A stretch of DNA of 64,000 nucleotides. It comes from Tabrizicola sp. YIM 78059 (GTDB lineage: Bacteria; Cyanobacteriota; Cyanobacteriia; PCC-6307; Cyanobiaceae). The notes beneath the pieces are model-generated. The model made no database searches and was not told the DNA's origin. It saw nothing but the letters and a program-made list of their open reading frames with translations. The stretch's first letter is position 1, and the number at the start of each line of letters is the position of its first letter. Positions 1 through 64,000 of this stretch are shown here, piece by piece. The DNA lies in the NCBI GenBank assembly GCA_943367815.1, contig CALRKA020000011.1:633-64632 (forward strand). Reading direction: 5' to 3'. The position numbers and the translations under genes are program-made.

Positions 1-1149
1 GTCGGCGATCCCACCCCGATCCAGTACACGATCAGGGACCTGCAGGGGGCCATCAGCAACCCCGCCACGGTGACCATCGATTACGACAACCTGGCCATCA
101 CCCCCAACCCTCCGGTGCCAGCACCACGGCACGTCGACTTCTACCTGCTGCTCGACAGCTCCACCTCGATGAAGGGCAGCGACCCCAGCGGCGTCTCCAG
201 GATCGAGGCCCAGAACCGGCTGGCCTTCGAAACCTTCAAATCGGCCCTGGCCGCTGCCGGCTACGGCTACACCCTCAAGGGCAGCACCACCTTCCAGCCC
301 TTCCTCGATGACACCAATCTGACGAGCAGCCAGACCCTCGCCTCCGAAATCCTCAACTACGAGCTGGTGGACGACCCCACCGACGGCAGCAGCACCAATG
401 CCAGGTCAATCACGATCCACACCATCGATTTCGGCTATCTCGTCAGCCACAGCGAGATCACCTTCAGCGGCAGCAATCCCAACTTCGGCGAACTGCTGGC
501 CCGCGATGTGCTCCTCACCCAGACCCCCGACCTCACCTACGGGGACACCACCAGCCCCGACTGGATCGCCCGCGGTCTGCCGGCGCCCAACTCTCTCGAT
601 GCCTACACAGCCCCCGGCACCAGCGGCAATCGCTACAGCGGCACCGAGATGCTCGGGGCCCTGGTGGCCCTCGACAAGCTGCTCGTGAAGGAACTGCCCA
701 ACGTTGCCCTCGACACGATCGTGTCGGTGGCGATGATCACCGACGGCCGCCCCGAACGGCGCCCCTGGTGGGACAACCGGCCCGAGTTCGGCCAGGGCTG
801 GACAGGCACCAACGTCGCCCTGCCCACCAGCTCCTGGCTCGACGGTGATCCGATCCTCAGCTCGGGACTGCGCTACACCAGCAGCGGCACCCCGATCCGG
901 GTGCCGACGGCCGCCGGTGTCGACATCTGGGCCCAGGCCCAGGCTTCCCTCAACAACACCCTCGACACCGTGGCCGCCAGGGCCGGCGCCAGCAACGTGA
1001 ACGTGCTGGCGATCGGCATGGGCGACGGGGGCATCTCCAACTGGAACGCCATCTACACCGACCTGTTCACCAACCAGACCTTCGATGCCAGCCGCAGCTG
1101 GAACTACCAGTTCTCCACCTCCGGCCAGCTGCCGCAGCTGTCGGGGTGA
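1..1149 (+). CDS. C-terminal part of a large secreted/surface protein with VWA domain (5' truncated by window)
   Basis: Frame open from base 1 (VGDPTPIQYTIRDLQGAISNPATVTID, Ig/cadherin-like repeat end); MIDAS-like DSSTS motif (FYLLLDSSTSM) and later AMITDG; S/T/D/N-rich. Confidence 0.7.
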   Translation, partial: VGDPTPIQYTIRDLQGAISNPATVTIDYDNLAITPNPPVPAPRHVDFYLLLDSSTSMKGSDPSGVSRIEAQNRLAFETFKSALAAAGYGYTLKGSTTFQPFLDDTNLTSSQTLASEILNYELVDDPTDGSSTNARSITIHTIDFGYLVSHSEITFSGSNPNFGELLARDVLLTQTPDLTYGDTTSPDWIARGLPAPNSLDAYTAPGTSGNRYSGTEMLGALVALDKLLVKELPNVALDTIVSVAMITDGRPERRPWWDNRPEFGQGWTGTNVALPTSSWLDGDPILSSGLRYTSSGTPIRVPTAAGVDIWAQAQASLNNTLDTVAARAGASNVNVLAIGMGDGGISNWNAIYTDLFTNQTFDASRSWNYQFSTSGQLPQLSG

Positions 1150-1173
1150 GCCGCCATTGCGCCCATCCCCCCG

Positions 1174-1728
1174 GTGACGGCAGGCTGGACGCACTGGAAC
1201 CCGATGGCCATGACCCGCGAGCACGATCCCTTCCGCATCCCCCGCGCCGGCTGGGAAGCAGCCCCCCTGGCGGGGCTGGCCTCGGTGGATCTGAACCGGA
1301 ACGGCGGCGCCTTCAGCGGCGGTGAATTCGTCTCCGAATCCACCGTCGGCGGCGTGCTGCTCTACGCCACCTACCAAGCGCTGCTGAGCGCCCTGCGCAC
1401 CGAGGCCCTGCGCAAGCGGGGCGAGATCGACCGACTGACCCAGGTGCGGCTGGTGCTGGCCACCAGCCTGGAATCGGCCCGGACCGGCGTGGCCGTGGGG
1501 GCCGTGCTCTCGGTGGTGCTGCTGGTGTTCCCCTGGCTGGCGGCACCGATGGCCCTGGTGGGGGTGGTCGGGACGGCCAAGGCCTCCCTCGACCTGTTCC
1601 ATGCCTTCTGGGATGGCCTCGACGCCGAACAGAAGCTGCAGGTCACCATCGCCGCCCACGAGGCGGGGGTGAACCTGCGCCGCTTCTTCAGCAACGCCAG
1701 CGAGGCTCTGGGGCCGGTGGCGGGCTGA
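1174..1728 (+). CDS. hypothetical membrane protein (start may be 1204/1210)
   Basis: Coding-like ORF with hydrophobic segment GVAVGAVLSVVLLVFPWLAAPMALVGVVG. Confidence 0.65.
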   Translation: MTAGWTHWNPMAMTREHDPFRIPRAGWEAAPLAGLASVDLNRNGGAFSGGEFVSESTVGGVLLYATYQALLSALRTEALRKRGEIDRLTQVRLVLATSLESARTGVAVGAVLSVVLLVFPWLAAPMALVGVVGTAKASLDLFHAFWDGLDAEQKLQVTIAAHEAGVNLRRFFSNASEALGPVAG

Positions 1729-1740
1729 GCGGGGCTCCGT

Positions 1741-2793
1741 TTACCGGCCGCCACCGAACAGCTGCTGCAGCAGCCCGCCCAGGGCCTGCCCCAGGGCTTC
1801 GCTGTCGCTGCCCTGCACCACCTGCCCATTGGCGTCCACGGGCTGGAGGGCCTGGTTGAGCTGGGCCGTGGTGGCCGTCGTCGTGCTGCGGAAGCCCAGG
1901 TTGAAGACTCCGGCCCAGCCCAGCTGGATGTCGGAGCGGTACTGGTCGGCGTTGACCCTGGACTGCACGGCGGCCGCCGAGCCGTTGGGCATCTGAATGC
2001 TCCAGGGACCGTTGCCCTGGGCGGTGAAGCGGAGCGTGCGCAGCGGGTTCGAGACCGGCAGCCTGTCGAAGGTGAAGGCCAGGGTCTTGGAGCCGTTGGC
2101 GTTGTTCTGGACGATCTCGTAACGGCAGGTGCCGTTGTAGATGGAAATCCCCGCGTTGGTCCAGGCGCAGGTGCCGCTCTGGCGGGTGCGGGTGAACGGC
2201 GCCTGGAAGCTGTTGGTGGGGGGCTGGCCCGTGGCCGTGCCGCCGCCCGGCCCCCAGGTGGAACCGGCCCCACCGATCACCGTGCCCTGGCCGCCCGGGG
2301 TGCCGGAGCCGGCGCCGGCGCCGAACACCCAGGGGTTCAGACGTGGGTCGAAGCTGGTGCGCTGGCGGTTCGTCCAGCAGCCGCGCAGGTTGAAATTGCA
2401 GTAGCGGCCGTCGGCGAAGGTGACGTCGACCAGCGGATTGTTGACCAGATTGTTCTCCAGGGTGCGGCGCGCCCGGCGTCCGAATTCCTGCTCCGTCTCG
2501 GCCAGGGCTGCCCCGCTGGCGTTGAAGCAGACACTCACGGAGCTGTCGCAGATCACCCCCTGCACCGGAAAGGACAGGGTCCTGTTGCCGGGCTGGCCGT
2601 AACCGGCGCCCCCGGATCCACCCCCGCCGCCCCAGGGCGTCGTCTGCACCGGCGTCTGCTGGCTCGGGGCCCCCCAGGGGTTGCCCTGGGCCCGTGCCTC
2701 CGGTGCCGCCAGGGCAAGGGGCAGGGCGACCATGGGAAGGGTGGTGAACAGCAGCGAGGCCTGGCTGAAAAATCCGGTGACAAATCTGTTCAT
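1741..2793 (-). CDS. secreted protein with YcgJ/Fels-1-like Cys domain
   Basis: Signal peptide from ATG 2793 ending ARA/Q; segment PVQGVICD..VC...TFADGRYCNFNLRGCW resembles the YcgJ/Fels-1 pattern; Gly-rich linkers. Confidence 0.6.
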   Translation of the reverse strand: MNRFVTGFFSQASLLFTTLPMVALPLALAAPEARAQGNPWGAPSQQTPVQTTPWGGGGGSGGAGYGQPGNRTLSFPVQGVICDSSVSVCFNASGAALAETEQEFGRRARRTLENNLVNNPLVDVTFADGRYCNFNLRGCWTNRQRTSFDPRLNPWVFGAGAGSGTPGGQGTVIGGAGSTWGPGGGTATGQPPTNSFQAPFTRTRQSGTCAWTNAGISIYNGTCRYEIVQNNANGSKTLAFTFDRLPVSNPLRTLRFTAQGNGPWSIQMPNGSAAAVQSRVNADQYRSDIQLGWAGVFNLGFRSTTTATTAQLNQALQPVDANGQVVQGSDSEALGQALGGLLQQLFGGGR

Positions 2794-2904
2794 CAATCCT
2801 GGAACACGTTCACGAGCACAGGAATCAAGGATACCAGGATTGGTCTTTCGAACACTTTTTCTCTGGCGTTCTGCAGCAACCAAGCAGAAGAATTGTCAAG
2901 CTTG

Positions 2905-2958
2905 GTGATCACAACGCAGCATAGTGATCACAACGCAGCCTTTTGATCACAGGCCAGC
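2905..2958. repeat. 19-bp-period direct repeat, 3 copies, with (G)TGATCAC palindromic core
   Basis: GTGATCACAACGCAGC at 2905-2920 and 2924-2939; degenerate TTGATCACAGGCCAGC at 2943-2958. Confidence 0.85.
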
Positions 2959-2975
2959 TCGAAAGCCTCTCCCCG

Positions 2976-3394
2976 TCACTCTGCCTCCAGGCTGCCGCGC
3001 ACCATGTTCATGCCGCAGTGGAACGGATAGGAGCCCGGCCGCTCGGGCAGCAGTTCGATGCTGGTGGTGGCCCCCAGGGGCAGGTCAAGGCTGCGCTGGA
3101 AGTCCGGGAAGATCACCTGGGCCACGCAACCGCTGGGATCGGTGCGGTGAAACAGCAGACGCACCGGCCGGCCCGCCTTCACCCGGACGCGGGCCGGGGC
3201 GTAGCCGCCCTGCACCGTGATCGTGATCTCCTGCATCCCCTGCTCCCCTTCGCCCGCCGTAACCCCTGCGCCGTGGGGGCCGAGGAACCACCAGAGCTCC
3301 GCCGCGATCAGGGCCAGCCCGGCCGCCGCCACCAGCACCTGCAGGGCCAGCGGCTGGGGGATCGTGCGCCAGAGGGGCGCGGCCTCGTGGGGCG

Positions 3395-3398
<4 letters not shown>
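2976..3398 (-). CDS. cupredoxin domain-containing protein
   Basis: N-terminal TM helix, ITVQGGYAP, F-H-CGMNMVRG copper-site motif; 4-nt overlap with the ATPase stop. Confidence 0.85.
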
Positions 3399-5497
<2,099 letters not shown>

Positions 5498-5529
5498 CGC
5501 GGGCGGACCGGGGCCGGGAGCTTGGCTTC

Positions 5530-5561
5530 ACCGTATGGGCTCCCCTGGGCTGGAGAGTCAA
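5530..5561 (-). promoter_or_regulatory. MerR-type promoter/operator of copA
   Basis: Minus strand TTGACT-(20 nt: CTCCAGCCCAGGGGAGCCCA)-TACGGT; long spacer with CTCC-N8-GGAG dyad; near-identical copy at 17772-17803. Confidence 0.8.
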
Positions 5562-5582
5562 GCCCGCCCCTAGGCTGAATTC

Positions 5583-7784
5583 GTGCAAACCCGCCACGAC
5601 TGGAGTCGCCTGGAGACGCAGGCCCGGACCCAGCTGCAGCGGCTCAGCCTGGGCGAGAAGCTCGCCATGCTCGACGGCGACACGCCGTTCTGGGGTGGCC
5701 TGGCGGCCATTGCCCTCCACGACGCCTCCCACCGCCGCCCCTGGCCGGCCGGGGTGGTGGAGCGCCTGGGGATCGGCGGGCTGCACTTCGTCGATGGCCC
5801 CCGCGGGGTGGTGCTGGAGGGCGGTGCCACCACCTTCCCGGCCCCCATCGGGCGCGGGGCCAGCTGGGACGTCGATCTGGAGGAGCGGATCGGCGAGGCC
5901 ATGGGGGCGGAGGCGCGCAGCTTCGGAGCCAACCTGTTCGGCGGGATCTGCGTGAATCTGCTGCGCCATCCGGGCTGGGGCCGGGCCCAGGAGACCTACG
6001 GCGAGGACCCGGTGCACGTGGGCGCCATGGGGGCCGCGGCGTGCCGAGGCGTGCAGCGCCATGCCATCGCCTGCGTCAAGCATTTCGCCCTCAACTCGAT
6101 CGACAGCGCCCGGTTCCGCGTCGATGTGGGCGCCAGTGAGCGGGTGCTGCAGGAGCTCTACCTGCCCCAGTTCCGCGACGGCGTGGAGGCCGGCGCCCTG
6201 GCGGTGATGAGCGCCTACAACAGTGTCAACGGGGCCTGGTGCGGCCAGCATCCCCATCTGCTGCGGGAGATCCTCAAGGACCGCTGGGGCTTTCGCGGCT
6301 TCGTGCTCACCGACTTCATCTTCGGCCTCCGCGACGGCGTGGCGGCCCTCGAGGCCGGCCAGGACCTGGAGATGCCCTTCCGGATGATCTTCGACGCCAC
6401 GCTTCCGGCGGCGGTGGCGGCGGGACGGGTGCCGGAGGCCCTGATCGATGCGGCGGTGCTGCGGATGCTGCTGGCCCAGGCCACGGTGCCCGCCGGCACC
6501 TATCCGGTGGCCCTGCGCGGCTGCCGCGCCCACCGGGAGCTGGCACGGGACGCCGCCGCCGGCTCGATCGTGCTGCTCAGGAACGCCGGCGACGTGCTGC
6601 CCCTGCGCGGCATCGGCTCGCTGGCGGTGATCGGCCCGGTGGCGGACACCGCCAACCTGGGGGACCGGGGGTCCTCCGACACCCGGCCGGCACCGGGGTC
6701 GGTGGTGACGCCCCTGGCCGGACTGCGGGCGGCGGCGCCGGACCTGCTCCTGCACCACGACGACGGCAGCGATCCGGCAGCGGCCGCGGCCCTGGCGGCC
6801 CGCAGTGAGGCGGCCCTGGTGGTGGTGGGCCTGGACTGGCGCCACGAGGGGGAACACATCCACCCGGGCGATCTGGCCCCGATCCTGCGCCAGGCGCCGC
6901 CCCCCGCCTGGCTGGTGCGCCTGTGCGGCCGCCGCCGGCTGCTGCCGGTCTGGACGGCGGTGGCGGCGATGGTCGCCGGAGTGACGCGCTTCGGTTCGGC
7001 CCGGGCCGGTGGCTCCTTCGCCTCCGGCGATCGCACGGTGCTCCAGCTGCCGCCGCCGCAGGAGGCCCTGATCCTGGCGGTTGCCGCCGCCAACCCGCGC
7101 ACGGTGGTGGTGCTGATGGGCGGCGGGGCGATCCTCTGCGAGGCGTGGCGGCAGCGGGTGCCCGGCCTGCTGATGCTCTGGTACCCCGGCGAGCAGGGGG
7201 GCGCGGCCCTCGCCGACGTGCTGCTGGGACGGATCTCCCCGTCGGGGCGGATGCCCTTTTCGGTGCCTACCGAGGCCAGCCACCTGCCGCCGTTCGATCC
7301 CCGGGCCCGGCAGATCACCTATGACCTCTGGCACGGCTACCGGCGGCTGGCCCGCAGCGGGCAGCCGGCGGCCTTTCCCTTCGGCTTCGGGCTCTCCTAC
7401 AGCCGCTTCCGCCACACCGATCCGGCGGTGGCGTGGCTCCCCACCCCGTCAGGGGGAGAGGCGGCGCTGGAGCTGGCCGTGACAGTGGCCAACACCGGCA
7501 CGGTGGAGGCCGCCGACGTGGTGCAGATCTACGTCGAGCCGCCCGGGGAGGCCGTGGAGCGGCCGGAGCGCACCCTGGTGGGCTTCGCTCGGGTGAGCCT
7601 GGGGCCGGGCCGGAGTCAGCGGCTGCGGATCCGGATTCCGTTGCGGCGGCTCGCCTGGTTCGATGAGACCCGCGACGGGTTCGTGCTGGAGGGCGGCCGC
7701 CACCGGCTGCTGGTGGCACGCCATGCCGAGGACGGCGGGATCGGCGTGGACCTCGAGCTGGAGAGCGGGGTGGTGGGGCCCTGA
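5583..7784 (+). CDS. GH3 beta-glucosidase
   Basis: DGPRGV, RHPGWGRAQETYGEDP, KHF, MSAYN, GFRGFVLTDF (nucleophile Asp), WYPGEQGG, FPFGFGLSY, Fn3-like C-terminus. Confidence 0.92.
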   Translation: MQTRHDWSRLETQARTQLQRLSLGEKLAMLDGDTPFWGGLAAIALHDASHRRPWPAGVVERLGIGGLHFVDGPRGVVLEGGATTFPAPIGRGASWDVDLEERIGEAMGAEARSFGANLFGGICVNLLRHPGWGRAQETYGEDPVHVGAMGAAACRGVQRHAIACVKHFALNSIDSARFRVDVGASERVLQELYLPQFRDGVEAGALAVMSAYNSVNGAWCGQHPHLLREILKDRWGFRGFVLTDFIFGLRDGVAALEAGQDLEMPFRMIFDATLPAAVAAGRVPEALIDAAVLRMLLAQATVPAGTYPVALRGCRAHRELARDAAAGSIVLLRNAGDVLPLRGIGSLAVIGPVADTANLGDRGSSDTRPAPGSVVTPLAGLRAAAPDLLLHHDDGSDPAAAAALAARSEAALVVVGLDWRHEGEHIHPGDLAPILRQAPPPAWLVRLCGRRRLLPVWTAVAAMVAGVTRFGSARAGGSFASGDRTVLQLPPPQEALILAVAAANPRTVVVLMGGGAILCEAWRQRVPGLLMLWYPGEQGGAALADVLLGRISPSGRMPFSVPTEASHLPPFDPRARQITYDLWHGYRRLARSGQPAAFPFGFGLSYSRFRHTDPAVAWLPTPSGGEAALELAVTVANTGTVEAADVVQIYVEPPGEAVERPERTLVGFARVSLGPGRSQRLRIRIPLRRLAWFDETRDGFVLEGGRHRLLVARHAEDGGIGVDLELESGVVGP

Positions 7785-7799
7785 GGCAGCCCTCAGCCC

Positions 7800-8300
7800 T
7801 CAGCCCTCACCGGGGCGGCTATTCAGGGCCTGCAGGGCCCGCTCCACCCGCAGGTGGGTGTAGCGCTGCAGCCAGAGGCAGGGCAGGTTGAACAGGGTCG
7901 CGAAGACCAGATTGATCAGCACCCCGGCCGGCGGCAGCCACAGGGCCGTGACGATCCAGAAGGGCCAGAGCGCCAGGTGCACCAGCTCGGCCCGGCGGGT
8001 TTCCGCCAGCAGGCGCTGCAGGGTGGCGCGATCCCGGCCCACCAGGCTGTTCTTGGCCACCCCGCCGGGGAAGGCCGTGCCGGCATCGGGCAGCAGGGAT
8101 TTCCAGCGGCGGATGGCGAGCCGCTTCTCGAAGCCGCTGCGGCTCTCCGGCCAGGGGCGCCGTCCCGTCAGCCAGGTGTCGTGGTCCAGGGCCCGCGGGG
8201 GCAGCTGGTGGGCCAGCCAGCCGACCAGCAGCGACCACAGCAGCCAGCCCAGGGCGCAGGCCAGGACCGCTAGCGCGTTGGAAACCGCCTGCCCTTCCAT
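7800..8300 (-). CDS. CrtO/CruD-like glycosyl-carotenoid acyltransferase
   Basis: LAIRRWKSLLPDAG, ETRRAELVH, NLPCLWLQRY pattern typical of glycosyl-4,4'-diaponeurosporenoate acyltransferases; adjacent to GT2. Confidence 0.75.
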   Translation of the reverse strand: MEGQAVSNALAVLACALGWLLWSLLVGWLAHQLPPRALDHDTWLTGRRPWPESRSGFEKRLAIRRWKSLLPDAGTAFPGGVAKNSLVGRDRATLQRLLAETRRAELVHLALWPFWIVTALWLPPAGVLINLVFATLFNLPCLWLQRYTHLRVERALQALNSRPGEG

Positions 8301-9403
8301 TCGATCGTGCCCCGCTCGAGATTCAGGATCGCCAGAACGAACACCCCCAGAAAGAACAACACGGGAATCGGAAAGATCAGGCAGATCCAGCCGAAGTCAC
8401 CGATCCGGCGGGTGACCACCAAGAGCTGCACGGCAAAGCCGACGTAGAGCAGCAGGTTGGGCAGCACGGCGGCATCCCCCACCATCGGCCAGCCCAGCAG
8501 GGAGGCGGGCAGGCACCAGGCCGCCCAGAACAGACCGGAGATCCACAGGATCACGCCGAGCATCCAGAGCCAGCGCACTTCCCCGGCGGCGGTGGCGAAG
8601 TTCTTGGCGAAGCCCACCACCATGTCCTGGAGGCCGCCGGGATACATGCGGTAGTCGAGCAGCCCCTGGCCGATGTAGGCGCTCACCGGCAGCCCCGCCT
8701 GCTCGTAGAGGTGGCCCAGGAACCAGTCCTCCACCACCTTGCCGGCGACCGCCGCATGGCCGCCGATGCGCTCGTAATCGCTGCGGCTGGTGACCATGGC
8801 CGGCCCGAAGGCCACCCCGCAGCCCCGGCCCATCGGCACCGCCATCAGCCCCACGAGGTTGAACAGCACCGAGAGCAGCTCGTAGGGCTTCTCGGTGCGG
8901 TGGAAGGGCTGCACCGAAACGAGGCCGCCCAGCTCCTGCTGGGTCGCCACGAGGCGCTGAAGGAACTCGGGGTGGGGTTCGGTGTCGGCGTCGAGGAACA
9001 GCAGGGTCTCCCCCCGGCTGGCGCGGACGCCGTGGTGGAGGGCCCAGGTCTTGCCGCACCAGCCCTCGGCCAAGGGCGGCGGACACATCACCGTGACGCC
9101 GGCGGCGGCGGCGATGGCGCCGGTGCGATCGTCGGAGTGGTCGTCGATCACGATCACCTCCTGCGGTGTGAGGCTCTGGAGGCGCAGGGCGGCAAGCAGT
9201 TTCGGCAGGGTGTGTTCCTCGTTGCGGGCCGGGATCAGCACCGACACCCTCGGCTGGCCCTGGACCCTGGAGGCGGGAAGCCGGGGCATGCGCAGGCACA
9301 GGGCCCAGCCGAGCAGCCAGCGCACCAGCAGCGAGATGGCCAACAGATCCACGGTCGGCACCACTGCTTGTCTCTTCAACCTAGGGACGTAGCAGTTCGT
9401 CAA
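8270..9403 (-). CDS. GT2 glycosyltransferase, CrtQ/CruC-like (true start probably ~9363)
   Basis: SVLIPARNEE, VIDDHSDD, WCGKTWAL, LFLDADT, EDW, RMY motifs; C-terminal TM helices. Confidence 0.85.
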   Translation of the reverse strand: MTNCYVPRLKRQAVVPTVDLLAISLLVRWLLGWALCLRMPRLPASRVQGQPRVSVLIPARNEEHTLPKLLAALRLQSLTPQEVIVIDDHSDDRTGAIAAAAGVTVMCPPPLAEGWCGKTWALHHGVRASRGETLLFLDADTEPHPEFLQRLVATQQELGGLVSVQPFHRTEKPYELLSVLFNLVGLMAVPMGRGCGVAFGPAMVTSRSDYERIGGHAAVAGKVVEDWFLGHLYEQAGLPVSAYIGQGLLDYRMYPGGLQDMVVGFAKNFATAAGEVRWLWMLGVILWISGLFWAAWCLPASLLGWPMVGDAAVLPNLLLYVGFAVQLLVVTRRIGDFGWICLIFPIPVLFFLGVFVLAILNLERGTIEWKGRRFPTR

Positions 9404-10046
9404 CCAAAGCCCGCAGGGCGGCCGGATGGGTCATCAGCTGGTGGTGGTACCGCACCGGCAGGCAGTGGCCCGGGCCGATCGGCAGCACGGCGCGCCAGGC
9501 CGGCACCACCATCAGGTCCGGATGGCAGTAGTAGCTGCAGCACTCCACGGGCTCCAGGGTGGCCAGCTGGGTGTTGAGCCGCACCAGCAGGGGGCTGCCG
9601 GCCTTCAGGTCGGCGATGCCGGCCAGCGGCCAGCTGGGCCAGGGACCGGCGGTGAGGGTGCCCTGCTGGGGGCTGCCCACGCTGATCAGCCGCCGCGTGC
9701 GCCGGTGGCCGCCCCGCAGCTGGATCCAGGTCCGGGCGATCACCCCGCCCATCGAAAAGCCCAGCAGATCGATGGGCTGCTGGGCTCCGAAGGCCGCTTC
9801 GATATGGAGGCCGAGCAGGTCGGCCTGCTCCTCGATCGGCGTCAGCCCGAAGCGGTGGGGCAGATGGGGAATCAGCAGGGGGCCGCGACGCCCCGCCAGC
9901 AGGCGCTGCAGGGGATCGAACAGACGGGGGGTGTCCCACATCCCGTGGATCAGCACCAGCGGAGGGGGATCGGCCGCAGGGCCAGGGCCGCCTACCAGAC
10001 CAGTTCCGGCAGCTCCCGGAACACCTTGCGCACCCCCACGCTCCAC
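9381..10046 (-). CDS. alpha/beta hydrolase (lipase/esterase), start uncertain
   Basis: LVLIHGMWDT, GFSMGG nucleophile elbow, VGSPQQGT, DLMVVP, HHQL. Confidence 0.85.
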   Translation of the reverse strand: MERGGAQGVPGAAGTGLVGGPGPAADPPPLVLIHGMWDTPRLFDPLQRLLAGRRGPLLIPHLPHRFGLTPIEEQADLLGLHIEAAFGAQQPIDLLGFSMGGVIARTWIQLRGGHRRTRRLISVGSPQQGTLTAGPWPSWPLAGIADLKAGSPLLVRLNTQLATLEPVECCSYYCHPDLMVVPAWRAVLPIGPGHCLPVRYHHQLMTHPAALRALVDELLRP

Positions 10047-10720
10047 TCGGCGCTGAGGTCCTTGAAGTAGGCGTCCCCCTCACTGAAGCGGCGGCGGTGC
10101 TGGATCTCGAAGCGGTCCTTCTCGTAGACGAGCAGGTCGATGGGCATCCCCACCGACAGGTTGCTGCGCATGGTCGAGTCGAAGGACACCAGCACGCACT
10201 TGGAGGCCTCCGCCAGCGTCGTGTCGGTATGGATGACACGGTCGATGATCGGCTTGCCGTACTTCGCCTCACCCGTCTGCAGGAAGGGCGTGTCCTCGCC
10301 GGCCTCGATGAAATTGCCCTCCGCGTACATGCGGAACAGCCGCGGCGCCTCGCCCCTGATCTGGCCGCCCACCAGGAAGGAGGCATTGAAGCTGGAGCCG
10401 GAGGCCTTCAGATAGGGGCCGTCGCGCTGCTCGATCGCCCGCACCGCATCCGACACCAGGACCATCACATCGAACATCGTCCGGGCCGTCCACACCGTGG
10501 GCTCCCCGTCGCCGGCCTCGGCCCGCTGGCGCAGGAGACCGATCACCGCCTGGGTCCCGGCCAGGCTGCCGGAACTGAGCAGGACGAGCACCCGGTCGCC
10601 GGGGCGCTCGAACACGGTCATCTTGCAGAAGCTGGCGAAATCATCCAGCCCCGCATTGGTGCGGGAATCGGAGGCGAACACCATGCCGCTCTCCAGAAGC
10701 ACCGCCACGCAGTAGGTCAT
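9992..10720 (-). CDS. Anbu proteasome-type (Ntn) protease
   Basis: MTYCV N-terminus (catalytic Thr1), ASDSRTNAG, GGQIRGE.PRLF, GEAKYGKPIIDR, DSTMRSNLSVG. Confidence 0.92.
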   Translation of the reverse strand: MTYCVAVLLESGMVFASDSRTNAGLDDFASFCKMTVFERPGDRVLVLLSSGSLAGTQAVIGLLRQRAEAGDGEPTVWTARTMFDVMVLVSDAVRAIEQRDGPYLKASGSSFNASFLVGGQIRGEAPRLFRMYAEGNFIEAGEDTPFLQTGEAKYGKPIIDRVIHTDTTLAEASKCVLVSFDSTMRSNLSVGMPIDLLVYEKDRFEIQHRRRFSEGDAYFKDLSAEWSVGVRKVFRELPELVW

Positions 10721-11556
10721 GCCGTCCACACCTGGAACGACACCAGCTCCGACGGACCGAAGCTGGTGGTGAGGGCGACGTCGGCGGCATCCCGGCCCCG
10801 GGCCATCAGGATCCGGCCGATGCGGGGGGTGTTGTTGCGCGGATCGAAGACGTGCCAGCCGTCGCCGAGGTAGGCCTCGAACCAGGCGTGGAAGTCCATG
10901 GCCGTGTGGGGCGGCGGCACCGCGATATCGCTCAGATAACCGGTGCAGTATCGCGCCGGGATGTTCATGCAGCGGCAGAGGGCGATGGCCAGGTGGGCGA
11001 AATCACGGCACACCCCCTCGCGGCTTTCGAAGGTCTGGAGGGCCGATTTCGTCGGGCTGGAGCGGCCGTAGTCGAAGCGCACGTGCTGGTGGACGAAGTC
11101 GCAGATCGCCTGCACCCGCGCCCAGCCGCCGGGGGCCGCCTCGAACCGGGACCAGGCGATGGGCGCGAGCAGATCGGACTCGCAGAAGCGGCTGGCCAGC
11201 AGAAACAGCAGGGTGTCCTCCGGCAGATCGGGCACCGGCCGCTGCTCCAGAGCGGGCAGCACCGGGTCGGGCCGACCGGAATCGGCCACCACCCCATGCC
11301 CGTGCAGACGCAGCGGGCCGGCCGGCGCAACCAGGCGCTGGCAGAGGTTGCCGAAGGAGTCCACATACGGATGCAGCGTCACCGGGGGCTCCACCTGCAG
11401 CAGATCCGGCTCCCGAAGATCGGCGGCCCGGCTCTCGTGCACGCCCAGGGTGACGATCAGGGGCGTCGGGGTGGGGAAGCGCAGCACCACGTCGAATCCC
11501 ACCTGGATCTGGATCGGGTGGGTGGGCGGCGCCGGAGCGCAAGCTGGTGAGTCCAT
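10717..11556 (-). CDS. transglutaminase-like protein
   Basis: Cys-His-Asp triad: GVCRDFAH, DFHAWFEAYL, FDP; ATGA overlap with Anbu start. Confidence 0.9.
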   Translation of the reverse strand: MDSPACAPAPPTHPIQIQVGFDVVLRFPTPTPLIVTLGVHESRAADLREPDLLQVEPPVTLHPYVDSFGNLCQRLVAPAGPLRLHGHGVVADSGRPDPVLPALEQRPVPDLPEDTLLFLLASRFCESDLLAPIAWSRFEAAPGGWARVQAICDFVHQHVRFDYGRSSPTKSALQTFESREGVCRDFAHLAIALCRCMNIPARYCTGYLSDIAVPPPHTAMDFHAWFEAYLGDGWHVFDPRNNTPRIGRILMARGRDAADVALTTSFGPSELVSFQVWTA

Positions 11557-11559
11557 GGA

Positions 11560-12441
11560 TCACCCTAAGGAGGGCGGACCCTCCGGGAGCGGCGGGAATC
11601 CCTCCGCCAGGGCGGCCTCCAGCACCCCGGCCAGTCGCTGGGCCCAGGCCCGCCGGCCCGCCTCGGTGGCCAGCAGGTCCTGGCGCACCTCCAGCTCCAC
11701 ATGGGGAATCCGGCGCCCCTCCCCATGCACCACCAGGGTGTGGTCGCTGGCGTCGCTGACGGCATAGGGCTGGTTGTCCCCCACCCGCAGGCCCCGTTCG
11801 CGCTGGAGCCCCTGGCGCACCCGGCTGGCCAGGCGGGCATCACGGCCATGCAGCACCCCCACATGCCAGGGACGCACCTCGGCGTCCAGCACCGGCGTGA
11901 AGCTGTGCAGGGTGACCAGGACGCTGGGCCGGGCCTGGGCCTGCCGCGCCTCCAGCTCGGCGGCGATGCGGCGGTGGTAGGGGTGGAAGAGTTCCTCCAG
12001 CCGTCCCTGACGTCCGGCCGCGCCGATGGTCACGTTGGCGGCGATGGCGCTCTGCTCGCAGTGGCTGACGATCGAATCCGGCGCCTGGGGCGGCCGGTTG
12101 GCATCGATCACCAGCCGGGAATAGTTGTGCAGGATCAGAAAGGCGTCGAGCCGCGCCGCCAGCAGCAGACCCAGCCCGTCCACACCCAGATCCCAGCCCC
12201 CGTGGCTGGCGCGCTGCCGATCGCTCAGGCCCAGATCCCCCAGGCACCGGGGAATGGCGCGGCCGGCGTGGTCGGCCGTGAGCAGCACCGCCGAGCGCCC
12301 GGCGGGGTTGACGATCCGAAAGACAGGAGGATCTGAGGGCCCCAGCAGGGGTTCGTGCTGCAACGGGACGACCTCGGGCCAGGGATCCTTGCCACCACCA
12401 GCCTGGCGGGGTCGGCACGGGAGCGGGGAGCCCCCGATCAC
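11560..12441 (-). CDS. N-formylglutamate amidohydrolase family protein
   Basis: DHAG, WDLGV, YSRLVIDANR, LHSFTP, DNQPY, ELEVRQDL motifs. Confidence 0.9.
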   Translation of the reverse strand: MIGGSPLPCRPRQAGGGKDPWPEVVPLQHEPLLGPSDPPVFRIVNPAGRSAVLLTADHAGRAIPRCLGDLGLSDRQRASHGGWDLGVDGLGLLLAARLDAFLILHNYSRLVIDANRPPQAPDSIVSHCEQSAIAANVTIGAAGRQGRLEELFHPYHRRIAAELEARQAQARPSVLVTLHSFTPVLDAEVRPWHVGVLHGRDARLASRVRQGLQRERGLRVGDNQPYAVSDASDHTLVVHGEGRRIPHVELEVRQDLLATEAGRRAWAQRLAGVLEAALAEGFPPLPEGPPSLG

Positions 12442-14222
12442 TGGGAGTAGATCAGGGCGCTGTAGGGGCCGATGCTGCAGGCCGCGTGGCAGGGGAGTCC
12501 GTCCCAGTCGCCGGGGACAGCTTCCACGTCACCGCTCGGATGGCCGGCGAAGCCATCGCTGTAGCCCTGCCAGTCACTGTTGAAGCGCAGCTTCCACGCT
12601 CCGGCGGCGGGCAGACCGACGCGGCAGTCGTCCAGGGGCTGGTGGGAGAAATTGGCGATCACCACCACGTCATCTCCGGGACCGCCCCGGTTCCAGCGGT
12701 GAAAGGCCAGCACCCTGCGCTCGCCATTGAGGTGGAAGACCTGCGTGAACTGGCCGCAGAGACCCTCGGTCACCCCCTCCAAATTGCGTCGCAGCCGGAT
12801 CAGATCCCGATACAGGCGGACGATGCCGCGAAATTCCTGCCGCTGATCCCAGTCGACCGGGACCGAATCGCGGAACCAGCCGCCCTCGAGAAACTCCTGC
12901 CCCTGGAAGAGCATCGGAATGCCCGGTGATGTGAACACGAGGGCCGCGGCCAGGGTGGAGCGCTTCTGGGCATACCAGCCGGTGGGATCCCCCGGACTGA
13001 CATCCTGGGGAAGGCGGGCCTGTCCATTGGCCACGTCATCATGGGATTCGCTGTAGATGACGCGCTCGAAGGCATCGTCGTTGTAGCGGTGGAGGATCGC
13101 GTCCCGGAGGCTCTCGAGGCCGCGGTCTTCATCGATGGCCGTGATGACGGCCTGGCGGATCGACCGGACGAACTGGAGATCCCACTGGGATGCGAACCCT
13201 GCACCACCGGCCCCGACATCCTTGGTGATCCAGGCGTTGCTGCGCATGTCTTCCGCGATGGTGATCCGGCCGGGAAAATCCCGGGCCACCGTGTCGTTGA
13301 TGGCCTGCAGGAGGCTCCAGCCATCGGGAATCTCCTCGGACCCAGCGTCGCCGATGCAGTGGATGAAGCCGGTGCTGTCGAAGCGAAGACCATCGAGGTG
13401 GTAGTCCTCGAGCCACATGCGCACGTTGTCGAGGATGTACTGACGAACCTCGCCGCGTCCGTAATCGGGGCGGGTGTCCCCCCAGGGCGTGTGCGCACGA
13501 TGATCGTTGTAGAAATAAATGCCACCCTTGCCGTTCTGAGACCAACCATCGAATTGCCAGAGATCGAGATCACTCGGCCCGAAGTGATTGAACACCACAT
13601 CCAGGATCACCGCGATACCGACCTGATGGGCATGCTGGATGAAACGCTTCAACCCCAGGGAGCCGCCATAGTCGGAATCAACGGCAAAGATCTGAGAAGG
13701 GTTGTATCCCCATGAGCGATTTCCGGCGAACTGACCGACCGGCATGATCTCGAGGGCATTGATCCCCAGCCGCTTCAGGTGATCCAGCCGCGCCGTGATG
13801 GACGAGAACTGTCCTGGCTGGCTGAACGCCTCATCATTGAACGTGCCGACATGCAGTTCATAGATGACCAGTTCATTCCATGGCGCGCTGGAGAACGCCC
13901 CATCGTCCCAGGCAAAGGCGGGATCATGAACGATCGAGTCTCCGGCCGAATGGGTCACCTCGCGGGCATAGGGATCCATCCGCTTGATCACCCCCCATTC
14001 GGTGGACAGCTGGTAGCTGTAGGGGTCGCCGATCCTGGCGCTGTCAACGAAGGCATACCAATACCCTCGCGGCTCTGATTGCATCGGATGGGCGCTGGCG
14101 TCCCAGTTGTTGAAGCTGCCAACGACGGAGAGCCCACTGGCGTGGGGTGCCCAGACACGGAAGGCCACACCATCCGAACAGGGACGGGCTCCCATGCCCT
14201 GTTGCGCCAACGGTTGTGCCAT
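12438..14222 (-). CDS. GH13 alpha-glucan branching enzyme / trehalohydrolase-like glycosidase
   Basis: CBM48-like FRVWAP, YELHVGTF, WGY, DVVFNH, DGLRFD, IAED, SHDD catalytic regions. Confidence 0.9.
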   Translation of the reverse strand: MAQPLAQQGMGARPCSDGVAFRVWAPHASGLSVVGSFNNWDASAHPMQSEPRGYWYAFVDSARIGDPYSYQLSTEWGVIKRMDPYAREVTHSAGDSIVHDPAFAWDDGAFSSAPWNELVIYELHVGTFNDEAFSQPGQFSSITARLDHLKRLGINALEIMPVGQFAGNRSWGYNPSQIFAVDSDYGGSLGLKRFIQHAHQVGIAVILDVVFNHFGPSDLDLWQFDGWSQNGKGGIYFYNDHRAHTPWGDTRPDYGRGEVRQYILDNVRMWLEDYHLDGLRFDSTGFIHCIGDAGSEEIPDGWSLLQAINDTVARDFPGRITIAEDMRSNAWITKDVGAGGAGFASQWDLQFVRSIRQAVITAIDEDRGLESLRDAILHRYNDDAFERVIYSESHDDVANGQARLPQDVSPGDPTGWYAQKRSTLAAALVFTSPGIPMLFQGQEFLEGGWFRDSVPVDWDQRQEFRGIVRLYRDLIRLRRNLEGVTEGLCGQFTQVFHLNGERRVLAFHRWNRGGPGDDVVVIANFSHQPLDDCRVGLPAAGAWKLRFNSDWQGYSDGFAGHPSGDVEAVPGDWDGLPCHAACSIGPYSALIYSQ

Positions 14223-14634
14223 GGTTCAGGCCCCGCTGAGACCACTCTTTCACAGGACGACCGCCTCAGTGGTGCACCATCAGGCTGCTGATCTGCAGCA
14301 GCGGAGAAAGGCGGAATGGAAGCGGGATGCCAGGGGTGATGGCAAGAAGAATCGGCCGAGGCAGTGAAGCCGTGAGCATGCAGATCACTGCTGCAGACTG
14401 CATCAGGAGCAGCATCGATCGTGACCAGCCGGCCTTCCCTGCCAGCACTCATCTGCGGGATCCCTCCGGCGGTTACCCAGGCCATGGTGGGCACCATGCG
14501 ACACGCGGATCCCGCAGGAATCACTAGGTTGGAGAGGCAGCTTCCAGGGGTGCGAGGAGGACAGACATCGACACCATCCCTCGGGATTGTCCCTGACGAT
14601 CTGCACAGCATCGATACCCATCACCAACGGAACC

Positions 14635-14853
14635 ATGACCAACAAGAACGACGCCGCCGCCAAGGATGCCGAAGGCAGACTTGAATCAGCACTGGGTGAT
14701 CTGACCGGCGACACCGGCCACCAGATCAAGGGCAAGGCCAAACAGGTCCAGGCCTCGGCCATGAATGTCGCCGAGGATCTCAAGGAGGGCGCCCGGTCGG
14801 TGGCCAAGAAAGTGAGTGATGCCGCCGCCAAACTGGCCGAAGACAAGGGCTGA
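14635..14853 (+). CDS. csbD: CsbD family general stress protein
   Basis: EGRLESALGDLTGD..QIKGKAKQ pattern; ATG at 14635 in frame. Confidence 0.85.
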   Translation: MTNKNDAAAKDAEGRLESALGDLTGDTGHQIKGKAKQVQASAMNVAEDLKEGARSVAKKVSDAAAKLAEDKG

Positions 14854-14865
14854 GCGGTCCTGCTT

Positions 14866-14891
14866 AGACTCTCCCTCAGGATGGAGAGTCT
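14866..14891. promoter_or_regulatory. palindromic MerR-type operator upstream of merR-family gene
   Basis: AGACTCTCC-N8-GGAGAGTCT perfect dyad containing the same CTCC-N8-GGAG core as the copA and DUF305 promoters. Confidence 0.7.
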
Positions 14892-14896
14892 GAGCC

Positions 14897-15313
14897 ATGC
14901 AGGCCATCGGCATGAAGGCCGGCATGAAGATCGGCCTGCTGGCCCGCCGCAGCGGCATGACCGTGAAGACCCTGCGCTACTACGAGGATCTGGGTCTGCT
15001 GCCGGCGATCGGCCGCAGCGAGGGCGGCTACCGCCTGTTCGCCGAGGAGAGCCTGCAGCGGCTGGAGTTCATCCGCCGCCTCAAGACCCTGGGCCTCAGC
15101 CTGGAGGAGATCCAGGGTTGTCTGGCGGTTCACGACGCCGGTGAACTGCCCTGCGGCGACATCCAAAGGCAGCTGGAACGCCAGATCGAGCGGATCGATG
15201 GCCAGATCCAGGAGCTGCGCCAGCTCAGGACGGAACTGCAGGGATTGCTGGCCGGCTGGCAGAGCCATCCGCCCAAGGACAGCGACGTGATCTGCCCGAA
15301 TCTTCACGTCTGA
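14897..15313 (+). CDS. MerR-family heavy-metal-responsive transcriptional regulator
   Basis: MKIGLLARRSGMTVKTLRYYE HTH, GGYRLF, Cys residues in GCL, LPCG and VICP. Confidence 0.92.
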   Translation: MQAIGMKAGMKIGLLARRSGMTVKTLRYYEDLGLLPAIGRSEGGYRLFAEESLQRLEFIRRLKTLGLSLEEIQGCLAVHDAGELPCGDIQRQLERQIERIDGQIQELRQLRTELQGLLAGWQSHPPKDSDVICPNLHV

Positions 15314-15345
15314 GAGCCGGGGGCGGCGTTGTCCGCCCCTGGCCG

Positions 15346-16089
15346 ATGAAGCCCTGGGTCGGAGCCGCGTCAGCGCCCGGTTCCCTACCCATGCTGATGG
15401 CAGGCCCCGGAGACGCGCCGATGAACCCTCCACGCTTGTCATCCCATCGGACCCATCCGGCGGCTCGATGGGCTGCCGCCGCCGGTCTCGGTGCGCTGAT
15501 CCTGGCCCTGGGGGCTCCGGCGTTCCCGGCCCCCCCGGCCTCTTTGGTTCCGCCGGCAGGCGGACCCGGGCAAGGGGCCCGGCCGTCGATGGATCAGCAC
15601 TTCATCGTGATGATGATCCCCCACCATGACGGCGCCATCGCCATGGCGGACCTGGCCCTGAGCCGGGCGAAGCGACCGGAGATCAGGGCTCTGGCCGTCA
15701 CGATCAAGGCCAGCCAGACCCAGGAGAACGCCCAGATGCGGGCCTGGTACCGCGCCTGGTTCGGCGGCTCCGTGCCGGCATGGGGCGGAGGCATGGGTCA
15801 TGGCGGAGGCATGGGAATGATGGGCATGGGTGGCATGGGCATGGGTGGCATGGGCATGGGGGGCACGGGCACCGATATCGCCTGGCTGAAGAACGCCCCT
15901 GACTTCGATCGCGCCTTCATCCAGCAGATGATTCCCCACCACCGCATGGGCGTGATGATGGCCTCGATGGCCCAGAACGGCAGCCAGCATCCCCAGCTGC
16001 GGGCCCTGCAGCAGGCGATGGTGAAGGTCCAGAGCGAGGAGATCGAGCAGATGGCCGGGTGGTACCGGAGCTGGTACGGGACGCCCTGA
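15346..16089 (+). CDS. DUF305 (CopM-like) periplasmic metal-binding protein, Met/Gly-rich (start probably 15421)
   Basis: Two MIPHH motifs (MMIPHHDGAI, QMIPHHRMGV), signal peptide, (GM)n linker. Confidence 0.88.
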   Translation: MKPWVGAASAPGSLPMLMAGPGDAPMNPPRLSSHRTHPAARWAAAAGLGALILALGAPAFPAPPASLVPPAGGPGQGARPSMDQHFIVMMIPHHDGAIAMADLALSRAKRPEIRALAVTIKASQTQENAQMRAWYRAWFGGSVPAWGGGMGHGGGMGMMGMGGMGMGGMGMGGTGTDIAWLKNAPDFDRAFIQQMIPHHRMGVMMASMAQNGSQHPQLRALQQAMVKVQSEEIEQMAGWYRSWYGTP

Positions 16090-16113
16090 ACCGCGACGGC
16101 GACCTCTGACAGG

Positions 16114-16461
16114 TCAGTCGCCGCGAGGCTGACGCTCCCCGTGCTGCTGCCCCCAGGCACAGAGCAACTGAATCACCGGGATCAGGGTGCGGCCGTAGAT
16201 ACTGAAGCTGTAGCTCACCTGCGGCGGTCGGGTCGGCGTCACTTCCCGTTCCACCAGCCCTTCACGCTCCAGGTCCCGCAGATGCTGGGTCAGCACTTTG
16301 TCGCTGATCTCTGGGATCAGGCGACGCAGATCGCCATAACGCTGGGGGCCCTGCCGCAGTTGCCAGAGGATCGGCAACGTCCACTTTCCCTCCAGCACCT
16401 GGAGGGCGGCGCGCACGAAAGCGGTGGCTTCGATGGGATCCGCCTCCGTGGTCGACACCAA
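16114..16461 (-). CDS. HxlR-family winged-helix regulator (start uncertain)
   Basis: GKWTLPIL, RYGDLRR.IP.IS.KVLTQHLRDLE..GLV, PPQVSYS; divergent from the SDR. Confidence 0.88.
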   Translation of the reverse strand: MVSTTEADPIEATAFVRAALQVLEGKWTLPILWQLRQGPQRYGDLRRLIPEISDKVLTQHLRDLEREGLVEREVTPTRPPQVSYSFSIYGRTLIPVIQLLCAWGQQHGERQPRGD

Positions 16462-16540
16462 CGCACCTGCAGGTAAGTCCTTCCTTTCCAGCGCCGTCGG
16501 CCATAGGTTGCCGGCCCATTCTTCTCCTCGCCGAGGGGCC

Positions 16541-17284
16541 ATGCCGACGATGACGCGACTGCAAGGCAAGGTGGCCCTGGTTACAGGTGGATCCCGCGGC
16601 ATTGGCCGGGCCATCGCCGAACGGCTGGGGCGCGATGGCGCCGATGTGGCCCTCACCTACGCCGGCAACCGCGACAAGGCGGAGGCCGTGGCCGACACGA
16701 TTCGCGCCGGAGGGGTGCGGGCCGTGGCCCTGCCCTCCGATCTGCGAGAGGTGAGCCAGACCCGGGCCCTGTTCGCCGCCGTGCTCGAGCAGTTCGGCCG
16801 CCTCGACATCGTCGTCAACAACGCCGGGATCTCGGTGTTCAAACCCACCACCGACATCGAGGAAGCGGACTACGACCGGGTGATGGACACCAATGCCCGG
16901 GGCACCTTCTTTGCCCTCCAGGAGGCGGCCCGCCATGTGGCCGACGGCGGCCGGATCATCAGCCTGGCCAGTGGCGCCACCCGCCAGGCCCTCCCCGCCG
17001 CAGGCGTCTACGCCGCCAGCAAGGCGGCGGTGGAGCAGTTCGGCATGGCCCTGGCCAAGGAACTCGGACCCCGCGGCATCACCGTCAACCAGATCGGCCC
17101 CGGGGTCACCGACACCGACGGGCTGATCATGCCGGCCGAAGCCCTGGCCCATCTGATCGCCTCCACGCCCCTGGGCCGCCTCGGCCAGCCCGCCGATCTG
17201 GCGGATGTGGTGGCCTTCCTGGCCTCCGATGACGCCCGCTGGGTGAACGGCCAGACCCTCCAGGTGAACGGCGGCATCCTCTGA
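16541..17284 (+). CDS. SDR family oxidoreductase
   Basis: TGGSRGIG, NNAG, YAASK, VN..GPG, NGQTLQVNGG. Confidence 0.92.
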   Translation: MPTMTRLQGKVALVTGGSRGIGRAIAERLGRDGADVALTYAGNRDKAEAVADTIRAGGVRAVALPSDLREVSQTRALFAAVLEQFGRLDIVVNNAGISVFKPTTDIEEADYDRVMDTNARGTFFALQEAARHVADGGRIISLASGATRQALPAAGVYAASKAAVEQFGMALAKELGPRGITVNQIGPGVTDTDGLIMPAEALAHLIASTPLGRLGQPADLADVVAFLASDDARWVNGQTLQVNGGIL

Positions 17285-17319
17285 GCCATCCCTCTGAACC
17301 TTCCCCCTGCGCCCCCTCG

Positions 17320-17760
17320 ATGAGCGAATCCCCCGCCAGCTTCAGCAACGGCTTTCCCGTCAACACGATCCGGGTCGGCGACGGGGTCGTGCTGATCAAC
17401 GTGTTCCACCTGGATCCGGATCGGGCCGAGGCCTTCGTCGCCACCCAGGTGAGCGAATACAAGCGCCTTCAGGGCGTTTTCCCCGGCAGCCTCAGCGCCA
17501 ATCTGCACCTCAGCCTCGATCACACCCGGGCCGTCAACTACGCCCACTTCAGCTCCGTGGAGACCTATCTGGCGATGCGGGACAGCCCTGCCTTCGCCGA
17601 GCACCTCGAGCGGCTCCAGGGATTGGTAAGGAAGGCCGAGCCCCAGCTCTACACCGTGGCCTACACCCAGAACGCCACACAACCGGTCTCTGAGGCCCCC
17701 CTGCCGCCCCTGGGAGATCCGTCCCTGGCGCCGCGGCTCGGGCCGGTGCCACTGGCCTGA
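17320..17760 (+). CDS. antibiotic biosynthesis monooxygenase (ABM) family protein
   Basis: VLINVF, SANLHLSLD...VNYAHF ferredoxin-like ABM pattern. Confidence 0.75.
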   Translation: MSESPASFSNGFPVNTIRVGDGVVLINVFHLDPDRAEAFVATQVSEYKRLQGVFPGSLSANLHLSLDHTRAVNYAHFSSVETYLAMRDSPAFAEHLERLQGLVRKAEPQLYTVAYTQNATQPVSEAPLPPLGDPSLAPRLGPVPLA

Positions 17761-17771
17761 GCACGGTGCCC

Positions 17772-17803
17772 TTGACTCTCCAGCCAAGTGGAGACCATAC
17801 GGT
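17772..17803 (+). promoter_or_regulatory. MerR-type promoter/operator of second DUF305 gene
   Basis: TTGACT-(20 nt: CTCCAGCCAAGTGGAGACCA)-TACGGT, dyad CTCCA..TGGAG. Confidence 0.8.
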
Positions 17804-17824
17804 GAGGCTTCCTCCCGAGCCCCC

Positions 17825-18565
17825 ATGCGCCGCAGCCGATTCTCCGCAGCCCTGTTCGGGACTCTCTGCGCTCTGGGCCTGACGGTCCCAGCCCTGGCGC
17901 AGGACCACGGCGGCATGCACCACGACCATCACCAGCATCACGCCGCACCGGCCAATGCTGCACCGACCGGCGCCCCTCCAGCCGGAACCTCCCCAGCCCA
18001 CGCCGCCCACGCCCACGACGTGGGTCCCGCCGGAGCCACCTACGACCTGCGCTTCATCGACGGGATGGTGCAGCACCACACCGGTGCCCTGCGGATGAGC
18101 GAGTTCGTCTTCGGCATCGGGGCGCCCGGGGTGGGGGCCCTGGGCAAGACGATCTGGCGTGATCAGGCCAGCGAGATCCGGGCCATGGGGCTGTGGCGCA
18201 AGGCCTGGTATCCCCAGGCGCCCGTGTATCCGGTGGCCCTGGCCAAAGACGGCGATCCCAACAGCCTCAGTGGCCTCACCCGCATGAGCCAGGCCCAGAT
18301 CGACGGGATGCGGATGATGGGCGAGGCCCCCAGCCCGGACAACCGGGTGGTCTGGTTCCTGGAGGGGATGCTCCATCACCACGGCGGGGCGCTGATCATG
18401 GCCCACGACGCCCTGGCCAAGAGCACCAATCCCACCATCCGGCGCTTCGCGCGCAACGTGATCGTGGCCCAGCGCGCCGAGATCATCCAGCTGCAGCGGA
18501 TGCTGGCGGCCGAGGGCCTGCGCAAGCCCGAGTACGGCCGCTACGACGCCCTGTTTGCGCTCTGA
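17825..18565 (+). CDS. DUF305 (CopM-like) periplasmic protein, His-rich N-terminus
   Basis: Signal peptide, MHHDHHQHH and HAAHAH, GMVQHH and GMLHHH DUF305 motifs. Confidence 0.88.
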   Translation: MRRSRFSAALFGTLCALGLTVPALAQDHGGMHHDHHQHHAAPANAAPTGAPPAGTSPAHAAHAHDVGPAGATYDLRFIDGMVQHHTGALRMSEFVFGIGAPGVGALGKTIWRDQASEIRAMGLWRKAWYPQAPVYPVALAKDGDPNSLSGLTRMSQAQIDGMRMMGEAPSPDNRVVWFLEGMLHHHGGALIMAHDALAKSTNPTIRRFARNVIVAQRAEIIQLQRMLAAEGLRKPEYGRYDALFAL

Positions 18566-18578
18566 GCCTGGCGGGGAC

Positions 18579-19856
18579 TCAGAGCTGCTGCAGCCAGCCC
18601 AGCAGCCGGTGGCGCTGCTCCGGGGCCAGGGCCGTGAAGCGCTCTCGGGCGGCGGCTGCCTCCCCCCCGTGCCAGAGGATCGCCTCCTCGATGCTGCGGG
18701 CCCGGCCGTCGTGGAGGAACCCCACCGCGGCATTGACCCGCTGGGCCAGCCCCAGACCCCAGAGCGGAGTCGTGCGCCATTCCCGCCCCGGTGCCCCCTT
18801 CTCGGCCACCCCGTCGTCGAGGCCGGCACCCATGTCGTGCAGCAGCAGATCGGTGTACGGCCAGATCGTCTGGCTGTTGATCACCCCGGCCACCGCTGCC
18901 GCTGAACGGCCGGTGGCCAGCTGCGGCACATGGCAGCGGGCGCACTGCAGGCTGTCGAACAGTTCGCGGCCCCGCCGCACCACCTGGCTTGTGGCCGGCA
19001 GGGCGGTGCGCGGCGCCCCCAGGGTCTGGCTGTAGAAGGTGATCAGATCCAGCTCCCGGCGGCCGATGTCCCCCGGGCTGGTCAGCCCCATGTCGTTCAG
19101 GAGGGCCGCCGCGGTCTGCTCCTGGAGCGACGGGGAGATCGCCTTCCAGCCGAAGCGCCCCAGCCGTTGCGCCCCCCCTGGCCCCTCCAGCCAGTGGGGC
19201 CGGCCCGAGATCCCGTCGCCGTCACGGTCGTCGGGATCGGCGTGCTCCAGGATCGCCGCCTCCGGCACCGCCTCCAGCAGGCCCAGGCCGATAAGGGGCG
19301 GCGCCACCCGCAGGGAGCGGGCCACCGACCGCTCGGAAAGATCAACGGAAGGGTCCGCCTGCAGCTGGACCAGCGGCCGGCGGAGGCGATTCCGCTCCAG
19401 CCAGGCCACCGTCACGGCCGCATCCGGCTGGGCACCGAGCACGGCCCGGTCCCGCACCTGGCGGCCGAGCTCCGGCACCGGCTGCCCGTCCCGCAGCGCC
19501 ACCCGCACCAGGGATTCCCCCATCAACGGGCGGCCTCGGCCGTTGCGCACATGGCAGGCGACGCAGGAGGCGGCATTGAAGCGGGGCCCCAGACCCGCCC
19601 CGGGGGGCCCCTCCAGGGGCACATGGGTGCGATCGAAGAGCACATCAGCCGCCTGGTGGCGCGCCCGTTCGGCGGGGGTGAGGCCGGCGGCCGGCTGCTC
19701 GAAGGAGGCCGAGGTACGGTTGGCCACCGTCATCGCTCCGGCGGCCTGCCGGGGATCGGCGGCCCCCCACACCTGCCGCAGGCCGAACCCGAGCACCACG
19801 GCCAGGGCCAGGGCCGCCAGCAGGACCCGTCGCAGACCCCGGGCGGAACGGGCCAT
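18579..19856 (-). CDS. di-heme oxidoreductase family (DUF1111 / IrpB-like) protein
   Basis: Two CxxCH motifs (CVACH, CARCH), GLGPRFN, PYTDLLLHDMG, WRTTPLWGLG, LHDGRARSIEEAILWHGGEA; TGATG overlap with imelysin. Confidence 0.9.
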   Translation of the reverse strand: MARSARGLRRVLLAALALAVVLGFGLRQVWGAADPRQAAGAMTVANRTSASFEQPAAGLTPAERARHQAADVLFDRTHVPLEGPPGAGLGPRFNAASCVACHVRNGRGRPLMGESLVRVALRDGQPVPELGRQVRDRAVLGAQPDAAVTVAWLERNRLRRPLVQLQADPSVDLSERSVARSLRVAPPLIGLGLLEAVPEAAILEHADPDDRDGDGISGRPHWLEGPGGAQRLGRFGWKAISPSLQEQTAAALLNDMGLTSPGDIGRRELDLITFYSQTLGAPRTALPATSQVVRRGRELFDSLQCARCHVPQLATGRSAAAVAGVINSQTIWPYTDLLLHDMGAGLDDGVAEKGAPGREWRTTPLWGLGLAQRVNAAVGFLHDGRARSIEEAILWHGGEAAAARERFTALAPEQRHRLLGWLQQL

Positions 19857-20908
19857 CAGGAGAGCAGGGGCACCGAGCGCTCCACCAGCGCCGCGGTGCT
19901 GTGCAGCTGGCCGATCAGGGCCTCCATCGCCCGGCGGGAGGCCGGATCGTCGAGGTGATCGTTGACCGGGTCCGGCAGGGCCCGGGCCAGATCCACGGCC
20001 CGAGCGGTCTGGGTGTCGATCTGCTGGGCCAGGTCGGCGTCCCGCCAGCGGATCAAGTCCAGCAGGCCGGTGCTCATCAGCACGCGGCGGGCCCCTTCCA
20101 CGTTGGCCAGCAGATCCGAGCGGGTGTTGCCGCTGTCGGCACTTTCCAGCGTGTGGGGATCCCGGGTTTTCAGCGGCTGGCCGAGCTTCTCGTCGCCCTC
20201 CTCCTGGAGCAGCCCGATCACCCCCTGCAGCATCTCCTGCACGGCCGTGCCGGCCTCGGCGGGGGCACTGATCCGGGCACCGAAGCCCCCGGGCCCCGAC
20301 CAGCTGGCCCGCAGCCCCTCGGCCTGGCGGTGCAGATCTCCCGCCGCCTGGCGGAGGTAGGCCAGATCGTTGGGGCCGAGCTGGGCGGCGCTGGCCGGTG
20401 TGCCGGTGCGACCACCCCAAAGCACCCATTCGATGCCGTGGAACCCCTTGGCGGTGTCGCTGAGGGTGGCGAAGGTGGCGGCGGTGAACGGGCCACCGGC
20501 CAGGGCCGTGGCCAGGTCCCGGCGGTTCACCGGCCAGTCGTCCATCGCCCCGTCGAAGCCCTGGGTTTCCGCCGGTCCGAAGGCCCAGCTCTCACTGGTC
20601 TCCCAGGTCCGGCGCGCCGAGCGCCAGGCCTGGCGGGCCGCCTCGAGGTGCGGCTCCGACGGCTGGTCCGAGAGGCGCCCGATCGCCTCCTGGAGGACCG
20701 CCGTCTGCGCCACCAGCGCGTTGGCGTTGGGCTGCACCACCGTCGCGACGAAGCTCTCGACCACCGCCTGCGGGGTCGGAGCCTCGGCGCGGCTCTGGGT
20801 ACCGCATCCGCTCACAGCCAGCCCCAGCCACAGGGGCAGGCCCAGGGCCAGGGTTCGGCGCCGGAGGGTCGCACGGGTCGATGGGGTGACGTGGCGCGCT
20901 CGGATCAC
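19856..20908 (-). CDS. imelysin family (IrpA-like) lipoprotein (start uncertain)
   Basis: Lipobox AVSGC, AFGPAE, DDWPVN, GFHGIEWVLW (GxHxxE), ES..SGNT. Confidence 0.87.
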   Translation of the reverse strand: MIRARHVTPSTRATLRRRTLALGLPLWLGLAVSGCGTQSRAEAPTPQAVVESFVATVVQPNANALVAQTAVLQEAIGRLSDQPSEPHLEAARQAWRSARRTWETSESWAFGPAETQGFDGAMDDWPVNRRDLATALAGGPFTAATFATLSDTAKGFHGIEWVLWGGRTGTPASAAQLGPNDLAYLRQAAGDLHRQAEGLRASWSGPGGFGARISAPAEAGTAVQEMLQGVIGLLQEEGDEKLGQPLKTRDPHTLESADSGNTRSDLLANVEGARRVLMSTGLLDLIRWRDADLAQQIDTQTARAVDLARALPDPVNDHLDDPASRRAMEALIGQLHSTAALVERSVPLLS

Positions 20909-21072
20909 GATCAGGCCGCAGGCGTGTTCCGGCACTGTCCACCGGCCGCCCTGGACGCGACCGGCGACGGGGCACCCGGCAGCGTGACCGATGGCACCGT
21001 CGGCTGTCCTTTTCGAGGCGGCCCGACCTGGCGGGGGCCTGCACACTCGGCAGCACCCGACGCCGTTCGTCC

Positions 21073-21267
21073 ATGCCACGCCCCCGCTCCAGCATCGCCC
21101 TGTTTCTGGCCGCCACCGGGCTGGTCGCCGGAATGGCGGCGGGCTGCGGGAAGGCTCCGGACGCCGACGAACCCGCCACCCCTGCTGCCGGGCAGCCGAC
21201 CGGCGGGGGCGGCGCCGTCAACTACCACAGCGAGGGCGGCGAAGGGGGCGAGGGCGGTGAGGGCTGA
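21073..21267 (+). CDS. small lipoprotein ending in H-S-(EGG)3
   Basis: Signal peptide with lipobox AAGC; C-terminus NYHSEGGEGGEGGEG. Confidence 0.65.
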   Translation: MPRPRSSIALFLAATGLVAGMAAGCGKAPDADEPATPAAGQPTGGGGAVNYHSEGGEGGEGGEG

Positions 21268-21339
21268 GGCGGCTCTGCCCCGGACGGCGGGGATGAGCTG
21301 GACGGCGACACAACCGGTCCCGCCTCATGGAAACGATGC

Positions 21340-21365
21340 CGATAACAATTATCGTTCTCACAATT
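21340..21365. promoter_or_regulatory. putative Fur box upstream of porin
   Basis: AT-rich dyad CGATAA-CAA-TTATCG followed by TTCTCACAATT in a GC-rich background; resembles GATAATGATAATCATTATC. Confidence 0.6.
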
Positions 21366-21426
21366 CATTCAGGGGCCTTTCCCCCCGGCGCCTCCGCTCC
21401 GTTCACTCGTCAACGCGATCCCATCC

Positions 21427-23025
21427 ATGAACTCCCCGTTGCGTCGTCTGCTTCCCCTCGCCACCGCCGGCCTGCTGGCGCCCCTGGCCCCGATCGGGGC
21501 CAACGCAAGCGAGCTGAACCTGGAGGGGGTCAACCGCTATGCCCGCTCCGCCGTGGGGCAGAGCCAGGAGCAAGTCACCAGCATCAACCAGTTTTCCGAC
21601 GTCAAGCCCACCGACTGGGCCTTCCAGGCCCTCTCGAACCTGATCGAGCGCTACGGCTGCGTCGCCGGCTACCCGAACGGCACCTACAAGGGCGGCCAGG
21701 CCATGACCCGCTATGAAGCGGCGGCCCTGCTGAACGCCTGCCTCGACAGGATCACCGAGGTGACCGACGAGCTGAAGCGCCTGATGGCCGAGTTCGAGAA
21801 GGAACTCGCCGTGCTGCGCGGCCGGGTGGATGGCCTGGAGGCCAAGGTGGGCGAACTCGAAGCCACCCGGTTCTCCACCACCACGAAGCTGAGTGGCCAG
21901 GCCACCTTCGTGATCGGGGCCAATGGGTTTTCGGGCAGTGACACCCCCGCCGTTGATGCCGCCCGGGCCGCCGTGGGCGCCACCACCTTCAGCTACGACA
22001 TCCAGCTGAGCTTCGACACCAGCTTCACCGGCAAGGACCTGCTGCGCACGATCCTGCGGGCCGGCAACTTCGCCGATTCCGCCTTCGGCGGCGCCGGCCC
22101 CACCGGCGGGCTCTCCACCCTGGAGGTGGCCTTCCAGGAAGATTGCGGACCCCTCGCCGACTGCGGCGACGTGGTGGCGATCGACAAGATCTTCTACCAG
22201 TTCCCGATCGGCAGCCAGTTCACCGCCACCGTCGGCGGCCGGGTGGGTCAGGAGGACATGCTCGCCCTCTGGCCGAGCGCCTACCCCTCCGACACGATCC
22301 TCAACCTGTTCACCCTCAACGGCGCCCCGGCGGCCTACAACAAGAACCTCGGCCCGGGGGCCGGTCTGTGGTGGCAGCAGGGTGGCTTCAGCATCAGCGC
22401 CAACTACGTGGCCGCCAACGGGGACGTGGGTGATCCCAACATCGGCGGCATCGGCACCGTGGCCTCGGCCGGCACCGGCACGGTGCAGATCGGCTACGCG
22501 AAGGAACAGTGGGGGCTGGCGGCGGTCTACTCCCGCATCCAGTCGGGCGTGGGGGTGCCCGGCACCACCCCCTTCACGGGGCTCACCTTCGAAGCCAACC
22601 CCAACAGCCGCACCGATGCCTTCGGCGTCAGCGGCTACTGGCAACCGGCCAACTCCGGCTGGATTCCCTCCATCAGCCTGGGCTGGGGCCTCAACGGCAC
22701 CAGCTACGACACGGCCCAGGCTCCCGGGGCCCTGCACACCAGCCAGTCGTGGATGGTGGGCCTGCAGTGGGACGACGCCTTCGTCAAAGGCAATGCCCTC
22801 GGCATGGCGGTGGGCCAGCCCATCTTCGCCACGGCCCTGGCCGACGGCCAGACGCCCCAGGACGGCAATTTCGCCTGGGAGTGGTGGTACAAGTGGCAGG
22901 TCACCGACAACATCAGCGTGACGCCGGCCCTCTTCTATCTGAGCCGGCCCCTGGGGCAGGACACCACCCCCGGCACCACCTTCCGGCAGCTGGGCGGACT
23001 GGTGAAGACCACCTTCCGCTTCTGA
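21427..23025 (+). CDS. cyanobacterial SLH-domain (Som-type / iron uptake) porin
   Basis: FSDVKPTDWAFQAL, ERYGCVAGYP, TRYEAAALLNACL, FSTTTKL, C-terminal KTTFRF. Confidence 0.93.
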   Translation: MNSPLRRLLPLATAGLLAPLAPIGANASELNLEGVNRYARSAVGQSQEQVTSINQFSDVKPTDWAFQALSNLIERYGCVAGYPNGTYKGGQAMTRYEAAALLNACLDRITEVTDELKRLMAEFEKELAVLRGRVDGLEAKVGELEATRFSTTTKLSGQATFVIGANGFSGSDTPAVDAARAAVGATTFSYDIQLSFDTSFTGKDLLRTILRAGNFADSAFGGAGPTGGLSTLEVAFQEDCGPLADCGDVVAIDKIFYQFPIGSQFTATVGGRVGQEDMLALWPSAYPSDTILNLFTLNGAPAAYNKNLGPGAGLWWQQGGFSISANYVAANGDVGDPNIGGIGTVASAGTGTVQIGYAKEQWGLAAVYSRIQSGVGVPGTTPFTGLTFEANPNSRTDAFGVSGYWQPANSGWIPSISLGWGLNGTSYDTAQAPGALHTSQSWMVGLQWDDAFVKGNALGMAVGQPIFATALADGQTPQDGNFAWEWWYKWQVTDNISVTPALFYLSRPLGQDTTPGTTFRQLGGLVKTTFRF

Positions 23026-23076
23026 TCCCGGCCCGCGGGAACGGATGATGAGGGGGACCTGGATGGCCTGGCCACC

Positions 23077-23766
23077 ATGGATCTCACGCCGTTCCTGGGC
23101 AGCCTGGAGGGCAACACCTTCGATGCGGTGCTGCTCTCGGTGGCTTCCGGGGGAAAGGTGGCGATCGCCATGAAGGGCCGCTTCCTGCTGCGGGCGCTCT
23201 GCGAGAGCATCAGCGACCGCAGCCTGATCGGCTGCGCCATCACCCACGAGCAGGGCTGCCTCGACTATCTGCAGCAGGAGCCCTACGACCTGCTGCTCTG
23301 CACCGATCACCTGGAGAGCGGCAACGGCTTCGATCTCACCCGCCGGGCGAAGGAGATCTATCCCGACCTCAAGGTGGTGATGCTGGCCCTCGGCGATGTG
23401 ATTCCCGCTGAATACGAGCACGCCCCCTGGCTGGAGGCCGTGGTGGCCGAAGCCGACATCGTCGACGACCAACGGCCCCTGCAGGCCGCCGTGATCGCCG
23501 TGATGGGGCACCACTCCTACCGCAGCCCCTCCCTGCGCTCCGGCAAGCTGCCCTACCTCAGCTGTCCTCGGCTGACCCCGCGGGAGTACGAGGTGCTCGA
23601 CCTGCTGGCCAGCGGCCTCAGCGACCGTGAGATCGCCCAGAAGCTGGTGGTGAGCGACGCCACGGCCCGCACTTACACCAAGCGCCTGCTCCAGACCCTG
23701 GGGGTCAACAACAGGCTGCAGGCCGTCCTAAAGGGGGTCCGCTGCGGCATGGTCCAGCTGGGCTGA
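23077..23766 (+). CDS. LuxR/NarL-type response regulator with atypical receiver
   Basis: C-terminal LTPREYEVLDLLASGLSDREIA HTH; receiver PYDLLLCTDHLESGNG. Confidence 0.85.
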   Translation: MDLTPFLGSLEGNTFDAVLLSVASGGKVAIAMKGRFLLRALCESISDRSLIGCAITHEQGCLDYLQQEPYDLLLCTDHLESGNGFDLTRRAKEIYPDLKVVMLALGDVIPAEYEHAPWLEAVVAEADIVDDQRPLQAAVIAVMGHHSYRSPSLRSGKLPYLSCPRLTPREYEVLDLLASGLSDREIAQKLVVSDATARTYTKRLLQTLGVNNRLQAVLKGVRCGMVQLG

Positions 23767-23824
23767 AACAGCACCATCAAGGCCGACGGGTCGGGCCTTC
23801 AGGGAAGCCGATCAGGAAAAGGGA

Positions 23825-23896
23825 TGGGTCGCCTGAGATTCGAACTCAGGACCAGTCGGTTAAAAGCCGAATGCTCTACCGCTGAGCTAGCGACCC
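23825..23896 (-). tRNA. trnK: tRNA-Lys(UUU)
   Basis: Reverse complement GGGTCGCTAGCTCAGCGGTAGAGCATTCGGCTTTTAACCGACTGGTCCTGAGTTCGAATCTCAGGCGACCCA; cloverleaf with TTT anticodon, no encoded CCA. Confidence 0.97.
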
Positions 23897-23956
23897 GTCG
23901 CTGGGGAAGCTATCACCCGGCGGCGACCCTCTCCAAGCCCGCCGCCCGCGCCACCC

Positions 23957-24472
23957 ATGACCAGCCCCGACGCCTGGCCCAGCCACTGGGACGCCCCCCA
24001 CATCGACGCCGCCGCCTGGGTGGCCCCGTCGGCTGTGGTGATCGGCGATGTGCGGCTGGCGGCAGGGGCCAGCCTCTGGCCCACCGTCGTGGCCCGGGGG
24101 GATGTCTGCGCCATCCGGGTGGGGGAGGGCAGCAACGTGCAGGACGGCGCCGTGCTGCACGGCGATCCGGGCCAGCCCGTGACCATCGGCGCCGATGTGA
24201 CCATCGGCCACCGGGCCGTGGTCCACGGCGCCACGCTGGAGGACGGCTGCCTGATCGGCATCGGCGCCATCGTGCTCAACGGCGTCACGGTGGGGGCCGG
24301 GGCCCTGGTGGCGGCCGGCTCGGTGGTGACCCGCGACGTGCCCGCCGGCGCCCTGGTGATGGGGGCTCCGGCGGTGGTGAAACGGCAGCTGGATCCCGCC
24401 GCGATCGAGGCCCAGCGACAGCATGCGCATCGTTATCGCCAGCTGGCGGAGGTTCACGCTGGACTCCGTTAG
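23957..24472 (+). CDS. gamma carbonic anhydrase family protein
   Basis: Hexapeptide repeats; RGD, NVQDG..LH, TIGH..V.HG. Confidence 0.9.
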
Positions 24473-24502
24473 GATCCCGCCAACGTTTTCCCCTCCCCCG
24501 CC

Positions 24503-24625
24503 ATGGACCTCCGGCTGCTGCTCGTCGCTGCTCCGATCCTCCTGGCCGTGGGTTGGGCCGCCTTCAACATCGGCCGCGCCGCCGTGGGTCAGCTGCAACT
24601 GATGCTCAAGCGCGCCCGCGCCTGA
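24503..24625 (+). CDS. psbY: photosystem II protein Y
   Basis: Manually translated [40 protein letters not shown] (below the ORF-track cutoff). Confidence 0.93.
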
Positions 24626-26016
24626 TGGTCGTCGTCATCGGTGCCGGCCTGGCCGGCACCGAAGCCGCCTGGCAGATCGCCGAGGCCGGGATTCCGGTGC
24701 GGCTGGTGGAGATGCGGCCCGTGTGCTCCTCCCCGGCCCACCACAGCGGCGATTTCGCCGAACTGGTCTGCAGCAACAGCTTCGGCTCCCTCTCCCCCGA
24801 CCGGGCCGCCGGCCTGCTGCAGGAGGAGCTCAGGCGCCTGGGATCGCTGGTGATCCGCACCGCTGACGTCCATGCGGTGCCCGCCGGCGGCGCCCTGGCC
24901 GTCGACCGGGGTCGCTACAGCGCCGCCCTCACGGCCGCCGTCGAGGCCCATCCCCTGGTGACAGTGGAGCGCCGCGAGCAGCTGGCGCTGCCCGACCCGG
25001 AAGAGATCGCCGTGCTGGCCACCGGGCCCCTCACCGGCGCTGCCCTGGCCGACGACCTGCTGCGCTTCACCGGACGGGAGTCCTGCCATTTCTTCGATGC
25101 CGCCAGTCCGATCGTGGAAGGCGAAGGCATCGACCTGTCGGTGGCCTTCCGGGCCAGCCGCTACGACAAGGGCGACGCCGACTACATCAACTGCCCCATG
25201 GACCGGGAGCAGTACCTCGCCTTCCGCACGGCCCTGCTGGAGGCCGAGAAGGCGGAGCTGAAGGATTTCGAGCAGGAGAGCGCCACCTTCTTCGAGGGCT
25301 GCCTGCCGATCGAGGAGCTGGCCCGCCGCGGCGAGGACACGATGCGCTACGGCCCCCTCAAGCCGATCGGCCTCTGGGATCCGCGCTGGGGCGACCTGCA
25401 CGACCGCGACGTGCGCCGCGCCAAGCGGGCCCACGCGGTGGTGCAGCTGCGCCAGGAGGACAAGGACGGCCAGCTCTGGAACCTGGTCGGCTTCCAGACC
25501 AACCTCAAGTGGGGCGAGCAGCAGCGGGTGCTGCGCATGATCCCCGGCCTCGAGAACGCCAGCTTCGTGCGGTTCGGGGTGATGCACCGCAACACCTTCC
25601 TGGAGTCCCCCGAGCTGCTGCAGCCCACCCTGCAGTTCCGCCAGCGGCCCTGCCTGCTGGCCGCCGGTCAGATCACCGGCACCGAGGGCTACGCGGCCGC
25701 AGTGGCGGGCGGCTGGCTGGCCGGCACCAATGCCGTCCGGCTGGTGCGGGGACTGCCGCCCCTGAGCCTGCCGCCCACCACCATGGCCGGTGCCCTGCTG
25801 GGCTTCATCTCGGATGCGGAGCGCAGCCACGGCGCCCGCAAGGGGGGCTTCCAGCCCATGCCCCCCAGCTTCGGCCTGATGCCGGAGCTGCCGGAGCGCA
25901 TCCGCGACAAACGCCGCCGCTATGGCGCCTACCGCGACCGGGCCCTGGCGGATCTTGCCGCCTGGGACGCCCAGCGCCAGGCCGCAACTTCGGCGGTGGC
26001 GATGGCCGCGGGCTGA
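24625..26016 (+). CDS. trmFO: FADH2-dependent tRNA (uracil-5)-methyltransferase
   Basis: [46 protein letters not shown]; ATG overlaps psbY stop. Confidence 0.95.
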
Positions 26017-26082
26017 GCCGGCCCGCCCCCCCGGAGCCGGGCCGCTTCCTAGGGTCGGGCCGCTCCCGTTCGCCTGGTTCCG

Positions 26083-27657
26083 GTGACCGTCACCGTCCCT
26101 TCCGCCGCCGCCCCCCTCACCGCAGCCGATGGCCGCCCCTGGGACGTGGTCGTGATCGGCTCAGGGATCGGCGGGCTGGTCACCGCCAGCCAGCTGGCGG
26201 CCAAGGGGGCCTCGGTGCTGGTGCTGGAGCGCTATCTGATCCCCGGCGGCAGCGGCGGCAGCTTTCAGCGCGAGGGCTACACCTTCGACGTCGGCGCCTC
26301 GATGATCTTCGGCTTCGGCGAGAAGGGCCACACCAACCTGCTCACCCGCGCCCTGGCCGATGTGGGCGAGCACTGCGAGACGATCCCCGACCCGGCCCAG
26401 CTGGCCTACCACCTGCCCGGCGGCCTGTCGGTGGCGGTCGACCGCGACTACGAGCGCTTCATCGCTGATCTCACCGCCCTGTTTCCCCATGAGGCCAGGG
26501 GGATCCGCGCCTTCTACGACACCTGCTGGCAGGTCTTCCGCTGCCTCGATGCGATGCCGCTGCTGTCGCTGGAGGACCCCGCCTACCTGGCCAAGGTGTT
26601 CTTCCGCGCGCCCCTGGCCTGCCTGGGGCTGGCCCGCTGGCTGCCGGTGAACGTGGGCGCCGTGGCCCGTGCGCACATCAGCGATCCGGCCCTGCTCAAG
26701 TTCATCGACATGGAGTGCTTCTGCTGGTCGGTGATGCCCGCCGATCGCACCCCGATGATCAACGCCGGCATGGTGTTCTCCGATCGCCACGCCGGCGGCA
26801 TCAACTACCCCAAAGGCGGCGTCGGTGTGATCGCCGAGAAGCTGGTGACGGGCCTGCGAAGCCACGGCGGCGAGATCCGCTACCGGGCGCGGGTGGTGAA
26901 GGTGCTGCTGGAGGGCGAGGGAACGCAGGCCCGCGCCGTGGGGGTGCGGCTGGCCAGTGGCGAGGAGATCCGCGCCCGGCGGGTGGTGAGCAACGCCACC
27001 CGCTGGGACACCTTCGGCTCCCTGGTGGACGAGGCGCACACCCCGGCGGCCGAGCACACCTGGCGACGGCGCTACCGGCCCTCCTCCTCCTTCCTCTCCC
27101 TGCACCTGGGGGTGCGGGCGGAGGCGATCCCCGCCGGCAGCCATGTCCACCACCTGCTGCTGGAGCGCTGGGAGGACATGGAAGCTGAGCAGGGGGTGAT
27201 CTTCGTCTCGATCCCCACCCTGCTGGATCCCTCCCTGGCCCCGGCCGGCCACCACATCGTGCACACCTTCACCCCCTCGGAGATGGCCCCCTGGCAGGGG
27301 CTGGCCCCGGGGGCCTACCGGGCCGCCAAGGAGGCCGCCGCCACCCGGCTGATCCGCCGCCTGGAGGCGATCCTGCCGGGGCTGGAGGGGGCGATCACCC
27401 ACCGGGAGATCGGCACCCCCCGCAGCCACCGCCGCTTCCTGGGCCGCCACGGCGGCAGCTACGGGCCGGTGCCGGCCCTGCGGCTGCCCGGCCTGCTGCC
27501 GATGCCCTTCAACCGCACCGCCATCCCTGATCTCTACTGCGTCGGGGATTCCTGTTTCCCCGGCCAGGGCCTCAATGCGGTGGCCTTCAGCGGCTTCGCC
27601 TGCGCCCACCGCATCGGCGCCGACCTGGGCCTCAATCCCTGGAACCTGCCGGCCTGA
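26083..27657 (+). CDS. crtH: carotenoid isomerase
   Basis: GSGIGG FAD motif, FDVGASMIFGFG, FIDMECFCWS, INYPKGG, GDSCFPGQGLNAVAFSG. Confidence 0.93.
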   Translation: MTVTVPSAAAPLTAADGRPWDVVVIGSGIGGLVTASQLAAKGASVLVLERYLIPGGSGGSFQREGYTFDVGASMIFGFGEKGHTNLLTRALADVGEHCETIPDPAQLAYHLPGGLSVAVDRDYERFIADLTALFPHEARGIRAFYDTCWQVFRCLDAMPLLSLEDPAYLAKVFFRAPLACLGLARWLPVNVGAVARAHISDPALLKFIDMECFCWSVMPADRTPMINAGMVFSDRHAGGINYPKGGVGVIAEKLVTGLRSHGGEIRYRARVVKVLLEGEGTQARAVGVRLASGEEIRARRVVSNATRWDTFGSLVDEAHTPAAEHTWRRRYRPSSSFLSLHLGVRAEAIPAGSHVHHLLLERWEDMEAEQGVIFVSIPTLLDPSLAPAGHHIVHTFTPSEMAPWQGLAPGAYRAAKEAAATRLIRRLEAILPGLEGAITHREIGTPRSHRRFLGRHGGSYGPVPALRLPGLLPMPFNRTAIPDLYCVGDSCFPGQGLNAVAFSGFACAHRIGADLGLNPWNLPA

Positions 27658-27699
27658 ATCCGCCGGCGCCCATCAACCCTTCTGCCCCCCACGCGCCCC

Positions 27700-28635
27700 A
27701 TGGTTCCCGACCACCGCCTGCACTGCGTCGTGCGGCCCCAGCCCCCGGCCGCCGGCGAGGGCCTGCGGCTGGGAATCTGGCAGGGCAGCGGCAGCGCCGG
27801 CACCCCTGAGGCCCTCGAAGAGAACCTGGAGCGCCTGGAGCGCGTCTGCGCCCTGGCGGCGGGCCACGGGGTGCAGCTGCTGGCCTTCCCGGAGCTCTAC
27901 CTCACCGGTTACATCGTCACGCCCGCCATCGCGCGGCAGCTGGCGGAGCCGGTGGACGGCCCCAGCCTGCGGCGGGTGGCCGCCGCGGCGGGCCGCCATG
28001 GCCTGGCGGTGGCCTGTCCCTACGCCGAACGGGCGACCGTGGCCGGCGAGGAGCGCTTCTACGACGCCATCGCCCTGTTCGATCGGGACGGCAGCCTGCT
28101 GCGCAACTACCGCAAGACCCACCTCTGGGGGCCGGATGAGAAGCGCTGCTGGAGCGCCGGCTACCGCCACCCCGAGGAGGGGGCGGCCTTCACGGTGCAG
28201 CCGGTGAACGGAGTGGGGGTGGGCCTGCTGAACTGCTACGAGGCCGAGTTCCCCGAGCTCACCCGGCGGCTGGCGCTGGAGGGGGCGCGGCTGGTGCTGA
28301 TTCCCACGGCCGCCGATGCCTGGGCCGAGCTGAGCACCGGCGAGCGCACCGACCGGCCCTACCCGGACGTCTCCCGCACCCTGATCCCGGCCCATGCCTT
28401 CCAGAACGGCTGCTTCGTGGCCTACGCCAACCGCTGCGGCGAGGAAACGGTGAACGGGCATGTGATGGCCGCCTACCTGGGCAACAGCGTCATCTGCGGC
28501 CCCCATGGCGACGTGCTGGCGGCCGCCCGGCCCGAGCCCACCCTGCTGATCGCCGACTGCCGGCCCGGCGAGTACGGGCCCACCCACCCCGCCGCCACCC
28601 GCTACCACGAGGACCTGCGGCCCGATCTCTACTGA
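27700..28635 (+). CDS. carbon-nitrogen hydrolase (nitrilase family)
   Basis: Glu-Lys-Cys triad: FPELYLTGY, YRKTHLW, NCYEAEFPE. Confidence 0.88.
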   Translation: MVPDHRLHCVVRPQPPAAGEGLRLGIWQGSGSAGTPEALEENLERLERVCALAAGHGVQLLAFPELYLTGYIVTPAIARQLAEPVDGPSLRRVAAAAGRHGLAVACPYAERATVAGEERFYDAIALFDRDGSLLRNYRKTHLWGPDEKRCWSAGYRHPEEGAAFTVQPVNGVGVGLLNCYEAEFPELTRRLALEGARLVLIPTAADAWAELSTGERTDRPYPDVSRTLIPAHAFQNGCFVAYANRCGEETVNGHVMAAYLGNSVICGPHGDVLAAARPEPTLLIADCRPGEYGPTHPAATRYHEDLRPDLY

Positions 28636-28724
28636 AACCTCCCGCCCACCAGGCCAGGACCCCGCCAGCCGGCCACGCCGGGGGAGGGGCGGCGATAAAC
28701 TATGTAAACATTTGTTGCGCGTCC

Positions 28725-29006
28725 ATGGCGGCTCCGACTCCCAGCTCCTCCGACCTGGCGCGCTACCTGGAGGCCCGCGGCGAGATGGGCAAGCCCTGGG
28801 TGTGGCACCTGCTGCGGCTCAGCAAGCTCAAGGAGGCCAAGGACACCATGGAGCCCAACGAATACGTCGAGCGGCTCGGCGAGGCCCACGCCGACCTGAT
28901 GCGGCTGGGCGAGTTCTGGAAGGGGCGGGAGGCGGAGGTCTTCGGAGGCCGCTACCAGCCCGCCCAGGTCATCGAGCCCCTGCCCGGATCCCCCGAGGAC
29001 CGATGA
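28725..29006 (+). CDS. conserved hypothetical protein
   Basis: Coding-like 93 aa ORF; ATGA-coupled to the next gene. Confidence 0.75.
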   Translation: MAAPTPSSSDLARYLEARGEMGKPWVWHLLRLSKLKEAKDTMEPNEYVERLGEAHADLMRLGEFWKGREAEVFGGRYQPAQVIEPLPGSPEDR

Positions 29007-29551
29007 GCCCCACCCCGACGGCCCAGCGCTATCCGATGGCGCCGCTGATCCGGTTCACCCTGCTGGCCCTCTACCTGGCCCTGGTCCTGCCCCTGCCGGT
29101 GCTGGCGCCCGATGCCCTGCGGCTGCCCCTGCTGCTGGCCGCCATCGCCGGCCTGCTGCTGGTGGTCGCCATCACCAGCGAGCGGGTGGAGCTCGACGAG
29201 CGGGAGCTGCGGGTGGGCCATCCCCCCTGGTGCTCCTGGCTGCTGCGTCGCGGCTGGCAGCTGCCCTGGGATCGCATCACCGCCCTCACCCCGGTCACCA
29301 CCAGCCAGGGGGGCAGGGTCTACTACGTGCGCAGTGCCGGCGAGCAGGGGGATCGCAGCGGCGCCGCCTGGCTGCTGCCCCAGCGGGTGGCCCGCTTCGA
29401 GGACTTTCTGGAGCGCTTCAGCGCCGCCACCGGCATCGCCACCGGGGGCATCGGCCGGATCAGCCCGCCCTGGACCTACCGGCTGCTGGCCCTGCTCTGC
29501 GGCCTCCTGCTGGCGGGGGAAGCCGTGGCCCTGATCCTGCGGCCCGCCTGA
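29003..29551 (+). CDS. hypothetical membrane protein (PH-like domain between TM helices)
   Basis: ATG at 29003 overlapping the previous stop; TM segments; W..I..L..V.TSQGGRVYY. Confidence 0.75.
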   Translation: MSPTPTAQRYPMAPLIRFTLLALYLALVLPLPVLAPDALRLPLLLAAIAGLLLVVAITSERVELDERELRVGHPPWCSWLLRRGWQLPWDRITALTPVTTSQGGRVYYVRSAGEQGDRSGAAWLLPQRVARFEDFLERFSAATGIATGGIGRISPPWTYRLLALLCGLLLAGEAVALILRPA

Positions 29552-29581
29552 TCAGGTCCTACCTACCTGTCGGACCAGGGC

Positions 29582-30373
29582 CTAGTTGAGACGGGAGGAG
29601 CTGCCGGGGGAGGTGACCAGCAGACCGGAGCCGGGGGCGCCGGCGGCCTCCTCGCTCAGCTCCGGCAAGGTATCGAGGCTGAAGCGATAGCCCTGCTGCC
29701 GCATCGTTTCGATGGCGCCGCCCTCCCCGAGGCCAGCCTGTTCGAGCTTGCGGCGCAGGGTGAGCACCTGGGTGTCGACCGAACGGGGGCCACCACTGAA
29801 GGGGGGCCAGGCCATGCGCAGCAGTTCCTGGCGGCTGCGCACCACCCCCGGGGGCATCAGCAGGGCGCAGAGCAGGGCGAATTCCCGCGGGCTGAGCTCC
29901 ACCGGCTGGTCCCGCAGGGTGACCTGGCGCAGCAGCAGGTGCACTTCGAGGGGGCCCACACAGACCCGTTCCTGGAGGCCGCTGCCGCTGCGGCGCAGCA
30001 GGGTGCGGCAGCGGGCCGCCAGCTCTTCAAGCCCGAAGGGCTTGCGCAGCACGTCGTCGGCGCCGGCATCGAGCAGGGCCACCACGGGCTCCGAGCCGGA
30101 GCGGGCCGTGAGCACCATCACCTGGCAGTGCAGCTGGGCGGCGAGGCGCAGGGCCGAGGTCTCCTCAAGCAGCTCGGCGCTCACCAGCAGATCGGGGGAT
30201 TGCTCCTGGCAGATCTCCAGGGCTTCGCGGGCGGTGGCGACGGCGGCGGCCAGGTGCCCGTCCTGACGCAGACGCTGGGCGAGAACGGTGCGGAGGGTCG
30301 CGTGGGGATCCACGACGAGAACTCTCCGAGGGGTTCCTCCTGGATCAGTCAGCTTGTCCTGGGCCACGGGCAT
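29582..30373 (-). CDS. OmpR-family response regulator (atypical receiver)
   Basis: GADDVLRKPF, LSPREFALL, RSVDTQVLTLRRKL winged helix; PDLLVSAE lacks the canonical Asp. Confidence 0.88.
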   Translation of the reverse strand: MPVAQDKLTDPGGTPRRVLVVDPHATLRTVLAQRLRQDGHLAAAVATAREALEICQEQSPDLLVSAELLEETSALRLAAQLHCQVMVLTARSGSEPVVALLDAGADDVLRKPFGLEELAARCRTLLRRSGSGLQERVCVGPLEVHLLLRQVTLRDQPVELSPREFALLCALLMPPGVVRSRQELLRMAWPPFSGGPRSVDTQVLTLRRKLEQAGLGEGGAIETMRQQGYRFSLDTLPELSEEAAGAPGSGLLVTSPGSSSRLN

Positions 30374-30576
30374 CTCCTCGGCATCACGATGAAATCAGAA
30401 GCGGAAGTGCCGACAGCCGATTGAGTGTGTCAACGCTAACTGGAAATGTGCGGAGACGCCGGTGACGGGCGATGCCTTGTCAACTGTCCGCTCCCGGAGG
30501 ACGGTCCCGGCACGGCAGGATGGTCCCATCTGCCGGCCTTCGCCGCCACAATGACGCCAGGGGCCCGACCCCAGCC

Positions 30577-30843
30577 ATGACAGCACTCCAACACCCCGAC
30601 GCGATCCGCCACTTCCAGTCCCTGTGTGATGCCTGTCAGGCCCTGTCCGACCGTCACCACGGACCCTCCGAGCTGCGCCTGTACGCGGACGGCTACCTGC
30701 ATGCCCTGCGTCGCACGGCCGTGCTCGACCACCATTCCCAGCGTCGGCTGGAGGAGCTGATCGACCGCTGGATCCAGGACCCGTCCAGCTTCCTGGGGCC
30801 CGACGGCCAGCCCAGGGTGCTGATGGAGCGGAGCCGCTACTGA
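30577..30843 (+). CDS. conserved cyanobacterial protein (DUF6761-like)
   Basis: LQHPDAIRHFQSLCDA, ELRLYADGYLHAL. Confidence 0.75.
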   Translation: MTALQHPDAIRHFQSLCDACQALSDRHHGPSELRLYADGYLHALRRTAVLDHHSQRRLEELIDRWIQDPSSFLGPDGQPRVLMERSRY

Positions 30844-30890
30844 GCGGCCACGGACAACCGGGCCGCCATCAGGCCGGTGGGAACGGGGCC

Positions 30891-31214
30891 TCAGGAGGCC
30901 AGGGCCACTTCCAGCTTCTCGCGCAGCTCGCCGCTGTTGTACATCTCGATCAGGATGTCCGAGCCGCCCAGGAACTCCCCTTTCACATACACCTGGGGGA
31001 TGGTGGGCCAGTCGGAGAACTCCTTGATCCCCTGGCGGATCTCCATGTCGGAAAGGACGTCGAACGTCTCGAAAGGCACACCCAGCGACTGCAGGATCTG
31101 GACGACGTTGTTAGAGAACCCACATTGAGGCATCAATTTATTGCCCTTCATGAAGACCACCACCGGGCTGGCGCTGATCAGGGCGTCGATGCGTTGACGG
31201 GTGCTGGCATCCAT
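30891..31214 (-). CDS. grxD: monothiol glutaredoxin Grx4
   Basis: FMKG...PQCGFS, WPTIPQVY, GGSD. Confidence 0.95.
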   Translation of the reverse strand: MDASTRQRIDALISASPVVVFMKGNKLMPQCGFSNNVVQILQSLGVPFETFDVLSDMEIRQGIKEFSDWPTIPQVYVKGEFLGGSDILIEMYNSGELREKLEVALAS

Positions 31215-31237
31215 GGTCGGAATCGTGAGGGGGAACA

Positions 31238-31471
31238 TCAGGAGGGAAGGGAGGTCTGCAGCGCCAGGGCATGGATCGCCTCGCTGGCCAGCTCGCTGCG
31301 CAGGGCGCCGTAAACGAGCTGGTGCTGGCGCACCCGGTTGAGGCCCGCGAAGGCACCGGACACCACCCTCACCTGCAGGTGATCGCCACCCCCGGTGAGA
31401 TCCTCCACCTCGACGGCGGCATCGGGGAGCGCGCGCAGGATCGCGTCCTTGACCTGCTCCGGTTGCACCAT
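31238..31471 (-). CDS. bolA: BolA family protein
   Basis: [24 protein letters not shown]; adjacent to grxD. Confidence 0.93.
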
Positions 31472-31518
31472 GGCGGCGGGGATTGGGGAGATGACGGAAG
31501 GCTGGAATCTAAGGACGA

Positions 31519-32094
31519 TCACCCACCGGCGGTCGATCCCGGGGCGGTGTAGGGGGTGATCACGAAACCCAGCTCCACCAGCTGCTGGTAGGCCTTGCGC
31601 CCGCCCTCGTTGGTGGGGGTCATGATCTTCACCACCTCCACCAGCAGGGGGATCGCCACCTCGGGCTGGTTCTGGCGGCGGAACAGGGCCGCCAGCCGCA
31701 GGTTGGACTCGGCCAGCAGCGTCAGGGCCTCCCGTCCCTTGTCATCCATCTCGCGGGGGATGCGGGCGTCGAGACCGCGGAAGGAGCCGCTCAGGTCGCG
31801 ATAGAAGCCGAGCAGGCGGCGGCTGGCATCGCGGGCCAGGTCATAGAGGCGCCGACCCTCGGCCAGGTTGCCGCTGGCGACGGCCGCGTCACCCCTGGCC
31901 AGGAGGGTCTTGACCGAGGAGAGGTTGAGATCGGTGCCGGCGGGCTGGACCGTCTGGGGGGTGGCCTGGGCCCGGGCCGGCGGCTGCAGAAGCGGCTGGG
32001 CCAGGGCCAGCAGGGCCAGGCAGCTGCCGCAGACCCCGGCCAGGCCCGATGGCCGGGCGGATCGAAGGGAAGAAACGGCGGAAGGCCTGATCAC
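31519..32094 (-). CDS. conserved secreted helical (TPR-like) hypothetical protein
   Basis: Signal peptide ending ARA/Q; helical C-terminus; start inferred at GTG 32094. Confidence 0.7.
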
Positions 32095-32123
32095 GTCGAC
32101 GCCTGACGGGTAACGGCCGAACT

Positions 32124-32855
32124 TTACGGGGAGCCGATCGGGCGACCCACCACGGCGCGGGCCGCTTGCTCGGCCGACTCCATGGCGGCGGCGAGTTCGG
32201 CACTGAAGTCCAGGGCCGCCTGGCGACCCTGACCCTCCGCCCGCAGGGGGCGGCCGAAGCAGACGGCGGCCCGATCGCCGGGGCGGGGATCGGCGTGGCC
32301 GTAGGCGATGCCGACCGGCACCACCGGCACGTCCACCCCCTGGCTGGTGGCCAGCAGGGCCAGACGGGACAGCCCCTGGTGCAGGCGGATCGGCCCGTCC
32401 TCGCGCCGGATGCGGCCCTCGGGAAACACCACCAGTTGCTGACCGCAGGCCAGCAGCTCCACGGAGAACCGCAGGCTGGCCAGGGTGGGGCGCCCCTGGT
32501 TCACAGGGAAACAGCCGAGACGGTGAAGGAACCATCCCTGCAGACCCTTCATCTCATCGGCCGTGACCATGAAGCGGCAGTCCCGGCCCGTGATCCGGCG
32601 GCCGGCCGCCCAGGGGAGCATGAGCGCGTCCCAGCGGGCCCGGTGGGTGGGGGCCAGCAGTACCGCCCCGTCGCGGGGCAGGTGCTCGCGATCGAGCACC
32701 GTCAGCTCACTGAAATAGCCCTGGAGCACCAGATCGATGGTGACCACCATCGCCACGGGGGACAGCCAGGGGCTGATGCCGTTGCAGAGGGAACGCTCCC
32801 GCCGGCTGATCACCGGGGAAAGGCCTGGTCCGGAGGGCGTCTGCGCCGCCAACAC
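32124..32855 (-). CDS. 1-acyl-sn-glycerol-3-phosphate / lysophospholipid acyltransferase
   Basis: HxxxxD (THRARWD), [12 protein letters not shown]. Confidence 0.88.
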
Positions 32856-32995
32856 TCTCGATCCGGCAGAACGTCGATGTCGAAACTAGGGGCTGGATCC
32901 CCCCCTTGAAGGCCGGCGGCGGGCAGTTGGGCCTGCGGCCGCTTCCCCGGCGACCGATACGGTGCGATCAGGATCGCTTCAGCCACCCGCCGCCC

Positions 32996-33745
32996 ATGGC
33001 CAGCCTCGGGGTCAACATCGACCACATCGCCAACGTGCGGCAGGCCCGCCGCACCGTGGAGCCCGATCCGGTGCGCTGCGCCCTGCTGGCTGAGCTGGGC
33101 GGCGCCGACGGCATCACCGTGCACCTGCGGGAGGATCGGCGCCACATCCAGGACCGGGATGTGGAGCTGCTGCGGGCCACCGTCCGCACCCGGCTGAACC
33201 TCGAGATGGCCGCCACCGCAGAGATGGAGGCGATCGCCCTGCGGGTCCGGCCCGACATGGTGACCCTGGTGCCGGAACGCCGGGAGGAGGTGACCACCGA
33301 AGGGGGCCTGGACGTGGCCGGCCAGCGGGAGGGTCTCGCTGCGATGGTGGGCCGGCTGATGGCGGCAGACATCGGCGTCAGCCTGTTCGTCGACCCCGAC
33401 GACGCCCAGCTGGAGGCCTGCCGCCACTGCGGCGCCCGCTGGGTGGAACTGCACACCGGCGCCTATGCGGAGGCCGCCTGGGGGGCGCAGCCGTTCCAGC
33501 TGGCCAGGATCACCGAAGCCACCGCCATCGCCCGGGGCCTGGGCCTGCGGGTCAACGCCGGCCATGGACTCACGTATCACAACGTCGAACCGATTGCCGC
33601 GATCGAAGGGATGGAGGAACTGAACATCGGCCACACGATCGTGGCCCGCGCCCTGGTGGTCGGCCTGCAGGAGGCGGTGCGCCAGATGCGGGCGCTGGTG
33701 CAGAATCCCCGCCGCGACCCGCTGTTCGGCGACCGCCAGCCCTGA
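32996..33745 (+). CDS. pdxJ: pyridoxine 5'-phosphate synthase
   Basis: [39 protein letters not shown]. Confidence 0.96.
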
Positions 33746-33758
33746 GGCCCCTCCCGCC

Positions 33759-34079
33759 ATGACCCGCTACCACTTCGTCGCCGCCAGCCGCGCCTTCCTG
33801 CTCGAGGAGGAACCCCTGGAGGAGGTGCTGCGCGAGCGCAGGCGCAACTACGCCGAAAAGGACAAGGCGATCGACTTCTGGCTCCTGGAGCGCCCCGCCT
33901 TCCTGGAGGCCCCCGAGCTGGCCTCCGCCCTGGCCGCCGTGCCGAGGCCGGCGGCGGCGGTGGTGTCCACCGATGAGAAGTTCATCACCTTCATGAAGCT
34001 GCGCCTGGAATTCGTGGCCGTGGGCAGCTTCGAGGCCCCCAGCGCCACGATTCCCGATCCGCTGGCCACCCTCAGCTGA
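33759..34079 (+). CDS. ycf54: Ycf54 MgPME-cyclase complex protein
   Basis: YHFVAAS..FL..EEPLEEVLRER, DFWL...PAFL, WLKLR-like FMKLRLEFV. Confidence 0.92.
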   Translation: MTRYHFVAASRAFLLEEEPLEEVLRERRRNYAEKDKAIDFWLLERPAFLEAPELASALAAVPRPAAAVVSTDEKFITFMKLRLEFVAVGSFEAPSATIPDPLATLS

Positions 34080-34118
34080 CCCTGGGGCGGCGGCGGGGAT
34101 GGACGGAGGCCCGGCCGC

Positions 34119-34466
34119 TCAGAACAGGCCCAGGAAGCGGCGCCGGGGCGGATCGTCCTGGTCCGATGCGGCGGGGCGGGGTTTGCCCTGGCCGCCGTCC
34201 TGCTGGTAGCGCGGCTTGCTGTCGCCGATGGTCAGGGGGGCTTCCTTGTTCTTCCACCAGATCCAGTCCCGGATCGGTGGCGTGTTCTGCAGTTCCCAGC
34301 GGGTGAGCCCCAGCCCCAGCCGGGAGGACGCATCGAGGAGCACGTCCAGCATCTGCTCGCCGTCACTGCAGCGGGCCAGGGCTTCGTTGGTGCGGCGGGC
34401 CCCGTCGAGGGCCTTCACCAGGGCATTGACCCGCTGCGTGACCGGCAGATCCTTCAGGTCCATCAC
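34119..34466 (-). CDS. conserved hypothetical protein (weakly Nif11-leader-like)
   Basis: Coding-like ORF ending in TPPIRDWIWWK segment. Confidence 0.7.
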   Translation of the reverse strand: MMDLKDLPVTQRVNALVKALDGARRTNEALARCSDGEQMLDVLLDASSRLGLGLTRWELQNTPPIRDWIWWKNKEAPLTIGDSKPRYQQDGGQGKPRPAASDQDDPPRRRFLGLF

Positions 34467-34571
34467 CCGTTACCTCCGTGGGCGCACCGTATCAGCGCTG
34501 GCGGTCCGCCGACGCCGGCGGGGGTGACAGAAGCCCACTCCAGAGGCAACACTTGAGAGGAAGCTTCCTTC

Positions 34572-35261
34572 TTGATGACGTTCCCGGACCGACGTCCACC
34601 CCATCACCGTCCACCCCGCCACTGGGTCATCGGTGATGTGCATGGATGCGCGGACGCTCTGCAACGCCTTCTCGTCCAGTTGCCGCCCGGCGATCGCCTC
34701 GTGTTCTGCGGCGATGTGATCAACCGCGGCTCCCGCATCGAGGAGGCCATGGAACTGGTCTGGGATCTGGTGCGTCGCCAGCGGGCGGTGTGGCTCAAGG
34801 GCAACCATGAGCGCGACCTCGTGCTTCAGCTCGACACAGGCCTGGCGCCCGGCCGTCCCGACCTGAACGGCAACGACACCTACCGCCAGCTGGGGGCGGC
34901 CCGCTGCCGCCTCTGGCGCGACCGCCTCGACCAGCTGCCCCTCGCCTACTGGGGTCAGGGCTGGGTGGCCACCCATGCCGGCTTCGATCCCCGCACCTGG
35001 CAGCCCGACCTCAACGTGAGGCTGGCCTTCTGGCAGGCCTACGACAACCGTTTCGGCGAGGTGATCGTCGGCCACACCCCCGGGCCCGGCCTGCGGCGGC
35101 TGGGCTCGATCGTCCTGCTCGACACCGGCGCCTGCTACGGCGGCGACCTCACCGCCTACTGCCCCGAAACGCGAGAGACGCGCCAGGTCAGCGGCCGGGC
35201 AGGGGCGGGCAGCCCGATGGCGGCCCCATCCCCCGGCGCGGCGATGAGCCCCGCCCTCTGA
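34572..35261 (+). CDS. metallophosphoesterase (PPP/ApaH-like)
   Basis: IGDVHG, GDVINRG, GNHE, THAG, GHT, DTG. Confidence 0.9.
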   Translation: MMTFPDRRPPHHRPPRHWVIGDVHGCADALQRLLVQLPPGDRLVFCGDVINRGSRIEEAMELVWDLVRRQRAVWLKGNHERDLVLQLDTGLAPGRPDLNGNDTYRQLGAARCRLWRDRLDQLPLAYWGQGWVATHAGFDPRTWQPDLNVRLAFWQAYDNRFGEVIVGHTPGPGLRRLGSIVLLDTGACYGGDLTAYCPETRETRQVSGRAGAGSPMAAPSPGAAMSPAL

Positions 35262-35271
35262 GCCCACCCCT

Positions 35272-38200
35272 TTGCTGACGGTCTTTCGCAGCAACCGGGC
35301 CGAGTTTCTGGCCCGCCTGCTGGCCACCCAGCTCCGTCTCCACCCGCCCGACCCGTTCGAGCAGGTCCAGGTGGTGGTGAACACCTGGCCCACCAGCCGC
35401 TGGCTCGGCGAGCAGCTGGCCGAGCACCTCGGCGGCATCGCCGCCAACCTGCGCTTTCCCTTCCCGGGCAGCCACCTGCGCCAGCTGGTCGACCAGCTGC
35501 TGGCCCCGGCCGGGGAGGCTCCCCCGGCCGGGGCCGTCGATCCCTGGCGTGCCGACCGGCTCGTCTGGCCCCTGCTGGGCCTGCTGCCGGCGGTCGCCGC
35601 TGAGCCGGAAGGGGCGCCGCTGCGCCGCTGGCTCGCGGAGAGAGGGGCGGGAACGATGCTGGAACTGGGCCACTGGCAGCTGGGGCGGGCGATCGCCGAT
35701 GCCTTCGACGACTACGCCCTCTACCGGCCCGAGCTGCTGCGGGCCTGGGAGAGCGGCCAGGCGACCGATGGCCACGGCCGGCCGCTGCCCGACAGCCAGT
35801 GCTGGCAGCCCCTGCTCTACCGCGCCCTGCAGGCGGAGCTGGGCGCCGAACCGTTCGGACGCCGGGTGCAGGAGCTGATCGCACGGCTACGCCGCGGAAG
35901 CCCTTGCCCCGAAGCGGGCGGCGCCCCCCTGCGGCTCTTCGGCCTGAGCAGCATGGCGCCGATCCAGGTGCAGCTCCTGCAGGCCCTCAGCCTGCACCGG
36001 CCGGTGGACCTCTACCTGCTGACGCCGTGCCGCGATCTCTGGCAGCGCTGCGGAGAGCGCCGCCGGGAGCTCAGCGACGCCCTGGCCCTGCACCAACCGC
36101 TCGACGCCGCCTGGCTGCTGGAGGCCCCGGGGCTGGAGGCCCGCTTCGGCCGCCTGGGCGGAGAGTTCCAGCAGCTGCTGGAGGGCACCGGCGAGGCCCA
36201 GCTGGGGGAGGAACAGGAGCGGGACCTGTTCTTCGCGCCCGCCGCCGGCAGCGCCCGGCCCCCCCTGCTGGCCCAGCTCCAGGAGCAGCTGGCCGACGCG
36301 GACCGGATCCCGTCCCTGGCCTTGGATCCAAAGGACCACTCGCTGGAGTTCCACGCCTGTCCCGGCCGACTGCGCCAGGTGCAGATCGTGCGCGACCGCC
36401 TGCTGCAGCTCCTGGCGGCCGACCCCGGCCTCGAACCGCGGGACATCCTGGTGATGACCCCCGACATCGACGGATTCGCCCCGCTGGTGGCCTCGGTGTT
36501 CGGCGATGCCCACGCCACGGACGTGGAACTCCCCTGGCGCCTGACCGACCGCAGCCAGCAGGACGGGGCGGGAATGGGCAGCACCCTGCTGCTGCTCCTG
36601 GAGCTGGCCGGCACCCGGCTGACCGCCACCGGCCTGGAGACCCTGCTGGGCTGCCGGCCCCTGCTGGAGCGGTTCGGCCTCGAGCTGGCCGAGGCGACCC
36701 GCCTGGTGGAGGCGCTGCAGGAGGCGGGCTTCCGCTGGGGCCTGGACGGCCAGGAGAAGGAGCCGCCCTGCCACAGCCTGGCCTGGACGATCGACCGGCT
36801 GCTGCTCGGCCTGGTGCTGCCCGCCGACGCGGGCCTGGCGCCCGGGGAGACCGCCCCCTGGCAGGCGGGGGTGCCGCTGGAGCTGGCCGGCCGCTGGCTG
36901 CACCTGCTGGGGCGGCTGCGCCACTGGCTGGCGGAGCTGCGCCGGGGCGGCACGGTCAGCGTCTGGGCGGAGCGGCTGCGGCGGCTGATCGATGACCTCT
37001 TCGGGGACACGGACGACGACGCCGGCGAGCGGCCCGAGCTGATGGGGGCCATCGACGGCTGGCAGACGGCCGCAGGCCCCTGCGCCCTGTCCCTGGAAGC
37101 CCCGGTGGTGGCGGCCGCGCTGCGGGAGCTGCTCGGGGCCGAGAGCGGCCGCTTCGGTCACCGCAGCGGCGCCCTCACCATCAGCGCCCTGGAACCGATG
37201 CGGGCCATCCCCTACCGGGTGATCGTGCTGATGGGACTGGATGCGGGCCTGTTTCCCCGGCCCGGCGACCGACCCGCCTTCCATCTGATGGAGGGCCAGC
37301 GGCAGCTCGGCGATCCCCACCCCGCCGACCAGGACCGCTACGTGCTCATGGAGGCCCTGCTCTCCGCCCGGGACCACCTGCTGCTGAGCTGGAGCTGCCG
37401 CGACGACCGCACCGGCGCCGCCCTGCCCCCCTCCAGCCCGGTGGGCCAGTGGCTGCAATGGCTGGCCGGCCAGCTGGACCCGGAAGCCATCGGGCGGCTG
37501 CTGGTGGAGCATGCCGCCAACCCCCTCGACCGGCGCAACTTCCTGCCCGCAGGTGGGCGGGAGGCCCCCAGCTGCGACCGGCGGCTGCTGGAGGCGGTGC
37601 GCCGCCTGGCCGGCGATCGGCCGGCGCCGCCAGCGGCGCTGCTGGCCGGAGCGACCCCCCCGGAGGCTCCCCCCGCCGGCGAGGGCGACGCCTACACCGA
37701 CCTGCGGGACTGGCTGGTGGCACCCCAGAAGCACTGGCTGCGGTCCCTTGGCCTGCGGCCCGGCGAGTGGGAGAAGCGGGTCGACGACCTCGAGGCCCTG
37801 GCCCTGGACGAGAGGCAGCGCTCGTCCATGCTGCGGGGGACCCTTCAGCGCAGCGAAGGGGATCCTGGCGAGGCGGCCCCCGGGGAGGCCGCCGACTGGC
37901 TCGAGCGGCACCGGGGCCAGGGCCTGTTGCCGCCCGGGGCGGCGGGACCCCTGGAGGCGGAGCTCCTGCAGCGCCGCTGGACGGGCCTGGTGAACGCCCT
38001 GGAGGCCCTTGGCCCGCCCCGGCGCCCCGACCAGCGCTGGGGCCCCTGGCAGGCCGCCATCCCCTGGCGGGGCGACGCCGTCGTGCTGGCCCACACCGCC
38101 CAGGCCAGGGTCAGCCACCGGCTGGAGCTCTGGCTCCAGCTCCTGCTGGCCACCGCCGCCGGCCCCCCCCCGAGCCGGGGGGTGCTGATCGCCCGGGACG

Positions 38201-38553
38201 GCGATGGCTACGTACCGGTGCTGGAACTCATGGCACCGGAGCAGGAGGCGGCACGGGACGAACTGGAGCGTCTGGCCGGCCTGCAGCGGCAGTGGCGCAC
38301 CAGGGGATGGCCGGTGCCGCCGGAAACGGGCTGGAGCCACACGGCGGGCGAGCGCAAGCGCCCGGGCCAGGGACGGGCCAAGGCCGCCAGCACCTGGGAG
38401 GGTTCCGGCTTCCACGCCGGTGAACGGGATCGGGCCGAAATGGAGGCCTGCTTCGGCCCCGGCCTGCCGGCGGACGATCTGCTGACGCCGGAGGTCCTGG
38501 CCCTGGCCAGCGACCTCTTCTCCCCCCTGCTGGCGGCGGAGGTGGAGCGTTGA
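35272..38553 (+). CDS. recC: exodeoxyribonuclease V subunit gamma
   Basis: SNRAE.L, DILVMTPD, LEPMRAIP.RVI.LMG, D.DRY..EALLSAR. Confidence 0.93.
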   Translation: MLTVFRSNRAEFLARLLATQLRLHPPDPFEQVQVVVNTWPTSRWLGEQLAEHLGGIAANLRFPFPGSHLRQLVDQLLAPAGEAPPAGAVDPWRADRLVWPLLGLLPAVAAEPEGAPLRRWLAERGAGTMLELGHWQLGRAIADAFDDYALYRPELLRAWESGQATDGHGRPLPDSQCWQPLLYRALQAELGAEPFGRRVQELIARLRRGSPCPEAGGAPLRLFGLSSMAPIQVQLLQALSLHRPVDLYLLTPCRDLWQRCGERRRELSDALALHQPLDAAWLLEAPGLEARFGRLGGEFQQLLEGTGEAQLGEEQERDLFFAPAAGSARPPLLAQLQEQLADADRIPSLALDPKDHSLEFHACPGRLRQVQIVRDRLLQLLAADPGLEPRDILVMTPDIDGFAPLVASVFGDAHATDVELPWRLTDRSQQDGAGMGSTLLLLLELAGTRLTATGLETLLGCRPLLERFGLELAEATRLVEALQEAGFRWGLDGQEKEPPCHSLAWTIDRLLLGLVLPADAGLAPGETAPWQAGVPLELAGRWLHLLGRLRHWLAELRRGGTVSVWAERLRRLIDDLFGDTDDDAGERPELMGAIDGWQTAAGPCALSLEAPVVAAALRELLGAESGRFGHRSGALTISALEPMRAIPYRVIVLMGLDAGLFPRPGDRPAFHLMEGQRQLGDPHPADQDRYVLMEALLSARDHLLLSWSCRDDRTGAALPPSSPVGQWLQWLAGQLDPEAIGRLLVEHAANPLDRRNFLPAGGREAPSCDRRLLEAVRRLAGDRPAPPAALLAGATPPEAPPAGEGDAYTDLRDWLVAPQKHWLRSLGLRPGEWEKRVDDLEALALDERQRSSMLRGTLQRSEGDPGEAAPGEAADWLERHRGQGLLPPGAAGPLEAELLQRRWTGLVNALEALGPPRRPDQRWGPWQAAIPWRGDAVVLAHTAQARVSHRLELWLQLLLATAAGPPPSRGVLIARDGDGYVPVLELMAPEQEAARDELERLAGLQRQWRTRGWPVPPETGWSHTAGERKRPGQGRAKAASTWEGSGFHAGERDRAEMEACFGPGLPADDLLTPEVLALASDLFSPLLAAEVER

Positions 38554-41500
38554 CCGTCGCCGGCGGCGGCCCCTCCGGGCCCGAGCGCTTCGAGGCCAAC
38601 GGCGTCGCCCTCGATGACGGTGTCGTGCTGCTGGAGGCCAGCGCCGGCACCGGCAAGACCTTCGCCCTGGCCCATCTGGTCTTGCGGCTCCTGGCCGAGA
38701 AGCGGCTGGGCCTGCGGGAACTGCTGGTGGTGACCTACACCAACGCGGCGGCGGCGGAACTGCGCGATCGCATCGGCCGGCGGCTCCAGGAGGCCCTCAC
38801 CGGCCTCCAGGCCCCCGCCGGCTGGACGGCCCCCGATCCGGTGCTGGCCGAATGGCTGGAGCGCCAGCCGGATGAGCCCGGCGCCCGCGGCACGGTGCAG
38901 GGCCTGCTGCTGCTGGCCCTCGAGGAGCTCGACGCCGCCGACATCACCACCATCCACGGCTTCTGCCAGCGCACCCTGCGGCGCCACGCCATGGAGGCCG
39001 CCCGCCCCCCCGAGCTGACGCTGGAGACCGACGCCGCCGACCTGGTGCGCCAGGTCGCGCACGACTACTGGCAGCAGCAGGTGCTGGCCCTTCCCCTGCA
39101 TCTGGTGAGGGGGCTGGCGGAGCGCATCGGCCTGGGGGATCTGGAGCGGCTGCTGGTGCAGCTCGATGGCGACCCCGGCCTGGCCCTCGATCCCCTGCCG
39201 GCGGGCCTGGGCCTGGAGCGGCCGCTGGCCGAGCAGCTGACGGCGCTCTGGGAGGAGCCCTGGGCACGGTTCCGGCAGGCCTGGTCGGCCGGGGGCCGCG
39301 ACCTGGAGCAGGCCTTCCGCGCCGCCGCCACCGAATGGCGGGCCGCCGGGGCCAGCGCCACCGCCCCCTATGCCGTCAAGCCCCGAAGTGATCGCAGCGA
39401 GCTGGTCGACGCCTGGCTCACCCAACAGCCCGAGGACGGCAGCTACGCCGCCCTGGTGGCCCAGAAGGAACTGGGGTCGTACTTTCACCCCGACCCCTTC
39501 TGCCGGGCGGCCCGCAAGGCGGAAGGTGCGGAGCGGGAGATCCTGCTGCCCGGCCCCGGGCTCCTGGAGGCGGTGGCCGCCGTGCGGGAGGGTCCGGCGG
39601 AGGCGGTGCTGCTGCATGGCTGCCACTGGGGGCGGGCCGAGCTGGCCCGGCGCCGGGCCCGCAGCGGCCGCATCGGCTTCGCCCAGCTGCTGGAGGGGCT
39701 CGACCCCGGCCCGGACACCACGGCCCCCACCCCCCTGCTGCGGGCGGTGGGGCAGCGCTACAGGGCCGCCTTGATCGATGAATTCCAGGACACGGACCCG
39801 GTCCAGTGGCGGATCCTGCGGCTGGCCTTCCCCGGCGACGCCCATCTGCTGGTGATGGTGGGGGATCCGAAGCAGGCCATCTACCGCTTCCGCGGCGGCG
39901 ACCTGGACACCTACCGGCTGGCCCGCCGCAGCGCGGCGCGGGTGCTGGCGCTGCAGGAGAACCGCCGGTCCAGTCCGGCGCTGATCGAGAGCCTCAACGG
40001 CCTGATGGCGCCGGCGGGCCTGCCCCGTTCCGGCCTGCCGGTGCCGGCGGTGCTGGCCCGGTCACGGCGGAGCGGGCCCGACGGCATGGCGCCGGTGCGC
40101 CTGCTCTGGCTGGGGGGCGAGCGGGGGGCGGGCGATTCCCTGCCGAGCCGGGGCGTGCTGGAGGCCCGCCTGCCCGCCCTGGTGGCCGACGCCGTGCTGG
40201 AGCTGCTGGAGCAGGCCCCCGCCCTGATAGCGGGCGACGGGCGGCCGCCCTGCCCCCTGCGGGCCGGCGACATCGCCCTGCTGGTCCACAACCACCGCCA
40301 GGCGGAGGAACTGCGCAGCGCCCTGGAGCGGCGGCAGATCGCCAGCCGGCTGGTGAGCAAGGCCGACGTGTTCGCCAGCCCGGCCGCCACCGCCCTGCAG
40401 CGGCTGCTCGATGCCCTCGCCGATCCGGCCGATCCCGGCCGCCTGCGGCTGCTGGCCGCCTCCCCCCTGCTCGGCTGGTCGGCACGGCGGATCGCCGAAG
40501 CCGCACCGGCCGAGTGGAGCGAACTGGCCGGCCGGCTCCAGGCCCTGGCCCGGGACCTGCCCCATCAGGGACCGCTCGGGGTGCTGTCGCAGCTGTTGGA
40601 CGGGGAGGGGCTGGCCCGGCTGAGCGTCAGCGGCCGGCTGCTGGCCGACCTGCAGCAGGTGGCCGAACTGCTCCAGGAGCGGCTGCACATCGAACGACTC
40701 TCTCTGGTGGCCGCCGCCGACTGGCTGCGGCGCCTGCGCCTCGACCAGACCCGCGCCAGCGGCACCATCCCGGAGTCGCACCAGGCCCACAGCGACAAGG
40801 CCGATGAGGCGGTGACGGTGATCACGGTGCACCGCAGCAAGGGACTGGAGTTCCCCGTGGTGATCTGTCCCTACCTGTGGCAGGCGGCCGGCACACCCCC
40901 CGCCGGCGGCCACCGGGTGGGCCTCCGCTGGCATCCCGCCGGCGGCGCCGGCGCCCGCCTCGACCTCCACCTCCGTCCTGCCTGGGGACGGGGATGGCAG
41001 GCGCTTCGCCAGCACCGGGATGCGGAACGGGCCGAGCGGGAGCGGCTGGCCTACGTGGCCGTCACCCGGGCCCAGCACCTGCTGCTGCTCGCCTGGGGGC
41101 CGGCGAAGGGCCAGCAGGCCAACCCCCTGTTTCCCTGGCTCTTCCCTGACGAGCCCCTCCCCGACCCCGAGGACGATGGCCCCATCGCCGGGCGAAGCGA
41201 CGGGGACTGGCACACGGGGCTGCTGGCGGAGATCGACCGGCGGGCCCTGGGGCTCGAGCTGCGCCAGGTCGCCGCGGAGCCGGGCGCCCCCCGCACGCTG
41301 GCGCCGGCACCGGCGGCGGTCGACGCCCTGCGCTGCGGGCCGGTGCCCCGGCGCCCGCTGGACACGAGCTGGAGCCGCAGCAGCTACACGGGCTGGACCC
41401 GCGCCGCCCACGGCGCCGCCGTCTCGGAGGCGGCCCTCGACGAAGGGCGCGACACCAGCGATCCCAGCCCCGATGGCGAGGCCCCGGAAGGGGGCGACGC

Positions 41501-42356
41501 GGCCCTGTGGCCGGAGCAGGGTCCCCTGGCCGACTTCGCCCGCGGTCCGGGGGCCGGGGACTGTCTGCACCGGATGCTGGAGCAGCTGGACTACCGGCTT
41601 CCCACCGACACGCCCGCCAGCCGGGAGCTGGTGGAACGGGAGCTGCGCCGGGCCGGGCTGGAGGCGGAAGCGGTGGAGCCGCTGCTGCTGGGCTTGGAGC
41701 AGGTGCGCCTCACCCCCTTCGGCGGCGGGCTGGGGTCCCTGCGGGTGGCCGATCTGGGGCCGGAGCGCCGGCTCAACGAACTCAGCTTCGACCTCACCCT
41801 CGGCTTCGCAAGGGCGGCGGAGCTGGCGGCGGCCTTCGCGGACCATCCCGGTGGTGCCTTCGGTGCCGCCTACGCCACCACCGTGGGGAGCCTGCCGGTG
41901 GCCAGCCGCGGCTTCCTCACCGGCTCGATCGATCTGGTCTTCACCGCCAGCGATGCCGATGGCGAGGAGCGCTGGTGGGTGGCCGACTGGAAGAGCAACT
42001 GGCTGGGACGGCGGGACGGCGAGGGCAGGCCCCTGGCCTGCGGCCCCCGCCACTACGGCCAGGAGGCGATGGCCGCCCTGATGGCCCAGAGCCACTACCC
42101 CCTCCAGGCCCACCTCTATCTGGTGGCCCTGCACCGTTACCTGGCCTGGCGCCTGCCCGGCTACGACCCCGAGCGCCATCTGGGGGGGTACGCCTACGTC
42201 TTCCTGCGCGGGGCGCCCGGGGAAGCGGGGCCGCAGGCCCCGGGCGGAGCGGTGCCGGGCATGTTCGTGGAGCGCCCGCCCCTGGGCAGGCTGCTGGCCC
42301 TCGATGGGGCCCTGGGCGGCCACGCCGCGGCCGGCGCCGCCGGGGGGGCGCCATGA
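38550..42356 (+). CDS. recB: exodeoxyribonuclease V subunit beta
   Basis: EASAGTGKT, IDEFQDTD, GDPKQAIYRFRG, TVHRSKGLE, YVAVTRA; nuclease GSIDLVF..ADWKSN. Confidence 0.95.
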   Translation: MTVAGGGPSGPERFEANGVALDDGVVLLEASAGTGKTFALAHLVLRLLAEKRLGLRELLVVTYTNAAAAELRDRIGRRLQEALTGLQAPAGWTAPDPVLAEWLERQPDEPGARGTVQGLLLLALEELDAADITTIHGFCQRTLRRHAMEAARPPELTLETDAADLVRQVAHDYWQQQVLALPLHLVRGLAERIGLGDLERLLVQLDGDPGLALDPLPAGLGLERPLAEQLTALWEEPWARFRQAWSAGGRDLEQAFRAAATEWRAAGASATAPYAVKPRSDRSELVDAWLTQQPEDGSYAALVAQKELGSYFHPDPFCRAARKAEGAEREILLPGPGLLEAVAAVREGPAEAVLLHGCHWGRAELARRRARSGRIGFAQLLEGLDPGPDTTAPTPLLRAVGQRYRAALIDEFQDTDPVQWRILRLAFPGDAHLLVMVGDPKQAIYRFRGGDLDTYRLARRSAARVLALQENRRSSPALIESLNGLMAPAGLPRSGLPVPAVLARSRRSGPDGMAPVRLLWLGGERGAGDSLPSRGVLEARLPALVADAVLELLEQAPALIAGDGRPPCPLRAGDIALLVHNHRQAEELRSALERRQIASRLVSKADVFASPAATALQRLLDALADPADPGRLRLLAASPLLGWSARRIAEAAPAEWSELAGRLQALARDLPHQGPLGVLSQLLDGEGLARLSVSGRLLADLQQVAELLQERLHIERLSLVAAADWLRRLRLDQTRASGTIPESHQAHSDKADEAVTVITVHRSKGLEFPVVICPYLWQAAGTPPAGGHRVGLRWHPAGGAGARLDLHLRPAWGRGWQALRQHRDAERAERERLAYVAVTRAQHLLLLAWGPAKGQQANPLFPWLFPDEPLPDPEDDGPIAGRSDGDWHTGLLAEIDRRALGLELRQVAAEPGAPRTLAPAPAAVDALRCGPVPRRPLDTSWSRSSYTGWTRAAHGAAVSEAALDEGRDTSDPSPDGEAPEGGDAALWPEQGPLADFARGPGAGDCLHRMLEQLDYRLPTDTPASRELVERELRRAGLEAEAVEPLLLGLEQVRLTPFGGGLGSLRVADLGPERRLNELSFDLTLGFARAAELAAAFADHPGGAFGAAYATTVGSLPVASRGFLTGSIDLVFTASDADGEERWWVADWKSNWLGRRDGEGRPLACGPRHYGQEAMAALMAQSHYPLQAHLYLVALHRYLAWRLPGYDPERHLGGYAYVFLRGAPGEAGPQAPGGAVPGMFVERPPLGRLLALDGALGGHAAAGAAGGAP

Positions 42357-44014
42357 GGGACCCCCTCCTGCCCACCCCCCAGCCCTGGGTGGCAGCCCTG
42401 GCCCTCGGCCTGGCCGAAGCCCTGCCCCGTCTCCATGGCACCCCCGCCGATCCCCTGATCGGCGAGCTGATCGCCGCCCTCACCGCGGCCCTGGCTCGGG
42501 GCGAGCTGGAGCTGGACCTGCGGGGCCCGAGACCGGCGGAGGTGAGCGAAGGACCCTGGCCGGAAGGCCACCGCCGGGCCCTGGCGGCCAGTCCGCTCTG
42601 CGCCGACCCGGACGGGCCCCTGGCCCTGGAGGACGACCAGCTCCAGTGGCGCCGCTGGCAGCGGCAGCGGCAGACGGTGATCGGGGCCCTGATCGCCCGC
42701 GCCGGGGCCCTCGAGCCGGGCGCCGCCGGCGAGGTGCCCGGCTCGCCGGCCCCCGACGCGGCGGAGACCGGAGCCCCCCGGAACCTCGATGCCCGGCAGC
42801 GCCAGGCGGTGGCGGCGGTGCTCAGCCACGGACTGGTGCTCCTGGAGGGGGGACCCGGCACCGGCAAGACCAGCACGGTGGCGGCGATGATCGCGGCCCA
42901 CCGGGCAAGCCAGCCCGACGCCCGCGTCCATCTGGCGGCGCCCACCGGCAAGGCGGCGGGTCGCCTGCGGACCGCCACCGGGGGCACCCTTCCCTGCACC
43001 ACCCTGCACCGGCTGCTGGAAAGCCGCGGCGACCGTTTCGGCCGCCACCGCGGCCGGCCCCTCGACCTGGACCTGCTGGTGGTGGATGAGGTCTCGATGG
43101 TGGATCTGGGCCTGATGGGCGCCCTGCTGGAGGCCCTGCCCAGCGCCTGTCGGCTGGTGCTGGTGGGCGACCCGGCCCAGCTGCCGCCGATCGCCCCCGG
43201 GGCCGTGCTGCAGGAACTGCAGCGGCCCGAACACCGCCGCCGGCTGGGGGCCGCCGCCATCACCCTGACCACCACCTACCGCAACGCCGGTGCGATCGCC
43301 GCCGTGGCCGCCGCCTTGCGCCAGGGGCTGGGAGCCGCCCCCGGCCCGCAGGATCCGGATCCGATCGTCGCCATCCGCCCCCTGCTGCAGGCCCTGGGGA
43401 GCACCGACAACCTGCGCTGGCGCCCCTGCTCCCCCCGGACCCTGCCGGCGGAGCTGCTGGAGCGGCTGCGCCGCCACCAGGCCGAGCTGGCCCGGCTGGC
43501 GGGGCGCTGCCGGCCGGGCTCCGAGCAGGGATGCCGGGCGCTGCTGGCCGAGCGGGACCGCCTGCTGGTGATGGCCCCCCAGCGCCAGGGCCGCTGGGGC
43601 CTGGAGGCGATCCACCGGACCCTGCTGGGGGGCCGTCGGGACGGCGATCTACAGGATCTCCCCCCGGGCACCCCCGTTCTCTGCCGCCGCAACCTGCCGG
43701 AACTGGACCTGGCCAACGGGGATGTGGGTGTGCTCGTGGGTGGTCCCGGGCCCTCGGCCCGCCTGCTGTTCGGGGACGGGGAGGGGGAGCTGCTCTGGAT
43801 CCACCCCGGCCAGCTGGCCGGCGCCGCCGAACCAGCCCTGGCCCTGACGGTGCACAAGGCCCAGGGAAGCGAAGCCGAGGAGGTGATCGTGCTGCTGCCC
43901 AACAACGCGGCCCGCGACGGGCGGCTGCTCTACACCGCCCTGACCCGGGCGCGACAGGGGGCCCTGCTGCTCAGCGATGGGGAGGACGGGGCCGCGGCCG
44001 GGGAGGTGCCGTAA
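42353..44014 (+). CDS. recD: exodeoxyribonuclease V subunit alpha
   Basis: GGPGTGKT, APTGKAA, TLHRLL, VDEVSM, GDPAQL, TVHKAQGSE, LYTALTRA. Confidence 0.93.
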   Translation: MRDPLLPTPQPWVAALALGLAEALPRLHGTPADPLIGELIAALTAALARGELELDLRGPRPAEVSEGPWPEGHRRALAASPLCADPDGPLALEDDQLQWRRWQRQRQTVIGALIARAGALEPGAAGEVPGSPAPDAAETGAPRNLDARQRQAVAAVLSHGLVLLEGGPGTGKTSTVAAMIAAHRASQPDARVHLAAPTGKAAGRLRTATGGTLPCTTLHRLLESRGDRFGRHRGRPLDLDLLVVDEVSMVDLGLMGALLEALPSACRLVLVGDPAQLPPIAPGAVLQELQRPEHRRRLGAAAITLTTTYRNAGAIAAVAAALRQGLGAAPGPQDPDPIVAIRPLLQALGSTDNLRWRPCSPRTLPAELLERLRRHQAELARLAGRCRPGSEQGCRALLAERDRLLVMAPQRQGRWGLEAIHRTLLGGRRDGDLQDLPPGTPVLCRRNLPELDLANGDVGVLVGGPGPSARLLFGDGEGELLWIHPGQLAGAAEPALALTVHKAQGSEAEEVIVLLPNNAARDGRLLYTALTRARQGALLLSDGEDGAAAGEVP

Positions 44015-44304
44015 GGCTTCTTCATTCATCGCCACAGCCGGCAATGTGTCTACGAAAAGTGAACCGGACGGGGGTAGCTCCGACCCCCGTTCCATACTTC
44101 GTCCATCGGCACGGTTCCCCCGGGCCGAACGCACCGGAGCCCCTGCTCCAATAGTCTCCACCTCTGGGATCTCTCCCTTTTCGGGAGCCCCTCGATTCCT
44201 TGAGTCCCCTCTTGAGGAATGCCCTCTTGCATCGTCACGAAGGCGCGAACCGGCCCCACCGGATCAACCCCTTCAGGTGCCCCGAGGTCAACAGGGACAA
44301 CCCC

Positions 44305-44448
44305 ATGGATTCCCTGGCCCCAGGTGGTTCCGGTCAGTCTTTTTTCCCATCCCCACTCCCCTCTCCGCCCGCCATCGTTTCGCACTCGCTGACCGTGCCG
44401 CTGAAGGTGCCTCTGTCTGCGATCCCTGCAGAGCGATGCGATGACTGA
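44305..44448 (+). CDS. candidate 47-aa small protein
   Basis: ATG preceded by AGGGA; stop overlaps the cupin start by 8 nt; no family recognised. Confidence 0.35.
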   Translation: MDSLAPGGSGQSFFPSPLPSPPAIVSHSLTVPLKVPLSAIPAERCDD

Positions 44449-44803
44449 GCGGACCCAGCGACCCTGGGGATGGTTTGAGACCCTCGCCACAGGCCCCGGC
44501 TATCTCGTCAAGCGGCTGCGGATCACGGCGGGTCAGCGCATCAGCCTCCAGCGCCACCGCCAGCGCAGCGAGCACTGGGTGGTCGTGGGTGGCGAGGGGT
44601 TGATGGAAGCCGACGGCGGCTGCATCACCGCCTGCCCTGGCGCCACCCTGTTCGTCCCCCAGGGGGGCCTGCACCGGGCGTCGGCCGGAGCCACCGACCT
44701 GGAGATCATCGAGGTGCAGCTGGGCGAGGTGCTGCGGGAGGAGGACATCGAGCGTTTCGACGACGATTACGGCCGGGTGGTAAAGTCTCATTTCAACCTT
44801 TGA
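44441..44803 (+). CDS. mannose-6-phosphate isomerase type II C-terminal cupin protein
   Basis: RPWGWF, SLQRH..RSEHWVVV, EVQLG..L.EEDIERFDDDYGR. Confidence 0.9.
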   Translation: MTERTQRPWGWFETLATGPGYLVKRLRITAGQRISLQRHRQRSEHWVVVGGEGLMEADGGCITACPGATLFVPQGGLHRASAGATDLEIIEVQLGEVLREEDIERFDDDYGRVVKSHFNL

Positions 44804-44895
44804 GCAAGGGCAAGGCAGCCCGGGTGCAAGGCACCCATCTCCAACGGTCCGCTGCCGGCCTGCGTTGAAAAGGATTCACCAGGCTCCCGCATCCC

Positions 44896-46824
44896 GTGAC
44901 CCAGATCATTGACGGCAGCACCCTCGTCGGTGCTGTCGATTCCCAGGCGGCCTTCGCGCTGCCCTGCGAGGACGTGACGGCGTCCTCCTCCGTTTCCCTG
45001 GAGAGCGCCACCGACCTCAATCTCCCCGAAGGGCCGGACTCCGCCTCGCCGCAGGCCGCCATCGCTTCCGATGAGGCCGCCCCGGAAACGGCCCCCTCCG
45101 CAACGGCAGGCCCCGAAACGACAGCCCCAATCAGCGCCTTCGCCGCCTTCGGCCTGCGCCGGGAGCTGCTGGATGGCCTGGCGGCCATCGGCTTCGAAGA
45201 GCCTTCGCCGATCCAGAAGGCCGCCATCCCCGAGCTGATGCTCGGCCGCGACCTGGTGGGCCAGGCCCAGACCGGCACGGGCAAGACGGCCGCCTTTGGC
45301 CTTCCCCTGCTGGAGCGCCTCGATCCCGGCCAGCGCACCCCCCAGGTGCTCGTGCTCACCCCCACCCGCGAACTGGCGATGCAGGTGGCGGAGGCCTTCA
45401 ACAGCTACGCGGCCTGCATGAAGGGCGTCAAGGTGCTGCCCGTCTACGGCGGCGCCGACTTCCGCGACCAGATCCAGCAGCTGCGCCGGGGCGTGCAGAT
45501 CGTCGTGGGCACCCCCGGCCGTGTGATGGACCACATGCGCCAGGGCACCCTCGACCTCTCCGGCCTGCGCAGCCTGGTGCTGGACGAGGCCGACGAGATG
45601 CTGCGCATGGGCTTCATCGACGACGTCAAGTGGGTGCTTGAGCAGCTTCCCGCCGAGCGTCAGGTGGTGCTGTTCTCCGCCACCATGCCTCCGGAGATCC
45701 GGCGGATCTCCCAGAACCATCTGAAGGACCCCGCGGAGGTCACCATCCGCCAGAAGGCCGCCGACGGTCGCCGCATCCGCCAGCGGCACCTGGTGGTCAA
45801 CGGCCCCCAGAAGCTCGAGGCCCTCGAACGGGTGCTGGAAGCCGAAGGCAGCGAAGGGGTGATCATCTTCGCCCGCACCAAGGCCATCACCCTCACCGTG
45901 GCCGAGTCCCTTGAGCAGCACGGCTACGACGTGGCGGTGCTCAACGGCGACGTTCCCCAGACCCAGCGGGAACGCACCATCGAGCGTCTGCGGGATGGCC
46001 GGGTCAATGTGCTGGTGGCCACGGACGTGGCCGCCCGGGGGCTCGACGTCGACCGCATCGGCCTGGTCATCAACTACGACATCCCCTTCGACGGGGAGGC
46101 CTACGTGCACCGCATCGGCCGCACCGGCCGCGCCGGGCGCAGCGGTGAGGCGATCCTGTTCCTCACGCCGCGGGAGCGACGCTTCCTCGGGGGTCTGGAG
46201 CGTGCCGTGAACCAGCCCATCGAAGCGATGGAGGTGCCCGGCAACGCCAGCATCAACCAGCACCGCCTCGACCGTCTGCGCCAGAAACTCACCACCGTCC
46301 TCCAGCAGCCCGCCTGCAATCCCGAGGAGCGGGCCCTGCTGGGCGAGATCCTGCAGCGGGTCGCCCAGGAGCAGGCCTGCACACCCGACCAGCTGGCCCT
46401 GGCCGCCCTGGAGCTCGGACTGGGGGGCAAACCCCTGCTGCTGCAGGGCGAGGAGCGCTGGGGCCAGGGCCGTGCCGGCGCCCCCACCAGGGACCGCGAC
46501 CGGGACCGGGGTGAGCGCGACCGGGGCGGCGATCGCCGCCCCTTCAACGACCGTCACCAGGAACGCGGCGAGGACGGTCCCGAGGACAACATGGAACGGT
46601 TCCGAATCGAGGTGGGCTGGCGGGATCGGGTCAAGCCCGGCAACATTGTCGGCGCCATCGCCAATGAGTCCGGCCTGGCCGGACGATCGATCGGGAAGAT
46701 CCGCATCTTCGACGCCCACAGCACCGTCGACCTGCCCAAGGGCATGCCCGACGACGTTTTCGCGGACCTGCGTCGCCTGCGGGTGATGAACAAGGAGCTT
46801 CAGATTTCCCGACTGGGCTCCTGA
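44896..46824 (+). CDS. deaD: DEAD-box RNA helicase DeaD/CsdA with DbpA C-terminal domain
   Basis: AQTGTGKT, PTRELA, TPGR, DEAD, SAT, ARGLD, HRIGRTGR; C-terminal VKPGNIVGAIANE. Confidence 0.93.
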   Translation: MTQIIDGSTLVGAVDSQAAFALPCEDVTASSSVSLESATDLNLPEGPDSASPQAAIASDEAAPETAPSATAGPETTAPISAFAAFGLRRELLDGLAAIGFEEPSPIQKAAIPELMLGRDLVGQAQTGTGKTAAFGLPLLERLDPGQRTPQVLVLTPTRELAMQVAEAFNSYAACMKGVKVLPVYGGADFRDQIQQLRRGVQIVVGTPGRVMDHMRQGTLDLSGLRSLVLDEADEMLRMGFIDDVKWVLEQLPAERQVVLFSATMPPEIRRISQNHLKDPAEVTIRQKAADGRRIRQRHLVVNGPQKLEALERVLEAEGSEGVIIFARTKAITLTVAESLEQHGYDVAVLNGDVPQTQRERTIERLRDGRVNVLVATDVAARGLDVDRIGLVINYDIPFDGEAYVHRIGRTGRAGRSGEAILFLTPRERRFLGGLERAVNQPIEAMEVPGNASINQHRLDRLRQKLTTVLQQPACNPEERALLGEILQRVAQEQACTPDQLALAALELGLGGKPLLLQGEERWGQGRAGAPTRDRDRDRGERDRGGDRRPFNDRHQERGEDGPEDNMERFRIEVGWRDRVKPGNIVGAIANESGLAGRSIGKIRIFDAHSTVDLPKGMPDDVFADLRRLRVMNKELQISRLGS

Positions 46825-46858
46825 ATCCCCTCACCGGCGCTCCTCACGCCAGTTCCCC

Positions 46859-47188
46859 ATGCCTTCCCAGCAGCGGCCCCCTTGGCCTTCTCTCCGTTCC
46901 CGGCGCCTGCCGGGCCTGGCCGGGCTGATCCTCGGCGTGGTGGCTCTGGCGGCCTTCGGGCCGCTGGAGCGGCCGGCTGAAGCGGCCTCCGGCCCCATCC
47001 TCGAGGTGGTGCGCTCCATCTGCCTCTCCGCCTTCGAGACGGAGCTGACCAAGTCCGGCAAGACGGCCCCGGACGGGATGGCCAGCTTTGCCTGCAACTG
47101 TGTGGCCGATCGCATCTCCAGCGGCAGCAGCATCGCTTCGGCCCGCAGCAGCTGCCGGGACGCCACCTCGAAGCGCTACCCGATCTGA
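46859..47188 (+). CDS. small secreted 4-Cys hypothetical protein
   Basis: Signal peptide ending AEA/A; ICL, ACNCV, SCR. Confidence 0.7.
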   Translation: MPSQQRPPWPSLRSRRLPGLAGLILGVVALAAFGPLERPAEAASGPILEVVRSICLSAFETELTKSGKTAPDGMASFACNCVADRISSGSSIASARSSCRDATSKRYPI

Positions 47189-47230
47189 AGCCCGATCAGG
47201 CGCCTGACCCACAGGCGCCCGGAGAGCCCC

Positions 47231-47464
47231 TCAGGCGCACAGGCGGGTGACCTGCTCACAGGCCGTCACCTGGAGCTCGCTCAACGAGAGCTGCTCCACG
47301 GCGGAGATCAGGGTCATCTGGACCTCGTGACTTTCGCTCGCCACCAGGACCTGCAGCAGGTCGAACAGATCCTGGGAACCGAGCTCTCCATCCTCACCCC
47401 AGGTGAGGCTCCAGGGCACAGGGGCGGCTTTCATGGGATCAACTGGATCAGGGTTTGCTGACAA
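47231..47464 (-). CDS. small hypothetical protein
   Basis: 77 aa ORF (W.LTW..DGEL...D..DLL..L). Confidence 0.5.
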   Translation of the reverse strand: MSANPDPVDPMKAAPVPWSLTWGEDGELGSQDLFDLLQVLVASESHEVQMTLISAVEQLSLSELQVTACEQVTRLCA

Positions 47465-47719
47465 TGGAGCGGCACGGGCGGGGGTGGGGAGATTTTTTTG
47501 TTTTCCTTCGCATCTGCTTCAAGCTTCGCCATGGAGCCCCGAGGCACGGTTGTAGGCTGCGGGGAATTCCATGCCGCTCTGGCTCCCTTCGGCACGCATC
47601 GACGGCTCAGGCCCAACAGAACCGGACCCACCCATGGGACCGTTCTGAGCTCCATGCCGACCGCCTGCTTTCCCTGGGATTCCCGACACCGGAGGAATCC
47701 GTTCCAGCTTTTTCATTGA

Positions 47720-48133
47720 ATGACCATCTACGTCGGCAACCTCTCGTTCCAGGCCGAACGCGAGGACCTTCTCGATCTCTTCGGCCAGTACGGCGAGGTC
47801 CGTCAGTGCAGCCTGCCCCTCGACCGTGAGACCGGCCGCAAGCGCGGCTTCGCCTTCATCGAACTCGCCGACGATGCGTCCGAGCAGAAGGCCATCGACG
47901 ACCTTCAGGACGTCGAATGGATGGGTCGCATGATCCGCGTGAACAAAGCCACACCCCGTGAGGGCGGCGGTGGCGGTGGCGGTGGTCGCTCCGGCGGCGG
48001 CGGCGGCTACGGCGGCGGCGGTGGCGGTCGCCCCGGTGGCGGCGGTGGCCGCTCCGGTGGTGGCGGCTACGGCGGCGGCGGCGGCGGTGGTGGTTACGGC
48101 GGCGGTGGCGGCGGCGGTGGCAATCGCTGGTGA
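47720..48133 (+). CDS. RRM RNA-binding protein with Gly-rich tail (Rbp)
   Basis: RNP2 IYVGNL, RNP1 RGFAFIEL; Gly/Tyr/Arg tail. Confidence 0.95.
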   Translation: MTIYVGNLSFQAEREDLLDLFGQYGEVRQCSLPLDRETGRKRGFAFIELADDASEQKAIDDLQDVEWMGRMIRVNKATPREGGGGGGGGRSGGGGGYGGGGGGRPGGGGGRSGGGGYGGGGGGGGYGGGGGGGGNRW

Positions 48134-49959
48134 GTCCGGCGGCGGCCATGGCCGTTGATGGCCCCCCCGGGCCTCCCCCGACAGCAGCAGGGCTGCATCG
48201 CCTGCTGCGCAGCCTGCGGCCCCACCGCAGGCTCGTCGGCCTGGCGGCCGCCTGCTCGATCCTCAACAAGCTCTTCGACCTGGCGCCCCCGGTCCTGATC
48301 GGCCTGGCGGTCGATGTGGTGGTCCAGCAGCGCACCTCCTGGCTGGCCGGCCTCGGCTTCACCACCGTGCCGGGCCAGCTGGGTGTGCTGGCGGTGCTCT
48401 CGTTCCTGATCTGGAGCGCCGAGTCCCTGTTCGAATACCTGTACGCCCTGCTCTGGCGACGCCTGGCCCAGACGGTGCAGCATGAGCTGCGCATCGAGGC
48501 CTACGACCACCTCCAGCGCCTGGAGATGGGCTTCTTCGAGGCCGGCAGCAGCGGGCGTCTGCTCACGGTCCTCAACGACGACATCAACCAGCTGGAGCGC
48601 TTCCTCGACCAGGGAGCCAACGAGATCCTGCAGCTGATCACCACCGTTCTGGCCGTGGGCGGGGCCATGGTGGTCCTCTCCCCCACGGTGGCCGGCGTCT
48701 CCTTCCTGCCGATCCCGGTGATCCTCTGGGGCTCGCTCCGCTTCCAGCGGCGCCTGGCCCCCCGTTACCGGGAGGTGCGCGAGCGGGCCGGCGACCTGGC
48801 CAGCCTGCTGAGCAACAACCTCGGCGGCATGCTCACCATCAAGAGCTACGCCGCAGAGGCGTGGGAAAAGCAGCGGCTGATCGCCCAGAGCCAGGCCTAC
48901 CGGGCCAGCAACGGCCGGGCCATCCGCCTGTCGGCCGCCTTCATCCCCCTGATCCGGTTCGCGATCCTGTTCGCCTTCATCGCCATCCTCGTGATCGGCG
49001 GATTGCAGGCCTGGAAAGGCGCCATCGCCATCGGCACGTATTCGTTTCTCGTCTTCATCACCCAGCGGCTGCTGTGGCCGCTCACCACCCTGGGCCGCAC
49101 GCTCGACGACTACCAGCGCGCCATGGCCTCCACCCACCGGGTGATGGACCTGCTGGACACGCCCGTCGCCATCCCCAGCGGCAGCCAGCCGCTCCCCATC
49201 GCCGACGTCCGCGGCCAGATCCGCTTCGAGCGGGTCGACTTCGCCTACGCCGGCCGGGAGCGGCTTCTCTCCTCCTTCGACCTGGAGGTTCCCGCCGGCG
49301 CCACCCTGGGGATCGTGGGGGCCACGGGCTCCGGCAAGAGCACGATCGTCAAGCTGCTGCTGCGGCTCTACCCCATCCAGGGGGGCCGGATCCTGCTCGA
49401 TGGCGTGGCGATCGAGCAGCTTTCCCTGCAGGACCTGCGCCGGGCCATCGGCCTGGTCAGCCAGGAGGTGTTCCTGTTCCACGGCACCGTGGCCGAGAAC
49501 ATCGCCTACGGCAGCTTCGCAGCCACGCCCGCGGCCATCGAACGGGCGGCCGGCCTGGCCGAGGCGGCGGGATTCATCGAGGCGCTGCCCCAGGGGTACG
49601 ACACCCTGGTGGGGGAACGGGGTCTGCGCCTGTCCGGGGGCCAGCGCCAGCGCATCGCCCTGGCCCGGGCGATCCTCAAGGATCCGCCGGTGCTGGTGCT
49701 GGATGAAGCCACCGCCGCCGTCGACAACGAAACCGAGGCGGCGATCCAGCGTTCCCTCGATCGGATCACGGCCTCCCGCACCACCCTGGTGATCGCGCAC
49801 CGGCTGAGCACGGTGCGCCACGCCGACCGGATCGTGGTCATGGAACAGGGCCGCATCGTCGAGAGCGGCGGGCACGACGAGCTGCTGGCCAGGAACGGGG
49901 CCTATGCGGCGCTCTGGCGGGTGCAGACGGGGCTGAGGCCGGAGGAGGCGCTGCGCTGA
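48130..49959 (+). CDS. ABC transporter fused permease/ATPase (start may be 48148)
   Basis: TM domain; GATGSGKS, LSGGQRQR, LDEAT, IAHRL. Confidence 0.93.
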   Translation: MSPAAAMAVDGPPGPPPTAAGLHRLLRSLRPHRRLVGLAAACSILNKLFDLAPPVLIGLAVDVVVQQRTSWLAGLGFTTVPGQLGVLAVLSFLIWSAESLFEYLYALLWRRLAQTVQHELRIEAYDHLQRLEMGFFEAGSSGRLLTVLNDDINQLERFLDQGANEILQLITTVLAVGGAMVVLSPTVAGVSFLPIPVILWGSLRFQRRLAPRYREVRERAGDLASLLSNNLGGMLTIKSYAAEAWEKQRLIAQSQAYRASNGRAIRLSAAFIPLIRFAILFAFIAILVIGGLQAWKGAIAIGTYSFLVFITQRLLWPLTTLGRTLDDYQRAMASTHRVMDLLDTPVAIPSGSQPLPIADVRGQIRFERVDFAYAGRERLLSSFDLEVPAGATLGIVGATGSGKSTIVKLLLRLYPIQGGRILLDGVAIEQLSLQDLRRAIGLVSQEVFLFHGTVAENIAYGSFAATPAAIERAAGLAEAAGFIEALPQGYDTLVGERGLRLSGGQRQRIALARAILKDPPVLVLDEATAAVDNETEAAIQRSLDRITASRTTLVIAHRLSTVRHADRIVVMEQGRIVESGGHDELLARNGAYAALWRVQTGLRPEEALR

Positions 49960-49975
49960 GCCCAGGGGGCTTAGC

Positions 49976-50953
49976 GTGGATTCAATGAAGATTTCTCAAC
50001 CCAGGAATGGGGCCCAGGCCAGGAAGGAAGCCCAGCCCAGGTCATCCCGTCGGCGCACCCCCGTGCTCCTCGCCGTGGTCTGCGGCCTCGGGGCTGGCCT
50101 GCTGCTGGCCGGACCCCTGGCCCAGCTGATCTCGGCCCGGGCCACCGCCGGGGGCAACCCGGCCCTGACCAATCCCTTCGCCGCCTGGAGCGGCGGCATG
50201 GACGGTCAGGACGTCCTGATTCTGGGCACCGATGTAGGCGGCGGCAACACCGATGTGATCGCCACCCTGCGCATCGACGGCAAGCGCACCAGCATCACCC
50301 AGATCCCCCGCGACACCTACATCGAGGCCGATAGTTTCGGCCCGGTCAAGATCAACGCCCTCTACAGCCTGGGCGGCATCGAGGCGATGAAGCGGGAGAT
50401 CTCCCAGCGGCTCGGCCGCCCCATCCAGCACCACCTGGTCGTCAATCTCTCCTCGATCCGCCAGATGGCCGATGTCCTCGGGGGCATCGAGGTGGACGTT
50501 CCCAAACGCATGCTCTACGTCGACCGCAGCCAGGGGCTGTCCATCGATCTGCAACCCGGGGTACAGACCCTGCGCGGCAAGGATCTGGAGGGTTTCCTGC
50601 GCTTCCGCCACGACGAGACCGGCGACCTGGGACGCATGGACCGCCAGCAGCTGGCCCTCAAGTCCCTGTTCCGCAAACTCACCCGGCCCGAGTACCTCGT
50701 GCGGCTGCCGGCCCTGATGATGGCCGCCCGCAAGGACATCAAGACCGACCTCGGGCCCATGGAGCTCGGGGGCCTGATCACGGCCATGGGCAGCACCCAG
50801 CTCGACACCGAGCGGCTGGACGGACGCCCCTTCTACAAGGACGGCATCAGCTACTGGGACGCCGTCTGGCCGGCTCCGGAGAACGACCCCCTGGAGGCCG
50901 GCAACGAGGGCCAGGCCAACGCTACGAACGGCCGCCACCGTTTCCTTTTCTGA
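49976..50953 (+). CDS. LCP (LytR-CpsA-Psr) family protein
   Basis: LILGTD, NTD, QIPRDT, KINA, LRFRHD..GDLGR..RQQ. Confidence 0.9.
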   Translation: MDSMKISQPRNGAQARKEAQPRSSRRRTPVLLAVVCGLGAGLLLAGPLAQLISARATAGGNPALTNPFAAWSGGMDGQDVLILGTDVGGGNTDVIATLRIDGKRTSITQIPRDTYIEADSFGPVKINALYSLGGIEAMKREISQRLGRPIQHHLVVNLSSIRQMADVLGGIEVDVPKRMLYVDRSQGLSIDLQPGVQTLRGKDLEGFLRFRHDETGDLGRMDRQQLALKSLFRKLTRPEYLVRLPALMMAARKDIKTDLGPMELGGLITAMGSTQLDTERLDGRPFYKDGISYWDAVWPAPENDPLEAGNEGQANATNGRHRFLF

Positions 50954-51440
50954 TCTCTTCGGCCGGAGCCGGAGCGTCGTCACTCCCCCCGTCGAGCGGG
51001 TGGCCGTCACGGTCGGAGAGGGTGATCAGGGCCAGACCGAGGGCCATCAGGACCGGCACGGGGCTGGAGACGGCCACCGTGACACCCAGGGCCGCCGTGA
51101 ACCAGATCGAGGCGGCACTGCTCAGGCCCCGCACCTCCGGAATGCCGTGCTTCGAACGCACCGGAGGCACCAGGATCTCGCCGGCCCCCAGGAAGCCGAT
51201 GCCCGCCGCCACCCCCTGGATCACGCGGCTGCGGGCCTGGGCATCGGGGCCGGCCGCCAGGACCATCAGGCAGGCACTCATCCCCACCAGCACATGAACC
51301 CGCAGGCGGTTGGGGTGGGCGCGGCTGCCGTGATGCGCCCGGTTGAGGCCCACCGCCAGTCCGCAGAGCACCGCCATGCCCAGCCGCAGCAGGGCCTCCA
51401 GATCCGGGCTCAGCGAAAGGACCATGGCTGTCCGCGGCAC
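50922..51440 (-). CDS. MgtC/SapB family membrane protein
   Basis: GLAVGLNR, LRVHVLVG, RVIQGVAAGIGFLGAG, GLSSAASIW. Confidence 0.88.
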   Translation of the reverse strand: MPRTAMVLSLSPDLEALLRLGMAVLCGLAVGLNRAHHGSRAHPNRLRVHVLVGMSACLMVLAAGPDAQARSRVIQGVAAGIGFLGAGEILVPPVRSKHGIPEVRGLSSAASIWFTAALGVTVAVSSPVPVLMALGLALITLSDRDGHPLDGGSDDAPAPAEEIRKGNGGGRS

Positions 51441-51448
51441 GGTGGGGC

Positions 51449-52543
51449 GTGATCAACCATGGCGCATCGGCGAACGGCCGTGGACCATGGGCCTCCATAG
51501 GCTCCTGCCAGCCCAGCGCCACGAGGTCCGTGCGGTCCGCCCTGCTTCGCAACAGCCTGAGGCTCGGGGTGGCCGCCTTCCTCACCGCCGCCCTGTCGCT
51601 CTGGTTCGAGCGGATCGCCTACGTCTGGTACCCGATGCTGGCGGTGGTCACGGTCATGGAGGACGGGGACGACCTCAGCCTCCAGGCCGCCAGGGTGCGG
51701 GTCTTCGGCACCATCACCGGAGGGCTGGTCACCTTCCTGGTCCACACCGTGCTCTCCGGCTGGCCGGGGGTGCTGGTGTCGCTGCTGCTGATCCTGCCCC
51801 TGCTGCGCTGGCTGGGTTGGCAGTCGGCCGCCGGGACCGCGACGCTGGTCAGCCTGATGTTCCTGATGATCCCCAGCCATGTGGCCCTGAACTGGGATTA
51901 CGTGTTCAACCGCACCCTGGACACGGCCGTCGGCTGTGTGATCGCCATCGTCGTGGGCCTGCTGTTCTGGCCCCGGCGGGGGTTCGACCGGCTGATGCGC
52001 CTGGAGGCCGGGCTGCGCCAGGGCTATGCCGCCCAGCTGGAGCAGCAGCGCAACTGGCTCGCGGGCCGTGGCGAGCGGCCCCAGCCCCTGCCCCCGGCCA
52101 GGCTCAGCCACGACCTGGTGGCGATGGAACAGCTGCTCGCCCAGGAGCGGCGGGGCCCCCACGGCCAGCGCCTGCAGCGGCTGCACTGGCCGCAGCGGCT
52201 GCAGCTGTGGGGCGCGGTCCAGCACCATTGGGTGCAGTGGGAGCGCCTGCTGGGGGGCCTCCCCGACCGGCTCCGCCCGGACGCCGAGACAGCTGACGGA
52301 GAGGCTGATCACGGGGGCGGGGATGGGGACGGGCCGGCCGGCGACCCCCTGCAGGCCGGCATGGCACGCATGGCCGCCCTGCTTCGGGGGGAGACCCTTC
52401 CGGTCCTGGCCCCGGACCCCGCCCCCTGGCAGAACCTGGCCCGGCGCCGCTCCCTGCCGTTGCTGCCGCTCCTGGCCCTGGCCCAGGAGCAGCATCCGCT
52501 GCTGGCCAGCCTGCGGACCCTGAGCCTGGTGGCCCGATGCTGA
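51449..52543 (+). CDS. FUSC/aromatic acid exporter family membrane protein
   Basis: LRLGVA, RVFGTITGG, RTLDTAVGC; TM N-half plus helical C-half. Confidence 0.75.
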   Translation: MINHGASANGRGPWASIGSCQPSATRSVRSALLRNSLRLGVAAFLTAALSLWFERIAYVWYPMLAVVTVMEDGDDLSLQAARVRVFGTITGGLVTFLVHTVLSGWPGVLVSLLLILPLLRWLGWQSAAGTATLVSLMFLMIPSHVALNWDYVFNRTLDTAVGCVIAIVVGLLFWPRRGFDRLMRLEAGLRQGYAAQLEQQRNWLAGRGERPQPLPPARLSHDLVAMEQLLAQERRGPHGQRLQRLHWPQRLQLWGAVQHHWVQWERLLGGLPDRLRPDAETADGEADHGGGDGDGPAGDPLQAGMARMAALLRGETLPVLAPDPAPWQNLARRRSLPLLPLLALAQEQHPLLASLRTLSLVARC

Positions 52544-53619
52544 TCCGCCGCTCCGAACTGCGCCTGGCCCTGACGGCCGGTCTGATGAACGGCCTTGGGT
52601 CCCTCGCCCCGCTGGCCTATGGGTTCTACGCCCCATTGGCCGTGCTGGTGGTCTGCACCGGCACCTACGGGGGCTCCATCGGCCTGGGGCGCCAGCGGCT
52701 GCTGGGGTCGCTGGTGGGGGGGGTGGTGCTGGTGGTCTCCTTCACCGGCCTCAGCCATCTGCCCCTGCCCCTGGGCCTGAGCCTGTCCCTGGTCGCCATG
52801 CGGCTGGTGGGGGCGGCGCTGGGGCTGGAGGTGGGGTACAAGGTGGGCAGCAACATCATCGTGATGGGCTGGTTGGTCCACGACGGTGAACTGGGGATGT
52901 GGGTCCCGGTGCGGCTGTTCTGGACCGCGGCAGGCATCCTGGTGGCCCTGCTGTGCCTGCGGCTCTTCTGGCCCGACCTGGCGGTGGAGGGCAACCGGCA
53001 GCGGCTGCGCCGGTTCCTGGCCGAACTCGGCGGGGCCCTCCTCGCCCAGGCCGACCGCCTTGAGGCGCCGGCCGCCCCTGCGCCGCCCGGGGCCCTGGTG
53101 GCCGCCCGGCGGCTGGAGCTGGAGACGGCCCAGGGGCTGCGGCGCCAGCTGGTGGCCCTGCGCCAGGCCATGCCCGCGGTGGCCGATGAGCTCGGCAACA
53201 ACCCCACCAGCCATGCCACGTTCCGCCTCTTCCAGATCCTCAACGGGGCCGGCTCCCAGCTGGTCGGCGTGGTCGACGGGCTTCGGCTCCTGGAGCACAC
53301 CCCTGCGGATCGGGGCCCCCTGGAGGGACTCCATGGGGCCCAGGCCGAACTGCTGCGGGCCGTGGCCGGGCGACTGGAGCAGTGGCGCCACTGCCTCGAG
53401 GTGCCCCATCGCCATCGGCCGGCGCCACCGGCCAGGGCCATGACCCCTCCGGCCCGCTGGGGGGACCTGGAGCGCTCGCTGCACGATCCCGACCTGAACC
53501 GTTTCGATCTGCCCCTGCTGCAGCGCAATGCCAGCCGGCTGATGCTCTGCGGCCAGGCCCTGCGCAGCATCGAGCAGGCGGAGCACAGCTGGCGGGCCCT
53601 GGGGGAGGCCAGCGGCTGA
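52537..53619 (+). CDS. FUSC family membrane protein
   Basis: RQRLLGSLVGG, RLFWTAAG, RLFWP; overlaps the previous gene by 7 nt. Confidence 0.75.
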   Translation: MLIRRSELRLALTAGLMNGLGSLAPLAYGFYAPLAVLVVCTGTYGGSIGLGRQRLLGSLVGGVVLVVSFTGLSHLPLPLGLSLSLVAMRLVGAALGLEVGYKVGSNIIVMGWLVHDGELGMWVPVRLFWTAAGILVALLCLRLFWPDLAVEGNRQRLRRFLAELGGALLAQADRLEAPAAPAPPGALVAARRLELETAQGLRRQLVALRQAMPAVADELGNNPTSHATFRLFQILNGAGSQLVGVVDGLRLLEHTPADRGPLEGLHGAQAELLRAVAGRLEQWRHCLEVPHRHRPAPPARAMTPPARWGDLERSLHDPDLNRFDLPLLQRNASRLMLCGQALRSIEQAEHSWRALGEASG

Positions 53620-53623
53620 CGCC

Positions 53624-54973
53624 ATGGCTGCAGCGCCCCCGTCCCCACCGCAGGCCCCCGGGTACCGCCCGGCGCTGCTGGTGGCGCTGGTGCTGCTGCT
53701 GGCCGGAGCCGGAACCGGCAACGCCGAACCGCTTGCCCCCGGGCCCGCGGCTGAGCCCACGCCACCGGAGCCGCCCCTGGTGCGGCTCGAGCCAGGCTGG
53801 GGGACCCTCCAGCAGACCCTGGCTCTGCCGGCCTGGGTCGATCTGGATCTGGAGATCCTGGCCGAACCGATGGCCAATCCCGTCGGCGGTCTGGTGAAGG
53901 AGGCGAACTGGATCCAGCAGACGACCCTGGCTCTCACCCTGCGAGCCCCCACCGGCGAAGCCACGGCAGGGGAGTGGAAGCGATGGGCGATGCATCTGGC
54001 CATCGCCGCCTACAACGGCGACCCCACCTACGCCCAGCGGCTGGGGGCGGCGCTGCCCCTCCAGGAGGTGGCCAACCCGGTGGGGTTCTGGCCCACCCGC
54101 GCCAGCCTGGAGCGCCGCTCCGACGACGGCCGCTGGAGCCTGGAGGCGGGGCTGGTGGGCATGGACCCGGACCTGTTCAGCACCCCGATCGAAGACTTCT
54201 ACGTCCATGACGCCCTCAACGGGGCGCCGGTGGTGTTCACGATCCCGAACTTTCCCGTCTTTCCCGTGGCGGCGCCGGGCGCCCTGCTGGTGCTGCGACC
54301 GACCCCGGCCACCACCCTGCGGCTGGCCAGCTTCAACCTGGCCGCCACCGACGAGGTCGCCAGGCTCCTGGGGACCGCCAGCGGCCTTCCCCCCGGCCGG
54401 GGCTGGACCCACCAGCTGCAGTGGAGCTACGCGGCCCCCTGGCTCAACCGCCGTCTGGGGGCCCCGATCGCCGCCTGCCGCGAGGGGGGTGGCCTCAGGC
54501 CCCGGGGGCGGGACTGCGGCCAGCCGGTCTCGGTGGAACGGCAGCTGCCCGGCGGATTGCTGCAGCTGGCGGCCTATGCCGGCACCGGGCCGAACCGGGG
54601 CGTGTACGGCAGCGCCACCGTGCCCGTGTCCCTGCCCTGGGGCCTCGACCACCGGCTCTGGGCCGCCACCGCCGCGGGCTTTGACACCGCCGCCAATCCC
54701 ACACCCAGCTACATCGGCGGTGGTCTGGTGAGTCAGGGGGTGCTCCCCGGCCGCCCCCTCGACCTGCTGATCCTCGGCGTGGCCCGCACCGGCTTCAGTC
54801 CGATCAGCCAGCCGGGTCTGAGCCACGAAGGCGTGGTGGAGCTGGGGTATCAGATCCGGTTCAACCAGTCCTTCAACCTGCAGCCCAGCCTCCAGTGGAT
54901 CCTCAATCCCGGTGGCGCCGGCCAGGTGCCGGGCCTGTTCGCGGCGGGCCTGCAGCTGGGTTTCAGCTTCTAG
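53624..54973 (+). CDS. OprB-like carbohydrate-selective porin
   Basis: NPVGG, ELGYQI, LQPSLQWILNPGG, C-terminal GLQLGFSF. Confidence 0.85.
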   Translation: MAAAPPSPPQAPGYRPALLVALVLLLAGAGTGNAEPLAPGPAAEPTPPEPPLVRLEPGWGTLQQTLALPAWVDLDLEILAEPMANPVGGLVKEANWIQQTTLALTLRAPTGEATAGEWKRWAMHLAIAAYNGDPTYAQRLGAALPLQEVANPVGFWPTRASLERRSDDGRWSLEAGLVGMDPDLFSTPIEDFYVHDALNGAPVVFTIPNFPVFPVAAPGALLVLRPTPATTLRLASFNLAATDEVARLLGTASGLPPGRGWTHQLQWSYAAPWLNRRLGAPIAACREGGGLRPRGRDCGQPVSVERQLPGGLLQLAAYAGTGPNRGVYGSATVPVSLPWGLDHRLWAATAAGFDTAANPTPSYIGGGLVSQGVLPGRPLDLLILGVARTGFSPISQPGLSHEGVVELGYQIRFNQSFNLQPSLQWILNPGGAGQVPGLFAAGLQLGFSF

Positions 54974-54988
54974 GAGCCGGGGAGGCCG

Positions 54989-56776
54989 ATGTCGAGCAAA
55001 CTGGGCGCCGGATGGGGGGAACGGGAGGCCATGGGGGGCAGCGGAACGGGGCGGCCCCTGGCCAGGTGGATCCTCGCCGGGATGGTGCCGGGGATGGTGC
55101 TGGGTCTCGGCCTTGGATCGGGGTCGGTCGCGGGCCAGCCCCTGCCGGCGACCAGCGCCGGCGACGTGCGACGCCTCGAGCGACGCTGGAGCGAGCTGGA
55201 TCGCCAGATCCGTGCCCTCGACGAGCTGCTCCCCGCCGAGGAGGCCCCCCTCCCCGCTGACGGGCCCGCCAGGCCACCGCTGCCGGAGGCGCTGCTGGGG
55301 CCTGCGGAAGCCAGTGCGGTTCCCGGGCCACCGCAGGGGAGCGTTCCCCTGCCGCCGCTGGCGCTGCCGGAGGCCGGCGATCTACGCCCGGGCCAGCTTC
55401 AGGCCCTGAGCCTGGAGCAGTCGCTGGCGATCGGCTTCGCCAACAGTCCCGGCCTGCAGGCCCGCCGCGAAACGGTGGCGGCAGCCCTGGCCGAGCTGCA
55501 GAGTCAGATGGGCACCTACTGGCCCCGGATCTCCGCCTACGCCGCCGGCGGCACCGACCAGGCGAGCACCAGCTTCTTCTCCCCCACCGGCACCGGGACC
55601 CTGTTCGCCCCCAGCAACCCCTTCTTCATCCCCCCCGGCGGCAGGGGCTCCCTCAACAACAACGCCAACGGCGTCAGCACCGGCCTCGAGCTCCGCTACG
55701 CGCTGCTGGATTTCGCCCGCACGCCGAAGGCGCGGGCCGCTCTGGCGCGGCTGCGGGGCAGCCGCCTGGACTACGCCGATGCCCTGCGGCGGCTGCAGCT
55801 GTCCCTGAGCGAGAGCTACTACCAGCTGCAGCGGGCCGACCAGCTGGTGCGCATCCGTGAGGCCGTCGTGCGCAACGACCTGCTGATCCTTCAGGACAGC
55901 CTGGATCTCAAGCAGGCCGGGCTGGTGCCCCGGCTCGACGTGCTGCGGCGGCAGGCGATCGAAGCGGATGGCCAGGAGCAGCTGATCGCGGCCCTGGCGG
56001 AACGGGCGGTCGCCCGCCGGCGGCTGGCGGCCCTGCTCAACCTGCCGCCCCAGCTGACCCCCACCGCCAGCGACCCGATCCGCCTGCAGCCACGCTGGCC
56101 CCTGGACCTGGAGGCCAGCCTGCTGGCCTCCTTCCGGGACAACCCGGAACTGGAAGCCCTGCTGGCCACCCGCGAGGCGCTGCTGCGCCAGAAGGATGCG
56201 GTCGCTGCCGAGCTGCTGCCGAAGCTCTCGCTGTTCGCCAACGCCGGCGCCGGCGCCTCGAACACCAACAACTGGAACGTGCGCATTGCCGACGGCGGCT
56301 GCTGCGGCACCACGGTGGCCACCTCCCTCAACACCTACGGCACCGACTGGTCGGTGGGCCTGGCGGTGAGCTGGCTGCTCTTCGACGCCGGCACCACCCG
56401 CGGCCAGGCCCGGGCCCTGGCCCGCCGCGGTGCGGCGGTGGCCCAGCAATACGCCGCCCAGCGCAACGACATCCGGCTGCGGATCGAGCAGGCCTTCCTG
56501 GGCCACGAAGCCAGCCTGGCGCGGCTGGTGGCCGCCCGGAGGGGGGTGGCGGCGAGCCTGGAGGCCTTCCGGGACGCCCGCCTGCGCTACCAGGCGGGCC
56601 TGAGCAGCGAGCTGGATCTCTCCAACACCCAGGAACGGCTGATCGCCAGCCTGGTCCAGCGGCTGGAGGCCACCGTGAACGTGAACATCACCTACGCCCA
56701 GCTGCTGCGCGAACTGCTGCCCATGCCGACGGATCCGGATGCCGCGGTTCCGGCGCGCCTGGAATGGAGCCCATGA
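54989..56776 (+). CDS. TolC family outer membrane efflux protein
   Basis: ANSPGL, YYQLQ, LLPKLSL, RYQAGLSSELDL repeats typical of OEP domains. Confidence 0.88.
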   Translation: MSSKLGAGWGEREAMGGSGTGRPLARWILAGMVPGMVLGLGLGSGSVAGQPLPATSAGDVRRLERRWSELDRQIRALDELLPAEEAPLPADGPARPPLPEALLGPAEASAVPGPPQGSVPLPPLALPEAGDLRPGQLQALSLEQSLAIGFANSPGLQARRETVAAALAELQSQMGTYWPRISAYAAGGTDQASTSFFSPTGTGTLFAPSNPFFIPPGGRGSLNNNANGVSTGLELRYALLDFARTPKARAALARLRGSRLDYADALRRLQLSLSESYYQLQRADQLVRIREAVVRNDLLILQDSLDLKQAGLVPRLDVLRRQAIEADGQEQLIAALAERAVARRRLAALLNLPPQLTPTASDPIRLQPRWPLDLEASLLASFRDNPELEALLATREALLRQKDAVAAELLPKLSLFANAGAGASNTNNWNVRIADGGCCGTTVATSLNTYGTDWSVGLAVSWLLFDAGTTRGQARALARRGAAVAQQYAAQRNDIRLRIEQAFLGHEASLARLVAARRGVAASLEAFRDARLRYQAGLSSELDLSNTQERLIASLVQRLEATVNVNITYAQLLRELLPMPTDPDAAVPARLEWSP

Positions 56777-58179
56777 CGATTCCCCCCGAAGCGATCGATG
56801 CCGCCGACGCCCGCCGCGACGGCAGTCTGCGCCTGGGGCAGGTGGTGGCCCTGCTGCTGGTGTCGCTGCCGCTACTGCTGCTGCTGCAGCCCTACCAGTG
56901 GCTCTCGGCCCTCGGCTTCCGCCTCCAGCAGGCCTGGCCCCTGGGCGGGGATGGGGGCATCCCCGGCGGCAGCCTGCTGCTGGTGTTCGCCGGCACGGTG
57001 CTGCTGACCCTGCTGGCGAACGGCCCCCTGAAGGGCGGCCGGGGCGGCGGACTCACCGGGGTGCTGGCCCTGCAGCTGGAGCGGGTGCGGCAGGGTCGCG
57101 CCCGCACCGCGGCCCTCGCCTCCCTGGATCTCAGGCGCCAGCTGGCCCGGCTGCCGCTGTTGCTGCTCACCCACGGCGCCGGCCTGACGGTGGGGCTGGA
57201 GTCCCCCTCCGCCTCCCTGGGGGCGAGCCTGCTGCTGGCGCTGCGGGCGAGGGTGGCGCCCCTGAGGCGTCTGCCCCTGCCGGTGCTGCTGGCCACCGGC
57301 GCCGGGGCCGGCCTGGGCATCGCCTTCAACTCCGTCCTGCTGGGGGTCACCTATGCCGTCGAGGAGCTCTGCCGGCGGCGCTCGGCGGCGCTGATCAACG
57401 GCACCCTGCTGACCACGGGACTGGGGGTCGTGGTCGGAGCCGCCACGGGCCTGTGGCAGAGCACGGCCGAAGCGGCCCCGGCCCACCACGCCGGCATCAG
57501 TCTGCTGGTGGGCGGAGGCCCCCACCTGATCGCACCGGCCCTGCTGCTCACCCTCGGGGCGGGATGGCTGGGGGGCGTGTTCAGCGCCGCCACCGCCTGG
57601 ATGGCCGGGCGCTGGGGCCAGTGGCTCTCCAAGCCGGCAGAGGCGCGGGGGGCAGTCGTCTCCAGGCCGCTGATGGGGGCCCTGGTGGCCGCCCTGGTGA
57701 TCAGCCTGGCGGCGGTCGCCAGCGATGGCTGGAGCCTCAATGACGGCCAGCTGCTGATCGTGCGCATGGCCTACGGCGAGGACCCCCCGGGGCTGCAGAT
57801 CCTCCCCTGGCGCCTGCTGGCCTCGGTGCTGAGCATCGCCATTGGCGCCCCCGGGGGTGTGATGCACGATGCGATGTCCCTGGGGGCCCTGCTGGCCGGC
57901 CCCCTGATCGGCGATCTGCCGCCCATGGAACGCCAGCTGCTGGTCTGGACCGGCGCAACGGCCCTGTTCAGCGGCGCCTGCCGCACCCCACTGTTCTGCG
58001 CCCTGTTCGTGGCCCAGATCGCCGGCACGGTCGCCCTGGTGCCGCTCTTGCTGCTGGTGGCCGCCCTGGCGGCGCCGATCGGTCGCTGGGTCAGCGAGGA
58101 CACCTGGAACGATGTACAGCTGGAGCGCTGGCTGGATACCCACGCCGCCAGCGGCGCGGGGAAACTGAAAGATGACTGA
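56764..58179 (+). CDS. divergent ClC (EriC-like) chloride channel family protein
   Basis: VGLESP (GREGP-like), GLGIAFNS.L.GV.YAVEEL, PGG, FSGACRTPL; many TM helices. Confidence 0.75.
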   Translation: MEPMTIPPEAIDAADARRDGSLRLGQVVALLLVSLPLLLLLQPYQWLSALGFRLQQAWPLGGDGGIPGGSLLLVFAGTVLLTLLANGPLKGGRGGGLTGVLALQLERVRQGRARTAALASLDLRRQLARLPLLLLTHGAGLTVGLESPSASLGASLLLALRARVAPLRRLPLPVLLATGAGAGLGIAFNSVLLGVTYAVEELCRRRSAALINGTLLTTGLGVVVGAATGLWQSTAEAAPAHHAGISLLVGGGPHLIAPALLLTLGAGWLGGVFSAATAWMAGRWGQWLSKPAEARGAVVSRPLMGALVAALVISLAAVASDGWSLNDGQLLIVRMAYGEDPPGLQILPWRLLASVLSIAIGAPGGVMHDAMSLGALLAGPLIGDLPPMERQLLVWTGATALFSGACRTPLFCALFVAQIAGTVALVPLLLLVAALAAPIGRWVSEDTWNDVQLERWLDTHAASGAGKLKDD

Positions 58180-58406
58180 AAGTTTGCCGTCCATCCTTTC
58201 CTTCAATGACAGCAGCGCTGAAGTCGGCGCTAAGGAACAACGGCCGGAAGGGACAGGAAAACCACGCTAATCTGGACAATGAATACTCAGGGCTAGCCAT
58301 CGGTAATCCCACCCCCTAACGGATTGATTCCCGCAACGGATGGAATCCCTACTTCAGGATGGCGGTGTCCAACATGGCTCCCTGAACGCGGGAGTTCACC
58401 CATCAC

Positions 58407-59516
58407 TTGTTTGTTCCGATGATTGTCCTGTCGACCCGTCATGACCCAGAGAGGGAACGATTGAAACCACCCGAGACCCCAGACGACGAACGCCTTCGGC
58501 TCGCCAAGCTCCGGTCGCTCCGCTTGCTGGACACGGAGCAGGACGACCCTCATTTCGATCGCATCACCCGGATGGCGAGGCGCATCTTCAAGGTGCCGAT
58601 CGCGATGGTCAGCCTCCTGGACGAAAGCCGTCAATGGTTCAAATCCTGTGAGGGTTTTGATGTTTCAGAAACCCCCAGAACCGTTTCCTTCTGCGGCCAT
58701 GCGATCCTCGGTTCCGACGCGTTCATCGTCCCCGATGCCCTTGGAGATGAACGCTTTCACGATAATCCTCTGGTCCTGGGCGAGCCCCATGTCCGCTTCT
58801 ATGCCGGCTGTCCGCTGACGGTGGACCATCGCAAGATTGGAACGCTCTGCATCGTCGATCAGGTGCCCCGAACCCTTGATGAGGATCAGATTGAGATCCT
58901 GAAGGATCTGGCGAAAGTGGTGGAACAGGAGATCGCCTCCACGCTTCTTGCCATCAGGGATCGGCTCACCGGCCTTGAGAACCGCCGCGGCTTCCTTGCC
59001 CTCGCCCAGCAGAGTCTTCAACTCTGCACACGCCAGGCAACGCCGGTTTCACTTCTCTATCTCGACCTGGACGATTTCCAGCTCTTCAATCAGCTCCACG
59101 GGCGTCAAGCGGGCGATGACGCGCTGATCAACCTGGCCGATCGGATCAAGGATGTCTGCCGAGACTCCGATGTGGTGGCCAGACTGGGGGGTGATGAGTT
59201 TGTGGTCCTGCTGATCAACGCGACCCGGGAACAGGCAGACATCGTTGTCGATCGCATCAAGAAGGCCCTCAGCCAGGACAACAGGCTGACGAACAAGGGG
59301 TATCCCATCTCGTTCTCTTTCGGTATCACGGCCTATCAGCCGGAGCGGCATGAAACGATTGTCGAGCTGCTGGCCGATGGAGAGGCCTTGATGGAGGAGA
59401 TCAGAATGCTGCGAACCTTCCACCAGCTTGAAGGCAAAACGCCTGAGCCAGTTCCCTCTGAAGACGACCGCATCTGGGCAGGCGTCAACAGCAAGCTCCA
59501 GGATGGTACCGGCTGA
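58407..59516 (+). CDS. GAF-GGDEF diguanylate cyclase
   Basis: FDRIT, RQWFKS, FCGHAI, RFYAG GAF; DRLTGL, DLDDF, RDSD I-site, RLGGDEF. Confidence 0.92.
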   Translation: MFVPMIVLSTRHDPERERLKPPETPDDERLRLAKLRSLRLLDTEQDDPHFDRITRMARRIFKVPIAMVSLLDESRQWFKSCEGFDVSETPRTVSFCGHAILGSDAFIVPDALGDERFHDNPLVLGEPHVRFYAGCPLTVDHRKIGTLCIVDQVPRTLDEDQIEILKDLAKVVEQEIASTLLAIRDRLTGLENRRGFLALAQQSLQLCTRQATPVSLLYLDLDDFQLFNQLHGRQAGDDALINLADRIKDVCRDSDVVARLGGDEFVVLLINATREQADIVVDRIKKALSQDNRLTNKGYPISFSFGITAYQPERHETIVELLADGEALMEEIRMLRTFHQLEGKTPEPVPSEDDRIWAGVNSKLQDGTG

Positions 59517-59558
59517 GGCTCCCAGCACGTCGAAGGGCCATCAGTCAATCGGCCATCA

Positions 59559-62150
59559 TCATCCTTGCTTGGGGGCAGTCTCCAGAATCCTCCTGATCGT
59601 CTGATCAAGCTCCTTGAGTTTCACGGGCTTGGCCAGATAGGCATTGGCACCGGCCGCCAGACACTTTTCCCGGTCACCTTTCATCGCCATCGCCGTCAAC
59701 ACGATGGTGGGGGTTGCCGCCAGGTCAGGCCTGTCACTGGAGCGGATCATGCGTAGGACGAAAAAGCCGTCCACTAACGGCATCGATAGATCAAGGATCA
59801 ACAGATGCGGAACATGGTCGTGCAGGAAATCGATCGCCTCCTGGCCATTGACCACTTGATGCACTTGGTATCCCTTGGCGCTGAGATAACGCGAATAGAT
59901 CAGCCTGTTGTCCAGGTTGTCCTCGGCAAGCAAGATCAAAGGCCGATCCATCCGGGCTCCCGATCCTGGCTCGGCTGAGTCAACCTGCCCCCTTGCAGGA
60001 TCAGAACCACCCATTGCCGTCTCTGTGGCGAGCGTGACGGGGAGATGGATGCTGAAACGAGTGCCCTGCCCCAGGCTCGATTGCACCCGAATATCGCCGC
60101 CATGGGCAACAAGGATTCGCTTCACGATCGAGAGTCCAAGGCCGGAGCCTGTGAACTGGCGATTCAAGCCGCTCTCGATCTGCACGAACGGTTGGAAGAT
60201 CCGTTCCTGATCCTCAGGGTCGATGCCGATTCCTGAATCGATCACACACAGGTCGAGCGTGGCCTGGCCAGATACCGCCACTGGTGAACGCGCCAGCCTG
60301 ACCACAAGGCGAACGGCTCCCGCCTCAGGAGTGAACTTGATGGCATTGCTTAGGAGGTTGATCAGAACCTGTCGGAGCAGCCGCTCATCCAGCAGGAGGG
60401 CAGGCAGACCGGGCTCAATCTCCAATGACAACAGGATGGACTTGGCCTCCGCCATTCTCTGAATCGTGGCGACACAGGAGCGGCAGAGCAGAGTGATCGA
60501 GGCAGGATGGAGATGGACTTCAAGCTTGCCAGCTTCAATCTTGGTGATGTCCAGGATATCGTTGATCAACTCCAGCAGATGGTTGCCACTTCGATCAATC
60601 TCCTCTAATGCCTTCCGCTGTATAGTAGTGATCTCACCATAGATATTGTCCTGCAGGGATTCCGCCATGCCGAGGATGCCATTCAGTGGGGTTCGCAGTT
60701 CATGGCTCATGTTGGCAAGGAACTCATCCTTCAGGCGCGTGGAGCGAGCCAGCTGGTCATTGATCGAGGCCAACTCCATATTCATTGTGATCAGGCGTTC
60801 TTCAGCAAGCTTTTTCTCCTGCAGCTCGTCTTCCAGCTTGGCGAACAAGTCAGCCTGCTGGATGGCAATACTGAGCTGGCTCGCAATATGTTTCACAACC
60901 TGAACATCTTCTTCAGTCCAGCGACGAGGCCGTTTGGAGTGGTGCATACAAAGCAGCCCCCACAGGCGGGAACCGCAGATCAGGGGAACCACCAGATTGG
61001 ATCGAATCTTCGAGCCAAGAAGCAGCTCTCGATAGCAGGGCTCCAGGTCAGCTGTCGCCACGTCGTCAATGACCTGATGTCCGCCCTTGAGATAACGCGC
61101 CACCAAGGCATCGTCGAAGCATGGATCTTCGAAAGAAACGGACAACAACGATTCCGTATCGGGATGGACAGCCTCGGCAATAAAGGAACCCCGATGGAAC
61201 TGAGACTCTTGATCAAACTGGTAGATCGCCACACGGTCCACGGCGAGATAGGGGAGCATTTCATTGACAGCCACCTGAAAGATGCGCTTAAGCTCAAGAA
61301 ACGTCAGAATCCGCTCTGTAATCTCACGCAGGATCAGCTCCCTTTGCACCTGGCGCCTTAAGTTGATAGCATTCTGCTGCATTTTTTCCGCCATCTGATC
61401 AAACGCCACAGAAATCCCAGCCAGCTCGTCAGAGCCACTCAATCCACTCCTTACGGCAAGGTCACCCTCACCCAGTGCATGGCTGGCTTCAATGAGCTTT
61501 CCAATCCGGTTGGTCAGTGCATACTGAAAGAAGAGCCATACACAGATACCGAGAACGACGAGGAGGGCATTGAAAAGCAAGGCTCGTCCCAATGCCTCTC
61601 GAAACGCACTGGCCTTCGCTTCATTCAGACCATACTTAGCGTAGAAGATTCCGACCCTAGACGGCATCAGTTCGCCGGGGAGGGGCTTGAGAAGGATGGG
61701 ATAAACAGCCGAAAGATACGAGCGATCTTGAGAAAGGCTCACCGTTCCGCGAAGCGTACGACGTGCCTGGGAAAAAATGGATGCCAATGGCGCAGCATTC
61801 GTCAGCACAATGAAATGGCCAACTTGGCTGTAGTCACTGGAATAGAGAACGATGTTCCTGTCACTGAAAAGACTGACACTTAGATAGCCTGGATTGGCAC
61901 CCAGACGACTGATCAACGAAACAACCCGATCAGCTTCATCATCGGTTCGATATAGATAGTCCATCATCCGCGCCGTCTGGGAGGCCGAGGACTTCAGATT
62001 GATGATGGCACTTTGCTCGGTCCTGCGATTCGCGTCTTGAACTTCCAGAACGAACTGTATGGCACTAATTGAAAATCCACTGACAACAATCAGCGCCGGG
62101 ATTGTAAAGCGAAGCGGTGGAGGCAATCTCGTCATGATGGCGTCGAACAT
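59559..62150 (-). CDS. hybrid histidine kinase: TM-periplasmic-TM-HAMP-CBCR GAF-HisKA-HATPase-REC
   Basis: DELAG..AFDQM HAMP; EDPCF and PCY in GAF; FLANMSHELRTPLN; NLLSNAIKFT; DSGIG; GSGLGL; LAEDN..LDLSMP..KP. Confidence 0.92.
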   Translation of the reverse strand: MFDAIMTRLPPPLRFTIPALIVVSGFSISAIQFVLEVQDANRRTEQSAIINLKSSASQTARMMDYLYRTDDEADRVVSLISRLGANPGYLSVSLFSDRNIVLYSSDYSQVGHFIVLTNAAPLASIFSQARRTLRGTVSLSQDRSYLSAVYPILLKPLPGELMPSRVGIFYAKYGLNEAKASAFREALGRALLFNALLVVLGICVWLFFQYALTNRIGKLIEASHALGEGDLAVRSGLSGSDELAGISVAFDQMAEKMQQNAINLRRQVQRELILREITERILTFLELKRIFQVAVNEMLPYLAVDRVAIYQFDQESQFHRGSFIAEAVHPDTESLLSVSFEDPCFDDALVARYLKGGHQVIDDVATADLEPCYRELLLGSKIRSNLVVPLICGSRLWGLLCMHHSKRPRRWTEEDVQVVKHIASQLSIAIQQADLFAKLEDELQEKKLAEERLITMNMELASINDQLARSTRLKDEFLANMSHELRTPLNGILGMAESLQDNIYGEITTIQRKALEEIDRSGNHLLELINDILDITKIEAGKLEVHLHPASITLLCRSCVATIQRMAEAKSILLSLEIEPGLPALLLDERLLRQVLINLLSNAIKFTPEAGAVRLVVRLARSPVAVSGQATLDLCVIDSGIGIDPEDQERIFQPFVQIESGLNRQFTGSGLGLSIVKRILVAHGGDIRVQSSLGQGTRFSIHLPVTLATETAMGGSDPARGQVDSAEPGSGARMDRPLILLAEDNLDNRLIYSRYLSAKGYQVHQVVNGQEAIDFLHDHVPHLLILDLSMPLVDGFFVLRMIRSSDRPDLAATPTIVLTAMAMKGDREKCLAAGANAYLAKPVKLKELDQTIRRILETAPKQG

Positions 62151-63188
62151 CTAGCGTTCAGCCAGTACACGTTCGACAAACTGCGCATCCAGGAGACTGG
62201 CTGGATCAACCTCTTTAGCGATCAGGCCACTGTCATGCATGACCCGTATCAAGTTCGTCATGGAGGTGACGAGGGATGGATCCCGCTGACTCAGCAATGC
62301 CACATTCTCCTCAAGGGATGGCTGCTTCAGCAGTTGGAAAGCCTGCAGCATCTCTTCCGGCTTCACCTGTGTGCGCCTGGCCATGCGTCGCGTGGCATCG
62401 GCAGGATTCCTGTTGAAATATTCCAAAGCCTTGAATCTTGCCGCCACAAGGGCCTGTAGATTCTCAGCGCTTTCGGCGATCGCCTGGGTGCTGACGGCAA
62501 GGGTGTCCACGATTTCGCCTGGGATCTGGGCACTGTCGAACAACGGGATGGCTCCCGCCTTCAAAAGTTTGATGCGAGCCGGGCCGAAGGTCACCACCGC
62601 ATCGACCCTGCCGGCCTTGTAGGCGGATTCGTGATCACTCAGCTCCAACGACACCACCTTGACATCCTGAGGTGTCATGTCATTGATCTCCAGGGCCCTG
62701 CCGAGAAAAAAGGCCCCCAGGGCGGTGGCCTCCACACCGATGCGTTTCCCCTTGAGGTCCCGCATCGTCGTCAAGCCGGGCCTGGCGAGGATCACATCAC
62801 CACCATTGGAGTAGTCCAAGATGGCAATGATCCTGATGTCACCCTGGGTGGCGGCCAAGGTGATCACCTGATCAATCGACAGGCCGGCTCCGTCGATCTC
62901 ATTGTTGCGGTAGGCCCTGACCTCCTCGGTTCCGGAAGGAAAATCCATCAGTCTGATGGGCTTGCCTTTCAGTTCTCCCAGGTCTCTCGCCAGGAAGAGG
63001 GTTTCATACCCCGTCCAGAGGTTGGCGCCGATTCTCAAGGGCATGGACGGGGGCCCGAAGCAACTCGTCAGCGCCACCATCAAGGCCAGGGCAAGCATGC
63101 CGAGCAGGAACCACGCCGGCCGACTCCGCATCCTCAACGTCCTTTTTTGCCCTCTGAAATGGTCCTCCATAGGGTTGACGGACCTCAA
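62151..63188 (-). CDS. NMT1/SsuA-like substrate-binding lipoprotein (start may be 63170 or 63131)
   Basis: Lipobox ALTSC, WTGYETLFLA, DYSNGGD, LKGKRIGVE, VDAVVTF; stop directly abuts the kinase ATG. Confidence 0.85.
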   Translation of the reverse strand: MRSVNPMEDHFRGQKRTLRMRSRPAWFLLGMLALALMVALTSCFGPPSMPLRIGANLWTGYETLFLARDLGELKGKPIRLMDFPSGTEEVRAYRNNEIDGAGLSIDQVITLAATQGDIRIIAILDYSNGGDVILARPGLTTMRDLKGKRIGVEATALGAFFLGRALEINDMTPQDVKVVSLELSDHESAYKAGRVDAVVTFGPARIKLLKAGAIPLFDSAQIPGEIVDTLAVSTQAIAESAENLQALVAARFKALEYFNRNPADATRRMARRTQVKPEEMLQAFQLLKQPSLEENVALLSQRDPSLVTSMTNLIRVMHDSGLIAKEVDPASLLDAQFVERVLAER

Positions 63189-63289
63189 AGGAAACGAAGA
63201 ACCGGCCGTTGAGGGACAGATTCAAGTGTGAGTTTATTCACGGGTAAATGTTCTTCGATGGGTCGGTCAGATTCCTGTGGGTGAAGCAA

Positions 63290-63493
63290 TCATTCTGGCC
63301 GGGAGGCGTACCAGCGCTCGATCCTGTAACCCAGGATCACCAGCAGCACCACCAACCAGAACCACAGTTCCGGTGGGTTGGCATTGCACAGCACCACCAG
63401 CAGCACCACCTCACTGACCAGCCAGGGAAGCTCCTGGCGCAGCAGGGGATTGCGGAGCTGCCACCAGCGACGATCAGCCATGGGGACGCTCAC
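63290..63493 (-). CDS. small membrane hypothetical protein
   Basis: Two TM-like segments; GTG directly after the upstream TGA. Confidence 0.7.
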   Translation of the reverse strand: MSVPMADRRWWQLRNPLLRQELPWLVSEVVLLVVLCNANPPELWFWLVVLLVILGYRIERWYASRPE

Positions 63494-64000
63494 TCATGGC
63501 GGGGAGCCGCTCTGGCGCAGGGAAGGCCGGTTCCAGAGCCGATCGATGCGCAGGCTCCTGTAGCCGCCGGTGAGGGAACGCAGGCCCGGAATCACGTAGG
63601 TGATCGGTGTGCGCCACTCCACATAGGCATGGGCGGCGATCGTCAGGCCCTCCCGCACAGGAAACACCCCGCTGCCGCCGGAGAGGGTCCAGCGGTAGCC
63701 GTCCCGGCTGCCGGGATCCCGCTCCAGGGCGATCTCCGTCCGCATCACCGGCCCGTGCTTGAGCAGGTCCCGGGCCAGCTGGGGGTTGCCGATGGTGGTG
63801 GAGATGTCCTCCTCCGTGGCCGGCAGGGCCAGCACCTGGACCACCTTGCCGACGATGCCACCGAACCGGCCCCGCTGGTCCCAGAGCGGCACCACCTCCA
63901 CGGGCAGGCCAGCCGGCAGTCGACGGGCATCGGCCGGAGCGAAGTAGGCCACGGCCTGCAGCCGCGGCCCCCCGGCAGCACCCCCGGCCCGGCCCAGGGT
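63494..64000 (-). CDS. NHLP bacteriocin system secretion (HlyD-like) protein, 5' truncated by window
   Basis: Frame open to 64000; VEVVP....RFGGI.GKV.QV..LPAT, GY.WT.S.G, GLT..A....R.PITYVIP pattern. Confidence 0.8.
   Translation of the reverse strand, partial: TLGRAGGAAGGPRLQAVAYFAPADARRLPAGLPVEVVPLWDQRGRFGGIVGKVVQVLALPATEEDISTTIGNPQLARDLLKHGPVMRTEIALERDPGSRDGYRWTLSGGSGVFPVREGLTIAAHAYVEWRTPITYVIPGLRSLTGGYRSLRIDRLWNRPSLRQSGSPP

Follow-up and report, generated by a model that had tools for sequence, protein, structure and literature searches.

The window, a stretch of 64,000 nucleotides from a Cyanobium-type genome, contains three genes in a 5.1-kb islet (positions 58180-63290) that was delimited by its GC contrast. 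Two of these genes lie on the minus strand, one encoding a solute-binding lipoprotein (SBP; 62151-63188) and the other a hybrid sensor histidine kinase of 863 amino acids (P0001; 59559-62150), and the TAG stop codon of the SBP gene abuts the ATG of the kinase gene. The third gene, on the plus strand, encodes a GAF-GGDEF diguanylate cyclase (58407-59516) and is convergent with the kinase gene, with a spacer of 42 nt between them. We defined P0001 by its open reading frame, its Pfam domains and its orthologues in Cyanobium and Synechococcus strains. Its domains follow in the order transmembrane helix, sCache, transmembrane helix, HAMP, cyanobacteriochrome (CBCR) GAF, HisKA, HATPase and REC, and all coordinates given for them below are on the minus strand.

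P0001 has the parts of a hybrid kinase: a HisKA/DHp domain (residues 474-541, 60528-60731; Pfam E = 1.9e-22) with the phospho-accepting His483 in an H-box, SHELRTPLN, that is invariant across the kinase orthologue alignment; an HATPase_c catalytic domain (residues 588-706, 60033-60389; E = 4.7e-30); and a fused C-terminal receiver (Response_reg, residues 739-852, 59595-59936; E = 2.1e-22) with its acceptor Asp in ILDLSMP. The HAMP domain (residues 211-258, 61377-61520; PF00672, E = 3.4e-8) precedes the GAF. These Pfam assignments, with an intact kinase core, agree with the earlier note, which had placed the GAF after a periplasmic sensor and HAMP and before HisKA-HATPase-REC. A genome search found no free-standing Hpt protein, although divergent Hpt proteins could escape detection in such a search; the sole Hpt match was part of another unorthodox kinase.

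The extracytoplasmic portion of P0001 is bounded by two hydrophobic helices, TM1 (about residues 15-35, 62043-62111) and TM2 (about residues 190-212, 61521-61583). The sensor domain between them (residues ~37-189, 61584-62042) was modelled by AlphaFold2 as a single PDC/sCache fold, with a confident pLDDT of about 90 for residues 40-180, and Foldseek matched it to the sensor domains of WalK (1e-6), KinD, DctB and CitA. Homologues of this domain formed 140 clusters, and in every case the domain was N-terminal with a HAMP domain directly after it. The SBP encoded upstream is an orphan member of the NMT1/SsuA family (Pfam NMT1_2, 2.4e-14) with the lipobox LTSC, and it matched TIGR01728 at 5.6e-37, under the curated cutoff. 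An assignment of its ligand from solved relatives was dropped, as the PDB matches were weak (TauA, 1.6e-6; SsuA). An NMT1_2 SBP lies immediately upstream of the kinase in all ten loci examined, three of which belong to PAS-type relatives that have the sensor-HAMP module alone in common with P0001. This adjacency ties the SBP gene closely to the kinase gene and supports a light-plus-ligand sensor. The SBP is 64% identical to its copy in a Pseudanabaena-like homologue locus, and the kinases are about 45% identical across those lineages. The pairing of an SBP with an sCache-HAMP sensor, which also occurs with a PAS domain in place of the GAF, seems to represent a sensor family of broad distribution that has not been described before.

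We compared the GAF (residues 287-430, 60861-61292) with the PDB by phmmer and found 6oap (2e-27), miRFP670nano (2e-24) and TePixJ (about 1e-20), the matches over this range being CBCR and phytochrome, that is, bilin-binding, GAFs only. The AlphaFold2 model of the domain (pLDDT 88.9) matched TePixJ (4glq) in Foldseek with a TM score of 0.90 and an rmsd of 1.4 Å; all 50 best Foldseek matches were bilin-binding GAFs, and holo-CBCRs fitted at 1.4-1.9 Å. Because the phmmer E-values and all 50 structural matches point the same way, the GAF motif reflects homology and not chance. Pfam found no PAS or PHY domain adjoining it, which leaves a phytochrome-type GAF standing alone, without the knotted PAS-GAF-PHY core. 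In a FastTree phylogeny, the GAF falls within a clade (support 0.96) of 30 members that uniformly combine D/ExCF with Cys-Tyr. The deeper node that would place this clade among characterised CBCR lineages had a support of 0.23, and we therefore dropped the placement and assigned no lineage; for the same reason, our colour prediction is drawn from motifs, as is the likeness, described below, to the AM1_1499g1/AM1_6305g1 lineage.

When P0001 is aligned by MAFFT with the solved GAF of TePixJ, its EDPCF lies over the EDPCF of TePixJ (D492-P-C494-F) column for column, Cys372 occupies the invariant first-Cys column with TePixJ Cys522, and the Cys-to-Cys distance is 28 residues in both proteins. TePixJ binds C3^1 of its bilin by C522 and C10 by C494 (PMC6955287). 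In P0001, the DXCF motif (Asp342-Pro-Cys344-Phe345; codons GAT CCA TGC TTC, 61116-61127) is predicted to contribute the second, C10-ligating Cys, and Cys372 (TGC, followed by TAT for Tyr373; 61032-61037) the first, C3^1-attaching one; reading the codons showed that the earlier note had located both motifs exactly. All sequence and fold tests agree in identifying the GAF as a predicted DXCF-type two-Cys CBCR domain, and the description of it as TePixJ-type was borne out by phmmer, the alignment and the modelled fold. The bilin-attachment Cys that had been reported is present; what had gone unremarked is that the CBCR-typical His after it is absent, being replaced by Tyr in P0001 and in 24 of 24 orthologues. 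We treated this His as a typical, not a defining, CBCR feature. Cys-Tyr occurs in more than 110 of 390 CBCR-type GAFs of related proteins, and 92 of the 390 pair it with D/ExCF. Cys-Tyr has been reported to promote reversible ligation of the second Cys to C10 and blue/teal photocycles, and its presence points to a putative blue/teal-type subclass for P0001.

Conservation was assessed among 24 orthologues that span 40-83% identity. C344, F345, C372, Y373 and W397 are invariant, Y353, R374 and H403 are kept in 23 and N385 in 22, against a pairwise identity of only 59% over the entire GAF; we count as support that selection appears to act on the bilin-pocket residues. The DXCF Asp position holds D in 18 orthologues and E in 6, and we know of no characterised EXCF CBCR. 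P0001 and its five closest relatives have Gly357 where TePixJ and miRFP670nano (R71) have Arg, a residue found in 12 of the 24; in miRFP670nano, R71 hydrogen-bonds the bilin (PMC6336887). An extra Cys, Cys401 in LWGLLC, is also invariant.

These departures from the TePixJ pattern bear on whether the GAF switches colour. It could bind bilin covalently and yet serve as a dark sensor, responding for example to how much bilin is available or, by way of a labile Cys344-C10 adduct, to thiol or redox state, with the periplasmic ligand as the main regulated input. The engineered H87Y substitution in miRFP670nano, which preserves covalent binding and brings the Tyr into pi-stacking contact with the bilin, accompanies lost photoswitching and bright fluorescence (PMC6336887); in addition, Cys401 could add thiol chemistry, and the Arg that contacts the propionate is missing in the subclade of P0001. 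We nevertheless regard a dark sensor as unlikely. The loss of switching in miRFP670nano was ascribed to N117H, which fixes ring D (PMC6336887), and a His is found at that position in photoactive TePixJ as well as in P0001; moreover, a His-to-Tyr change in a natural DXCF background did not abolish the photocycle but promoted a reversible blue/teal one, and all residues required for a two-Cys photocycle are kept in P0001.

We also considered that the GAF may no longer bind bilin at all, its cysteines serving instead as a metal site or in a redox-sensitive disulfide, or the whole domain being no more than a structural spacer, in which case P0001 would be an ordinary SBP-dependent chemosensory kinase. 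A PAS domain stands in place of the GAF behind the sensor-HAMP module in 26 of 55 relatives, so the middle domain is exchangeable, and the missing His, the Glu in six orthologues and the Gly in place of Arg in P0001 count in favour of this reading. Yet both Cys residues, Phe345, Tyr373, Trp397, His403 and Asn385, which lie exactly where bilin-pocket residues do, vary little or not at all among the divergent orthologues, and both the uniform motifs of the 30-member clade and the fit of the fold to holo-CBCRs argue for a bilin-binding domain. The genome, furthermore, encodes one Fe_bilin_red protein (PF05996, E = 1.5e-65), a PcyA-type bilin reductase, and by this gene the host is predicted to make phycocyanobilin (PCB). 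Loss of bilin binding thus seems to us slightly less probable still than a dark sensor, and we favour a GAF that binds bilin and responds to light.

The third gene of the islet raises the question of output. Its product (Pfam GGDEF, 1.3e-35; GAF, 3.5e-19) has an intact GGDEF motif and RxxD I-site and lacks a REC domain, and its GAF is not of the CBCR type, giving no match to the CBCR GAF query. The gene is present in all five Cyanobium-type loci that we read (the window, L015, L016, L021 and L022), and a REC-GGDEF-EAL gene lies downstream in the Pseudanabaena-like locus (L017). In Thermosynechococcus, the blue/green and blue/teal CBCRs SesA, SesB and SesC, the subject of work by Enomoto et al., reportedly control c-di-GMP and cell aggregation. 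P0001 resembles them in having a DXCF-class CBCR with c-di-GMP enzymes in its genomic neighbourhood, but the Ses CBCRs are fused to GGDEF/EAL domains, whereas here the GGDEF domain is encoded by a separate, convergent gene for a cyclase that has neither a REC nor a CBCR GAF, and not every locus shows the association. The co-transferred GAF-GGDEF gene and the REC-GGDEF-EAL gene of L017 suggest a link to c-di-GMP. This link is weak, because the cyclase has no REC domain, because it is not orthologous to the partner in L017 (a common origin of the two was rejected, their similarity being generic to GGDEF domains, 38% over 89 aa), and because two other loci have no such neighbour: no c-di-GMP gene lies beside the SBP-kinase pair of P0037, and at the P0088 locus an MHYT-GAF kinase is found downstream and no c-di-GMP gene.

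The islet differs sharply in composition from its surroundings. Each of its genes has a GC content of 54-58%, whereas the flanks are at 73% and the genome as a whole is at 69.5%. Two other Cyanobium genomes (L015 and L016) carry the same cassette at the same site with the same GC contrast, and they share its flanks, which consist of CLC/OEP/OprB genes at one end and, at the other, a CusB-like gene together with a 63-aa ORF; the Pseudanabaena-like homologue, by comparison, is at native GC. We found no direct or inverted repeats above chance at the islet borders, and the window's single tRNA lies away from the islet, at 23.8 kb. Judged by composition and shared site, the islet is horizontally acquired, one cassette having apparently entered the Cyanobium lineage from a lower-GC cyanobacterium. 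That it is a decaying remnant of such a transfer, without current function in this genome, is very improbable: the foreign base composition, the split or fragmentary orthologues in the congeners G286 and G303 and the absence of the cassette from most of the genus would fit decay, but the three ORFs are intact here with every catalytic motif present, and several species, with kinases that share 64-82% identity, retain the cassette at one common site.

The family of Synechococcus, Cyanobium and Prochlorococcus is usually treated as lacking phytochrome-class photoreceptors. In our genome surveys, a CBCR-type GAF of any kind was found in 6 of 201 genomes of the family and 12 of 121 genomes of the genus, and the genome studied here encodes a second CBCR protein; the lineage is therefore CBCR-poor, not CBCR-free. 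The statement in the earlier note that marine picocyanobacteria are generally described as lacking such bilin photoreceptors thus stands as to rarity and fails as to absence. A marine setting found no support: the host is Cyanobium-type with a high GC content, and those of its relatives that are named come from lakes and brackish waters. The literature that we searched makes only generic mention of CBCRs in Cyanobium or other picocyanobacteria, and our claim of rarity consequently rests on the genome surveys.

Taken as a whole, the evidence makes it probable that P0001 is a two-input hybrid kinase, with a predicted sCache/SBP input and a predicted CBCR light input, encoded in a horizontally acquired cassette. 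In the mechanism that we propose, two sensory inputs are wired in series on a membrane-bound kinase. The sCache domain most likely senses whether the SBP, presumably transcribed together with the kinase, has its ligand bound, as LuxQ does with LuxP and TorS with TorT, and would pass the signal through TM2 to HAMP. The DXCF-class GAF, situated between HAMP and the DHp helix, most likely attaches PcyA-made phycocyanobilin via Cys372 to C3^1, while Cys344 would form a second, light-labile thioether to C10, a linkage that the replacement of the usual His by Tyr373 would favour; the dark state would be blue-absorbing and the photoproduct teal/green-absorbing. Both signals would be carried by a single continuous helical spine running from the HAMP helix through the N- and C-helices of the GAF to DHp. 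With a shared spine, kinase/phosphatase output would depend jointly on light colour and periplasmic ligand, and the fused REC might act as a sink or a relay.

Several known systems resemble parts of this arrangement. TePixJ, the prototype DXCF blue/green CBCR, shares the identical EDPCF as well as the Asp, Tyr, Asn and LLxxH His, and the two GAFs are 34% identical; it differs in having Cys-His, Arg at the position of Gly357 and a methyl-accepting chemotaxis protein (MCP) output, and its GAF belongs to a separate clade. The combination of DXCF with Cys-Tyr is that of the blue/teal CBCRs of the AM1_1499g1/AM1_6305g1 lineage, where it reportedly allows the ligation to C10 to be reversible (Fushimi and Narikawa). 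Closest to the GAF in both sequence and structure (rmsd 1.9 Å) is the 6oap protein from Leptolyngbya sp. JSC-1, a dual-sensor histidine kinase (Shin et al. 2019, 'molecular logic OR') in which a CBCR GAF is likewise joined straight to DHp and light is integrated with a second signal; unlike P0001, that kinase is soluble and takes its second signal through an N-terminal REC, and its GAF has Cys-His and no second Cys (DQYF). SynEtr1/UirS/PixA (Slr1212) of Synechocystis is also a membrane histidine kinase with a chemical-sensing N-terminal domain before a CBCR GAF and the kinase, but that domain is an intramembrane ethylene-binding one, in contrast to the periplasmic sCache and HAMP, separate SBP and hybrid REC found here. 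LuxP-LuxQ, TorT-TorS and WalK with YycH/YycI, the last including the closest sensor fold, are precedents for a periplasmic PDC/Cache sensor set by an adjacently encoded accessory protein; they have no photoreceptor domain, and the putative accessory protein here is an SBP of the NMT1/SsuA family.

What is new in P0001 is how known parts are arranged, and not the kind of photoreceptor. DXCF CBCRs, hybrid kinases and SBP co-sensors are known kinds, and SynEtr1/UirS and the dual-sensor histidine kinase are dual-input CBCR kinases already. A broader scenario, which we put forward tentatively and think rather doubtful, is that an input module of two genes, both widespread and uncharacterised and consisting of an orphan SBP of the NMT1 type and an sCache-HAMP sensor, captured a two-Cys blue/teal CBCR in cyanobacteria, so that light colour gates a periplasmic signal, and that transfer of the cassette with a diguanylate cyclase gave bilin colour vision and c-di-GMP control, for instance over the formation of microcolonies, to a picocyanobacterial lineage otherwise without such photoreceptors. 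P0001 offers a compact natural case in which chemical (SBP/Cache/HAMP) and light (CBCR) inputs act in series on one kinase, which may help to show how signals are integrated and may serve as an optogenetic scaffold, and the ligand of the SBP and sCache-HAMP family is worth finding. If some freshwater or brackish Cyanobium strains can sense the ratio of blue to green light, a cassette of this kind, whose two-Cys CBCR kinase appears to be functional, would account for it.

The minus-strand open reading frame 59559-62150 specifies a hybrid histidine kinase of 863 residues, in which Pfam detected, well over the curated cut-offs, a HAMP domain (residues 211-258), a GAF domain (287-430), HisKA (474-541, with the H-box SHELRTPLN), HATPase_c (588-706) and a receiver domain (REC; 739-852) with its acceptor Asp in ILDLSMP. 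Read from these motifs, the catalytic core (H-box, HATPase and REC acceptor Asp) is intact. Hydrophobic helices at approximately 15-35 and 190-212 bracket about 150 N-terminal residues for which Pfam returned no match. An AlphaFold2 model of this sensor, built from a seven-sequence alignment, reached a pLDDT of approximately 90 for residues 40-180, with a predicted topology of helix, helix, two strands, helix and three strands, and its Foldseek neighbours were the extracellular PDC/Cache domains of WalK (1e-6), KinD, DctB and CitA. The confident model and these matches therefore bear out the proposal, made in the earlier note, of a periplasmic sensor domain, here called sCache, followed by HAMP.

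The same note had assigned the GAF to the two-cysteine cyanobacteriochromes (CBCRs) of the TePixJ type, and this assignment agreed with both the sequence and the predicted fold. Direct reading of the DNA gave Asp-Pro-Cys-Phe at codons 61127-61116 (D342-C344-F345, the DXCF motif) and Cys-Tyr at codons 61037-61032 (C372-Y373, with the bilin-attachment Cys), as claimed. Searching all PDB sequences with phmmer retrieved bilin-binding GAFs only, led by the Leptolyngbya dual-sensor histidine kinase 6oap (2e-27), miRFP670nano (2e-24), NpR6012g4 (1.5e-21) and TePixJ (approximately 1e-20), with bacteriophytochromes ranking far below. In the alignment with TePixJ, whose sequence was taken from the PDB alignment, EDPCF stands opposite EDPCF, Cys372 falls in the sole invariant Cys column and the Cys-to-Cys spacing is 28 residues in both proteins. 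In TePixJ, the bilin is bonded at C3^1 to C522 and at C10 to C494; the bond to C494 is the light-labile one that underlies the blue/green photocycle (PMC6955287). The AlphaFold2 model of the GAF (pLDDT 88.9, pTM 0.86) superposed on TePixJ (4glq) at 1.4 A with a TM-score of 0.90 and on 6oap at 1.9 A, and the 50 best structural neighbours were all bilin GAFs. On sequence and model, the domain is thus a DXCF CBCR by every testable feature except the typical His.

At that position, directly after the first Cys, the kinase has Tyr373. This variant does not disqualify the GAF as a CBCR, given its natural frequency and what is reported of His-to-Tyr replacement. Among 390 CBCR-type GAFs taken from the 120 proteins of a homology search, 96 combined DxCF with Cys-His and 92 paired D/ExCF and Cys-Tyr. 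Multi-GAF PixJ-like proteins, among them ones from Nostoc and Leptolyngbya, contributed many of these 92. Fushimi and Narikawa reported that, in a DXCF context, exchanging this His for Tyr 'enables reversible ligation activity' with a blue/teal photocycle, and that a natural blue/teal subgroup derives from this replacement (bioRxiv 10.1101/2020.12.27.424465). Despite an engineered H87Y substitution, miRFP670nano retains a covalent bilin linkage at the neighbouring Cys86, with pi-stacking of Tyr87 against the chromophore (PMC6336887).

Conservation within the family was examined in 24 orthologues (identity 39-83% for the N-terminal 460 residues and 44-83% for full-length proteins). C344, F345, C372, Y373 and W397 were invariant, Y353, R374 and H403 were present in 23 and N385 in 22, with only 59% pairwise identity over the whole GAF. 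Three features qualify this picture. The DXCF Asp was replaced by Glu in six orthologues. The kinase and its five closest relatives carry Gly357 where TePixJ and miRFP670nano have Arg, which in miRFP670nano (R71) contacts the bilin. A third cysteine, C401 in the LWGLLC motif (approximately 60948-60950), was also found in 24 of 24; it is shared with GAF1 of a second CBCR protein of the same genome but absent from TePixJ. Another cysteine, C392, lies at approximately 60975-60977. The second protein, a 1298-residue open frame on contig C2 (approximately 116700-120250, minus strand), is organized as CBS-PAS-PAS-GAF1-GAF2-HisKA-HATPase-REC; its GAF1 is canonical (DHCF...Cys-His), and GAF2 is without the second Cys and has Cys-Leu and a 15-residue insert. 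In a FastTree phylogeny of 388 GAFs, the kinase-family domains grouped as a separate clade of 30 (support 0.96), including two long-branch members that depart from the D/ExCF and Cys-Tyr pattern, one of which is this GAF2. The deeper node that places the clade had a support of 0.23.

Immediately upstream of the kinase, family profiles identified an NMT1/SsuA-type solute-binding lipoprotein (SBP; 62151-63188, minus strand; lipobox LTSC). Its TAG stop adjoins the kinase ATG, and use of an alternative start six codons further on would open a gap of 15 nt. Neither a permease nor an ATPase gene was found near the SBP, and its best matches of solved structure, TauA and SsuA, had weak E-values. A full-library HMMER search recovered sCache homologues in 140 clusters at 50% identity, always with the domain at the N terminus. 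Of 55 such clusters scanned with Pfam, 52 had HAMP, followed by PAS in 26 and GAF in approximately 11, with kinase, REC or GGDEF/EAL outputs. An NMT1_2 SBP directly preceded the sCache-HAMP kinase in all ten loci read, seven of this family and three of PAS-type relatives; the contexts of the latter look non-cyanobacterial. Between the Cyanobium cassette and that of a Pseudanabaena-like locus, identity was 64% for the SBP (L017:4997-5980 in the latter), approximately 45% for the kinase and approximately 40% for the sensor domain, which suggests a strongly conserved SBP ligand. Together, the unbroken adjacency and the high SBP identity point strongly, at the genomic level, to the SBP as the co-sensor of the sCache domain, the contact itself being putative.

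On the output side, the only Hpt match in the genome (contig C1:438289-438498) ends an unorthodox HATPase-REC-REC-Hpt kinase, and the search found no free-standing Hpt for hybrid kinases; the REC fused to our kinase may therefore be a sink or internal regulator. A REC-PP2C phosphatase gene follows the Hpt-bearing kinase. Convergent with the kinase lies a GAF-GGDEF diguanylate cyclase gene (58407-59516, plus strand) with intact GGDEF and RxxD motifs, whose product is without a REC and whose own GAF is not CBCR-like. The Pseudanabaena-like locus has a REC-GGDEF-EAL gene after the kinase; on comparison, its product and the GAF-GGDEF cyclase were not orthologous. Two other kinase loci read were without a c-di-GMP gene neighbour. 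A c-di-GMP output is accordingly a reasonable guess rather than a finding.

The GAF-GGDEF, kinase and SBP genes form an islet of 54-58% GC, against 73% in the flanks and 69.5% in the genome (3.14 Mb, 99.98% complete), and GC3 is 0.63 in the kinase versus 0.92 in the adjoining ClC gene. The cassette recurs between corresponding neighbours in all four other Cyanobium-type loci read, in two of which the GC contrast was likewise measured. On one side stands a 63-67-residue ORF with two hydrophobic segments (63290-63493, minus strand), which overlaps the stop of the upstream gene and whose place at the border is held by a 63-residue ORF in all four, followed by a CusB-like gene in three; the common flank on the other side is ClC/OEP/OprB. 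No repeats or tRNA mark the islet borders. The Pseudanabaena-like SBP-kinase pair sits at its native 41% GC. Kinase orthologues occur in about ten genomes of the genus and are broken in two, into frames of 379 and 555 residues (G286, C16:30864-32185) and fragments of 375 and 136 residues (G303, C10:57725-58742). Some species apparently have a cassette in decay. In a further genome, of the same family (G022, C1:779515-782103), a 246-residue sensor frame lies approximately 1.3 kb from a HAMP-GAF in a 1159-residue frame, possibly a copy that was interrupted or rearranged. The simplest reading is one ancient horizontal transfer, with a lower-GC cyanobacterium as donor, and then either loss or a spread by homologous recombination at the conserved flanks.

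The nearest named orthologues are from the Cyanobium-type picocyanobacteria Cyanobium sp. N.Huapi 1H5, Cyanobium gracile UHCC and Synechococcus spp. CS-1332 and CCY9201. They are strains of lakes and brackish waters; a marine origin is accordingly not established. A CBCR-type GAF of any kind is a rarity in this lineage, present in 6 of 201 family genomes and in 12 of 121 genus genomes. The second CBCR gene, too, occupies a low-GC islet (59% versus 69.5%). The host has one ferredoxin-dependent bilin reductase gene; phycocyanobilin should therefore be available.

Beside the architecture, homology, conservation, linkage and distribution observed here, we infer a bilin chemistry, colours, an SBP contact and a logic of integration as follows. 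Ligand-loaded SBP would act upon the sCache dimer, and the signal would pass through TM2 and HAMP to the N-terminal GAF helix. The state of the bilin would then set signal transfer through the long C-terminal GAF helix, predicted at 144-175 of the AlphaFold2 model, into the DHp. In the dark, the Cys344-C10 adduct would be present and the GAF blue-absorbing; in the light, the adduct would be broken and the GAF teal/green-absorbing. Chemical and light inputs would thus be integrated in series.

SBP-dependent Cache kinases such as LuxPQ and TorTS are known, as are kinases that pair a CBCR with a second input; the 6oap kinase integrates light and phosphorylation. What is new is how the parts come together: a hybrid kinase that unites sCache-HAMP with a two-Cys Cys-Tyr CBCR and is accompanied by an orphan NMT1-type SBP. 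The combination forms a distinct GAF clade and probably reached, through horizontal transfer, a picocyanobacterial lineage poor in photoreceptors. NMT1_2 SBPs with sCache-HAMP look like a widespread, apparently undescribed family of SBP-dependent sensors.
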